This document shows positions 1 to 64,000 of a stretch of 64,000 bases of DNA, in pieces. This stretch comes from Oikopleura dioica (Eukaryota > Animalia > Chordata), in the NCBI GenBank assembly GCA_907165135.1, contig OU015570.1, positions 372,001 to 436,000 of the forward strand. Reading direction: 5' to 3'. The notes under the pieces are model-generated. The model saw only the letters and a list, made by a program, of their open reading frames with translations. It made no database searches and was not told the DNA's origin. The translations under genes were made by a program, and so were the position numbers. Each line of letters starts with the position of its first letter. The stretch's first letter is position 1.

Positions 1-3000
1 CAATTAATGGGTGTTTCTTCGGCGTTTCTATTGACAGAGCTCGTTTTTCCGGCTCTTTCAAGGCGACCACTCGAAAAATCGTTTCTGTTACTCATGATCT
101 GAATCAGAGTTCTAATAGTTTCTGTCAGCTAACAATAATGGATGTCTTTAACAGCTGTAAATTTCATCATTTTAGCTATGTTTCTTCAAAAGAAGAGCTT
201 TTAGCAAAACTGTATAGAAAAGAACTGTAACAGTAAAAATTTAGTTCACTTTCCGTAAAAACTTGCGTTTTTCGGAATCCGTTTTTCGATGCTGGAATTG
301 ATGTTAAAACGGTATTTGAGAATATCCTTTTTTTTTAAAGCTCATCGATCATGATATCGCTTTTTTTTTAAATGAGCTTATTGAATTGACCTTACAGTTA
401 ATCAGTGTTTAACTACAGAATGATAAGTGGAATCCTTAATGGTTAAGTTTTTCTGTAATCGGACTCAAGTTTTTTTTTTATGAATCAGTCTTTCATGAGA
501 GTCCATGATTCTTTTGTCCATATTTTCTGATTTTCATGAGATTTTTGATAAAGAGAGACGTCCGCTAAATATTTTCTACTTTAAATCGTTTCAATTCGAG
601 AAATGGAGGTTTTTGCTCTCCAATGGGGCTTGTTTTTTTTTCAAAGAGGAAGAAAAAGGGTATGAATGAAAGAACTATTTAAATGAATATTTATCTTATG
701 GGTACGGCTATCGATTTTGAGAGTGGCTTATTCTGATTGTTGAAAATACTTTGTTTTTTCCTGAATTCAAGGGGCTTCCGTGAGTTTTTTGGTGAAATGA
801 GTCTCGTACGGACCAAAATTTAGGAGAAATCTGTATTAAGGCTATTTTTTATTAAATCGAATGATCTAAGGGAGTCGTTTGAATCAAAAGGGGGTCGTAG
901 ATCCTTAACACAAAAATTTTAATTATTGAACATGACTTTCATCAATGGGTATTCAGATAGATTCTGAGAAATAAAGATCAAGTTTAGCCAATCGATGTTA
1001 GTAACCTTAATATTTGGCCGATTTGCCCGTTTTATTGAAGCCCGTGATCTGCGCTAGAATTGACCCTCCCAGAGTTATTCGAGCGTTTCGGTGGTGTTCT
1101 TCACTACTGTTCGCTCCAAATTATTTTATTGGCCGTAAAATTTTGAACTTCTCCTTCGCCGCCTTGACCTCTTTATTTTTATGGTTTCTGCCTGAGCGCT
1201 TTAACCGAATTCTGAATTTCAGAATTTCTCATTTTGAAAAATCGGTCAAAAAGGCTGTGAAAATGGTTTTTTCCAAATCTAGAGGTTAAAAGAAGGAAAG
1301 CAAAGAAAGAAAAAGATGGAAGACAAATTTTTGAAAACATCTAAAGTAAGTCGGGAGCAATTCTTTTTCAGCGCATTTTCGGACTAAGTACAATTTAAGG
1401 GTATGCATTTCTTTTAAATTTTCGGATTCGCCGTTTTTCCGAAAATGAAATATTCACAAATCAAAGATTACAAAGGATCTTTATCCAACTTTCAGTTGCA
1501 TTTAAACGAAAGTGGGCAACTCTAAAATGGTGAATAAGAAATTCATTCAATAATTTCGGGGCTCAAATTTCTTTACTCAAATGTTACTAGAAACGCAAGA
1601 GTCCTATTTTAAAATCGACTGAACCTAAAGGGTAATGCGCTCTGAATTCAAGTGAGCCTTTTTTCTTTAAGGATATCACAAAACAATTTTCAATTGAACT
1701 AGTAATCTCAATTCGAGCCGTTATTTCAAAAATTCTTTATCTCAAATATGAACAGAGGACAAGCACAACTCAAAAGCATTGTTGCATCACAAATTCTCCG
1801 TATCACGTGACCTTCACGAATATCATTTTAGATAATCAACATTGCTTGAATATCCCTTTAAAATGAAATGAACAGAAATTCTTCCTTTTTCTCTACTTTT
1901 GATTCATTTTTTTCTAAATGCGAATTTTTCTTGGCTTGATTCGGGTGGGTCAAAAGTTATTTACCATTGTAAATTTGGCTACTTGAGAAAATTTACATAG
2001 GTCACAAACACTGTTTGAAAGCTGCGTTTTCAAAAAACTTTTTCCGGTCGTGTTCAGATTCCGGTCCCCGGAATGCAAACATAGGTAAAATAGCTTTTTT
2101 CCTGACTCAAGTCTTTCATTTGACTCGGAGTATTAAATATTTCTTTGAGATCATTTAATTTTTCAAATTATGTAACGAAAGCCCTTTATTCTCAAATTTT
2201 CGTAATGGCTGTCAAATAACTTTAATTAAAAATTACAGATCTAAGTTTTTATCAAGCGCAGACTTATATTAACGTCTTATCAATATCAAAGTTTAAAATT
2301 TGTTAAGTTGTCGTAAAAACTTATTATTTGAGCTGATTTGCTCTCGCTTTGTGGTTTATTTACTTACTGATTTCTGACGCGAAAAGAAATCGGTGGGCTT
2401 ATTCCTTCCCACAGACGTTCAGAGATTTTTCAAAGTGAATCTCCATGGGCCCACTTTCGTGTAGTGAAATGGCCAAACGTCATTTACGGGGTGCCTTTGG
2501 CTCCCTGGCAGTATACGGAGACCAACTGCCCTCCAAATGGAATCCCTATTATGTTAAATACCTTAACTTAGCGAGAGACCACATGCATGATCCATGCGTA
2601 TGGCGAAGTCAATATTGTCTTTGCCTATCCCTCTGCAAGGTGATAATAACATCTGTCGCCGGTCTACAGTTTGCCTGCGAAACGTAAAAATGAGGCCTAT
2701 GCCGAAAACATTTTTACATCGCAAAACTTTCAGAGGTTAGTTCAGCTTAGATTTTGAGTCTTTTATGATTCTCAATCATAATTTGTTTTTCAATTTTTAT
2801 TGAACCGGTTTGCGCTTGATTAAGACTACTCATTAAATCATAATAGCTACTATACTTCTGTCATTGTTGTTTGTAAGTAACCCTTTACATACCTTTTGTG
2901 TCGTTTTTGTTTTAATTTCGAAGGAGTCGTTTTCGCGTTGGGGCCCATCCTTCAATTTTCTTATTCGTCATTTTTCGGCGATGTTATTTCGTTATGATGA

Positions 3001-3710
3001 AATCGTTTCGTAGCACGTCGCAAGCCCAACTGTGTTGCGATTTTTCAGGCAGTTAGCGCTCAATACGTTTCATCCTGGATCAATGTCGAATCCTTTCTGC
3101 TTGTTTTTTCCTTTTTCTTCTGCCATTGAAGTAACTTCGAGCTTTTTATGTGGAAAATCCCGTCTCCAAGCTGAAGTAAAGGAATCGTTTTGGACACCAT
3201 AACCTTTTTCTGTCGATTTACCTAGCTAATTCTGTCGTGTTTTCGTCAGTTGATCAGGGTTATAGTTTCCTCGGCTCCACATCGAGATCGACATTGCTTT
3301 TCGCCCGCACCAAAGGTTGTCGATTCCGAACATCCCGTGTTTCAGTGTCCACCGCTTTTCGAATCAAAGTGTTATTGTCATCACTCAGAATTAGCAATTA
3401 CCTGCGCAGGTTTTTGCCCTTGCGATTTCCGGGATTCTGTGGATCAAACGTGTACGTTGTTGATGGACTGAAAATCGCCCTCGAAAAGCCCAAGCAGAGT
3501 TCATGTTGATGATTCCAGTCGGCTGTATCGTTTCGACTATTTCCATTATGTCTAAAAGTTCCATTCGTTAACTCTTCCGTGTAATTTGGTAAAATTTAAG
3601 TGTAAACGGATACGGATCTAAAGTTTCAGTACAATGAAGATGGTTTCATCGCGCCAGGATCGGGCGGCTTCTTCTTTCCTAAAGCAGGCAGGCGGGATTC
3701 GAGACCCTTA

Positions 3711-3807
3711 GACGCGCTTTTTTTACGGTTGGATTTTATAACTTTGGCCAACAAATTGGTCGACTCTATAAAAAGTTATAAGAATCCAACCGCAAAAAAA
3801 GCGCGTC
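3711..3807. mobile_element. 97-bp hairpin MITE, PIF/Harbinger(Tourist)-like
   Basis: Near-perfect palindrome GACGCGCTTTTTTTACGGTTGGATT..AATCCAACCGCAAAAAAAGCGCGTC flanked by a TTA duplication (3708-3710, 3808-3810). Confidence 0.7.
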
Positions 3808-4041
3808 TTAGGGTTGATCAGACCAGGTCAGGTTTCGCGCAGGTGGCTAAGTGCAGGGCTTCCAACTCACTCCCACAATTGCCAAAGTCGCTCGTGCCCG
3901 TCGATTTGAAAGTATCACTCATTGCAGAAGCGCAATTTTGGCTCACTTCTTTGAATGTTGATCATCCGCTTGATTCGATTATGATCCAATGTGCCGAAAT
4001 TTTTGTTATTTTCCGTAAAAGCAGTCGCAAGCGACTGTTAC

Positions 4042-4785
4042 CTATTTAGTCCATGTGAAGGTTTTTCGAACTGCAGTTTTTAATTGACTGAAAGTGATGT
4101 CATCATCGTCAATTCCAAGTAGGCGTGTCATCTCAGCGTATTTATGTTGATTGCAGTTCTTCATTGTCATAACCTGAAGAATGCAAACCGCATCGGTGGC
4201 CCTTGGGTCCTTTCCTGTTGTTGTTTTGTATTTCGAGCAGAGACGCAAGAAGAACCGCATAAGCGTTTCATTTTGGCCGCGAGTCATCCTCAGCACATCT
4301 GTTGCCGTCGCTGATCTGGAGGGATACAGGTAGGCTCCAACGGAATCCACAAATAATTCGAAGTCTTTGCGTTCGCTATCTTCTATGATTTCGTCGACGT
4401 AACGATCTCGAGGTCGAAGCGTCATAATGAGCAAGTTCATCATCTGTTTGTCAGACAGCCCAGACTCGCGAGCGTATTTGAAAGCACTCTTGTTTCGGTT
4501 GAAATGTTCCCAGAACGTCAGGTTCGGCTCAGTCCAGTTCCGAAGTCCATATTTTTCCGGGCTTGATATGATGACTTTGTCGGGATCCCGCTTCGGCAAT
4601 TCTGTTCCTTTGTGTCCTTGCTCACCGTCTGAGAGAAAGGTGTTCGTCTGAGTCCCTCTTGTGTTTGTTCCGCCGGTTTCAGGCTCAGGATCAGTGAGCG
4701 GGACATCGAGGTTAGTCTTGGTGTATTTGAATTCGTTGTTTCGAGAAGACATTTTTGGGTTTCGCAGTCTAAATAAGGTATCCAT
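4042..4785 (-). CDS. Gag-like capsid protein of an LTR retrotransposon (remnant; downstream frame degenerate to ~2.95 kb)
   Basis: 247-aa ORF. MTRGQNETLMRFFLRL resembles the Ty3/gypsy Gag major-homology region (QxxxESxxxFxxRL). A degenerate downstream frame contains FDIDPG*NVLS (~3.05-3.1 kb), a possible decayed aspartic-protease motif. Confidence 0.65.
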   Translation of the reverse strand: MDTLFRLRNPKMSSRNNEFKYTKTNLDVPLTDPEPETGGTNTRGTQTNTFLSDGEQGHKGTELPKRDPDKVIISSPEKYGLRNWTEPNLTFWEHFNRNKSAFKYARESGLSDKQMMNLLIMTLRPRDRYVDEIIEDSERKDFELFVDSVGAYLYPSRSATATDVLRMTRGQNETLMRFFLRLCSKYKTTTGKDPRATDAVCILQVMTMKNCNQHKYAEMTRLLGIDDDDITFSQLKTAVRKTFTWTK

Positions 4786-4978
4786 AGTTAATATGTCTTT
4801 TCTTCCTTTTTGTTAATCTTTGCAAGCCTTAAATTTTGTGAAAGCAGTGACGTTTAACGGTTGCAAATTGTGGAAGACGAAATTCTTTGTTGATAAGCTC
4901 GGTGCTTCTGAAGCCTTTTTAGCTTAATGAGGTAGTTAGGCTTAATAATTAATGTTAAGTTTGTAACACTTACTCATG

Positions 4979-5750
4979 CTATCCCCGGCGTCGGCTCAGC
5001 CTTTCAGGAAGCTTTCCCGAGAGAGGGATTTTACGCGTATTTTCGCTTGTCGGGAAAGGGAGGTTTCTTTGTGGCTGGCCATTGATTGCGAACGCTCGTT
5101 GTACCCGCCGTTGTTCTCGCTGCGCTTCGTATTCAGATGCGAATTGGCGGATTCGATGGTCAGTTGTACGGCAACGCTCACAGTTATCCAGGTTTGAATT
5201 GAGCAGTAGAGACAAGGTCCGTTCATTGTTGATTTTTCTAAAGAAAAACCTTGCCGTTTGCTTTTGGGCCGCGTAAAGAGAAATGTAGTTCGTCCGGATG
5301 CGACGAAATTCAATTGTGATTTTGAAATGCCATTCTAGCAGCTCATCAAGCGTAGTTGGCGCAGGGCTGGTTTCGAGGATTCTTTCAAGATTCCTTAGAT
5401 TTTATTTATAATTATATTATTTATAAGATTTCTTGGTGAATAATTTGGCAGGGCTGAAGAGTTAGCCGTTCTTTGAATCATCACTACGATTGAGCCGATA
5501 ATTCCGTGACTTTCCGATTGATGGCCAATCGGGTATCGTTTGCCGGCGAGTGCGTCGGGAATCAATTTGAGATACATTTGTTTAATTCTATTCGTGACGT
5601 TGCTGCGTTGTTCCACACTCATTATTTCTTTTCTTAATTGTGTTGCAATCGTATCTAAATATGATCAATTGTCGAGATTTTTCGAGAGCTCCGCTGACTC
5701 TTTAATCATCGAGCTCCGCCGAGGTTTTCACAGAGGAGGTGGACTTATGG
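4979..5750 (-). pseudogene. Unknown ORF immediately upstream of gag (same strand), interrupted
   Basis: ORF pieces 5395-5622 and 4979-5395 join in frame (..PNYSPRNLERILETSPAPTTLDELLEW..) once a short AT-rich insertion at ~5395-5430 flanked by duplicated aag(a/g)aatctt is removed. One stop near 5670. Contains CERCRTTDHRIRQF (CX2CX4H, knuckle-like). Confidence 0.4.
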
Positions 5751-6699
5751 CTGTTAATCAAGGGCTTAGCCGAATGGCAAAGCTAAGACCTAAAGAACAC
5801 ATTTTTACGTAGGAAATCGAGAAATCTGGCGGAAAAACAACAGCGTATATGCGTTTTGAGCAAAGAATCGATGCTTTCTTGTAAACAATTTCTAAACCCT
5901 AACCTATCTTTTTTTGCAAAAATCGGGGCTCTGCCTTTAATTTCAGCAAAATTCTTTCTAAAAGGCAATTTTTGTTAATTTTGAGCAGAGTTTTGCCGAT
6001 GAAAGAGCCAAAATACATATTTTAGTTGACCCTTTTGGCAAAGATCGAGGGCTCCGCTGGAGGCTGCAGCCAGAATAACTTGAGATGGCCCAAATTCGGC
6101 AGAAAAATCAAGGGCTCCGCCGGAGCCAGCCCAAAAATCATTCGGCGAAAATCCTACAGAGCTCCTTGGTCAGGAGGAGAAAATGGGCATGGTCAGGCAC
6201 TTTTATAGGAGCGCTCGCTCACAAGTCTCACTTCAAGTTCGACTTTATTTCTGAGCTGCAGTTCCGAGTTGAGTGATGAGCTCGCGCTTCGCAGTTGGTG
6301 CTCGCGCTCGGCCCTCAGCTTCGGATTCTGTGAGTTTGGCTCGAGACTCGACTTTCGTTTTTGTAATCATAAGTTATGGACCATAACATGGTGTCGAGCT
6401 ACAATTGTTGCTACACCATATATGGTGTTTTTGGCGGGTACCCCAGCTTTTTCCCAGCGATTTTACCGAAAGTTTACCCTAGTCAGCTTCTCTGATCCTC
6501 AAAGTATGAACTTCCCTGAGAGAATTTTCGATTAAATGAACTTTGGTATCATGATTGGAACACTATTATTGAACAAAAAAATTATTTTTCAGCAAAGATT
6601 TTTAATAAAATCATGATAAACCAAATATGGTGCAGAGCTTTCATAGAGGATGCACCATATATGGTGTTCTTGGCGGATACCCCAGAAAATCCACTTTTG

Positions 6700-6913
6700 G
6701 CGGGCTAAGGTTAAATCTCATTATTTTCAAAGAAAATGTAAGATTTTCGATAAGAAAAACGCCACATCTGGCAAAAAAGGAGAAATATAAAATTTTGGCG
6801 CAAAAAATGTCCAAAAACTTGATACAGGCACTTTTGAAAGGTGTCCCAAGAAAACCCCTTAAAATTGCAAAAATGTCCAAAAATTTGATGTCCAAAAATT
6901 CCATAAAAAACTG
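6700..6913. mobile_element. Truncated copy of the TA-TSD MITE family seen at 14222 and 60975
   Basis: Matches the right part of 60975-61373 (..GTCCAAAAATTCCATAAAAAACTG|TA). Confidence 0.7.
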
Positions 6914-7613
6914 TACGTTGATGGTGTAAATCTACAGGCTAGTCGTTTTTTTGTTATTTTGAGAGAAAATTCAAAATTTATTGACGTGACCACAAAGATA
7001 TTAAAGTCGACCCCCCTCAGCCTTTTTTTGAAAATTTTCAAATTTGCCGCTTTATCGTAAGATTTATGCCTTCTCGACTTTCTTTCCTAATATTTCGTGA
7101 CTCATCTGCGCGCGCGCGAATGAGAAATCAAGCTTTTCCAAGCTCGATTTTCCTTTTTTTTTTGTGAAGAAAGATCAAGAAAACGAGAAAAGACGAAGAT
7201 GAAGTGAATTTTTAAAAGACTTTTATATTGTTATTATTATTTTGAGAAAGTGATTATTATTTGAAAAGCTATATTTTTCTATTTTCATTTGTTTCAACTT
7301 TCATGGGACCAATTCTGGTCACCATTTTTTTTAAATAGAAGGTTATAGCTTCCAACGTGCCGATAAGCAACGAAGAATTCGAAGAAATCCGGGACAAGCT
7401 TGATCGTGAGCTCAAAATCTCCCTTGGCGTCAATAAAGATGGAAATTAATGATGATTTCAAAAACTCGCCTCAGGTAAAGGAATCAGTAGTCTATTCCTC
7501 GATTTCATTCAAAATCAATAGGTACCGGACAAAAGTGACGAAGTTTCTCTTTCTTCCTCATCCGACTTCTCTGACAAGGACTACAACTTGGCCAGCGAGC
7601 AGATCGAACGTGA

Positions 7614-9914
7614 CTCGGAGCTCTACGAGAATTCTTCAAGAAAGATGGTGATGAACTTGTTGCTCTTGGATATTTTTCAAAGGCACTTGTTGGACCTGAC
7701 CTTCGAAGATCGATGAGAGCAAAAGAGCTGTTTGCCCTCGCACTCGGTATCCAATTCTTTGAATTCTATCTTCTCAACACGACCCTTACCGCTGTCGTCG
7801 ATCACAAGAGTCTTCTGTACCTGTTTAAAGAGCAATCTGAATACCGAAAGAATGACATCAAGTTTCAAAATCTGCTCAATTACCTTCTACGATTCGACTT
7901 TCGAATCCTCCACAAAAGTGGAGACTCACCAATGATCGCAACAGCAGACTTCTTGAGCCGACTTCCTGAGTACAAAAGCTCTGATCTTGAAAAAGACTCC
8001 GAAACATTTGAAGACATACCAGAAACAGTGTTGCTTCTTCACACTTCCTGTGAGAAGAACGACCAAATTATCTTCAAATTCGGTGATCAAGAGTTTGATG
8101 AAAGTACTGTTTTAAGACTTCAAATGGAATGCAATATTAAGCGAAACAAATTTGAGAAAGCTAAACTGAACCCAAAGTCATCATTCAAAATCAAAAATGA
8201 TGTTCTATACAAGGACAATCGCCTTGTTCTACCACAAAACTTGTCCGATGAATTCCTTTCATACCTTCAATGCGTAACCGGACATGCAGGAGCAAAACAA
8301 ATGGTCACACTCTGCCAGAAGTTCTTCATTCACCAAGTCCAAATGAAGATTCGCCAACTAAGTTCTTCTTGCCCAACTTGCCTTCAGATCAAACGAATGG
8401 CAAAACCAGGGCTGGATATTTTGAAATCAACAAAAATCTCAAACCCCGAAAAAAACATGAATAATCATCTCATCCATTTCAAAAATGAAATCTCATAAAA
8501 TTTTCTGTCTGAGATCTCAATTTTCGATTTTGCAAAAAATTGATATTTGAAATGCTGAGATCTCAATTATCTCAGAAAACCGCGTGAGTTGGACACGCGC
8601 GTTGCAATCAAATGAAATTTGAAATGCTGAGATCTCAAGCATTTCAGACGCATCTGAACCAATCACAAGTCTTGCTCTAAGCCCGGGACGTTTGTCCGCG
8701 GCCCTTGCGCGTTTTGCAAAATTTTGAGATTTGAGATCTTGAGATCTCAGCAATCTCAAGAATGGAAAAAATTATGACGAGGGTGTTGTAATAATATTGA
8801 AATTTGAGATTTGTTGAAATGGTGCAAAATTTTGAAATGAAAATGAGATTTCACACAAAAATCGATTTGAAATTTTTGCTGATTTCAAAATATCCAGCCC
8901 TGGGCAAAACTACGACCGTCGATGATCGAGAAACGAATGTTTGAATCGACTCCATTTGCGAAAACGCACTTTGACCTAGTAGATTATGCAAGACCCGACA
9001 GCGCCGGAAAACGCTATCTACTAACCTGCTGCGACTCCCTCACAGGATTACTCGATGGAATACCACTAAGCCGCAAAACCGATGAGATTGTCGCAAAACA
9101 TCTCCTGAACCTCATTCTTACTCATGGATGCACTGGCGACGCTATCACCGACAATGGTGCTGAGTTAAATGGCCCACTTGTCACTGAGATCTTCAAACGT
9201 TTTGAAATCCGCCATACCACAACAACGGCTTATCGTAGCCAGAGCAATGGTCAACTCGAAAGATTGCACCGAGAAATAAACCTTAAGCTCAAAACACTCA
9301 ATGCGAACAACCGAAACTGGTCTGCAGCGTGGCCACTCTGTAAGTATTTTGTTATCAATCTTCCAAAAAAAATCCTGGACGGACTAAGCGCCAACGAAGG
9401 TTACTATGGTCGCTCATTTAATCCGCCATTTCAAACCAATTTCGATGCAAAATCTTCCGGAAAACCATGGATCAAGAGCCTTGAAAGCTACTTCAAGGAA
9501 CTCCATCCCGCGATCCTCGCCTACCAAATCGAAAAGCACCGCAAACTTGTCAAATCTGACAAAAACAGCTGCCCCGTCCTTAATACTGGTCAAAAATGTC
9601 TTGTCTGGAAACCAGCACTTGGTAAGCTCAGCAGAGTTTGGCACGGCCCCTACACAATTCACAAGCGAATCAGCAAAGATTCGTACATCGTGAAAGATAT
9701 AAACACCGGCCGTGAATACAGAAGACACATAAATCTGATCCGACCATGCACAATGCAGCAGCAGGACTGTGAAACAGAAAGTCTTTCAGCGAAAGACCAA
9801 ACCGAAGTTCCGAATAAATGTCTTGATGAAATGATGTCACCCGAGACAATCATCAACTCCGACGACGAAAACGAAAACGCCTGGTCAAAGCGACTGCGTC
9901 CGCGAAAGCGATAA
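7614..9914 (+). pseudogene. Ty3/gypsy pol remnant: RNase H plus integrase (zinc finger, DDE core, GPY/F), split by a MITE
   Basis: LVALGYFSKAL..AKELFALALG..VVDHKSL (RNase H); TGHAG..CPTC (Zn finger); HFDLVD / ITDNG / NGQLERLHREI (DDE); WHGPYTI. Removing 8407-8902 and one TSD joins the two ORFs in frame (..IKRMAK-LRPSMIEKR..). Confidence 0.92.
8407..8902. mobile_element. hAT-like MITE (496 bp)
   Basis: ~37-bp TIR CAGGGCTGGATATTTTGAAATCA(A/G)CAAAAAT; perfect 8-bp TSD GGCAAAAC (8399-8406, 8903-8910). Confidence 0.92.
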
Positions 9915-9923
9915 AATCAAAAT

Positions 9924-9940
9924 AAAGGGGGAGGAAGGGC
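9924..9940 (+). promoter_or_regulatory. Putative polypurine tract of the LTR element
   Basis: AAAGGGGGAGGAAGGG about 10 nt after the pol stop codon. No TG-initiated LTR follows it. Confidence 0.5.
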
Positions 9941-10254
9941 CTCCACAACCCTAAATTTGAAATCCACATTCAGCGTGTGTGGTTGCCAATAGTAAAAAGT
10001 CCATAGAGTACTCGACTTCACAGCAATATTCAATGGTAGCTCACGGAGAACTTGTATTGTCCCCACCCAGCCCTCTCAACGTCTGTTTCAGCAACATGTT
10101 GATTCTCGTCGATTTCTTTGCATATCAAAAAGATAAATGCGTTTAGTATCGCCCTGTCTCCGAGTTCAAAATAAGGATTTCTATATAGCAGCATCCTTTA
10201 AAGGTTTATCACAATATATAGATTCATATTTAGACGAGGAATGAAACGAATCAA

Positions 10255-10645
10255 ATGCCAAACAAGATCACAAGGCGAAGCAAGTACAAAGCAGCAAGTT
10301 CTAGTGCGAATTATGAAAAAAATCAAGCTGGATTCTTCACTGGCTTCGGTCAAGAGCAGCTCGACCAAGACCTTGATCCTCGGCTGAGAGTTGCGTTTAG
10401 AAAGAGTTCGAACAAAGATGCAACAACGCGAATCAAGGCCTCTGAAGAGATTCTTGGGATATTGGAGGATAAAGAAAGCGATTTGTCTGGGACGATAACT
10501 GCGATGCTGAAAGCTTGGCCTCGCTACTACTCGAAGTCAGTTTCAGATCCGGAGCCAAGAGTTAGAAGCCAAGCGCACAATGTCACTTTACGCGTTCTAC
10601 AACTTTCTGGAAAGCAATCCGCTCCTTATTTGAAGTCGATCATGC
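10255..10645 (+). pseudogene. LTN1: Listerin E3 ligase N-terminal fragment (~130 codons)
   Basis: GFFTGFG..DPRLRVAFRKSSNKDATTRIKA..WPRYYSKSVSDPEPRVRSQA..KQSAPYLKSIM matches the LTN1/Rkr1 N-terminus as I recall it (FIGFG..LRKLSKKDVTTKLKA..WPRIFCKISLDHDRRVREA..KQLAPYLKSLM). Truncated at the junction. Confidence 0.85.
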
Positions 10646-11495
10646 CGCCTCGGAAATGACCATGGGTGAAATTCTCGAGCTGTGGCGGAAAATGGGCGCC
10701 AAGGAATTCGCGAAAACAGTAACACATCCAAAAGTAGCAAAGTTGAAAGGTAAAGAAGTGCGCCAAGTGGTCAAGAGATCGGGAGCGAGCGCGGAAAAGC
10801 GAAAGCTACAGCTTGAAAAAATGCACCAGAGGAAATTTCATCGAAGAAAATGCTGCCTAAGTTAAGGCAAGTCGTAGAAGGTAGGTCGAGATTGAGGACA
10901 CCTGGTTCTCTGTAGAAAACCTGAGCGGGCTCAAATAAAAGATCATAGCTGCTACAGTAGACTAACAAAAGTATTCAGTTCCTAATCGCTCAAAAATGAC
11001 GGATCCTCGATTAAACCCTGAGCTCGGTGAATTCAACCACACCGCCTTCGACAAAAGATTCGCCTTCATCGCGGACATAGAAGAAAAGAGCATTTTAAAA
11101 AAGAGCTGAAAAATTGTGAAAAACGCGGACATCAAGCAAAATATGCGCAATCTTGTCAACAGGTAATCGAATCATTATTTTCTTGACTTGGCAACCTTCG
11201 CAGAAACATGAGTCAGAGTCCCGGAATAACGTTGATGAAAAGCCGCGTAGCTTCTTTTCGCCTAAATTGCCATCCTATTGAAAAACCTACAGAACACTGA
11301 CTCAGGACCTGTTTTTTTACAGAGGTTGCCAACCCAAACTCTTTTTGAAAGTTTTTTCTTTATTGAACCCTTATTTTAGGATCGAGCAAAAAGCAAATGC
11401 CCGCCGAAAAAGGATGGAAATTCGACAAAAAGAAAGCGAGTGGAAAAAAGAAGAAAGAGAAAAGCAAAAAGATGGCAAAGCAGCTTTTTATCGGC
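10646..11495 (+). pseudogene. RRP36: RRP36 internal fragment, 3 exons, frameshifted
   Basis: SEMTMGEILEL..KNAPEEISSKKMLPKLRQVVE|VPNRSKMTDPRLNPELGEFNHTAFDKRFAFI..NLVNR|IEQKANARRKR..KQKDGKAAFY. GT-AG introns at 10881-10978 and 11163-11379 restore the frame. Frameshifts near 10815 and in A-runs near 11090-11125. Confidence 0.85.
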
Positions 11496-11802
11496 TTACT
11501 TTAGCAGCTTTTTATATATTTTATATTTTTTGTAAATTTGGGGGTTCCATTTTTGTTTTTCGAAGTCACCAGATAGAAATAAACTGATGTTCTTGATATA
11601 TGGCCGGGCGGCGTTGCCTAATGCTACTCTAGTAGTTTATGCCTAATCATAGTCGAACACGATTTACCATCATTCTCAGAGCTGACTGACCGAGTCAATT
11701 TGTTATGTAATAGCTCCGCTGCGGAGGACTTTTTTTACTCGGGAAAAGAAATTAAAAATCATTTTTGAAGAAAGACTCCGAAAAATTCAAATTTTCGCTT
11801 AA

Positions 11803-12233
11803 CTTCTCAAGGCACGTGGTCCAATCATTGGACCACGGCGACTTTACCCCTGTATTTCCCGTTCTAGTAATCTGTTTGACCTGAATTTTGTAATGTGAGC
11901 TGATAGGACGGAAACGAACCACTGTGTGAAGTTTCGAATGAAAACTCAAAAGTGGTGGTGTTTTGCGCCATATTTCTCTTTCGCTCTCTGGTGGAAAATC
12001 GAAACGGATTTTTCGATTTACAATAGTAAATTATTATAGAAGAGAGTTCAAGCTCTCTAACAATATATTTATAATCTTTTTACTTAACGGAAACGTCAAT
12101 TAGAGCCAAAAGTCCTGAGCGCTATTTTTCACACTATGAATTTGGCGCGCCGCGCGGGCTGGATAATGCATTGTGGTCCAATTATTGGACCACGTGTTTT
12201 GAGGGTATAGTAGCGCGCCCGTGTTTTGAGAAG
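11803..12233. mobile_element. TTAA-target MITE (piggyBac-like); inverted copy at 37404-37837
   Basis: TTAA|CTTCTCAA..TTGAGAAG|TTAA; internal GTGGTCCAATNATTGGACCAC palindromes at both ends; full-length homology to 37404-37837. Confidence 0.85.
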
Positions 12234-12392
12234 TTAAGAAATTTTTTTCCCGAAAAAAATAGAAAATTTTCATTTTCTATAAAAAGCTTCCAAAAAGTAA
12301 TTTTACAGTCAAAAACTTACTAAAAACTGTTTTTTAAGGGTCTTGACTTAAGAAAAAGAGTAAGTCAGGCCAAAAAAAAATTCATAAATTAA

Positions 12393-13029
12393 GGGACCAC
12401 CCGCAGCGAGCTCGCGCCGCTTTTCACGAGCCCAGAACTTTTTCTTACCTTCTTCAAATTTAATGAAAATCACTACATCTAGTGCAGATTTTTCTTCTCT
12501 TTCATCTCCAATTCGAATTTTTCATATCATAATTTATGAACTCAGGAGAGAAAAATGATGCTCAACTTCAAAAGGCATCAGCTCCTAAAATACTTGTCAC
12601 TTGAAGTTTAAAATACCCTCATCAAAAAGCGCATTCAATTTTGACCAGGTCTACGTTCGCGTGGTCTTCAAATTTTGTTTGTATACGATCGTAATCAGGG
12701 GATTTATCAAGGAACAACCTTCGCGCGGCGGGGAATTTGCACTATTTTCGAATGTACACCAGGTGTACTACACCTGGTCAAAATTGAATGCGCTTTTTGA
12801 TGAGGGTATTTTTAACTTCAAGTGACAAGTATTTTAGGAGCTGATGCCTTTTGAAGTTGAGCATCATTTTTCTCTCTCCTGAGTTCATAAATTATGATTT
12901 GAAAAATTCGAATTGAAGATAAAAGAGGAGAAAAATCTTCACTAGATCTGTTATTTTTATTAAATTTTAGGAAGGTAGGAAAAGTTCTGGGCTCGCGAAA
13001 AGCGGCGCTAGCTCGCTGCGGGTGGTCCC
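12393..13029. mobile_element. Foldback MITE with TTAA target and GGG termini (Kolobok-like)
   Basis: Arms of ~300 bp are reverse complements (GGGACCACCCGCAGCGAGCT..); flanked by TTAA / CTAA. Confidence 0.85.
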
Positions 13030-13731
13030 CTAAGAGATAAAATTGAAAAAATTATCAATAAAAACCATAACAAAACTAAAAACGTGAAGAATATAAATTG
13101 AAACATCGGCTGGAGGTGGGCGGGGTTGGGGACGAAACTAAGATTGATCAACTCAGACTTCCCAGCCTTTGTCAAGCCCCTTAAATTTAATAATCACGAA
13201 ACGGGGCTGAGACGGCCCAAAGGGCCGTCAAGCCCATTAAATTTAAAAATCACGGACTTAACAAAATGTTCATTGTATTATATTATTTTCTTTATTTATT
13301 GGTCTTCCAGCAAAGTGGATCTTCCATTGAAGGAGTCCTCCGGAACAGAAGGGTCCTCCAAGGTCACGTGGTCAAAAAGTGACCGGAAAATTCTTGATGT
13401 TAGACTTTATGCCAGTGATTATTGGTCTTCCAGCAAAAAGGTCTTCCAGTAGAATGGGTCCTCCACGGGCCACGTCAGAGGTCACGTGGTCGAAAAACCT
13501 AATTGATAAAGGTTATCATAGGTTCAACCTTCGGTCTTAGTCTTGTGGTCGGAGGACCTTTCTGTGAGAACCCAGTCAAACTCACTCCGCCTACGCAATT
13601 CGTTTGGACAAAATTAGCATTGTAAAATGTCCAAACGATTTGATCGCCTAGGGGGTCGGTCAGTCAGGAATGATAATCGCGGTAGTTTACAGTTGATTGT
13701 ATTTGTTGAGTGTATCAAAGGGTGAGGTGTA

Positions 13732-14660
13732 TCAAAAGGCGTCTCTTTTCGAGTGTCTCAGTTTTAGAGTGTCAAAAGTCAGAGTGTCAAGAATCAGAGT
13801 GTTGAGGTGTGCCGAGGATTCGCGGAGAGGGTCGTTTACGATATTTGCTCGTGTGCGCCGATGCGCCGGCATAAGTCCGTATTCAGCATTTCCGACAATC
13901 TCTTCAGTCACAATCATAGTCCGTCATGAATATTATATTCTGCTTGAAAAAATCGTCGTCAAATTCCTCGAGCCTGGGATCACAGTAGAATCGTTCGAAT
14001 TCATCGAAGAATTGAAACTTGTACGGAACAAGTGATTTCTCGTGCTCGATTTCATATTTGATTTTGAAGTTTCGTGCAGCTTGACGTAAATTTCTTTTAG
14101 CCGATCCTCCAAAAATGATATCTTTGATTTCCGTGTCAGTAATTTGTCCTTTCAATCTGTGCGCAAGTTCTCTTGTCGCTATCGGGTTCAATTGCAATTC
14201 ACTTTTTCGGTATTCGTAATACAGTTTTTATGGAATTTTTGGACATCAAATTTTTGGACCTTTTTGCAATTTTAAGGGGTTTTCTTGGGACACTTTTCAG
14301 AGGTGCCTGTATCAAATTTTTGGACATTTTCTGCGCCAAAATTTCAAATTTTCTGTTTTTCTGCCAGATATGACGTTTTTTTCTCATCAAAAATCATACT
14401 TTTTATTTGAGAAAGATAAGATTGAAGCTTGATCTCGTACCCCTAAAACATTTTTTGTCTTTCGAAGAAGAATGATGCAGAGCATGATGGAGATTTTCCT
14501 CAAAAAATTTTTTAACAGATTTGGATGGGACATTTTTGTCGGCAGCGTGTATCAAATTTTTGGACATTTTTACGAAAATCTTGGGACAAAAAATGTCCAA
14601 AAATTCCATAATTAACTGTATATCCAATACTTAAAACATCCATATGACTTTGTCAAGAAA
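13732..14660 (-). pseudogene. Degenerate ORF of uncertain family inside an old element
   Basis: Removing MITE 14222-14618 gives SHMDVLSIGYYEYRKSELQLNPIATRELAHRL..NLRQAARNFKIKYEIEHEKSLVPYKFQFFDEF. Resembles either a psq-type HTH or a protein-primed polB segment; unresolved. Confidence 0.3.
14222..14618. mobile_element. Tc1/mariner-type MITE (TA TSD)
   Basis: TA|CAGTTTTTATGGAATTTTTGGAC..GTCCAAAAATTCCATAATTAACTG|TA; inverted copy at 60975-61373. Confidence 0.88.
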
Positions 14661-15677
14661 CTTTTAATTTTACACATGATATCGAGAGAAAATCGGCAAA
14701 TTTTTCGGACTGCCAGAATAACGAGTATTTCGCGTAATTCCTGAAAAAATAGCTCGTAATTCCCGCAGTCGACTGTAGTCAAAATGTTAAAATAATTAAA
14801 ACCATTAATTTAGGGTGCCAGCAAGGAATTTCTCAATCAAATTCAGATCTTGCATAAAATCACTAATTTATTGAGCGCGCGACGGGCCAAAGCCCTTACG
14901 CGTGCATTTTCTGGTAGAGAACTCATTGGGTTTGCGGGGCTCAACTCTCGCTCTTGTTCAGAACTCTTTCCTTGGTCATGGTTTTGTCGATTGATAGTCG
15001 ATTGGTTCCGGACCAGCCGACGCTTGGCGATTCAGTACCCCCCCCCGCCGGCTCGCATCTTCCCATTGGATTTGAACTCGCACATCTAGAGAAAGTTTGC
15101 GTTGTGCGTGCATGCTTTCCTTTTTTGTTTACAATTTCTTAAGTTTTGGCAGAATCCATTTTGTCCCAAAATTTCAGCCCTCTATCTCACCGGGATTACG
15201 ATGCTGATTTTTCGCGCGCTGGCCCTAGTCATAAGCGCGGTAAAAAGATCCACGATTGTAAGTTTTTGAAAATTCGCTCTGTTTAGCCTTCCCTAGCCTT
15301 GCGATTTTATCGCCCGATTTCGAGCCGTGTTCTCCCGTAAACCAAATATATCATAAAATATGATTAATATTATTTGATTCAATATAAATGCTTGTTATTT
15401 TTTTTGTCCTTAAATAGTCATAAAATTGTCGCCGCTTTCAAACGAGTTTTTTCCAGCACTTATTTGTCAACAATTACGAGTCTGTCAAATAAATGTCAAC
15501 CTCGCTGCAGGAATTATGTACAGGAGCTATGGAAATCCGGGATGGTGTGTTCTTCTTCTTAAAAACTTAAAGATGATGGAATAATTTCAGGCAGGCATCA
15601 TCTTCAGATATTTGGAGAAAAAAGACCATCGATTTGTATCAATCTTTTTTCATTATTGGTGCAAGTAAAGTATATAA

Positions 15678-16755
15678 TAACATAGGTCATCCCCTTGTTA
15701 CCAGGATAAACGTCGGCGAAAATCTGAATTTAGCAGGATAGACCCGTGGCAAACGAGCCCCCACGTTAGCAGCATAAACTTTGGCAAAAGGGGTCATTGT
15801 TAGCAGGGTAAACTTGGGGGTAAAACCTGAAAATGGCAACAAGGGCAACAAAGGCAACAAGGGCAACAAGGGCAACATGTTGCCCTTGTTGCCATTTTCA
15901 GGTTTTGAGGACTTGGGCCGATTTTGAATTGTCTGTTGTTGTTGTTTTAGGAGCGCGTCTCTAGATTTGTTTTGAATTAATTTTCTTGCGTTATTTTTGG
16001 CTCAGTCAGGATAATGCAAGCAGGGGAGCAACAGCAAATACGAGTTTACAACGCTGTTTGTAAAATGAAACTAGATAATTGATCAAAATTTATAAATTTC
16101 TAATCAAATAATTAGCCATTTCGTCTGCTTCATGTACGTTCATCGCAAAAATATCAACATATAGAACAAGAAAATCCAAAAGAAATTAACAACGCTGTTG
16201 AGCACGCTGCGGGCCTGCGGCCCTTGCGCGCAAAATCTGGTAGAGAACTCATTTTTGCAGGAGGCCAACTTTCTCTACTTTCCCGCCTCCATCTCTTGAA
16301 GATGTTGTTTTCCTAAGCGAAGGAATGTTGCCCTTGTTGCCCTTGTTGCCATTTTCAGGTTTTGGAGACTTGAAGCTGTTTTTCAGATGCCCTTGTTGCC
16401 CTCGTTGCCCTATGTTGCCTTTGTTGCCCTTGTTGCCCTTGTTGCCATTTTCAGGTTTTTCGAACTTGGGCACCAAGTTAACAGGGTTGAATGAATCACC
16501 ATTGCTCTGCCTCACGGAGCGGGTTCGAATGGCGCGCAAATGGGTTTTGATTTCCGCCGCTGATTTCACGCTGGAGGCGCTCACTTATGATTCACCTACC
16601 CTGTTAATTGAGTGCCAAAGTTTACCCTGCTAACAATGACCCATTTTGCCAAAGTTTATGCTACTAACGTGGGGGCTCGTTTGCCAGGGGTCTATCCCGC
16701 TAAATTCAGATTTTCGCCAACGTTTATCCTGGTAACAAGGGGATGACCTATGTTA
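15678..16755. mobile_element. Foldback element with ~140-bp TIRs and internal 9-bp GGCAACAAG arrays
   Basis: TAACATAGGTCATCCCCTTGTTACCAGG.. inverted at 16620-16755; opposed 9-bp arrays at 15835-15895 and 16325-16450. Confidence 0.85.
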
Positions 16756-17579
16756 TAGGGTCCACGCTCAAAAAATAAAACTTTTGAAATATTGCTTTTG
16801 AGGTCTTTTCATCAATATGAAAGATGTAGATCTCGAACAATTGAGAAAAAAAAGCTTAATTTTAACCCGATATGAAAAAAGGTTGAGGAGTTACGAAGAA
16901 AAAACACCCAGAAAACCATAAAGATCGGCTCTTAAAAATTTAAAATTAACACAGGGGAAATCGTGGCCCTTTTTTAACGCTAGATCGACCATTATATTTT
17001 TGGAGAATGAAGTTCTTCGCCAGTAATCCCAGATTCAGGAAATGGTCGAGGTAAGGATTTGGTCGCGGTATGGATTTTGGTCGAGGTAAGGAAAATTTTT
17101 AGAAAATATTTTCAAAAACAAGAAATGAGAGTCTTGACAAAAATACGCCTTACTCTACCCCCCACTCAGCATATAATTTTGAACAATAACTTTTTTTTTT
17201 TTGATTTATCTTGACTTTACTTGAGTTTTCCTTCTCTTTTTTTTTTTGAAATGTTGCGCTTGCACCTGATTGGCGCAGCCGACTTTAGCAACGATAACTC
17301 ATTTCATCATTTTTTCAAAGAAGAGTTAAATTGAAAAAGTGAAAAAGAAGAAGAAAGAATGAACGAAAACTTTCAAAAAAGGAAATTGCTAGTTTTAATG
17401 CTTTAATCTACGACTTTAATCTTTTATACTGATGATTTCAAAAAAAATTTCGCGGGCCTGGAAATCGTCAAAAAACTTCTTGTCTAGTTTTGAAGAGCCG
17501 TGCCGTGCCGTGCCGCTCCATTCAGTGAATTTCAGTTTGGACACGGCACGGTGCCGCGGCACTGGGGTTAGGCTTAGGT

Positions 17580-18985
17580 GCAGCCCCGTTCCTTGATTTT
17601 TAAATTTAAGGGCTTGACGGCCCTTCGGGCCGTTTCAGCCCCGTTCCTTGATTTTTAAATTTAAGGGGCTTGACGGCCCTTCGGGCCGTTTCAGCCCCGT
17701 TCCCTGATTTTTAAATTTAAGGGGCTTGACTGCCCTTCGGGCCGTTTCAGCCACGTTCCATGATCCTTTTAATTTAAGGGGCCTGACGGCCCTTTGGGCC
17801 GCTTCAGCCCCGTTCCTTGAATTATTTATTTTTTTGGCTTGACGGCTCTTCGGGCCGTTTCCGCCCCGCTCCTTAATTTTTGAATTGAAGGGGCTTGACG
17901 GCCCGTCGGGCCGTTACAGCCCCGTTTCTTGATTTTTAAATTTAAGGGCTTAACGGCCCTACGGGCCGCTTCAGTCCCGAACCTTGATTCTTTTAATTTT
18001 AGGGCTTTACGGCCCTTCGGGCCGCTTCAGCCCCGTTCCTTGATCCTTTTTATTTTAGGGGCCTGACGGCCCTTCTGGCCGCTTCAGCCCCGTTCCTTGA
18101 TCACTTTTATTTAAGGAGCCTGACGGCTCTTCGGGCCGCTTCAGCCCCGTTCCTTGATTTATGAATTTCAGGGGCTTGACGGCTCTTCGGGCCGTTTCCG
18201 CCCCGTTTCTTGATTTTTGAATTTAAGGGCTTGACGGCCCTACGGGCGGGAAAACCTGAAATTGTCAACAAGGCCATCAAGGCCATCACGGCCATCAGGG
18301 CCATCGAGGCCATCAAGACATTTTTGAAGTCAACAAAAGTCCCCATAACCTGAATTTGTTAACGAGGCCATCAAGGCCATCAATTCTAGAAAGTTGCTTC
18401 TGGGGTTTCCTATAAGACAGGCGCGGAGCGCACACCCGCTTTATCTGCTTTCTGATCGTCGATTTTTGCTTCAGAAGTACTAAAATTGATCGGCTTCCTA
18501 AGCAGTGTCTTTTTCAGCAGCGGAAGCAATTTTTCATTCAAATTTTGAGTTAATAATTCAGCTACGGAGTTTAATCTGAAAACAAGAACGTTTCTAGAAC
18601 CATGCTTATAAAAACAATAACAACCAAATCTACAAAACTTCTGAAAACCTGAAATTGGGAATTGATGGCCTTGATGGCCATGCTGGCCGTGATGGCCTTG
18701 ATGGCCTTGTTGACAATTTCAGGTTCGCCCCTACGGGCCGCTTCAGCCCCGTACCTCGATTCTTTTTATTTTAAGGGCTTGACGGCGTTCGGTCCGCTTC
18801 AGCCCCGTTCCTTGATCCTTTTTATTTTAGGGGCCTGACGGCCCTTCGGGCCGCTTCAGCCCCGTTCCTTGAATTATTAATTTTTTTGGCTTGACGGCTC
18901 TTCGGGCCGCTTCAGCCCCGTTCCTTTATTTTTGAATTTAAGGGGCTTGATGGCCCTTCGGGGCGCTTCGGCCTCGTTCCCGGAT
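17580..18985. repeat. ~59-60-bp palindromic satellite array (also ~21082-22365, ~24460-25745; related units at 13200-13240 and 46630-46790)
   Basis: Unit GGGCTTGACGGCCCTTCGGGCCG(C/T)TTCAGCCCCGTTCCTTGA plus a ~20-nt AT-rich linker; about 11 units before and 4-5 after the inserted MITE. Confidence 0.95.
18247..18727. mobile_element. MULE-like foldback MITE inserted in the satellite (copies ~21629-22110, ~25008-25490)
   Basis: TIR AACCTGAAATTGTCAACAAGGCCATCAAGGCCATC (9-bp GGCCATCAA array); 9-bp TSD CCCTACGGG. Confidence 0.8.
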
Positions 18986-20190
18986 TTTTTAAAATAAACC
19001 GCTTGTCCGACGTTTGCGAGCTCTGGGCCTGTTTCTTCTTTACGCGACGGATGTGCTCTACAATATTGACTGCGGATTGCAGCGGCTTCTCACGCAGAAA
19101 AAAATGATCGCCCAGAAGTGACTCGGATCTTGAAAATCTCACTTCTCTGTCGAATGAGGCCCTTCTTTCCAGCTGACCAGGCCTGATGCTAAGATCTGAT
19201 GAGGAGTGTTTTAATGAATCGTGCATTGAAAGAAGTCAAAGAAGTCAAAGAGCGAGTATGCGCTTCGCGCCTGATTTTAGGAAATTCAAGGAGTGGTTAA
19301 AAACATCTGGTTTGCTTCTAGAATGTTGCCGTTGTTGCCCAACTCAGGTTATTCGAAAATATAGATTATTTTTATTCGGCCCTGTTGCCGTTGTTGCCGT
19401 TGTTGCCGTGGTTGCCTAACTCAGGTTGTTCGGGATAAACTGTCGCTCCACTGTCGTGGTTCTTGGTTCGAGTTGATACAGAGTAATAAATAAAGTGTTT
19501 TTTTCAAAAAAGGAGTATAAAATGAAGCCTCGTCGTGTTGTGTGCGCGCTCTATTCGACTGTGAATCTTCTGTTGATGAAGGACGAGGGTTACGAATGTT
19601 CTGGTTAAAAATAGGATTAAACGGAGGCTGCTGCGCGTCGTTATGCTTTGGTGGTGGAACTGAACCGCCGGAAAGTTGATGGAATTTTGATTTTTTCTTG
19701 AATCTGTAGCAAGGATCTTCAGGGCCACGACCAACAAAGCTATGCTTCACACCAAGCTTGATCTTTTTCGATTCCGTGTTTGGCTCAAAAAGCGTCATTT
19801 CCGACAATCATCTGAGATAGGCGAGTTTATTCTCATTACTCTGCTCCATTTCAGGAATTTTCGTCAGAAAAACATAGATCGCTCCGGAATTACTAAGTGC
19901 ATCAATGAGCGCGCCATTTTTCGACCATTAGATGGCCCTTAATCCGCCGGAAAATTCATTCTAGACGTTTATCTTTGCATTAAAAGTGGCATAGCCGGTT
20001 TTTCTTTATCATACTTCTTTATTTAATTCAATAGATCTTTTGTACAGTCAATGACTTATAATACTAAGATAATAATCGCCAAGAGTTTGTAATTTTTCAA
20101 TGTATCTTCTTGGGAAATTGCAGCTTAATTCAAAGAGGCCGTGTTTTACATGTAAAAGTGCACAAGTAGCAAGTAAGCGCCAGCCGAATT

Positions 20191-20487
20191 TTATCCGAGA
20201 TTCTGTTGACCTTCTCTGCTTGTGATGAATTCGTTGTCGGGGTCGAACGGATCGAATTCATCTCTGTAGGCAGCATCGTCGTCAACTCCATCGACGTCCA
20301 AATCAGCATCGACGCGGTAGCCAGCCATGAAACCTGAATTTATGATTTAGAATTTATAGTCGAAATTAATAACAAGGCTTCAATCAAAAAGACTTACCAG
20401 CAAATCCAACTGCTAAAATAACGAGAGCTGCAATGAAGCCAATAACAATTATGCAGCAAATTATTTGCTTGAGATTGTCTTTTTTGG
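20191..20487 (-). CDS. Small single-pass membrane protein with acidic tail (2 visible exons; 5' exon not found), copy 1
   Basis: AKKDNLKQIICCIIVIGFIAALVILAVGFAG|FMAGYRVDADLDVDGVDDDAAYRDEFDPFDPDNEFITSREGQQNLG*. A 64-nt GTAAGT..CAG intron (20334-20397) keeps the frame. Confidence 0.6.
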
Positions 20488-23400
20488 CTTTTTATTTGAT
20501 TAAAATCGTAAAATCATTAATTTATTAATTATGTGTAAAAATAAATCGAATTTAATAAAAGCCATTCCAAGACATCGTAATTGGAAGCATTTTTTTTTCT
20601 CTTTCTCTCTCTTTTCCTTCGAGAAAAGGGTTATTCGACCCTTCCTCAAGACTCATGATAGCAAAATTCGAATTCAGTAGCTTTTAAATCGCGTTTTGAA
20701 AGACTGAATCGAAGAAAAACCTATAAAAGGGGACCTGGAATCATCTTTACCTTTCATCCCTTTTCCGCGAATCAGGAGCTTCCGTAAGAACAACCCACTT
20801 TTTAGAATTCAAATAAAATGTATTATCATTATTAACAAATGAATTGAAATACAGTGTTGATAAGGATTTGATAGCAATGATAAGTGTTTCCAGCGGTGAA
20901 TTTGGCAAGCGGGCGAACAGCGCCGCCACGCGGCTGCGCGCTGTTACGTAATCGCCGCGCCGCCGCAATTTGTTTTTCTCTCTCGACAGTTTTTTGCATT
21001 TTTCTCGGATTTTTCTTCTTACGCGGTTAAATTTTTTTGCAGAAATGGATTTTTCACATGAAAAGTCCAGAATCCTTCGTCGTTTTTAATTTTGAATTTT
21101 AGGGGCTTGACGGCCTTTCGGGCCGCTTCAGCCCCGTTCCATGATCTTTTTAATTTAAGGGGCCTGACGGCCCTTTGGGCCGCTTCAGCCCCGTTCCTTG
21201 AATTATTTATTTTTTGGCTTGACGGCTCTTCGGGCCGTTTCCGCCCCGCTCCTTAATTTTTGAATTGAAGGGGCTTGACGGCCCGTCGGGCCGTTACAGC
21301 CCCGTTTCTTGATTTTTAAATTTAAGGGGCTTAACGGCCCTACGGGCCGCTTCAGTCCCGAACCTTGATTCTTTTAATTTTAGGGCTTTACGGCCCTTCG
21401 GGCCGCTTCAGCCCCGTTCCTTGATCCTTTTTATTTTAGGGGCCTGACGGCCCTTCTGGCCGCTTCAGCCCCGTTCCTTGATCACTTTTATTTAAGGAGC
21501 CTGACGGCTCTTCGGGCCGCTTCAGCCCCGTTCCTTGATTTATGAATTTCAGGGGCTTGACGGCTCTTCGGGCCGTTTCCGCCCCGTTTCTTGATTTTTG
21601 AATTTAAGGGGCTTGACGGCCCTACGGGCGGGAAAACCTGAAATTGTCAACAAGGCCATCAAGGCCATCACGGCCATCAGGGCCATCGAGGCCATCAAGA
21701 CATTTTTGAAGTCAACAAAAGTCCCCATAACCTGAATTTGTTAACGAGGCCATCAAGGCCATCAATTCTAGAAAGTTGCTTCTGGGGTTTCCTATAAGAC
21801 AGGCGCGGAGCGCACACCCGCTTTATCTGCTTTCTGATCGTCGATTTTTGCTTCAGAAGTACTAAAATTGATCGGCTTCCTAAGCAGTGTCTTTTTCAGC
21901 AGCGGAAGCAATTTTTCATTCAAATTTTGAGTTAATAATTCAGCTACGGAGTTTAATCTGAAAACAAGAACGTTTCTAGAACCATGCTTATAAAAACAAT
22001 AACAACCAAATCTACAAAACTTCTGAAAACCTGAAATTGGGAATTGATGGCCTTGATGGCCATGCTGGCCGTGATGGCCTTGATGGCCTTGTTGACAATT
22101 TCAGGTTCGTCCCTACGGGCCGCTTCAGCCCCGTACCTCGATTCTTTTTATTTTAGGGGCTTGACGGCGTTCGGTCCGCTTCAGCCCCGTTCCTTGATCC
22201 TTTTTATTTTAGGGGCCTGACGGCCCTTCGGGCCGCTTCAGCCCCGTTCCTTGAATTATTAATTTTTTGGCTTGACGGCTCTTCGGGCCGCTTCAGCCCC
22301 GTTCCTTTATTTTTGAATTTAAGGGGCTTGATGGCCCTTCGGGGCGCTTCGGCCTCGTTCCCGGATTTTTTAAAATAAACCGCTTGTCCGACGTTTGCGA
22401 GCTCTGGGCCTGTTTCTTCTTTACGCGACGGATGTGCTCTACAATATTGACTGCGGATTGCAGCGGCTTCTCACGCAGAAAAAAATGATCGCCCAGAAGT
22501 GACTCGGATCTTGAAAATCTCACTTCTCTGTCGAATGAGGCCCTTCTTTCCAGCTGACCAGGCCTGATGCTAAGATCTGATGAGGAGTGTTTTAATGAAT
22601 CGTGCATTGAAAGAAGTCAAAGAAGTCAAAGAGCGAGTATGCGCTTCGCGCCTGATTTTAGGAAATTCAAGGAGTGGTTAAAAACATCTGGTTTGCTTCT
22701 AGAATGTTGCCGTTGTTGCCCAACTCAGGTTATTCGAAAATATAGATTATTTTTATTCGGCCCTGTTGCCGTTGTTGCCGTTGTTGCCGTGGTTGCCTAA
22801 CTCAGGTTGTTCGGGATAAACTGTCGCTCCACTGTCGTGGTTCTTGGTTCGAGTTGATACAGAGTAATAAATAAAGTGTTTTTTTCAAAAAAGGAGTATA
22901 AAATGAAGCCTCGTCGTGTTGTGTGCGCGCTCTATTCGACTGTGAATCTTCTGTTGATGAAGGACGAGGGTTACGAATGTTCTGGTTAAAAATAGGATTA
23001 AACGGAGGCTGCTGCGCGTCGTTATGCTTTGGTGGTGGAACTGAACCGCCGGAAAGTTGATGGAATTTTGATTTTTCTTGAATCTGTAGCAAGGATCTTC
23101 AGGGCCACGACCAACAAAGCTATGCTTCACACCAAGCTTGATCTTTTTCGATTCCGTGTTTGGCTCAAAAGCGTCATTTCCGACAATCATCTGAGATAGG
23201 CGAGTTTATTCTCATTACTCTGCTCCATTTCAGGAATTTTCGTCAGAAAAACATAGATCGCTCCGGAATTACTAAGTGCATCAATGAGCGCGCCATTTTT
23301 CGACCATTAGATGGCCCTTAATCCGCCGGAAAATTCATTCTAGACGTTTATCTTTGCATTAAAAGTGGCATAGTCGGTTTTTCTTTATCATACTTCTTTA

Positions 23401-23569
23401 TTTAATTCAATAGATCTTTTGTACAGTCAATGACTTATAATACTAAGATAATAATCGCCAAGAGTTTGTAATTTTTCAATGTATCTTCTTGGGAAATTGC
23501 AGCTTAATTCAAAGAGGCCGTGTTTTACATGTAAAAGTGCACAAGTAGCAAGTAAGCGCCAGCCGAATT

Positions 23570-23866
23570 TTATCCGAGATTCTGTTGACCTTCTCTGCTT
23601 GTGATGAATTCGTTGTCGGGGTCGAACGGATCGAATTCATCTCTGTAGGCAGCATCGTCGTCAACTCCATCGACGTCCAAATCAGCATCGACGCGGTAGC
23701 CAGCCATGAAACCTGAATTTATGATTTAGAATTTATAGTCGAAATTAATAACAAGGCTTCAATCAAAAAGACTTACCAGCAAATCCAACTGCTAAAATAA
23801 CGAGAGCTGCAATGAAGCCAATAACAATTATGCAGCAAATTATTTGCTTGAGATTGTCTTTTTTGG
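23570..23866 (-). CDS. Small membrane protein gene, copy 2
   Basis: Same sequence as 20191-20487 at offset +3379. Confidence 0.6.
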
Positions 23867-26430
23867 CTTTTTATTTGATTAAAATCGTAAAATCATTAAT
23901 TTATTAATTATGTGTAAAAATAAATCGAATTTAATAAAAGCCATTCCAAGACATCGTAATTGGAAGCATTTTTTTTTCTCTTTCTCTCTCTTTTCCTTCG
24001 AGAAAAGGGTTATTCGACCCTTCCTCAAGACTCATGATAGCAAAATTCGAATTCAGTAGCTTTTAAATCGCGTTTTGAAAGACTGAATCGAAGAAAAACC
24101 TATAAAAGGGGACCTGGAATCATCTTTACCTTTCATCCCTTTTCCGCGAATCAGGAGCTTCCGTAAGAACAACCCACTTTTTAGAATTCAAATAAAATGT
24201 ATTATCATTATTAACAAATGAATTGAAATACAGTGTTGATAAGGATTTGATAGCAATGATAAGTGTTTCCAGCGGTGAATTTGGCAAGCGGGCGAACAGC
24301 GCCGCCACGCGGCTGCGCGCTGTTACGTAATCGCCGCGCCGCCGCAATTTGTTTTTCTCTCTCGACAGTTTTTTGCATTTTTCTCGGATTTTTCTTCTTA
24401 CGCGGTTAAATTTTTTGCAGAAATGGATTTTTCACATGAAAAGTCCAGAATCCTTCGTCGTTTTTAATTTTGAATTTTAGGGGCTTGACGGCCTTTCGGG
24501 CCGCTTCAGCCCCGTTCCATGATCTTTTAATTTAAGGGGCCTGACGGCCCTTTGGGCCGCTTCAGCCCCGTTCCTTGAATTATTTATTTTTTTGGCTTGA
24601 CGGCTCTTCGGGCCGTTTCCGCCCCGCTCCTTAATTTTTGAATTGAAGGGGCTTGACGGCCCGTCGGGCCGTTACAGCCCCGTTTCTTGATTTTTAAATT
24701 TAAGGGGCTTAACGGCCCTACGGGCCGCTTCAGTCCCGAACCTTGATTCTTTTAATTTTAGGGGCTTTACGGCCCTTCGGGCCGCTTCAGCCCCGTTCCT
24801 TGATCCTTTTTATTTTAGGGGCCTGACGGCCCTTCTGGCCGCTTCAGCCCCGTTCCTTGATCACTTTTATTTAAGGAGCCTGACGGCTCTTCGGGCCGCT
24901 TCAGCCCCGTTCCTTGATTTATGAATTTCAGGGGCTTGACGGCTCTTCGGGCCGTTTCCGCCCCGTTTCTTGATTTTTGAATTTAAGGGGCTTGACGGCC
25001 CTACGGGCGGGAAAACCTGAAATTGTCAACAAGGCCATCAAGGCCATCACGGCCATCAGGGCCATCGAGGCCATCAAGACATTTTTTGAAGTCAACAAAA
25101 GTCCCCATAACCTGAATTTGTTAACGAGGCCATCAAGGCCATCAATTCTAGAAAGTTGCTTCTGGGGTTTCCTATAAGACAGGCGCGGAGCGCACACCCG
25201 CTTTATCTGCTTTCTGATCGTCGATTTTTGCTTCAGAAGTACTAAAATTGATCGGCTTCCTAAGCAGTGTCTTTTTCAGCAGCGGAAGCAATTTTTCATT
25301 CAAATTTTGAGTTAATAATTCAGCTACGGAGTTTAATCTGAAAACAAGAACGTTTCTAGAACCATGCTTATAAAAACAATAACAACCAAATCTACAAAAC
25401 TTCTGAAAACCTGAAATTGGGAATTGATGGCCTTGATGGCCATGCTGGCCGTGATGGCCTTGATGGCCTTGTTGACAATTTCAGGTTCGTCCCTACGGGC
25501 CGCTTCAGCCCCGTACCTCGATTCTTTTTATTTTAGGGGCTTGACGGCGTTCGGTCCGCTTCAGCCCCGTTCCTTGATCCTTTTTATTTTAGGGCCTGAC
25601 GGCCCTTCGGGCCGCTTCAGCCCCGTTCCTTGAATTATTAATTTTTTGGCTTGACGGCTCTTCGGGCCGCTTCAGCCCCGTTCCTTTATTTTTGAATTTA
25701 AGGGGCTTGATGGCCCTTCGGGGCGCTTCGGCCTCGTTCCCGGATTTTTAAAATAAACCGCTTGTCCGACGTTTGCGAGCTCTGGGCCTGTTTCTTCTTT
25801 ACGCGACGGATGTGCTCTACAATATTGACTGCGGATTGCAGCGGCTTCTCACGCAGAAAAAATGATCGCCCAGAAGTGACTCGGATCTTGAAAATCTCAC
25901 TTCTCTGTCGAATGAGGCCCTTCTTTCCAGCTGACCAGGCCTGATGCTAAGATCTGATGAGGAGTGTTTTAATGAATCGTGCATTGAAAGAAGTCAAAGA
26001 AGTCAAAGAGCGAGTATGCGCTTCGCGCCTGATTTTAGGAAATTCAAGGAGTGGTTAAAAACATCTGGTTTGCTTCTAGAATGTTGCCGTTGTTGCCCAA
26101 CTCAGGTTATTCGAAAATATAGATTATTTTTATTCGGCCCTGTTGCCGTTGTTGCCGTTGTTGCCGTGGTTGCCTAACTCAGGTTGTTCGGGATAAACTG
26201 TCGCTCCACTGTCGTGGTTCTTGGTTCGAGTTGATACAGAGTAATAAATAAAGTGTTTTTTTCAAAAAAGGAGTATAAAATGAAGCCTCGTCGTGTTGTG
26301 TGCGCGCTCTATTCGACTGTGAATCTTCTGTTGATGAAGGACGAGGGTTACGAATGTTCTGGTTAAAAATAGGATTAAACGGAGGCTGCTGCGCGTCGTT
26401 ATGCTTTGGTGGGGTGACCCTCCGAATCCC

Positions 26431-27957
26431 GATGGCACTCGATGTACCGCATCTGCGGATGTACCGCATCGACGGATGTACCGCATCGGCGGATGTACCG
26501 CGCTTGCGGTAGGTCAGCCGATGCTGTACATCGGCCAATGCGGTACATCGATCGCTTTTGCAAAAATGCGGTACGTCGATCGTTTTTTGCCGAAATATTT
26601 CTAGAACGGGTTTTTGGCTAGTGAGGATGCGGTACGTCGATTGTTTTCACTCATAATGCGGTACATCGATCGTTTTTGTGAAAATGCGGTACATCGGTCG
26701 CTTTTCGCCTTCAAAAAGTGATAAAAGCTTTCGACTCTTGGTTATGAATTCCTCGTCGACCCCTGTCAGCCGAAGATTACGGCCCAAAATTTTAAAGCTG
26801 TAAAGAAACTTTTGAAGACTGAAACAAAATGATCATCTAAGGTCATTTCTTGTTCAGAAATATTTCTATTATAAGTCATTTACTATTATAAGTATATTCA
26901 ATTTATCCTTCTTGAGGATCTCTCCAAGATAAATTCTATCTGCTGACTAATTGACGAATCTTGAGGAAAGCTCGACAAAAATGTAAAACGACGTTCAGGA
27001 AACCGAGTATATGAGCAATAATTATATTAACAATGTTTTTTTAGGTTGACCCTGACTTTGTCCCAACCGTATTCAAAATCCTTATGTGGTAGCTGGGCTG
27101 CCGTAGCATCTATACATTTTCTGAAAGACTAGATTCTTTTGCGTTGCCTCGACTGGGTATTGTGACCTTGACGAAGTCATATGACCGGGTGTAGGGCGGC
27201 CACGTTCGCAATTTGCGAACGCCGTTCGTAATTTTGCGAACGCCGTTCGCAATATTATTACTATTGATTATAAGGGGTTAGCTGATGCTCTGAGACAAAT
27301 TAAGGGGGTCGAAAAACCCGAGGGTCAACCAAAAAAAGAGTTTTATTAGTAGATTCTGTCTTATATTTTATAAGATAGCGCCTTGGCACATAAGTACAGA
27401 CTGTACTGTACAGTGGGTTGCGCAGGTAGAGCACCCTTTGTGATTGCGGCATTGGTGCACCCTTCGCCCGCACGCTTTACGCTTTATTTTTATCGCTACT
27501 ACCAAAGCTATTTCTGAAGAAGAAATGTCCGATGATGATCATTTTTGTAGTCGAATATTTCACTTTTCAAAAGTTTCTTTACAGCTTTAAAATTTTGGGC
27601 CGTAATCTTCGGCTGACAGGGGGTCGACCAGGAATTCATAACCAAGAGTCGAAAGCTTTTATCACTTTTTGAACGCGAAAAGCGACCGATGTACCGCATT
27701 TTCACAAAAAAACGATCGATGTACCGCATTATGAGTGAAAACGATCGACGTACCGCATCCTCACTAGCCAAAAAGCCCGTTCTAGAAATATTTCGGCAAA
27801 AAACGATCGACGTACCGCATTTTTGCAAAAAAGCGATCGATGTACCGCATTGGCCGATGTACCGCATCGGCCGACCTACCGCAAGCGCGGTACATCCGCC
27901 GATGCGGTACATCCGTCGATGCGGTACATCCGCAGATGCGGTACATCGATTGTCACC
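26431..27957. mobile_element. Nested foldback MULE-like element with ~450-bp TIRs of GATGTACCGCATC repeats
   Basis: 26431-26870 is inverted at 27510-27957; 9-bp TSD CCGAATCCC (26422-26430, 27958-27966) lies inside the outer element's left TIR. Confidence 0.88.
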
Positions 27958-28148
27958 CCGAATCCCTGGGCACCCTCCGAATCCCTGGGTTTTTGGCGAA
28001 AGTCCAGGGATTCGGAGGGTGATGTTCTAGAAAACCGCTACAAATGATCAAAAAACATCTTTTATTTATCATTTTTCAAAATATATCAAAAATTACGCAT
28101 TTTATAAGATAGCTTGTATGTCATATTTGATTAAACACTAACCCTTAA

Positions 28149-28533
28149 GGGGGTAGGTATCAAGAATCGGATTTTCTGTCAGTGTTTTTTCAAATTTTTA
28201 ACATAGTGACCCCCTTATTTTTTCTGCCGAAAATTTACCTTAGGCAATTATCTATTTCCTATGGAAGTCAAAAATTCAGATTTCTTGAGCTTTCGAGGTG
28301 CTACAATGCAAATCGGGCACCTCCGATTGTAACCAAAATGACCATTCTAGGAAAGTTAGCGATCTTTGACGAAAAAATTCTGTTAAAAAATATTTTGAAA
28401 TTCGAATTTTCAACTTCCATAGGAAATAGAGAAACGTCTAAAAAAATTGTTTCCAAAGAAAAATAAGGGTGTGACAATTTTAACTTTTGGCGGAAAGTCT
28501 GACAGAAAATGACGATTCTTGATATCTACCTCC
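28149..28533. mobile_element. TTAA-target MITE (Kolobok-like) nested in the composite
   Basis: TTAA|GGGGGTAGGTATCAAGAATCG..CGATTCTTGATATCTACCTCC|TTAA. Confidence 0.8.
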
Positions 28534-29414
28534 TTAAAAGAAGAAAATTGAATGAAAGCAAAAAGTATTTTTCCAACCCACATTTTTTTCAAAATAATTA
28601 TCAGACGATATAATGAAGATTTTAAGGCTTAAAAATCATTTCAATTTCATCAATAGTATATGCTCACAATTTGTGAGTCACCAATATTACATTTAGAACG
28701 TTTAATAAGTATGCTAAAGTTGTTTTGCTTTCAACCCTAACAAATTTTTAGAGAAAACTAATCAATGAATCTGATTTAAAACAGCTAAAAGCTTTTTCTA
28801 GAACATTTTGGATTTGACCCTCCGAATCCCTGGGTTTTTGATTTTGCCCAGGGATTGGGAGGGTACCCGCTTTGGTGGTGGAACTGAACCGCCGGAAAGT
28901 TGATGGAATTTTGATTTTTTCTTGAATCTGTAGCAAGGATCTTCAGGGCCACGACCAACAAAGCTATGCTTCACACCAAGCTTGATCTTTTTCGATTCCG
29001 TGTTTGGCTCAAAAAGCGTCATTTCCGACAATCATCTGAGATAGGCGAGTTTATTCTCATTACTCTGCTCCATTTCAGGAATTTTCGTCAGAAAAACATA
29101 GATCGCTCCGGAATTACTAAGTGCATCAATGAGCGCGCCATTTTTCGACCATTAGATGGCCCTTAATCCGCCGGAAAATTCATTCTAGACGTTTATCTTT
29201 GCATTAAAAGTGGCATAGCCGGTTTTTCTTTATCATACTTCTTTATTTAATTCAATAGATCTTTTGTACAGTCAATGACTTATAATACTAAGATAATAAT
29301 CGCCAAGAGTTTGTAATTTTTCAATGTATCTTCTTGGGAAATTGCAGCTTAATTCAAAGAGGCCGTGTTTTACATGTAAAAGTGCACAAGTAGCAAGTAA
29401 GCGCCAGCCGAATT

Positions 29415-29711
29415 TTATCCGAGATTCTGTTGACCTTCTCTGCTTGTGATGAATTCGTTGTCGGGGTCGAACGGATCGAATTCATCTCTGTAGGCAGCAT
29501 CGTCGTCAACTCCATCGACGTCCAAATCAGCATCGACGCGGTAGCCAGCCATGAAACCTGAATTTATGATTTAGAATTTATAGTCGAAATTAATAACAAG
29601 GCTTCAATCAAAAAGACTTACCAGCAAATCCAACTGCTAAAATAACGAGAGCTGCAATGAAGCCAATAACAATTATGCAGCAAATTATTTGCTTGAGATT
29701 GTCTTTTTTGG
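29415..29711 (-). CDS. Small membrane protein gene, copy 3
   Basis: Same sequence as 20191-20487 at offset +9224. Confidence 0.6.
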
Positions 29712-29970
29712 CTTTTTATTTGATTAAAATCGTAAAATCATTAATTTATTAATTATGTGTAAAAATAAATCGAATTTAATAAAAGCCATTCCAAGACATC
29801 GTAATTGGAAGCATTTTTTTTTCTCTTTCTCTCTCTTTTCCTTCGAGAAAAGGGTTATTCGACCCTTCCTCAAGACTCATGATAGCAAAATTCGAATTCA
29901 GTAGCTTTTAAATCGCGTTTTGAAAGACTGAATCGAAGAAAAACCTATAAAAGGGGACCTGGAATCATCT

Positions 29971-31450
29971 TTACCTTTCATCCCTTTTCCGCGAATCAGG
30001 AGCTTCCGTAAGAACAACCCACTTTTTAGAATTCAAATAAAATGTATTATCATTATTAACAAATGAATTGAAATACAGTGTTGATAAGGATTTGATAGCA
30101 ATGATAAGTGTTTCCAGCGGTGAATTTGGCAAGCGGGCGAACAGCGCCGCCACGCGGCTGCGCGCTGTTACGTAATCGCCGCGCCGCCGCAATTTGTTTT
30201 TCTCTCTCGACAGTTTTTTGCATTTTTCTCGGATTTTTCTTCTTACGCGGTTAAATTTTTTTGCAGAAATGGATTTTTCACATGAAAAGTCCAGAATCCT
30301 TCGTCTAGGATGTCCGCGTGGTCCAGCATTTCCCACTCGTTGAACCAGTCTTCTGAGCGCAGCTTGTTTCGACGCTTGAAGTCCTCTAAGACTGAGGTTG
30401 GAAAGAGGCGATTAGCTTCGTCTGGGTCCGCAGGTGTTAGGAAACTGAAGTCGTTACCCGAATAATCTTCCGGTGGAAGTCTTTTGGCTACGATTCTCAG
30501 GGCATTACCCCTCTTACCTTCTGGTCTTGCATTGGCGTCGAAATCTGCTATAGATTTGAAGCCAAAGTGATTCCTTGCCCTGTAATGGTTTTGCAACCTA
30601 TGCAAATAAGTGAACACAAGAGAAATATACAGACAACTGAGCAAAGTTGGCTGTGTATAAAAAGAGTAAGGTTTTTGAGCTTTTTATTTGATCTATTCTC
30701 TGAGCGAGCAAAAGTGAGAATGACTGTGAGAGAGATGGTGAGCCGTTTTTATAGTTTTTCAAATTTTCGGGTTCCCAGTAGATTAATCGGCTATTATTCG
30801 ATCGTATCATTTTCATTGGATTAATTGAACATGAACGTAATAATTTGTCACCAACGGATTTTGTCACTTGGAAAAGGAATAATTCCATTTTAGCGGATTA
30901 ATCGGATTTCGAGCATCAGAACGTGAGAATAATTTGAAGAGAGGTGTTTTAAAACGGATTATTTGGTTTTTCAGGAAGGGCGCGCGTTTAAGAGTCGATT
31001 ATTTTGCCAGCGCTAGTGCGCCATCATTTTCACTTACGCGCCGTGCTCGCGTGGCAAGCTTTGCTTTGCCCCGCGGCGTGATCGTAATTAGAGCAATTCT
31101 GTAAAACCACTACAGCCCGACGTTGAGCAGAATATGATCTTGGCCCATGACGCTAGCTCTTCAAATTGACGCTTCGTCTTTTCGGGCGTTTTGGGATTCA
31201 AGGCCAGGTTGTGGTCGGCCAAAAGGCTGTGGACGTCCGAGAGAACTGCGAGTCTAATGATTTTCGAATCGGGTTCTTCTTGGAGCATGATTGTTCTTGA
31301 GATTCGTGTCCAATCGATCATTGCGTTTAGGATGAGATCATTTCTATGAGGCTAATCACGTTTCCTTTTTAACTCTTTTTAGCTTGTAGACATCAAGTTG
31401 ATCTAACCCAAAATGATCGTCTTCACGAGTTCTTGGCGGGATCTTGTAAT
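29971..31450 (-). pseudogene. Uncharacterised spliced coding remnant; its 3' part is duplicated at the end of each tandem copy
   Basis: Coding-like stretches at 31088-31450 and 30243-30611 (acceptor ..TTTGCATAG|), donor GTAAGT near 31035, continuing in a shifted frame to 29971. One in-frame stop. No recognisable family. Confidence 0.3.
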
Positions 31451-33502
31451 CATCCTTTTTTCGCTACTTTTACTTTAAGTAAAGAAAGGAAAGTAGAGGG
31501 ACTTGAGTTATGTGCCAGGGCGCTAAAAAAGGTAAGGAAAAACTCAAAAATGCTTATTAGTAATAAGTAGGGGGTGCACAGTGGGATAATGACCAGAATC
31601 GAAAGTATTTTTAATAGGCTTGAAATTTTTTAGTAAGTAGAACACCTTCCTAGGATCATTTTTCATAATTACAAGAATTCAAAAAAAAAAATCATCTTCA
31701 CCGAAAAAATCGCGAATTCTCCCAAAATTTTTGTTTTTTTTTCTGATTTTTCCAAAACGGGGGCCAACGGGGGACTAGATAAAACTAGATTTGGATAGAG
31801 CAGCTCAAGAGCTTATTGGGTTTTGCATACTCGCTTATACTTCCATAAGGCATATTCTAGCGCTTGCGCTAGAACTGACACTCATCGCTCATCCATTTAT
31901 GGGTGAGCGCACACTCACATGCATAGTTCTATCAAATACCTCCCGCTCCACCAATTTCCCATGTGGCACTTGCTTGACCGGTCACTAATTGGTCTCTCTC
32001 TACTGCCCCTCATTTCTGTACCTCAGGACTTGATTCTACAATAAACCACGCATTAATTAATTCGCGGCTTCCCGTCGCCGTTTTCTAACTTAGCGTCAAC
32101 GGGTTACAAAACCCATTAAGCTTACAAATCATACCCGAATTGTATTGTGCACTTTTGTGCAAAAAATTCTGGAGCCGATTTTCTGTCAAAACCCTTCACT
32201 TTTCGGCCAAGTGAGGTGTTCGAGTCCCGACGATGACATTTTTTTTTCATTACCGTTTTCCACTCTAAATAATTAGAACTGATCATGTGATCCAGCGTGA
32301 GTCATAAATTGTCCTCCAGAGGACTTCGCTGGTTGAAGAATCCTCCTGGAAGAGGAAAAAATAATTATAATTATTTATTAAATAAGTCTCAGCCCCGTCC
32401 ATGGCTTTTTATTTAAAATGGGCTTGACATAGGCCGTGGCCCTTGGATTTTTGATTTGGTTGATAATTTTTTTAGTTCTGTCCCCAACCCCACCCACTCC
32501 CTATTTTGTTTAATCCTTACTTTTCAAATTTGATTCAGTTTTATGGTTATTATTTTCTTCGAGAAAATGCTTAAAACTTATTTTGACGGTAAAATTCAAT
32601 TTTTTCGTTTTCTTTTTTTTTCTGCTCTTATGGCTTAGGATGGATCCGGATGAGATTTTTATGATAAAATTCATGATCAGTGATCCTCAGCGATCAAATC
32701 TATGCAAAAAAACCCTAGTTTAATCGAGTTTCAGAAAAATCATATTTTGCCCTCAACTGACCTCACGTGACCTCTGATGACCCCAAGTCACATGTTAAAA
32801 TGATCAGTGAATCATGGGTTTACCATCGATGTATCATTCAAAAATTAACCGCTTTTGAGTTTTTATTCGGATGTCTACAGAGAGGTTCTCTCAGCTCACA
32901 TTTCAAATTCAGGTCAAACAGATAACTACCATGGGAAAAACAGTAGGTTTAAGTCGCCTTGGTCCAATGATGGTTTCGAAATTAACCGCCTTAAAATAAT
33001 GATTATCGCCGGGGAATCTTGATTATTGCTGATGCCATGCAAGTAAAAAAAATATGTGAGATTTTCACTTCATCAATGCATTCACCACCAGTTGAGCTCG
33101 TGACACCCCGAAAATATACGGCCCGTAGAGGCGTTACAGGTTTGGTTCTTTTTGAAAATTGATCTCTTCCCTTTCACCTTTTTCTTTCAAAAATAATTTG
33201 GGTTAGAGAACTCCTCACACAACTGAACTGTTTCTTAAAATCATTTTTATTATTCTGTTAAACGATCCAAAACAAAGGTGATGAGGTGAGCGCTGAAACA
33301 AGACAGACAATAGCAACGAAAACGATAAGCAAAACAATGATTCAGCGTTCAGCAGCAGGGTTGCTTATTTTAGGATCTTCATTTACCAACACGGGTTTTT
33401 AAGAAAATATAGCTTTAGTTCTGACAGTTTATAGAAGGATCTTTGTGGGCGCCTTCTTAAATTAAAAAACATTAAGATTTTCGTTTTGATGATTGAAATT
33501 TA

Positions 33503-33545
33503 TTTGGGACGCGTTTCGGCCTCAAGGGGCCTTCGTCAGCCCTAA
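33503..33545 (-). ncRNA. Minimal type-I hammerhead ribozyme in the inverted pLTR
   Basis: Reverse complement reads TTAGGG-CTGACGA-A-GGCC-CCTTGA-GGCC-GAAA-CGCGTC-CCAAA. Confidence 0.8.
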
Positions 33546-35206
33546 GTACAGATTTAAATGAAAGTTCAAAAAACAGGAAAATCAGTCTCTCACCTAGAGT
33601 GGACAATTTCGAATGAAAGCAAAGATTGAAAAAATCAAACACATAATTCGCTTTCGCGGGCAGATGTAATGGAGCGCCAGAAGAAAGCGAATTACCTGGA
33701 AGCGCCCGGTACCAATTGAGCAGAAAAGTGGAGTGGTGTCGTGAAAATCGACACTTATATCGAAAATTATTTCTTTGATAGGCAATGATGGAAACATTGC
33801 CTTTATGTCCAGGGAAATAACTGTATGTTTGTCTAAATCAATCTTATCACGAATTTTAATAAAACTCTCTTTTAGCTCCGCAGTATTCTTTAGATTGTAC
33901 TTGACATCATCTCTTAGCTTTTGTAAAATTGGCTGTAAGAAAATTTCCGTACCCTCAGCAATAGATCCCCTTGTCCCAATAGTCATCCTGCTTGGTTGAC
34001 CAAACTTGTGGGTTTTAGTCAAAGAATATGCTCTTTTGATGACATGTTTCGGAGTTTCCGGCAAGATCCGATTTTCAAAATTTAGTAGATACTGTTCTTT
34101 TCAAGCTTACAAGTTTTAGCACGCCAGATGGATTTTAAGACAAAAAGATGGATCAACTATGGGGTCGAAACTTTCCCCTATTTTGGCAGACATTTTTATG
34201 CACATTTTAGAGACCCCGTTTTTCGACCAACTGATGAGAGAAGGTAGAGCTATTTTTATCCGTGGATGACTGTGCTCTTATAGTGCAGAAATCCGATATC
34301 CATTATATTTTTGAGAAAGCTAAAAGTCTTCACAAAAATATTCAATTAACTAAGGAAGAGATGGTTGATGGTAAAGTTGCATATTTAGACACTGAATTCA
34401 GAATTCATAAGAATGGAATTGAGATGTTTCATTATGAAAAAGAATCTTCGAAGGATTTCCTTCCCAATTTTTGCACAAATGTTGCTCCTAAGTCTCAGAA
34501 GATCAGTCTTCTAGTTGGGCATCTTCATAGGGTGAAAAATGCTTCATCCTGTGAAGAGGCCAAAATTGAAGGTTTCCGAAAAGCCAAGAGGAAGTTCATT
34601 CTCAATGGATATCCTCCAGGTTTGGTTGATGATAAAATAAAACTCCTTGATAAGCCGAAAATGAAACCAAAGTGGAAGGGGAAATAATTCATAATTTTTG
34701 CACAAAGTTTTACTGGTCCCCGATGCGACAGTATTGATGGCGAAATGCGGTCTATTCTGAAAAAAGTTACCCCAAAGTTTTTCTGAGACTTTGTTGGAAA
34801 ACAGTAAGAATAGAACAATTTTTGCACCCAACCTGGAAGCGCCCGGTGCCAATTGAGCAGAAAAGTGGAGTCGTGTACCATTTCCAATGCCCATGTGGGA
34901 AAACGGATTACCAGGGTGAGACAAAGAGACAGCTTGGAACGAGAATCAGAGAACATTTTGAGCCACGTTATCGTAGTCCTATGTTTTTCCACCCATTGAA
35001 GTGTCCGAAATTCAGAGAGGAATTTGATTAATAGTACCTTAGTGAGCCAGACACTCCAAAATACAAGCCTACTACATCGAGAGCGTTGATCAAAACCAAA
35101 TTCTGTTTTAAGAAAAACTGTATTACTGTTATCTCCAATCAACCGTACTATAAAGACCGTGTCCTTTGTGAAGCGTTTTTGATCAAGTAAAACGATCCTT
35201 GCTTAA

Positions 35207-35878
35207 GGGTACGGTTGTCGGCGAGGCTCATACTAGGGCTAAATTCCTCGTGATATAGAAGTGGTGGACAAAATTCGTCTACATCAGTGCAAAGATCTAT
35301 TCTAGTTCTACATTTTGTCAAGAGGAAATTGGGATTTATAAAGATTTTTTGTTTTAAAAATTGGCTCGAAGTCGTGATCTCGACAAAAATGGTGAAAATG
35401 GGCCTAAAAGAGGCTTCAATTCCGAAGAAATGAGCCTGTAAACATACCTTATTTATATTTTTATGTGAAAATTCAGACTCTTATCTTAATTTTGTCAAGA
35501 GATTTTTGAGATTGAATAACATTTCGTATGGAATTTAATTTTTTGAAAAAACTATCCTTGTTATTACACCGAAAATTAGCATTTTATGAAACTGAGCGAC
35601 ACATTTTCGGCTCTAAAAATGTTTTGAGACAGATTCACGGAAAACCGAGAATATCATGATGATTCTCATTCTCTAAGCTTTCTAAAAGCCCCAGATGAAA
35701 AAATCTGAGCCGAAAAATTTTTTCGATAATTTTTTACGAGAGCATAACTCGTAAAATAACATTGATAGCAGCTAACAATTAATTATGACTCGAGCTTAAA
35801 TTTTTTGTAGAGTTCGATTAAAAACTTTTTTATCCACATTATATTATTACGGGCGATAGAAAGCCGACACCCGTACCC
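35207..35878. mobile_element. TTAA-target MITE (Kolobok-like)
   Basis: TTAA|GGGTACGGTTGTCGGC..GCCGACACCCGTACCC|TTAA. Confidence 0.82.
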
Positions 35879-35882
35879 TTAA

Positions 35883-36447
35883 GGGTAAAACATGAAATCG
35901 GCGCGGCGCGGCCGCCCGTTCAGCGCCCCGCCGTGACCTTTTTCAGAGGCCCGTCAAATCTGAACGGAGAGAGTATTTTTCATAATTCTTATTGCGTTAA
36001 GATTATCAAAGCCTGCACTATCATCAGGACAATTTTGAAAATAAGTATGAGCGTAGAAGTATGTAAAAATGGGATGACTTGCTCAAAGTCTATCTCCTCC
36101 CACAATTTTCGTCCGATGTTTCCCAAATTAAAACCATTTTGTAGAGCTCCGTCTACTCTACGAATTCGTAGACTAGCTTTTAAATTAAAATTTTATAAAT
36201 TTTTAGACGGAGCTTGGAAATGAGCGCTCCCTCGAAAAAGGCATTAGCAGCAGCGCAGCGCGTGAAAAAGCTTCTACGCTCATACTTCTTTTCAAAATTG
36301 TCTTGATGTAAGTGCAGGCTTTGATAATCTTAACGCAAGAAGAATTATGAAAATACTCTCTCCGCTCAGATTTGACGGGCCTCTGAAAAATAGGTCACGG
36401 CGGGGCGCTGAACGGCGGCCGCGCCGCGCCGATTTCATGTTTTACCC
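35883..36447. mobile_element. TTAA-target foldback MITE (Kolobok-like) sharing a TTAA with the previous element; partial copy at ~59950-60180
   Basis: TTAA|GGGTAAAACATGAAATCGGCGCGGCGCGGCCGCC.. long TIR ..ATTTCATGTTTTACCC|TTAA. Confidence 0.88.
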
Positions 36448-36648
36448 TTAAATAAGCAGATCAAATTCGCAGAAGGTAAATTTCTGTAATGGAGCATTTG
36501 TAATTTGCTTTCTTCTGGCGCTCCATACCATCTGCCCGCGAAAGCGAATTATGTTTTTGTGTTTTCAATCTTTGCCTTTATTCGAAATTGTCCACTCTAG
36601 GTGAGAGACTGATTTTCCTGTTTTTTGAACTTTCATTCAAATCTGTAC

Positions 36649-36691
36649 TTAGGGCTGACGAAGGCCCCTTGAGGCCGAAACGCGTCCCAAA
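36649..36691 (+). ncRNA. Minimal type-I hammerhead ribozyme in the 3' pLTR
   Basis: CUGACGA core (36655-36661), stem II GGCC/GGCC, GAAA, palindromic stem III ACGCGU, GUC cleavage triplet ending at 36686. Confidence 0.82.
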
Positions 36692-37403
36692 TAAATTTCA
36701 ATCATCAATACATGAGAGGTCAACATTGACAATCATTATGATTTTCATTTAGGATATGTTCATGCATTAGGAGCTGTGGGAAAATCACCGAATACCGCTA
36801 AAATAAGTTTTTATCATTATTCTTCGGAACACATTTACGGTAAATTATTTACCCGTAAATTGCAATTGAAAGTAAAGGAAATGAGAGCATGTGGCCTTAA
36901 GGCTATCTGGGTCGAGTTGGCCATCTTTAAGGTAAATAACTATCCCTAATTCCTTACAAAAGAAGCTTTGTAATAGCTCATTCGATAGATCAATCCCCTT
37001 TAATTTTTGAAATCGACCAAGGGAAGTCCGTTTTCCAGAAAGGCCAAAAGAGAGGTAATAGCCTTAACAAACTCGCATTTTGTTTCGGTGACACACTTTT
37101 TCTGATATCTTTTGGAAATAAAAGTAGATTATTTGTGTGAAAATGGAAATCAACTGTATTTATTTAAAGAATCTTTTTCTCGTTTTTCGTTTATATTTCC
37201 TCGTTCAAAATTTTTGAGCAGTTATAGTTGGCGTCTGTTGAGGCTGAGTTTAAAATTTTTGATATTTTTTATCGAAAATCTGCAACAAAAATGTTCATTA
37301 ATTTCATAATTAATTGGTTTCGTCATCTGCGCTGAAGCGCAAAATCAGTCAAGCAATTCTGATTATTTCATAAAAAATCAAAAAGTTTCAAAGGTCAAGT
37401 TAA

Positions 37404-37837
37404 CTTCTCAATACACGGGCGCGCGACTAAGCGCTCAAAACACGTGGTCCAATTATTGGACCACAATGCATTATCCAGCCCGGCGCGGCGCGCCAAATTC
37501 AGAGTGTGAAAAACAGCGCTCAGGACTTTTGGCTCTAATTGACGTTTCCGTCGAGTAAAAAGCTCGTGAATATATTGCTAGAAAGCTTGAACCCTCTTCT
37601 ATAAAAATAAACAATTGTAAATCGAAAAATCCGTTCCGATTTTTCACCAGAGAACGAAAGAGAAATCTGGCGCAAAATGACACCACTTTTGAGTTTTCAT
37701 TCGAAACTTCACAGAGTGGTTCGTTTTTGTCTTGTCGGCTCACATTACAAAATTCAGGTCAAACTGATAACTACAACGGGAATTAGAGGGGGTCAAAGTC
37801 GCCGTGGTCCAATGATTGGACCACGTGCATTGAGAAG
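37404..37837. mobile_element. TTAA-target MITE, inverted copy of 11803-12233
   Basis: TTAA|CTTCTCAA..TTGAGAAG|TTAA with end-to-end homology. Confidence 0.85.
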
Positions 37838-38181
37838 TTAATGGAAGATCAAGAAAAAGAAACAGTAAATTGAAAATAAAAGAAAATAACTGCAATTAAG
37901 AAATAATCACTATTATGATTTTTTATCTCGGGTCGGTGGTCACTGGTTAAGAGAAGAGAAAGATTTGAAATTGTATGTCGGGTACTATTGCTGAATGACG
38001 CTGTTTGTCGCGAGAAGGGCAATATTTAAGGAATAAAAAAACATACTTATTCACAATAAGTTATTGTGAGGATCATTTTTTGAGGAAAATTATGCTGATG
38101 AATTATTATCTTCAATTCCAGAAATTTTTTTTGCCCACCCATGGCAACAAAGCCATTTGAAAGGTGATTATCAAGTTTAAG

Positions 38182-39413
38182 CAGGGGTCTAAATATCAGC
38201 CGAAATCCTAGTGCGAAAGCGAAGCGAAAGCGAACCATTTTTTCAAATTTTTTGCGAAGCGAAAGCGAAGCGAATTCTTCGCCCATGTGCGAAGCGAAAG
38301 CGAAGCGAAATATCATTGAAAATTGCGAAAAAAAGCGAAAATTTTTTCGCTTGAATTGAAACGCATTCTCTGGCAAGAATCTTTAGCAATCAGCCACTCA
38401 AAAGCAAAGATGATTTCAAAAACCTATTTTTGGAGCAGAAAATAACAAAAAAATCTGTTATTGTACCTTTTTCAGCTCGTCAATATAAGCCGAATGGTTG
38501 GTCTAACTGTTGATAATTCCAAGTTAGTAACAAACTCGATAGCGGAGGTGACCGTTCGGGCATCGGGAAGTCGGGGAAAACGGACAATTTTCGGGCAAAA
38601 TGTGTTCGGCCGGGCATTCGGACGGCTCAGCCCCTTAAATTTGGCCGGGCAAAAGCGGTAATTTCGGGCATTTGGGCAAGTTCGGCACTTTCGGGGAATT
38701 CAGCGCTTTCGGGCATTTCAGTCTAGCCCGCGGAGGAAAATTCTTAAATTTCGCATTCTTTACAACTATTTTTGCTCTCTTGCTCCTCTAACCGAATCAA
38801 AAGCCTCTCGAAACTTATTTTTCTAGCCCTTATCTATTGAAAATCCCATCACCAGGTCGACCGGGCATTCGGACGGCGCGACTCTTGGCCCTTGATTTCG
38901 GCCGGGCATTCGGATGGCCAATCGACGATTTCTTGCCCGAATGGTCACCCTTGCTCGATAGGAGAGGAGATCATCTTCGATTTTAGATAAGCCCTGTTCA
39001 TAAAGATCATTCTGATCATTCAAAAATATTCTAGCATACTTACAAGCATACTAGCAAAAGGCTGGTGACAACGTTTATTCCGGGGTAGGACCAGCTTGAT
39101 TACCAGTCAATCCTTGGATTTATTGAGAGTTAGACACACCATTAGACTCGTCTTCAGAAGACTGAGAAAACTTGAATTTATAACAGCATTATTAAATTAT
39201 TGACAATAATGCCCCTCTCCAACTCATTGATAAAGAATCTTCCGAATAGCAAAGTCGCTTGATGTGCGAAAATCTATGCGAAAATTTGGGAATTTTGCGA
39301 AGCGAAAGCGAAGCGAATTCTGCTCTCCAGTGCGAAGCGAAGCGAAAGCGAATTCGCTTCGCTTCGCATCGCTTCGCAATAAAGCGAATTCGCACTGCGA
39401 ATTTAGACCCCTG
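38182..39413. mobile_element. hAT-like MITE with GCGAA-repeat arms, containing a nested MITE
   Basis: CAGGGGTCTAAAT..ATTTAGACCCCTG; GTTTAAG duplicated on both sides; (GCGAA)n arrays at 38210-38345 and 39290-39400. Confidence 0.75.
38543..38953. mobile_element. hAT-like MITE with TCGGGCA repeats
   Basis: TIR C(G/A)(G/A)(A/G)GGTGACC(G/A)TTCGGGCA; 8-bp TSD CTCGATAG (38535-38542, 38954-38961). Confidence 0.82.
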
Positions 39414-40859
39414 GTTTAAGATTATCACCCGCCTCGACTCAAGAGTTCTGACAACTACTGCCTTCAGTCTGCAATTTAGTCAAGAGAATAAAGTACCCCG
39501 TTTAATAAATATGTCTTTACTCTAACACATGTTTCTAAAAACACGTCATTCTTTTCTCTTAAACCAATAATTCCTATCATTTGGGTATTCGGGATACCGT
39601 ATCCCCTTCGAAACCCATCATTCCCAAAACTCCTATACAGTATAGGCTATACTGTAAATTTTACGGGAAGACATATCTTTGCTTTACCCATCATAAATAT
39701 TTCGAATGGATCGAGGGCTCTAGCTTCAAACGAATTCCTTAACTCCGCAACTGGAACTAAAGCCGCGTCATTTCATAGAGCCAACCGATGATTGATAATT
39801 CAACTATTTAATAATCAAAGATGGGGGTCATGATAACGTTTCGACAATTTTAATCGAATTCCAGTTGCGGAGTATATTTGTCTTACGTTTGTGTGAGATG
39901 TTTCCCCACCCTTGAAGAGTGGGATAAAGGTGCGGGAACCTAGCGGTTATTTTTGGTTCAACTAGAATTGGAGAGAAAAACAAAGCGTATCATGAGAATC
40001 AACTCGTCGAGCTCTTTCTTAAGAGGTATAAATCGTCGATAAAACAATTGGTCAAATTTTTTTGCCGACCCTAAACTAGAGGAAAGAAAAATGCGGGCGA
40101 GAGGTGCGAGAACGCAGCACTCATAAAGGGTTCGGAAACTGCACACCAATGTAAAATATTTTTTCTGTTAATCAACCATTTAAAAAGGCCCGAAGTCATT
40201 TTTAAGAAAAACAAAGACAACATCGGATCATCGATTAGCAATGAATCTTTTGGTGATTATAAACACCCAGCTTTACAAGATTATGCTTTTTAAATATTTA
40301 AAGGAAACGAGAAAAAATTTTGGGATAAAGCCTTTTGCGTATACATAGGGTTTGAGCCCAAGAAAACTATCTTTTATTAGACCAATGGACTAGTATTAAA
40401 ATTTCTACAGGTTATATAAATTATATAATATAAATCTGTTTTAAAATTATAAAAACATATTTAGAAGAAAAATATTGAGGGTTGAAGAGATATAGGGAAA
40501 TTCATAATTAAACCATTTAAGTCAAAAGCTTCACAGAAATTTTTTAGATATATATATAATTACGATTGAGGAGAACAATATTCGATTAAAAATTATGGGA
40601 AACAGATGACTTACATACTGCAATTTACATTTAAAGGAGTATTTTTGATCATCCTTGCGCGGCGCGCAGCGCACAGCCCCGCGTTCGCCCTCAGGCATTT
40701 CTCTTGCGCGGCTAGGGTGGATGGCGGGTAATCCGTATTTCTTTCTTTTAAAAGAAATTCTTTCTTTTCAAGGAGAGATTTATAAAATGCCCATTGACAT
40801 TTAAAATAATAGAAAATTAAACATAAAATAAGTGTAATTTTCAAATGATGAAATCGAAG

Positions 40860-42640
40860 AAGAGCAAGCTTAGGAAGTCGAGCCAGAAGATGAATACGCT
40901 GAAATACACGATAATGAGAACATTTTTGTCACGCTCAAAATAATCAGGACTATTCTACGAATCGTTGCGTGTCCTGGTTGGGATGCGGATTTTTCTTGTA
41001 AAAGTGCCTTTTCTAGTAAATTTGAAGAAATTTTTTCTAGAGGGATAAAACGCCTCAAGATTGGGAGATTGTGGCTGGCAGCTTTGAGTTTTGAGTATGT
41101 CCGTCTTCATTTCGAGCTTGGATGTAACAACTGCAACAAATTCAAGTGCAAGTGCTGGATGACAGAAGGAGCGTTCAACAAAATCTTCTTATTTGCTCAA
41201 ATTTTGAGCGGAATAAAGGACAGCCAGATGAAAAGATTCTTAGCAACAATAAGTTACGCTGCAAAAACTCATAATGGACGTGAAATTTCTCCTGTTTACA
41301 ACAACGACATCAACTCAAAAGCTTCAAAATGCAAAGAAGCCGTCAATCAAGCAGTCATCCAAGAGTGTGAGGCTTCTATGAACTCGAAAATTCAAGAGTT
41401 CATCGAATTTCATCATGCCCATCCTTGCGAGCGCGTTGCAGTAAGTCTGGACGACCGCGGCTTTTTGCGTAATCAAGCCCAGGCCTGTTTTGTATAGCTT
41501 ATCGGAATAATGCAAGGCAAACCATTAGTACTTGGAAGTGTCATTTTCAAAAGAGCACAAGAAGCAAAAGAAGAAACCATCATTAAAAATTCGAAAGGAA
41601 GAATTGCTCCTCGTGGAACTCCTCCAAATGCATTGGAAGTCATGGGTGTAAACATTCTGTTTGAAGAAGTACTACAAAAATTCAAGTCGCTCTTCCAGAA
41701 AAGAAAATTTACATTTGCGCCGATAAAGATGCAAAAGAGTAGACGCTTGTTATGTCCGCGAATGTCCCCAATGTCCCGAATGTCCCCGTCATATCTTGCA
41801 AAAAAGTGCCAAATAAGAACTCAATAACAATTTTTTCGTCTCTAGAACCTTGTTGTTTTGGCAAAATTTCAAAAGAAGGAAGCGCTCCGCGCAATTTGTG
41901 GTAGAAAACTCATTGAAGTTGGCAAAATTATCGTCACTAGAACAAAATTGTTATTATAAAAATACTTTTTTCCCTATGAAAACGTTTTTCTTTTTTATTG
42001 ACCTTTTATAAAAAGTCGGGGACATTGGGGACATTCGGGGACATAACAAGGGCGTTCCTGCAAAAGTTCGAAGCGCAGAAACAAACAAATATAAAAATGG
42101 GCCGAAGAAAGGGATAGAAATTTTGCCGAAAGATTCTTTTCAATGGACTCACGATTCAGCGCATCTTCTGAAAAATATAGTCTACAACGCTGAGAAATAT
42201 TAGTCCATCGGAAGTTCAAAAGACAGATTCACAAAAAAAGTAACACAAATTGGAACAAGGGTTCAAGATGCCTCAAAACATATAATGAATAACGATCTCT
42301 CTCTCTCGAAGAAGCGAAATTGAAAATGGATAAAACACGGAGACACTCTTATGGAAAACATGAGCTTTGCGATGAAAATTGTCAACAACTTCCTGCGATT
42401 CTTCAGCCTCATGGAAATTTTACGCAAGAAAAATAGAAGAACTTATCGACGAATTTCACAGAAAAAATTTGGAGAAGAGTTTATTTTATGTCTTCTGAAT
42501 AACGTTTCAACATCATATAACGACTCGTTATTAACGAGTATCTTCACAGTCTTATTTACAATCGACACTTATTCGCGAAAGGAGATCCCGCTGGTCCGTT
42601 TTCTCAGCGATTTGATGTTGCTTGCAATCTTGGAATTCTA
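40860..42640 (+). pseudogene. Kolobok/MULE-clade DDE transposase pseudogene
   Basis: IVACP..ELGCNNC (Zn); VAVSLDDRG (D1); GKPLVLG..TPPNALEVMG; ICADKDAK (D2); after MITE removal WTHDSAHLLKN (D/CxxH), HSYGKHELCDENC (HxxxxHxxC), STSYNDSL (E region). Stops and frameshifts present. Confidence 0.75.
41738..42058. mobile_element. MITE with ATGTCCC(C/G)A arrays
   Basis: Inverted TTGTTATGTCC..AATGTCCC arms; 8-bp TSD TGCAAAAG; excision restores the transposase frame DAK-VRSAE. Related sequence at 44055-44385 and 48308-48370. Confidence 0.82.
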
Positions 42641-44054
42641 ACCCCCATTTTCGCCTTTTTTCAACATTAACTTAAATTATAATTCTTAATTATTAATGAA
42701 CACCTTCGATTTGGTTCTATCTGTGAGTTTCATGAAAAATATAGACAAATAGTGAAGTTAAAAATCGCGGTGAGAAGGCGTTCCGAGACCCGCGCGCTCC
42801 CGTAAAAACCCTAAGTTATTACCCCGTTGGATTCATCTGCTGAATACACAAATTAACCTTTTGGATAATTGTGATGATTACCACGTAAATACGCAGCAGT
42901 TTCTCGGTGATTAACCGGAGACAATCAAGAACGAAATCTTTCCAGAGAGGGGAGAAACATGGATCTTACGAAATGTGTCTTACGATTCTGACTCAGGATA
43001 ATGAGTTGGCTTAATTGATAAGATGAGATAAATACGAAATGTGATGGAACGAAAAGGAGAAATGAAACTGAAAAAAGCAAAACATGATGCCGCTCTTTGA
43101 GAGAATATTGGTTAAAGAATGCAGCAGTGACCTGGTAGGCAGAAATTGGAGGAAGTCACCAGAAAATCAGGAGAATTCGAAGAAACACTCCGGCCGGGTT
43201 CGAAAAGATGAGTTTCGATGCAATCGCAAGCCGAAACGCTGCGCGGAGAGAGCCTCATTACTTACAATCTGAGGAGCAGAAAGAAGGAATGAAGGAAACA
43301 AAACTACTCCACTGTGAGATACTTAGAAAATGCGAGGTACAACTCATCGTAGCCTAGTGTCATCAGTCTGCCGCAGAACGACAAGAAATCCAAAGAATTC
43401 AATTATGACTGCTTATATTTTTCATCCATTTCAAGTCTTTTGTTTTATTATCATAATCCATATTTATCATACCTTATTTAACAGCTGTCTTATCCTGTTT
43501 AATCGTTATTTGCTCGGGACAAAATCTTCATTTTTGTGAAAATCTTCTATTTGTCTCCCTTACCTTTTCTGGCAAAGCGTGAGCTCAGAAGAGAAAGCGC
43601 GCACCATAACTCCTTTTCTCACCGGCGTTCATCAATCGCGCTGTGTTATCGCGCTTTTGATAAAATGGATTCATAATCATTCTCAGTCATGATGCAGATC
43701 GGTTGATCCTTACCTGGACCAAATCCTTACCTGGACCAAATCCTTACCTGGACCAAAATCAAAAATGGTCCAGGTAAGGATTTTGGTCCAGGTAAGGAAA
43801 TGGTCCAGGTAAGGAAATTCAAAAGATTTTTTCAAAGTAAAAATCCGAAAACGTGACTTAAAAAATTGTAGTCGACCCCCTCTGAGAAATTTTTTGAATT
43901 TTGAAAATTTTTAAATGTTTTTTGGACTCACACTGATAGATACAGGCAAAACGGACTATTCCGGAAGTATCAAATCTCCGGAATTGTCCAAATTTTTGCT
44001 TCCAAAATGCATGTTTTAAGTGTCATGGCCGACAGAAACCAAGTTGTAAAATAA

Positions 44055-44385
44055 GGGCGATACTAGCAATGTCGCCGAATGTCGCCGAATGTCGCTGAAT
44101 GTCGCCTTTTGAAGTGAAAAGGATTTGAAAGTAAGCATCAAATATGTTAAAAAGAAGGTAGCACTCCGCGCAGTTTGTACCGCGCAGTTGTAGGGGTAGT
44201 AGGAATCTCCCTACTCGGGCAAGTTCCACTTCTATTTTCGCGCCTTCTATTTTCGCGCCTTCTTGCTCTGTCAGTTTTTAGAACCAATTTGTTTTGATAA
44301 TATTGGTAAAAACTCTCTATTTCTTTTAACAAAAATAGAAAATTGCGACATTCGGCGACATTCGGCGACATAACCAGAGCGCCCG
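44055..44385. mobile_element. MITE with ATGTCGCCGA arrays
   Basis: Inverted GGGCG..ATGTCGCCGAATGTCGCC arms; imperfect GTAAA(A)TA duplication. Confidence 0.7.
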
Positions 44386-44392
44386 TAAATAG

Positions 44393-45078
44393 GGGGTGGC
44401 CTAAAACGTCGCCCAGTTGCGGCCCGAAACATCACTCGTGTTGATGCATTTGTTGCCTAAATCGTCGCTCCTATTGCTGCAAATGTGGCTAAAAACGTCG
44501 CTCCCGCTGGTGCATGTGTTGCCCAAAACGTCTTTTTGACCATGTCGCCTTAGCAAAAATGAAGAATCTAGAAGATTCTGAGAATCGCCGCTAATCAGCG
44601 CCAGAGTTGCAAATTTTGATTAATTTTTCTGAGCTGACCTGAGTAAAAATTTCTCTGAGTTGAGCTGAGCTGAGCTGGCCTATTTCGGAGGTAACTGAGC
44701 TGAGCTGGCCTTTATCAGAGGTCATTGAGCGGAGCTGAGCTGAGCAGACCTTTTGTTTAAGAGAGTTGAGCTGAGCTGAGCTGAGCTGAGCAGCTCAGAT
44801 CATTTTCCAAAATCACTGAGCTGAGCTGAGCTGAGCGACTGCTCAGCTCACTCAGCCAGCTCAGCTCACTCAGCTCAGCAAATTTGCAACTATGATCAGC
44901 GCAACCAGACTGTGTTAAGACTTTCCAGATTCAATTTTGACTAAGGCGACGTGGCCAAAAAGACGTTTTGGCCAACAATGGCACCAGCAGGAGCGACGTT
45001 TTGATCAAGACATCCGGCAATAGGAGCGACGATTTAGGCCGTACATGCATCAACTGGACGAGGTTTTAGGCCACCCCC
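44393..45078. mobile_element. MITE flanked by TA
   Basis: TA|GGGGGTGGCCTAAAAC..GTTTTAGGCCACCCCC|TA with extended imperfect arms. Confidence 0.8.
44602..44894. mobile_element. hAT-like MITE with (CTGAG)n arrays
   Basis: TIR CA(G/T)AGTTGCAAATTT; 8-bp TSD ATCAGCGC (44594-44601, 44895-44902). Confidence 0.88.
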
Positions 45079-45848
45079 TATCTTTGTTGAAAAGAAGCAC
45101 GCTAGTGCACTTCAAACTGCTGAATGCGCTTCAAGGTGCTGCAAATCTGAAATTCACTGCAAGAAGTGCACTTCATTCTGAAGCACACTTGAAGTGCACT
45201 TTTTAGCAACTCTGGTCTTAACCCCTAAAAGCTTGTGCATTCTTGTTTGAATTTAGGCGAATAGCAAGAAAAAAATTTTTCAAAAATTTTTAGTCGAGAG
45301 GGGGTCTAGTAAAATTATTTTTGGTTGGCTTGCTCATTTTTCTGTTTTTGAAAAAATATTTCCTGTCTCCTTACCTGGACCAAAATCCTTACCTGGACCA
45401 TTTCCTTACCTGGACCATTTTTGATTTTGGTCCAGGTAAGGAAAATGGTCCAGGTAAGGATTTGGTCCAGGTAAGGATTTGGTCCAGGTAAGGATCAACC
45501 TGCAGATCTGACATTCCCTTAAATGCACAAATATGATTATTATAAACCTATAAAAACAACCGCTCAAGCCGCCGGAAGAGATGGATCAAAAACTTTTTCG
45601 ATCAACTTTACTTTCTCTCACATGGGCTACTTCCATCCATTGACCGGATGTCCTCGGAAGTCCGAGAATTGTGGGGTTCGACAATTCGATCCACAATCCT
45701 CTGGTCACCAGGGGCGTCTACTTTGCACTACCATTTACGACCACCTTATAAGCTGTGCTCCAACTGACTCTCGAAAAAGCTTGACAAGATTCGGAATATT
45801 CGGAATAAACCAAATTATCAAATTAAAAGAGAGTTAATACTTTTTGAC

Positions 45849-46116
45849 GGGAACGGTCGGACTCATTACCAAAATTTTTGGTAACCCATTACCAATTTTC
45901 GGTAGTCGATTATCAATTAATTTTTACTTTTTGGCCAAGTTAATGAATAAAACACCCAACAAGTTTTCTATTATACAGGCGCGGAGCGCACACTCGCTCT
46001 GTGAATGAAAAAATCGACACTTTTTTGACGAATTTGGTAATGGGCTACCAAAATTGGTAATGGGTTACCACAATTGGTAATGGGTTACCAATTGGTAATG
46101 AGTCCGACCGTTTCCC
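45849..46116. mobile_element. MITE with CATTACC arrays
   Basis: TIR GGGAACGGTCGGACTCATTACC / GGTAATGAGTCCGACCGTTTCCC; TSD not evident. Confidence 0.7.
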
Positions 46117-46361
46117 CTCACTTGGTATTTCGACCTTTGGGCTTTTCAGTTCGAGAACAAAATCTTCCAATTCAGAAAGCATCGCCCGAATAGTTGTTGA
46201 AGGAATGGCTCGCATTTTTAGCAAAAGAATAAATCGTATTGTTTATTCTGACCATAAGGGTTCGACTTGTTCAACCCCTACAGTATCTTACGTTTCTCCA
46301 AGGAAGAACGAGAAAAATTTTCAATTATAAACTGTTAATGATTATAAAAGTATTATAAGTA

Positions 46362-46860
46362 GGGGGACCACCGTGGGAAAATTCGATGTAATTGAACCTT
46401 AAAAAACATTAAAAAAATTGATGGAATGAATTGAACCGATACTGAGGATCATTCTTTTTCATTATGACCAACTCCTATAATTCCTTTTTCATCCCTAAAA
46501 TAACAAATGAAGGCTCGAGCTAACACTTATTTGTGATTTAAAAAATTCTCCAAAAGACTCCAAGCGCAAACCCTTATCAATTTAATCTACAGAAAAATGC
46601 TACATTTTGTAAATAAAAAGGCAGGGAAGGGGAGACGGCCCTTCGGGCCGTCAAGCCCAATATAAATAAAAAGCCAGGGAAGGGGGCGGCTCTTCGGGCC
46701 GTCAAGCCCAATTTAAATAAAAAGCCAGGGAAGGGAGGAGACGGCCCTTCGGGCCGCCAAGCCCAATTTAAATAAAAAGCCAGGGAAGGGGGGAGAAATA
46801 TGGGTCAATCATAACCATACGAGGATGATAAAAAAATCGATTCTTCCACGGTGGACCCCC
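46362..46860. mobile_element. MITE carrying satellite-related CGGCCCTTCGGGCCGTCAAGCCC units
   Basis: Ends GGGGACCACCGTGG / CCACGGTGGACCCCC; three ~57-bp internal units related to the 17.6-kb satellite. Confidence 0.6.
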
Positions 46861-47812
46861 TAATTATAAGCTATAAAACGTTATAATTTTATTATTTATA
46901 TTATGAATTTTTTAATGTATGTTAAAAAGGAGGATAAAAATATTCCGGCAAAATTTGTGAGAATCTTGCGTGGCCACTGCTATCACGCACGGTTACGCGT
47001 GCGCGCGCATGATCACATAACAGAAAAATATGGTCAAAAAAAGGCAGTTTTTTTTGTTATTCTAGGGAAACCGGAGATGCTTTCCAGAATTTTTTTAATA
47101 AAATAATGATGAGAAAACTCTATTGATCATCCCCTTTTTTAGAATTATAAATTTTGGCCTAACTAACATGTTCAATCCATTTTAAGCCATTCTAATGGCT
47201 TATATTCTCTTCAACCCTCTTAAATTTTGAAAATTTAAAAAAAAATTTCAATTTTAAATAGAAAAAATCTTCCTTATTTGCTCTTATCTATCAAACATCT
47301 TAAAAAAAGAAAGATACAATTAGTAATACTAGCTCGAAATTCGAGCACTCTCGTCTGACCAAATCCTGACCAAACTAAGTGATCGGAACAAGAGCGAGAA
47401 TCGGGTCTCGCCAACCTCATGAGTTTTCTACCAGAGAATGCGCGCGCAAGGCTCTCTGGCCCCTAGCGTGCTTTATAAATTGATGATTTTATGCCAAAAT
47501 CTGAAGATAATTTAGACTCCCGCTACTGACACCCCAAATTATAAGTTTTCATTTTTCTGGTGGTCAGATTATTTAAATATACATAATTACAAGAGTAAAC
47601 GTTTTGATAAGAAAACGCATGGAAAGAGTACAAAATAAACTGGCGAAAAAAAATATAATCTGAGGTTGCTCCGAATCTATCTTACGATTTAAAAAAGCCA
47701 AAGTTCGCTGATAATCAACGATCCCTAGCTACTTTCTATAAAACCATTTTTCATCAAAAGAATTTCAATTAAGCATGTCAAAAAAAATTTGCCCTAAAAA
47801 AGCGGAACTTAA

Positions 47813-48234
47813 CCCTCTGCGTGACGATCAGAACTACCCCTATGCGTGACGCGGATGCATTCAGTGCATCCGACCCATCTAGAACAATTTTTTGCTCATT
47901 TTTGCCAATTTTAGAAGAAAAACAGCCTGAATTCGCTGTTGTCAGTGTCTCAGAGACCAAAATACCCCCTTCTTCGGCGGCGAAACGGGCTCGAAGTTAC
48001 GTAACATGCATCAAAATAGCTGTTCTCGAGACGAAAAATAGTAAAATTAGGACATCTTTTACGTTTTTAGGTTATTATAAAATTTGTTTTCAAAATGTTA
48101 CGAAGCAGATTGGACGTGCTTTTGGACGTAGATTCTTATTCTTTTTAAATTTTTAAATTCGGGCGAAATTTGAGAGAGAAATGGGCAGAAAACCATGAGC
48201 GGATGCACTGAGTGCATCCGCGTCACGCATAGGG
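47813..48234. mobile_element. piggyBac-like MITE
   Basis: TTAA|CCCT(C/A)TGCGTGACG..CGTCACGCATAGGG|TTAA; the left TIR is partly duplicated. Confidence 0.75.
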
Positions 48235-48399
48235 TTAATGGGAATTTAGAGGTTACCGATTCTTGCAAAAAGCGGCATTTAATTGAGCGGCATTAAAAGG
48301 GGGGTAGACGCATGTTATGTCCCCGAACGTCCCGAATGTCCCCGAATGTCCCCGAACGTCTCGAATATCCCCGCCATTTTTCTCAAAAAAATTAAAATA

Positions 48400-48930
48400 A
48401 AACCCCATGTAGAGGTTTTGCTACCCTTCATACCTTGGATTTACAGTAGTTTTTCGGATGAGATAAGACCAACGATCCTTATCAATGATGAGCAATCGGT
48501 AGAAAATATTGATTTGGCATCCGATTAGTTAATTTAGGTAATCTTTATCTGAACTCAATATTTTCTTTGACTTATTATTCGGATAAGTTAGGAAAAAACG
48601 TCCAATTTTAATGATACAAGCCGTCAGTAGAAAATACTCATCGGACATCCCTTTCCCAATCTTTGGAAGAGCCCAAGTTGTTGCCATCGTAACGACATTA
48701 CAATAAGTCAGAGAAGGTTATTGCTTCATTGTACCAAGTATACTTTGATATGACAGACCACCTTATTGACCATAGAAATATTTACCCATCTGTGATAACT
48801 TCCTTACACTTAAGAGACACTTCTTCAAATGGATCTTGGTCAAACTTCTTAAAAACCATTTATCCTTGGTTTCTTACGAACATAGTTCTACATTTAATCT
48901 AAAGAAAACTTCCTTTTATTATAAACGGTA
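48400..48930 (-). pseudogene. Fragment of a further Penelope-like RT N-terminal region
   Basis: FKKFDQDP and ATTWALPKIGK-GCPM resemble the PLE KKLxxDP and YGLPKIHKxxxPLRPI motifs; heavily mutated. Confidence 0.45.
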
Positions 48931-49173
48931 AGAATATGTGTAGTGGTTTTCCTACTGTATGCTGCCAAATACGCTATTTACAATCTCAGGAGCCTATTTT
49001 TCGCATTACAAAATCATCCTAGCACCTCAGGGAACCAACACAGATCACTTCCGGCAATGTTCTGTTTATTTCCAGTTCTTTTCCGGACACTTCCGGTTCA
49101 CTTCCGAATTTCTTACAGATCACTTCTATAAGGTCTGATCAACCGCAAGACCTCTCAAGAGCGTTACAGAGTA

Positions 49174-49319
49174 AGTGCTCACTCAAAACAGCGCCACCTG
49201 GCGAGGGCTCTCGCGCCCCACCTAGTGTCAGCTCCCTAGTGGCATCTAGTGGACTCTCAGGTATAGCTCTCTACTGCTATCTAGTGGCCACACAACAGCG
49301 CCATCTATGGTGAGCACTA
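49174..49319. promoter_or_regulatory. Cluster of six co-oriented CTCF-like motifs bounded by a 9-bp inverted repeat
   Basis: CAGCGCCACCTGGCGA, GCCCCACCTAGTGTC, GCTCCCTAGTGGC, GGCATCTAGTGGA, TGCTATCTAGTGGC, CAGCGCCATCTATGGT; flanked by AGTGCTCAC / GTGAGCACT. Confidence 0.45.
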
Positions 49320-50047
49320 AACCTTGCATTCAAACGCATTGAGTCACTACTGGTTACCTTGATGTGTGGGGGACAACTTCACAGATGACTCTCGTGCGGG
49401 AGAAAACCCTGGATATGAGTCATCATTACATCACCTGGCAGAAGCCGCTACAACATTCCATCCAGCATGACTCGATATAATATAGATGATAAATTTTTAA
49501 AATTCTCAAGATGTCAATTTGAACAATTATCGAGATGTTCAATTTAAAAAATTTTCGGACTGGCAAAAATGCGAGTGAGCCGGTGTGTGAGAAGGAGGGA
49601 AAGGTGCGAGTAAATCTAGAAAGAAATAATCGCGTATCTGGGGAATTTTGATCTATTGGCTCCAGATACGCGATTAAAAGTTCCTATAGATCAAATGAAA
49701 CAGACTATCTTGAAGTCACCTTGCTCGTTTATACTAGGTTTGAACAGTTTAATAAGGAAACTTTCGGTAATTTTACGGTTAGTGAACTTAGGAAGGTAAG
49801 ATTGAATTATGGAAAATTTAGATTTGGCGAAATCGCCTTGAGAAATGTCAGTGGTAACTTCTGGAGGGTTAATATAATTGTCATAGTCAGTTTGGAAGGC
49901 GGGACAGTTGTTGGTGTGAATTTTAATTGCGGTTTTACTAGAAGGGCGAGTATGATCAAGAGTGCGGAGATGAAAGGTTCGGAGGGTTTCCCTATATAAA
50001 TTTCGGAACAGGAGCAGTTGAAACGGTAACCAATGCCTGATTTTTTA

Positions 50048-50335
50048 CTGATCGGGTGTTGGATAGCGGAAAAATCTCATCGGAGCCTGGGTTGGGCTTG
50101 TTAGGCTAGTAACCAGACATCCCACTGACGAGCGCTCTGATTCGTCCGTTTAATTATTCTCGAATTTTCCATAAGATTCACTTAACCCGTTTTTCCAACA
50201 TCTGACGAATCAGAGCGCCGACCAAGAAAATGTGTGGTGACTGGCCTCACTAGCCTAACTCAGGCCCGCTTGAGATAGGCACTCTGATTCGTCACAGCGC
50301 TCTGATGGAAATTCCGCTATCAAACATCCCATCAG
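50048..50335. mobile_element. TA-TSD MITE
   Basis: TA|CTGATCGGGTGTTGGATAGCGGAA..TTCCGCTATCAAACATCCCATCAG|TA. Confidence 0.78.
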
Positions 50336-50359
50336 TAGATGAATAAGGTTTACGCTTAA

Positions 50360-51096
50360 GGGACCCGGTTAGGCAACGGCGAGCTGAACTTCACGCGCCC
50401 GTCGTTACTCTTGTGAATAATATTTTTCAAATATTCTTTTTGCTAATGATATGTGCAGATCACCAGCTTTCTCATCCAATTTTTGCCTATCATCACTCGT
50501 TCATGAGCCAGGTCCGAAAGAAGGAGCGCAACTTCAAAAGGGTGTTTGAAGAGCAATCCTTTTTCAATCTTCATGAAAGCGGCACCATTAAAAAGCTCAT
50601 AAAATTCTCCACAGATCTTACCTATCGCGCAAATCTGAAGCTGTACTTATTAGCGATACAGGTCAGATAAACAAAACTTCTTAGCGCACGCCCAGCGGGA
50701 TTCATGTCCCGGGAGCCCGAAATAGCTATTTCGGAGCGTTCTGCAGCGCTGTGGCGTGCTGAGCGCGCTAAGTTCTCCAGTTTATCAGCCATTAATCCGC
50801 AATTAGTAATGATTCATTTTTGCGCGATAGGTAAGATTTGTAGAGAATTTAATTGGCTTTTCAATAGTGCCGCTTTTATGAAGATTGAAAAGGATTTCTC
50901 TTCAAACACCCTTTGAAGTTGCGCTCCTTCTTTCGGACCTGGCTCATGAACGAGTGATGATAGGCAAAAACTGAAAATTGGATGAGAAAGCTGGTGATCT
51001 GCAGATATCATTAGCAAAAAGAATTTTGAAAAATATTATTCACAAGAGTAACGACGGGCGCGTGAAGTTCAGCTCGCCGTTGCCTAACCGGGTCCC
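50360..51096. mobile_element. Foldback MITE with TTAA target and GGG termini (Kolobok-like)
   Basis: TTAA|GGGACCCGGTTAGGCAACGGCGAGC.. arms of ~320 bp ..CCGGGTCCC|TTAA. Confidence 0.9.
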
Positions 51097-51604
51097 TTAA
51101 GACGGGATGTGATAATTTGGCCTAAAAGAAGGGTTTTAAAAGCATGAATAACCTTGTACTGCGGTGTGATTTTACGGATGAGAGAGGAAATGGATTTGGC
51201 AATTTTGTTAACGCGTGGTGAAGTAAATTCCAGACTTAGATGAAAACGATGAGTGATATTTGGGTCTTTTAGGGAGTACGAATTTGCGATCTTTGATGGA
51301 TTTAATATTAGATTTGATGAGCTTAGCAGGGTAGTCGTTTGAAACAAATTTCTTAGTAGGAGAGGAAAGTGCACTGTCGAGGTTTTGTGCAGTTGCCATA
51401 CAGTTGTTAGCGCGATAGATTCCTTGTTTTTAGAGAGGCGTGAAACTGATTTGGTGAAGTGTTGTAAAGTGTCGGTTTTGGAATGTTTCTGATACTGTTT
51501 GAGCTCCAGAAATTTAGTGTTTGGATCTAGATAAATAGTCGTATCGAGATAATTAAGAGAATGATTAGAGTCGAATTCAATAGTAAAATTTACGTTTGTA
51601 TCCC

Positions 51605-52094
51605 AGGTGTATTCCACTGCATTTAAGAAAACTACTGATTTGATAAACTTGAAAATTATACCCAATACTAATTCCGGGGTGTAGATTTCAAATCTGCTTT
51701 CAAAATTTTCATATCTGTTTTCCATATTGCAGAAAAATCCCATTTTTATATATATTATATTAATATATATATTATATAAAATATCTTTTACTTAGATTTC
51801 TCGACAAAGTAAAGTCAATATTTGAAATCAGCAGTATCAAAAACATATAAAAGCCCTTTTAGTACACGAAATTCTTGATATTGGTTCGGTTTCAATGTGC
51901 AAACACTCAGCGGGAGGGCAATTAGGCCGCATATTATCCGGTGCAGAGGGCGGTCGGTATCCGATAATTCCTTGAAACTTGGCAGACATGCTCCAATAAA
52001 GTGAAGGAACAACCATTATAATTTTCATCTAATTTGGACGATTCGTTCAGAAGTTATTTAGCTGAAAAGTCCTTAAGTGCAGTGGAATACACCT
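51605..52094. mobile_element. MITE interrupting the PLE-B RT
   Basis: TIR AGGTGTATTCCACTGCA(T/C)TTAAG; degenerate 8-bp TSD; removal joins FLTAWD-TNVNFTIE. Confidence 0.7.
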
Positions 52095-53874
52095 TCTGTC
52101 CCATGCGGTTAAGAAGGTGGTTAATAAGCGGAAGTTCGGACTTTTGATGATGCATATTACATCATCGACGTATCGTCCATAAAATTTGATGTTGTTACAG
52201 GATTTTTCGTGGTCAATAATATCAGTTTCTAAAAATGCATCATGATGCTGGCGATAATGCCGGAAATTTGCGATCTCATTGATACAACGCTGGACTGGCG
52301 ATAGAAGCTGGTTTTTGTACAGAAGGCAGTATAGCTACAGAGCGTTTTAGTAAAAACTTCTTCGAATATGGGCCGAGGAATGATTTTGCATTCAATATCA
52401 TCTCTTGACTCTTTTTCAAAGAGTTTTGCAGGGTTGGAGTAAATGAGGTCGACAATTTTTGGGATGATGCGGTTGAGTGGCACGCTAGGATACATGGATT
52501 TTATATCAAAACTAATGATCCAATCAGTTGCAGGGTTAAATTTAGAACGATGTATCATAATTTTTTCTGAAAATCCTGTGTTGATTTAAAGCTGTATTTT
52601 ATATCTGGTATAATTTTATTCAGGATTTTCGCGAAATAATTCTCAAAACCGGCAGTGAGTGAATTTTGCTAGATACAATGGGGCGCAGTGGATGTCCTGG
52701 TTTGTGCCGCTTCAGGAGGCCATAAGCGGATTTAATGGCGTAATTAGGGCGTATAAGATTGAAGGTGTACTTACTGAGGTAAGGTTCAAGTTTACAAATA
52801 AGGAGGTAGAAAGTTTTCAGATCAATGAAGAGAGGGTAACGGGCGAGTTTAATAAATTGAGAATTATTAATTGTTTGTTAAGTTTAGTATTGTACTCGTC
52901 AGTGTTAATTTGTTGGATGTTTTTACTTTTATCAATATTAATAAACGGACAGAAGGGTAATAACAGTTAACACCCGAAATTCGGTACATTATTTTGTAGC
53001 CGAAATCTTCAAAAATGTACCGAATTTTGGGTTTGCGGGTATTTGTTCCAATTTCACAGCATAATATGAAATTTTTTCATTTTTTCTGTCTTTCACCCTG
53101 TTTAGGAACTGTATATGAATCTTTTAGCAAGGAAAAATGGATAAATAGAGAAAGTTCTCACATAAAAACAAATAACAACATTTTGATCGACTCTTTTTCG
53201 AAAAAAATAATTTATTGGCATTTAAGGATAAATTTATTACAGATTCGTTGACGACTTGACCCTAAACTAAGTCAGGGTTTGAAAAGTGGAGAGCATCGGC
53301 ATGCTTGAGCACAGAATAATGTTCAGTGAACATGCTCAAGGAAATTTTAGCGGCCTATGCTCAACTGTACTCAAGCTCAATTAGATTTCTATCGAGAAAA
53401 GAGGTGACTAATTTTTGCTTGTTGCTCGGCGTGTAGTATTTTTTAACAAGTGAAATTTGAATTTCAAATTCGATTTAATTTCATCAATGGTAAGAGGGTC
53501 AATTTTAACAGATTAAGCGTATTTAGTCCGGTTTTGTGTTAACTGTTCGAGAGAAGTTAGAAGTTTGTATGGGTTCGGGCTTCCACCCAAGGGGAGGTCA
53601 ATGCCTAGTTTGAGCAATTCGGTGAGTTCGGAAGGAAAAGTTACGTTTGTAGTGTTGAAAATAGTAATGGGACAGTGGTGATGAGTGTTTGTAGATAAAA
53701 GAGATTGTAATTAAGGGTTACGTTTTTTATCAAGGGAAAGTTGGTTGCTCGCAATGGTGGAAAAGATGTTGCTTGGTGGTCGAAAAGTCGGAAGGGTTTA
53801 AATTTTGCTGCAGAGAAGAGATTTGATTTTCGAATTTTGTTTGCAGGGTACAATGCAGGATTGTGTGGCTATTA

Positions 53875-54280
53875 CAGTTTTTTTCCTCTTTTGTGGACCC
53901 CAAGTTTGTGGACATTTTTTCCATTTTAAGGGGACACTTTATAAAAGATGCTGTTCCAAGTTTGTGGACATTTTTTCGCGGAAAGAAATAAAAAAGACAA
54001 TTTGTTTTGTGGCGAGATTAATTCTAGCTAATCAAGATCGAGTTGTTCATTGTTTACGAAAAAAAACAAAATTAAAGGTTGAACTAGAGACAAAGGGGCC
54101 TTTGTCAGTCTTTCAGGAGCATAAATGCAAAGTCTAGAAAACCATTCGGCGTACTCAAATCTCGAAAAAAAATTTTAATCGATTTCGATGGGACATTTTT
54201 TCGGAAGACGTTGCCCAAGTTTGTGGACATTTTTCGAAAATTTTGGGACAAAAAATGTCCACAAAAGAGGAAAAGAACTG
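53875..54280. mobile_element. Tc1/mariner-type MITE (TA TSD)
   Basis: TA|CAGTTTTTTCCTCTTTTGTGGAC..GTCCACAAAAGAGGAAAAGAACTG|TA. Confidence 0.85.
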
Positions 54281-55589
54281 TATGTCTTTATCAACAATTT
54301 TGAGCCGGTGAGAAAGTTATTGATCGGGTGACCAATTAGTGTGCTGTAGTAGGGATTAAGAGAGATAAGTATAGTTTGGGGGTGTTTTGACTTCGAAACA
54401 TTCGGTTAAAAAGTAAGATGTTGTTCACTTCTGTGAAGTTTCTCTCCAGTTCGGATTGTTTCTTTAGTTTGGAGAAGTGGTCGATTAAAGGTAAACGAGA
54501 GAAGGGATTGAACAGGAGTTACGAACTGAACTGGCAAAAATGCGAGTGAGCCGGTGTGTGAGAAAGAGAGTAAGGTGCGAGTAAAACTAGAAAGAAATAA
54601 TCACGTTTCTGGAGCCTATAGATAGGGTCCACGCTCAAAAATTAGGTACCCCAAATAATGGTCCAATGATTTTCGAAATTATATATGTGATAGAGATGTA
54701 TCGTTGAGGTTTTATATCTCTTTATCCGAGAAAAACATAAAAGGGTTGAGAAATAACAAGGCCCTTAAATTGGCAAAAATCCGAAAATGGTCAAGATGGA
54801 CAATTTTTTTAAATTTAAAAAAAGAAATGTATGTTAATTTAATTGCGTATTTCAAATTTAAAAACTATTTTTTGGAGGATGGCCTAATTAAACAGAAATG
54901 TAAGCGATTTTTTGTCGATTTCGCCCCTTTTCAAAGCAGCGCGGCGCCGATTGCCTCGGGCGCTCCTAGGGTGTCCAAGACAATTTTTAATAATTTTATC
55001 CGCTTTTAAACTGAATTTAATAAAGAACATTTTATTCTCGTTTATATTTTAAAAAGAAAAAAATTTGAAAGTATTACTGAAAATGACATAATAATTTTCA
55101 TTACCTTGGGCTTAATTTGAATTTCTAGTCTTTTTCTCTCGATTTTTTTTTCAAAATTTTCTTTTTTTATAACAAAATCGAGAAAAATAGGATGAGTTTT
55201 GACGATAATATTAAAAAAGAAAAAGAAAAATTAAATTTTTGGCCATTGAAAAACTCAAAAGAAGATGGAAGGTTCATCAAATTCACTGCATTCTTCCGCG
55301 ATTGAGCCAAGCAACAATGGTTGGATCAGTGTTTGAAAAAATGGTCTAAACTAAGATAAGCGAGTGAGCTTGTTGTGGGGAGTATCAGTGATCATAGTTG
55401 GAAAAAACACCAAAAAACCGCGTGCGCGTGCGCGATTTTTCCAAAATCCCAGTGCGCGTGCGTGCGCGTGCGCAATGATTTTCAGAACCTGCGTGCGGGT
55501 GCGTGCGCGCACGTGCGCATTATTTATCGAAGATAACATATTTTTATCAAATCTATATGAGTTAAGAAAAAACAATAATGGAAATTTTA

Positions 55590-58050
55590 TCAGTCTTCCA
55601 GCTCATCCAAAAATTCAAGGACATCATCGTGCTGGGTGAATTGTGTGAGCTCAAGTATTGTTTCGGCCAATATTCTTTTCTTTTTGCCGCTTCGAACATA
55701 GTCTGATGTTTGATTGAAGGTTCTCTCAATATCTGAAGTTCCACAGGGCGCGGCAAGGAGCTTAAGAAAATTGAGCTAAATATAAAGAATATACAGTTGG
55801 TTTCCTTTTTTCCGGACAAATTTTGTCCCCTGGTCTTCGAAAAAATGTCCGGAAAAATGGGTCACCGGATAAAAATGCATGTCCCACCAAGTATACATAA
55901 ATTTTTTCGAGAAACAGACATTTTTCAGTCTAAAAGTCGATTTACCACGGAGTTAAGTGAAAGCTTCTGAGAATTGATTGAAATCTCGCCAACAAGGTCC
56001 ACTTGCGCCCGAAAAGAATTTAATTCAGCCGTCGATTGCCTCTTTTTTCCCAAAAAAAATTATATCATGTCAATAAAATTTGAAAAAAGTCCGGAAAATT
56101 GGACCATGGTCGATTTTGCAGTGTCTCACTCAAAGGCCTTCAAATCTGAAAATTGTCCGGAAAAGTGGACTCCGGAAAATAGGAAACAAACTGTATGCAC
56201 CTTTTTGCCACAAAAGCAAATTGTGGAAATTTTGTTGATATTAATTGATCAGACCAAAAGAGACATTAAATATGATGTGTAGAGAACATGATCTTTTCCA
56301 TAGGCTGCGCCCTTCTGTGTTGTCTGCCATTCTTCATCTGGAAGACTCTCGTAACTGAATATGCGATTTTTTTTTCATCAGTAAAATTTGGAACCCCAAA
56401 AATTGGGACCCCCAAAATTGGGAATCCCAAAATTTGGAACTCTAAAATTGGGAACCAAAAAATATAGAACCCCAAATTTTTTTTGTGGGTTATTCTTGGG
56501 CCCCCCAAATTATAATCGGTTATATTGGGACCCTTAAAAATCATTCTCCAATGTATAACCTTTGCATTTCCCGTTCAATATCGGATAGTGAAGGACTATC
56601 CGTAGTGGAAGTAGTCGACTGAGAAGATTGGCTTGACTTTCTCTGTAAATCATTATCAATCAGTTTTGTGGACCGGAACTGGAATTTTAATTTGTGGTTC
56701 TCCCCGATTCAAGTCGATTCTCATAATAAACGCTTTCGGTCGCTCACGATACGTATTCTCACGGCATTTATTCTGAATCATCGTGACTTGTTCGTTGAAG
56801 AACGGGTCCTTCGATTTTTCTAAATGTTTCCAAAAGAAACTCAGCGAAACCGACTGCCTTATCGGGTGAAGGTACACAGCTGCCAAATTAACATCTAGAA
56901 GTCGCGTAGGGTCAGTTTTCGTAACAATCGAACCATCGAGCATAAACGCGCCAAACAAAATAGCTGATAGTTTGCTGTATGCAGCGTGAGATAGTTTTTT
57001 TAGGATAAACTGAAATTAAGTGTTCAATTTTTTTGGGATTCCCAAGAATTACCTTTTAATCAATCTCCTTGCTGTCAATTTTTTCCGTCACTTGAGTCAA
57101 AAATTTCGTTGTCAGACTAAAAGCATGAATCTGGTCGACAACTGATGCATCCGATTTTTGAAGGGCTTTGTTTTTGACCATGATCTCCCGACTGATGAGA
57201 TATTTTGATTCCAAGTAGTTCCAACTGGGCATCGATTTGGGAATCAGATATTTTCTTGGGTTTCCCACACTTGATATTCTGTTGAGAGTATTTTTCCATA
57301 CTAGTGCAGTGACGATGTTGTTCCATGTTTCAATGCTGCGTCCCTTGTCATCGGTTTAACGGCGACTTTTTGAAACTCGACAAATGAATCTTCGTAAGAC
57401 TTATCGAGGTTGAAATGCAGATTCGCATACTCTATGAAACAATCTGCTATTCGGTTGTAACTGAAAAAAATATTTTTTTGGGAGTCCCAAAAATACTGAT
57501 CAAAAAAAAATATTCATTTGGGGGCCCCAATTATATCATTCAATATAATATTTTTGGGGTCCCCAAATATATTAATCAATTAATAAATGATTACCTGTGA
57601 ATACCACACAAAATGACGATATCAGAAAGCAAATTTGCGACTCGTTTCTCGCTAGCATCGACTGAGCAGGCGATTGAGAAGATCTTATTATAGGGAACAC
57701 CAAAATGCTCAAGCCGATTTCGAGCATTGTCTGCAACTTGTTCGCTATAATCATCTCCTGGTTTGAGATCGAAGCAATCCAATCCTCCAAGGAAATTGAC
57801 TTTTGTTCCATTTCTTCTTATGACGTTAAGTTATAATCCGTGCGCACTTGAGGAATAATTTGACACAGTGTCGAATACTGCTTTACTGTCAATTTGTACT
57901 GTCAGCAAGTTTCGATCAAGAATCATGTTCATATTCGATCGAATTCGTTCAATTGTTTTAATTGATGCATCTTCAATTTCCTTTCGTACGTAGTATTTGC
58001 TCGGTATAAGACCGGACAGACACGGATAAAATCCGTACACGGACATGTCC
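55590..58050 (-). pseudogene. hAT-family transposase pseudogene with three GT-AG introns
   Basis: LIPSKYYVRKEI..LTVQIDSK (D1); EHFGVPYNKIFSIACSVDAS (D2); LCGIH|SYNRI (CxxH); AAVYLHP; EREMQ|SYESLP; FWSD..FPQFAFVA; LKLLAAPCGTSDIERTFN (dimerisation domain with catalytic E). Introns at 57461-57594, 57010-57052 and 56355-56559. Confidence 0.85.
55794..56193. mobile_element. Tc1/mariner-type MITE (TA TSD); longer inverted relative at 58972-59557
   Basis: TA|CAGTTGGTTTCC..GGAAACAAACTG|TA with TTTCCGGA repeats. Confidence 0.85.
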
Positions 58051-58304
58051 GTTTAGAACCCTGTGCATTACCGATTGGTGATAAAGACGAGCGTTTCCCC
58101 AATTTGAAATTTCTATGATCATATGATATGATAAGGGACTATCACGGGAGCGCGAGGGCCCAATTTTTGCTTTCCCAACTACCCGAAATTGCCATCCATT
58201 TTTCTTGATTTTTCAGACAATTTATGTCTTACCTGCTGATTCCAAATTTGATCGAAAAATTGAAAAAGAAAATATTGAATATTATGAAAAACCCTTCTCC
58301 TTAA

Positions 58305-58910
58305 GGGATCCCCCCCGTTTTGGCCATTTTCAATTGGAAATTCAGCCGATTTGGGCTGATGAATTTGGGCGTATAATACCTCTACGGATAGCTCAGGTGC
58401 TATCCGCTATTCTCTAGTACAGAGAAGTTTTTTGCTCAAGGCAAACCTACCACTAGGAGGGGCCAAAGATTGAAATTTTCGAAAAAACGCCATTTTAGGC
58501 CATTTTTGAATCGAAATTCAGCCAAATTGGGCTTAGATAGACGCAATCTGAAATAAGATACTGATAGAATAGAGCCTAATCTACAATCTCTAGTTTAATT
58601 AGCTCTCTAGCGCCAATATATGGCCTAAAATTCTAGTGCGGTCATCATATTCTTTCTCCTTGCATTCTAAGCTATCGATAGACCCTTTATTCGTCTGTTT
58701 TCGTTGACATTGAAGAATAGAAAAAAATTGCAATTTTCACGCTAAGTACAATTTATATGCATTTTTACGACTTTCGAGGGCCAGAATTCCGGGTGAAGAT
58801 GTTCGTAAAGGGGAAGTATAATACATCAAAATGATCCTCAGAACATGGGGAATCTAAATATGCTATAAAGAGACCCCTGATAAAGAGTTGAAAAAACAGG
58901 GGGGGATCCC
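58305..58910. mobile_element. TTAA-target MITE (Kolobok-like)
   Basis: TTAA|GGGATCCCCCC..GGGGGATCCC|TTAA. Confidence 0.7.
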
Positions 58911-58971
58911 TTAATCTCTCAAAAATAAATTTACTCGGTTCTCCTTGTCGGCCACAATTATCAGATAAGTA

Positions 58972-59557
58972 CAGTTGGTTTCCAAATTTCCGGAGTCCAA
59001 ATTTCCGGACATTTTTCAGATTTTAAGGCATCTTAGTGGGAGTCGACCATTGTCCAAATTTCCGGACTTTTTCAAAATTGTATTGATTATATGTTGGCTC
59101 TCGAATAACTGCTAAAACTTGAACACGGTTCTAGCGTAGGGAAAAACTGGTATATTTGTAGTGCTCCGTAGAGCGAGCGAGAACGAAGTGTGTAAAAGTG
59201 GCAGCGCGCTCCGCATAAATACGTTGCGGGAGGAAAACATGAAAACAAGATAGAATCAGGATCGGCTTTTTCGTGAACCACGACACCGATCATTTTCTCT
59301 AAAAAAGGAATCAATTTACGATTTAATTAACTTCTTTTTGGGCGCAAGCTGAGCTTGTTCGCGAGGTTGAAGAAGAATAGTAAAAACTTAGGGTCATTAA
59401 GTGGTTTTTCTTTCATAATCTCTTTGTATTTACTCTGTAGCAATGCTTTTTAAGAATACTTGGTGGGACATAAAACTTTTTCCGGTGACCCAAATTTCCG
59501 GACATTTTTTTTGGAAACCAGGGGACAAAATTAGTCCGGAAATAAGGAAACCAACTG
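58972..59557. mobile_element. Tc1/mariner-type MITE (TA TSD)
   Basis: TA|CAGTTGGTTTCC..GGAAACCAACTG|TA; ends homologous to 55794-56193. Confidence 0.85.
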
Positions 59558-60974
59558 TAAGTAAGATAAGTGACGGCGCGCTAGTGCTTTACACGCTGCG
59601 CGGGGAGCCCGAAAAGCATTAGCGCGCGCAGTACTCTCAGTGGGTGCTTGCTTTGACCCAGTACACGGGAAGTTAAGAGTTGTCTTAAGCTTGTCTTCCG
59701 CAGCATTTTCCGATCAAAAGATTTTTATCATCAGAATCAGCTGAAAATCCGTACTTATAAGGAAATTTTTATGAAAATCGAAGGGCAGTCGTTTTCTCGT
59801 GAAAGTCCCTAGATATGATTTATATCCTTCAAGATTTATTAGATTAACGGAACAATCTGAGACTAAGGTTAATTCTATTTTAAAGCGTTATAAGGCGATC
59901 TTTCAAGAAGGGGTATATATAATATAACTCAAAAATAAATTTCTGATTCCTAGAACATGAAATCGGCGAGGCGCCGCTGCCCGTTGAGCGCCCCGCCGTG
60001 ACTTTTTCAGAGACCCATCAAATCTGAACGAAGAAAGTTTTTAACATTTTTTGCTTTGTGATCATCGCTCACGATTCTTTTCGAATTTTTTAAAATTAAA
60101 GCAAAGGCTCTAATGATCAGAAAGCATAAAAAGTATGAAGCAAATTTTCTCCGTCTAGATTTGACTGGTCTCTTAAAAAAACGGGTTTTTCACTAGCGCA
60201 ATACGAATTTTTTCGTATCATTATTTTTAAAATCAGTAGGGAGAAAAAGTGAAGCTATTGATATCCTCATCAAAAATGATCCAATTTTTATCAGGCCTAC
60301 GCTCGCGTTGTCTTCAAATTTTGCTTATATGATAAGTTATCATTGATAAACCTGACCTGTCAGCGGGCGTGTATGAGCGCGGGACGAATCGTACATTCGA
60401 ATCCCCCGTTCCGCCAACTTTGAGGTCGAAAAACTTTTGGGCTTAGCTATCATCGAGGTTAGGTATTAATTATGAAGCCTGTATCTTAGTGAACAATCTC
60501 TAGTATAGAAAAATAATTTGAAAAGGGGAATCACCTCCAAAAATAGCTCTGAAGACATTGATAGTGGCAAAAACAGTTTTCGGCCATTTCAAATTCGAAA
60601 TACTTTTTCGCTTCTATATTTTTCCCAAATTTTATTTTTCTAACTTACTTGATACGGTATGTTATATACCGTATGTATGATACTTCATCTTCAATCTCTG
60701 GTACGGGAGGTAGAAATTACCAAGGAATGTAGAATTTTTCTTAACAAAAACTATTCCTTCTGATTTCTCCAATTTTTATGACTTTCTATGCTCTCTAGCA
60801 CCAATTAGTGATAAGATATCTCATCTAATTCCGTAAACTTTCAAAAGTCGAAAATTTCGCGAATTTCTTCAAAGTAATTTTTTATTGAAATGAGCCATTT
60901 TCAAAGCTTTCTCGTCGCTCATCATGTCACGTTCCCTCCTTGACATAATATATCATATATATTATTATATGATA

Positions 60975-61373
60975 CAGTTAATTATGGAATTTTCGGACAT
61001 TTTTTGTCGCAAGATTTTCGCAAAAATGTCCAAAAATTTGATACACGCGGCCAAAAAAATGTCCCATCCAAATCGCTTAAAAAATTTTTTGAGGATAATC
61101 TCCATCATTCTTTGTTAAATCCTTCTTCTGAAGACAAAAAATGATTTAGGGGTACGAGATCAACCTTCAATCTTATCTTTCTCAAAGAAATAGTAAGATT
61201 TTTAATAAGAAAAACGTCATATGATATCTGGCAAAAAAACAGAAAATTTAATAATTAGGCGCAGATAATGTCCAAAAATTTGATACGGGCACTTTTGAAA
61301 AGTGTCCCAAGAAAACCCCTTAAAATAGCAAAAATGTCCAAAAATTTGATGTCCAAAAATTCCATAAAAACTG
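60975..61373. mobile_element. Tc1/mariner-type MITE, inverted copy of 14222-14618
   Basis: TA|CAGTTAATTATGGAATTTT..AAAATTCCATAAAAACTG|TA. Confidence 0.88.
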
Positions 61374-61663
61374 TATATGAAAATGAATTATATATATGAA
61401 AATGATCGTCAGAGTACGGAGAATTTGAAAATATATAAATCGAAAGCTCTCGATGAAAATTTCCAAATCGGGAGGGCATCCGGGATGCCGCATCCCGATC
61501 GGATTCTTCAGATTCTAAGGAATAAAAACTCCTCAATGACCCTTTAGCTATCTTAACGTTTTCACCGTCAAAAACCACTGTAAAGTTAAAAATCTATAGG
61601 AATCACTTATAGGCTTATAAGTTATAGCCTATAAGTTATAGCCTATAACTTATAGGCTATAAG

Positions 61664-62330
61664 TAGGGCCGACGCGCAAAAATCAACCCCAAGAAAGCAT
61701 CAACGTAGAGAGCTGAAACTTCGGGACATAATGTAGTTCGACCCAACTAAAAAATTGCTATTGAAAATTTTTGGTCTGGTCACCTAGTCACGTGATACAG
61801 GCCTCCGAAAAGCTAGAAAAGCTTGACGACCTTGAACGCCTGATCAAAGTCGATCAGCTTATACCTCAGAAGAAAGAGCTCAAAAAGTTATGTTGACAGA
61901 GCAAATAATATTTTTGTCGGTGCAATCACGTGAGGCAGAAGAGCTCGTTGAAACGTCCAAAACAGCTGTTTTTGACACCAATTTTGACAAAATGAACCCA
62001 TGAAAGCTTGATTTTTCCATATTTTTACCCATTTTATAGGGCTTTTTCCCTTCTACCGCCTCACGTGATTGCGCCACCAAAAATATTCTTTACTCTATAA
62101 GAATAACTTTTTGAGCTCTTTCTTCTGAGGTATGAGCTGATCGACCTTGATCAGGCGTTCAAGGTCGTCAAGCTTTTTAGCTTTTCCGAGGCCTGTATCA
62201 CGTGACCACGTGACCAGACCAAAAAATTTTCAATAGCAATTTTTTAGTTGGGTCGAACTACATTATGTCCCGAAGTTTCAGCTCTCTACGTTGATGCTTT
62301 CTTGGGGTTGATTTTTGCGCGTCGGCCCTA
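61664..62330. mobile_element. hAT-like foldback MITE
   Basis: TAGGGCCGACGCGCAAAAATC.. arms of ~230 bp ..GCGCGTCGGCCCTA; 8-bp TSD GCTATAAG (61656-61663, 62331-62338). Confidence 0.9.
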
Positions 62331-62564
62331 GCTATAAGTAGGGTCCGTACACAAAAATAAAGTACCCGAAATAATAGCTCAATCTTTTTGATTTTCTAAT
62401 ATGTTTTAATAATAATACGCCCGCAATTTACAAAAACTGTAAATTTCGCCGATGTTTTGAACGCGGCGCGCAGCGCTCGATCACGCAAGGGAGCGCTTGA
62501 TAGAGGGTGGGCGCGCGAATTTGCCGCGAAAAATTTGAGAGCCAGATAAAAAAGCTTTCTTTAA

Positions 62565-63230
62565 GGACCCCCGTCAACAATTTTCGAAAAATCTATTTTC
62601 GGAATTTCAAAATTTTGACCCAGGAAATGGATTCTACGGGTCAAAAAACAATTTTGAGGCTTCATTTTTTGGGGGTCTATCTCGACTCTAACACCCTCAA
62701 AATCGCCTTTGAAAATTGGACTATTTGACGAAAAGTGATAAAAATGGCCTATTTTTGCTAGAAAAACAGATTTTTCTTGGTCAAAAATTGCTCCGAACAA
62801 GTTTATATGATGTATTAAACTAGAAGTTGAATGATGTACTGGATATTTGGCCGGGCGGCGTTGCCTTGTGCTACTGTAGTTGCTCATGCCTCATGATGGT
62901 CAAACACGTTATAGTTTACACTGTAAACTTTACAATTGATTGTATTGATCTCTGGAGAGAGCAGAGTGTATCAAAAGGTAAAGTGTTTCAGAAGTAGTAT
63001 CTTTTGGGTGTCTTTGTATCAGAGTGTCAAGGTCAGAGTGTCAAGAATCAGAGTGTCGAGTTGTGCCGAGGACTCGCGGACATGTAGTTTACGACATTTG
63101 CTCGGGTGCGCCTGTGCACTGGTGAAACCCTTATTCAGCACATCTCTAAAACTTCCAGGTACACTCAGAAGTCAAAATATGGCTGTTTTAAAATTTTCGA
63201 TCTTTTGAGGAAAATTGTTGACGGGGGTCC
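62565..63230. mobile_element. TTAA-target element (Kolobok-like) whose interior is homologous to 11590-11660 plus 13680-13900
   Basis: TTAA|GGACCCCCGTCAACAATTTT..AAAATTGTTGACGGGGGTCC|TTAA; shares GATAT(A/T)TGGCCGGGCGGCGTTGCCT and AGAGTGTCAAGAATCAGAGTGT blocks. Confidence 0.8.
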
Positions 63231-64000
63231 TTAAGACTTACTAATAGTCTTTTTCTTTCAAAAATAATAATAATTTGGTATAAATAAATAATTAAATAGA
63301 CAAAATAAGGGTGAAGGTAAGGATTTTGAAAATTATAATAAAAACCATAAGAATAAATATAAAAATATATTTAAATTTGGAAAAGGGAGTGGGAGGAGTT
63401 GGGGTTTAAATTTGCCAGGGATGGGGCTGCGACTTTAATTAGAATAAATTATAATTTATAATTAAATCATAATATGAAGTCAAGTTCGTCCTCAACTCCG
63501 AGACGTTCTCTGCACTGAAGATGGTCCTTGACCGAAATCGATCTGCAAAATAAAACTTCATTTCATTTATCAACTCGATGTCAATTACAACAAATCATAA
63601 TATGATTAATTAAAAATAAGATTTAAATTTTATTCAAATTAAAATTTGTTTTTTCTCTTTATTTATAACATTATTTATAGACTTAATTTAAATGAGTTTT
63701 CATTTAATTAATATAAATAAAAAACCTTTTTAATTTTCAAATTATTCTGAGCGTGGTATTTTTCTTTTACGCCGCGCTCACCCTACGACTTCCAAATAAG
63801 GAAAGTGAGGCGCTGCACGCGCGGCACGCCGCAAAAAGGCTCATTCTTGAGCTTTCTTCGGCAATTTGAACATGTTCTCGTCGTGTTTCAAACTTTTTTA
63901 TTGAAGATAAAAATAAAAATCCCCCTTTTTACATAATTTAAAATTATAAAATTTTTTGAAATCGATGGAGAAGGCTATTTTTAGCATATTTTGGCGATTT

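Follow-up and report, generated by a model that had tools for sequence, protein, structure and literature searches.

Three introns of a decayed hAT transposase gene in Oikopleura dioica carry the same short palindrome, and the question raised by this locus is whether a mobile element made these introns or whether a repeat entered introns that already existed. Among animals, Oikopleura is the textbook example of introns being gained and lost on a large scale, and the origin of its new introns is debated. The locus lies in a window of 64 kb, by which we mean the whole stretch of DNA that was analysed (G000:C3:372001-436000; positions below are those of the window). The genome searched comprised 64,281,565 bases in 19 contigs, and exons were searched and aligned one by one. 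The contig bearing the window (C3, 2.9 Mb) is very rich in repeats.

All three intervals are on the minus strand and have GT-AG borders, at exactly the positions given in a preliminary description that had been made from the letters of the window. Intron I_a (57461..57594, 134 nt, phase 2) has the borders CACAG/GTAATC...TTTCAG/TTAC, where slashes mark the splice sites, and contains three exact palindromes (at 57554, 57518 and 57478). Intron I_b (57010..57052, 43 nt; AAAAG/GTAATT...TTTCAG/TTTA) contains one, at 57033, and intron I_c (56355..56559, 205 nt, phase 2; CAAAG/GTTATA...TTCAG/TTAC) has three exact and three degenerate palindromes, which sit in a 15/30-nt tandem array of about six copies. 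Phase 2, as first proposed for I_a and I_c, was confirmed, their removal joining CGIH-S-YN and EMQ-S-YESLP. The phase of I_b had been left uncertain and could be set to 0 through an L010 intron at the identical codon boundary, L010 being the closest paralog; an in-frame TAA is located in the window copy at 57058-57056, two codons 5' of the I_b donor. Spliceosomal introns are expected to have GT-AG (or GC-AG) borders and to restore frame and homology on excision, as was found here, and copies that are without a given intron have coding sequence that runs unbroken through precisely these borders. The window intervals are supported as introns of a hAT transposase gene, presumably removed by splicing.

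The repeat had been spelled TTGGG(G/A)(A/T)CCCAA. With this 2-nt centre only mismatched matches were obtained, but the palindrome itself is real and is better written as the 13-mer TTGGG-N3-CCCAA. Seven exact copies are present in the window, split three, one and three among I_a, I_b and I_c, with no exact palindrome elsewhere in its 64 kb. When up to one mismatch was allowed, the window had 11 matches where 2.1 were expected, and a count of 11 was attained in none of 100 shuffles. Copy numbers of about three, one and seven had been proposed; the first two are exact counts, and about seven is a fair figure for the 205-nt intron once its degenerate copies are included. The absence of the palindrome from the exons held as well, apart from a sole near-match with one mismatch (57256-57268), which codes for VGNPR and looks like chance. 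Another palindromic intron was considered at about 57225-57298 and discarded, since the alignment to L010 shows this stretch to be coding and its frame change comes from an internal deletion.

The arms of the unit never vary or covary and the spacer is always 3 nt, while the centre is free (21 types) and complementarity is extended in 43% of the units. Units abut at a start-to-start spacing of 14 nt, with 1 nt between them, so that a double unit, a form that is frequent, measures 27 nt. No unit was found to have the terminal inverted repeats (TIRs) plus target-site duplication of a MITE, and no flanking direct repeats were seen. Saturation with TGCGCA was looked for in the palindrome-bearing elements and was not found.

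The host is a decayed, 5'-truncated hAT copy of lineage F1, on the minus strand like all features given here for it (55397..58063, 3' end approximate). Of its TIRs only the 5' end is kept (CAGGGTTCTAAAC at 58063), the 3' end being degenerate, near 55397, and no recognisable target-site duplication surrounds the copy. Subterminal (GCGCACGC)n repeats are located at 55420..55545 and are also present at both ends of L010. The exon at 57595..57830 is an open frame that aligns to residues 261-310 of the full-length relative P0001 and ends in CGIH, the C-x-x-H block of hAT transposases. Best conserved is the exon between I_b and I_c (56560..57009; 46% identity to L010, E 2.5e-27), which has an internal frameshift near 56660-56700 and served as the seed of profile A1. 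The last exon with the stop codon (55590..55760) has the hAT C-terminal motif LLAAPCGTSDIERTF; the part of P0001 to which it aligns (695-736) falls within the match of that protein to PF05699 (hAT dimerisation domain). A fourth intron position (55761..56202), equivalent to L010 intron 8 and to the L011 intron at 695/696, holds a micro-intron of about 38 nt that has no palindrome. This micro-intron is interrupted by a MITE of about 400 nt (about 55793-56194) that is flanked by TA; at the donor of this fourth position the frame is off by 2 nt, and the same MITE family also interrupts a further F1 copy, L014.

Identity of the window exons is about 45% to the complete element L010 and 27-38% to P0001 and to the second full-length relative, P0002. 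Pfam gave nothing significant when exons of the window copy, of L010 or of F2, a second hAT family described below, were searched singly, so that the assignment to hAT is made transitively, through the full-length relatives (P0001 34 bits and P0002 32 bits against a PF05699 cut-off of 21.4), and through terminal repeats and target duplications. The window copy has at least six lesions. Its N-terminal exons are lost, and it has two in-frame stops, at least two frameshifts, the MITE and an internal deletion that removed about 60 codons and one intron; it is a dead fossil of a low-copy hAT family. In such a dead copy the three intervals might be chance GT...AG intervals or junk insertions into a pseudogene rather than introns, but their boundaries match intron positions of L010 and of L011/P0001 to the base and more than one copy regains an open frame when they are removed, so that this reading is contradicted by the paralog comparison and is hardly credible.

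The complete paralog L010 (C1) measures 3.67 kb, with about 45% protein identity to the window copy; its ends are CAGAGTTCCAAAA, an 8-bp target duplication (CCTCAGGC) is present on both sides and its subterminal repeats are again (GCGCACGC)n. It has eight introns, seven of them palindrome-bearing. Removal of introns 1-4 at GT-AG gives a single open frame from the ATG through exon 5, and introns 5-8 likewise connect open segments. The family F2 has two copies (L016 and L017) that are 98-99% identical and so must have moved recently. Its ends are TAGGGATTCTATCGG, which are Ac-like (TAGGGATTC), with target duplications GCCATATT (L016) and GTTATAAG (L017), and L010 and F2 both have the hAT hallmark of short TIRs starting with YARNG and an 8-bp duplication. 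Open frames persist across three consecutive introns in L016. F2 exon 4 has 28% identity to the hAT at L015, and in the protein comparison of F2 with F1 similarity was undetectable. There are two frame breaks in L010 and one in the F2 gene (or an unrecognised micro-intron), so functionality is proven for none of the carriers. The third lineage, F3, probably belongs to hAT; its gene is transposon-like and truncated, the N-terminus is of Cys/His type and the ends are of the CAGAG type. Two palindrome-free relatives encode the full-length proteins: L011 encodes P0001 exactly via nine micro-introns of 37-45 nt, and L012 encodes P0002 via five micro-introns of 32-42 nt.

These relatives allowed the age of the window introns to be assessed, the preliminary description having proposed that one intron-generating mini-element hit this gene three times and that intron presence and absence be compared among relatives. 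That comparison was run. I_a has the position and phase of a palindrome-free 45-nt intron of L011 after P0001 residue 311, where C-x-x-H is followed by one split codon, and it is absent from L010 and L014, where the coding sequence is uninterrupted at this site. I_b coincides in position with L010 intron 6 and with a palindrome-free 41-nt intron of L011 (499/500). I_c shares position and phase with L010 intron 7, the nearest L011 intron being seven codons off. Positions held in common with L011 (I_a, I_b) and with L010 (I_c) indicate that the palindrome entered pre-existing introns, and we read all three window introns as inherited micro-introns that predate the palindrome and were later inflated.

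It is very improbable that a mobile intron-generating element with its own splice sites inserted three times and made all three introns. Motif and AG/GT...CAG/TT context are common to the three, L010 did copy one palindromic intron to a new site, and the sub-lineage-specific intron 3 of L010 and L014 starts with GTAATTC and a palindrome unit, like the 43-nt intron of the window. An introner origin of the window introns is nevertheless contradicted by the two positions shared with palindrome-free L011 introns and the third shared with L010, and neither target-site duplications around the introns nor, in a search of the whole genome, any other match to the 134-nt intron were found. The splice context put forward for it is not conserved either, the homologous introns of L010 reading CAG/GT...AAG/CT and CAG/GT...CAG/AT. 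A genome search with L010 intron DNA matched this hAT family only. Many near-identical intron copies in unrelated genes, by which introners are recognised, were not found in the genome, and a dispersed introner family appears not to exist. Creation of introns at intron-less sites was seen for L010 intron 4 and probably for intron 3, not for the three introns of the window.

L010 intron 4 (146 nt) is nearly identical to intron 6 (115 nt) over its whole length, bar one extra 30-nt unit, and the identity reaches 1 nt of the upstream exon and 5 nt of the downstream exon. Intron 4 is missing, with seamless coding sequence, in L014 (about 80% identical to L010), in the window copy and in L011, whose nearest intron is three to four codons off and in another phase; intron 3 is confined to L010 and L014. 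On these alignments L010 intron 4 stands out as a recent gain, copied from the existing palindromic intron 6, and the introner idea holds in this weaker form for L010, though not for the window introns. The exonic bases that were carried along would be a weak hint that the copy was made from DNA, with the help of microhomology, and not by clean reverse splicing, against which it must be said that the basis for this route is only 1 + 5 flanking bases.

Within introns, tandem arrays have periods of 14-15, 30 and 50 nt. The 98-99% identical copies L016 and L017 have three and five double units, respectively, and as judged from the aligned copies arrays do expand through tandem amplification. The dead copies (window, L014) have degraded units, whereas those of the complete L010 and of the F2 copies that moved recently are sharp, which is compatible with maintenance or with ongoing amplification. 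An interpretation of the units as hAT excision footprints was dropped, because identical units recur in tandem at 14-nt spacing.

The genome-wide count of exact units (64 Mb) was 162, against 31 for a reversed-pattern control. Ninety of the 162 are in eight loci of lineages F1 (window 7, L010 26, L014 4), F2 (L016 17, L017 20, L019 8) and F3 (L018 6, L020 2). Of these, 86 map to introns, and the other four are in non-coding DNA of the truncated F3 copies, upstream of the gene or at positions that are not assignable. Every unit of L010 (26), L016 (17) and the window (7) is intronic, with none in exons, untranslated parts or element ends; for the 15 intron clusters of these three elements, hand arithmetic gives a probability of about 1e-10 under random placement. 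For the double unit (up to one mismatch) there were 20 sites, each of them within an F1 or F2 intron, and 0 for the control. On the sense strand, 18 of these sites have the junction CCCAAATTGGG, and the two L019 copies are one base off.

Clusters are confined, among the matches listed, to these eight loci of three hAT lineages. Other hAT lineages (L011, L012, L013, L015) have zero palindromes, and none of the lineages found with PF05699 coincides with a palindrome site among the matches listed. Single units elsewhere are rare (about 70, isolated, one of them in an intron of a trypsin-like gene), and isolated 1.5-unit copies occur at about ten unrelated loci, far above chance. The palindrome is confined to a few hAT lineages and almost absent from the remaining 64-Mb genome. 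Introns c, d and e of F2 have palindrome-free counterparts in the relatives L049 and L050, which keep the F2 exon borders and whose introns carry another hairpin repeat; in F2, too, this speaks for introns that are older than the palindrome.

RNA folding was predicted for the introns and compared with shuffles. The fold of I_a reached -39.1 kcal/mol (z -4.0), I_c had z -2.9 and L010 intron 4 reached -61.7 kcal/mol (z -6.2). Overall, the longer F1 introns had z of about -3 to -6 and three others of about -2 to -3; the 43-nt intron had no significant stabilisation compared with shuffles. Adjacent units are predicted to pair into longer stems, and the 5' and 3' intron segments outside the arrays total about 25-80 nt (hand count), about the size of a micro-intron. 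The suggestion that the introns carry arrays of a hairpin or protein-binding motif was supported in its hairpin part, by the z of about -3 to -4 of the two long introns. Binding by the element's own transposase is argued against, since the ends of F1, F2 and F3 differ and the palindrome is the same; the subterminal repeats, in which the palindrome was to be sought, are (GCGCACGC)n and do not contain it. The possibility that the palindrome mimics the TIR tip of its lineage was also considered and dropped, as unit variants do not track the F1, F2 and F3 ends.

Invariant arms and a fixed 3-nt spacer would fit either a triloop hairpin or a dimeric protein site, and to the absence of arm covariation together with the fixed spacer a sequence-specific reader, i.e. 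a protein, fits at least as well as a hairpin. The palindromes may on this ground be sites for a dimeric DNA-binding protein (a host factor used as an intronic enhancer, or a transposase-related regulator) that would be retained in introns as the only free space carried along with the element. We regard this as unlikely. The invariant arms, the 3-bp spacer and the 21 types of centre favour it, as do the occurrence of one site in hAT lineages without detectable protein similarity and the 1.5-unit copies at about ten unrelated loci, far above chance. Set against these, the terminal and subterminal repeats of the lineages differ from the palindrome, the 14-bp spacing is not helical-phase, and the corresponding introns in the relatives of F2 bear another hairpin repeat, as would be expected if structure or the dynamics of repeats mattered more than a single specific site.

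In other transposons, transposase is limited by germline-restricted splicing. The arrays could similarly regulate at the RNA level, with hairpins that gate or slow splicing and so limit transposase, or that feed small RNAs against the element. Strongly stabilised predicted folds, above all that of L010 intron 4, and the sense-oriented CCCAAATTGGG junction at 18 of 20 double-unit sites would be in keeping with such a role, but palindromes fold by construction, the polarity is common to only about three independent lineages and the basis is predictive throughout; we hold regulation at the RNA level to be improbable.

The explanation that we favour, and consider probable, is that these are ordinary inherited spliceosomal introns colonised by a hairpin-forming, intron-confined 13-nt mini-repeat that spread by tandem amplification and copying. 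The median intron in the O. dioica assembly OKI2018_I69 is 49 nt (PMC8008620), and the window introns would be long compared with this median because they were colonised by the TTGGG-N3-CCCAA unit. The unit would enter existing micro-introns of hAT transposase genes, multiply inside an intron via tandem slippage or unequal exchange, and spread by copying to other introns; now and then an entire intron of this kind would be copied into coding sequence and give a new intron, of which L010 intron 4 is an instance. Copying would take place at the DNA level, probably by template switching while transposon-excision gaps are repaired. In the RNA, the added length may be looped out by folding of the arrays on themselves, and the intron would then resemble a micro-intron of about 45 nt and be tolerated.

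Our best guess for the palindrome is a tolerated hairpin-forming repeat restricted to introns. Two features are odd for a neutral passenger, namely that the same arms and 27-nt double unit are found in hAT lineages without detectable protein similarity, and that other hAT lineages and nearly all host introns are without the palindrome. It is conceivable, if doubtful, that the 27-nt double hairpin is a minimal mobile intron module, passed horizontally between the introns of unrelated-looking hAT families and rarely into host introns, whose introns seed new ones. This would, if true, amount to a transposon-borne intron nursery. To our knowledge, Oikopleura has the fastest intron turnover among animals.

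Colonised inherited introns can be compared with several known systems. Near-identical, transposed introns are described for O. dioica (Denoeud et al. 2010; summaries in PMC4122922 and PMC3443670). As far as these summaries describe them, the likeness is that of an intron duplicated within a gene with seamless boundaries (L010 introns 4 and 6); the differences are that the carriers here are transposases, that the shared part is a 13/27-nt palindromic unit found in three hAT lineages, and that most carriers are old invaded introns, not new ones. Fungal introner-like elements are longer than regular introns, have a stable predicted structure and degenerate into ordinary introns (PMC3609843, PMC4457414), and in length, predicted structure and degeneration they are like the palindromic introns. 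They number in the hundreds, however, are spread over host genes that are unrelated, and give rise to the introns themselves (PMC3609843, PMC4457414), whereas the palindrome module is found, among the matches listed, at eight loci of three hAT lineages and mostly in pre-existing introns.

The proliferating (stw)introns of Hypoxylaceae are internally symmetrical; they integrate seamlessly at new positions and leave no flanking duplications, and the symmetry is suspected of having a part in their proliferation (PMC8469720). High symmetry, seamless new positions and the lack of flanking duplications are shared with the palindromic introns; the (stw)introns differ in having 45-55-nt terminal inverted repeats and in their spread through host genes, the symmetry here being that of short tandem interior palindromes. 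Introners derived from DNA transposons are attributed to Huff, Zilberman and Roy 2016, cited in PMC13326754, and larvacean genomes are said to carry introner transposons. To the extent that they are characterised in the citing source, such introners resemble the present case as intron-associated repeated DNA in a marine eukaryote, and they differ from it in that TIRs, target-site duplications and co-opted splice sites were not seen here. Units that abut at 14-nt spacing leave no room for target duplications.

New here is that the window introns are invaded ancestral introns and that the unit is common to three hAT lineages and nearly absent elsewhere. The window is a good local example of the spread of repeats from one intron to another; the system is not of a new kind. 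Its value is in the family-wide pattern, the window copy itself being only a fossil, and three stages can be seen side by side: palindrome-free micro-introns (L011, L012), inflated positions (window, L010) and a fresh copy (L010 intron 4). This raises the question whether the unit is selfish and tolerated in introns alone, whether a protein docks on it, or whether it gives structural help, by which a spliceosome tuned to 49-nt introns could handle introns of 100-280 nt.

Metagenomes were scanned with the protein profile and with the double-unit pattern, and no Oikopleura-like DNA was found in them. The profile of the best exon matched only 15 proteins among 1.84 billion representatives, two of them full length (P0001 and P0002). 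A single-exon relative, P0003, comes from a 974-nt contig of a JGI metagenome.

The exon borders of the F2 hAT lineage were retained in two relatives on contig C3 of the same assembly, L049 (C3:2243000-2250000) and L050 (C3:789500-796500), and their introns were packed with a hairpin-type tandem repeat other than that of F2, GGCTGTTCT-NAG-AACAGCC, with a unit of ~31 nt (reverse-complement positions 4277-4470 in L049, and 3371-3440 and 4325-4468 in L050). Intron inflation in these transposons may thus be a general phenomenon, with each lineage having its own hairpin repeat. F2 itself was found as a 3.6-kb hAT element in two copies, L016 (C1:5362991-5366612) and L017 (C5), which were 98–99% identical and flanked by different 8-bp target duplications, and had therefore transposed recently. 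An extra insertion of ~430 nt was located near the 5' end of L017.

The otherwise complete F1 element L010 contained two apparent single-base frame breaks (~4920-4936 and ~5405), both at A-runs, which could be homopolymer errors of the Nanopore-based assembly instead of real lesions; the first was apparently common to L014, a further F1 copy. In the dead hAT copy of the window, the final micro-intron contained a TA-flanked MITE of ~400 nt (55793-56194, minus strand), with ends CAGTTTGTTTCC...GGAAACCAACTG and internal TCCGGAAAA motifs. L014 was interrupted at a different site (~4960-5350) by another MITE of this family.

Outside the hAT loci, isolated 1.5-unit copies of the palindrome (TTGGGAxTCCCAAnTTGGGAx') were detected at ~10 unrelated places (among them L022, L023, L035, L037, L038 and L039, in each case at the centre of a 1.2-kb locus), against ~0.002 expected by chance for 18 fixed bases, and the final base (x') was the complement of x in every case. 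A trypsin-like host gene (L025, C4:2886071-2887283) carried a single unit (601-613) within an intron, and the exon downstream of it matched Pfam Trypsin (3.8e-31). Single palindromes at L032 (C1:14622408-14623620) and L040 (C1:3376676-3377888) immediately adjoined interstitial telomere-like TTAGGG/CCCTAA repeats.
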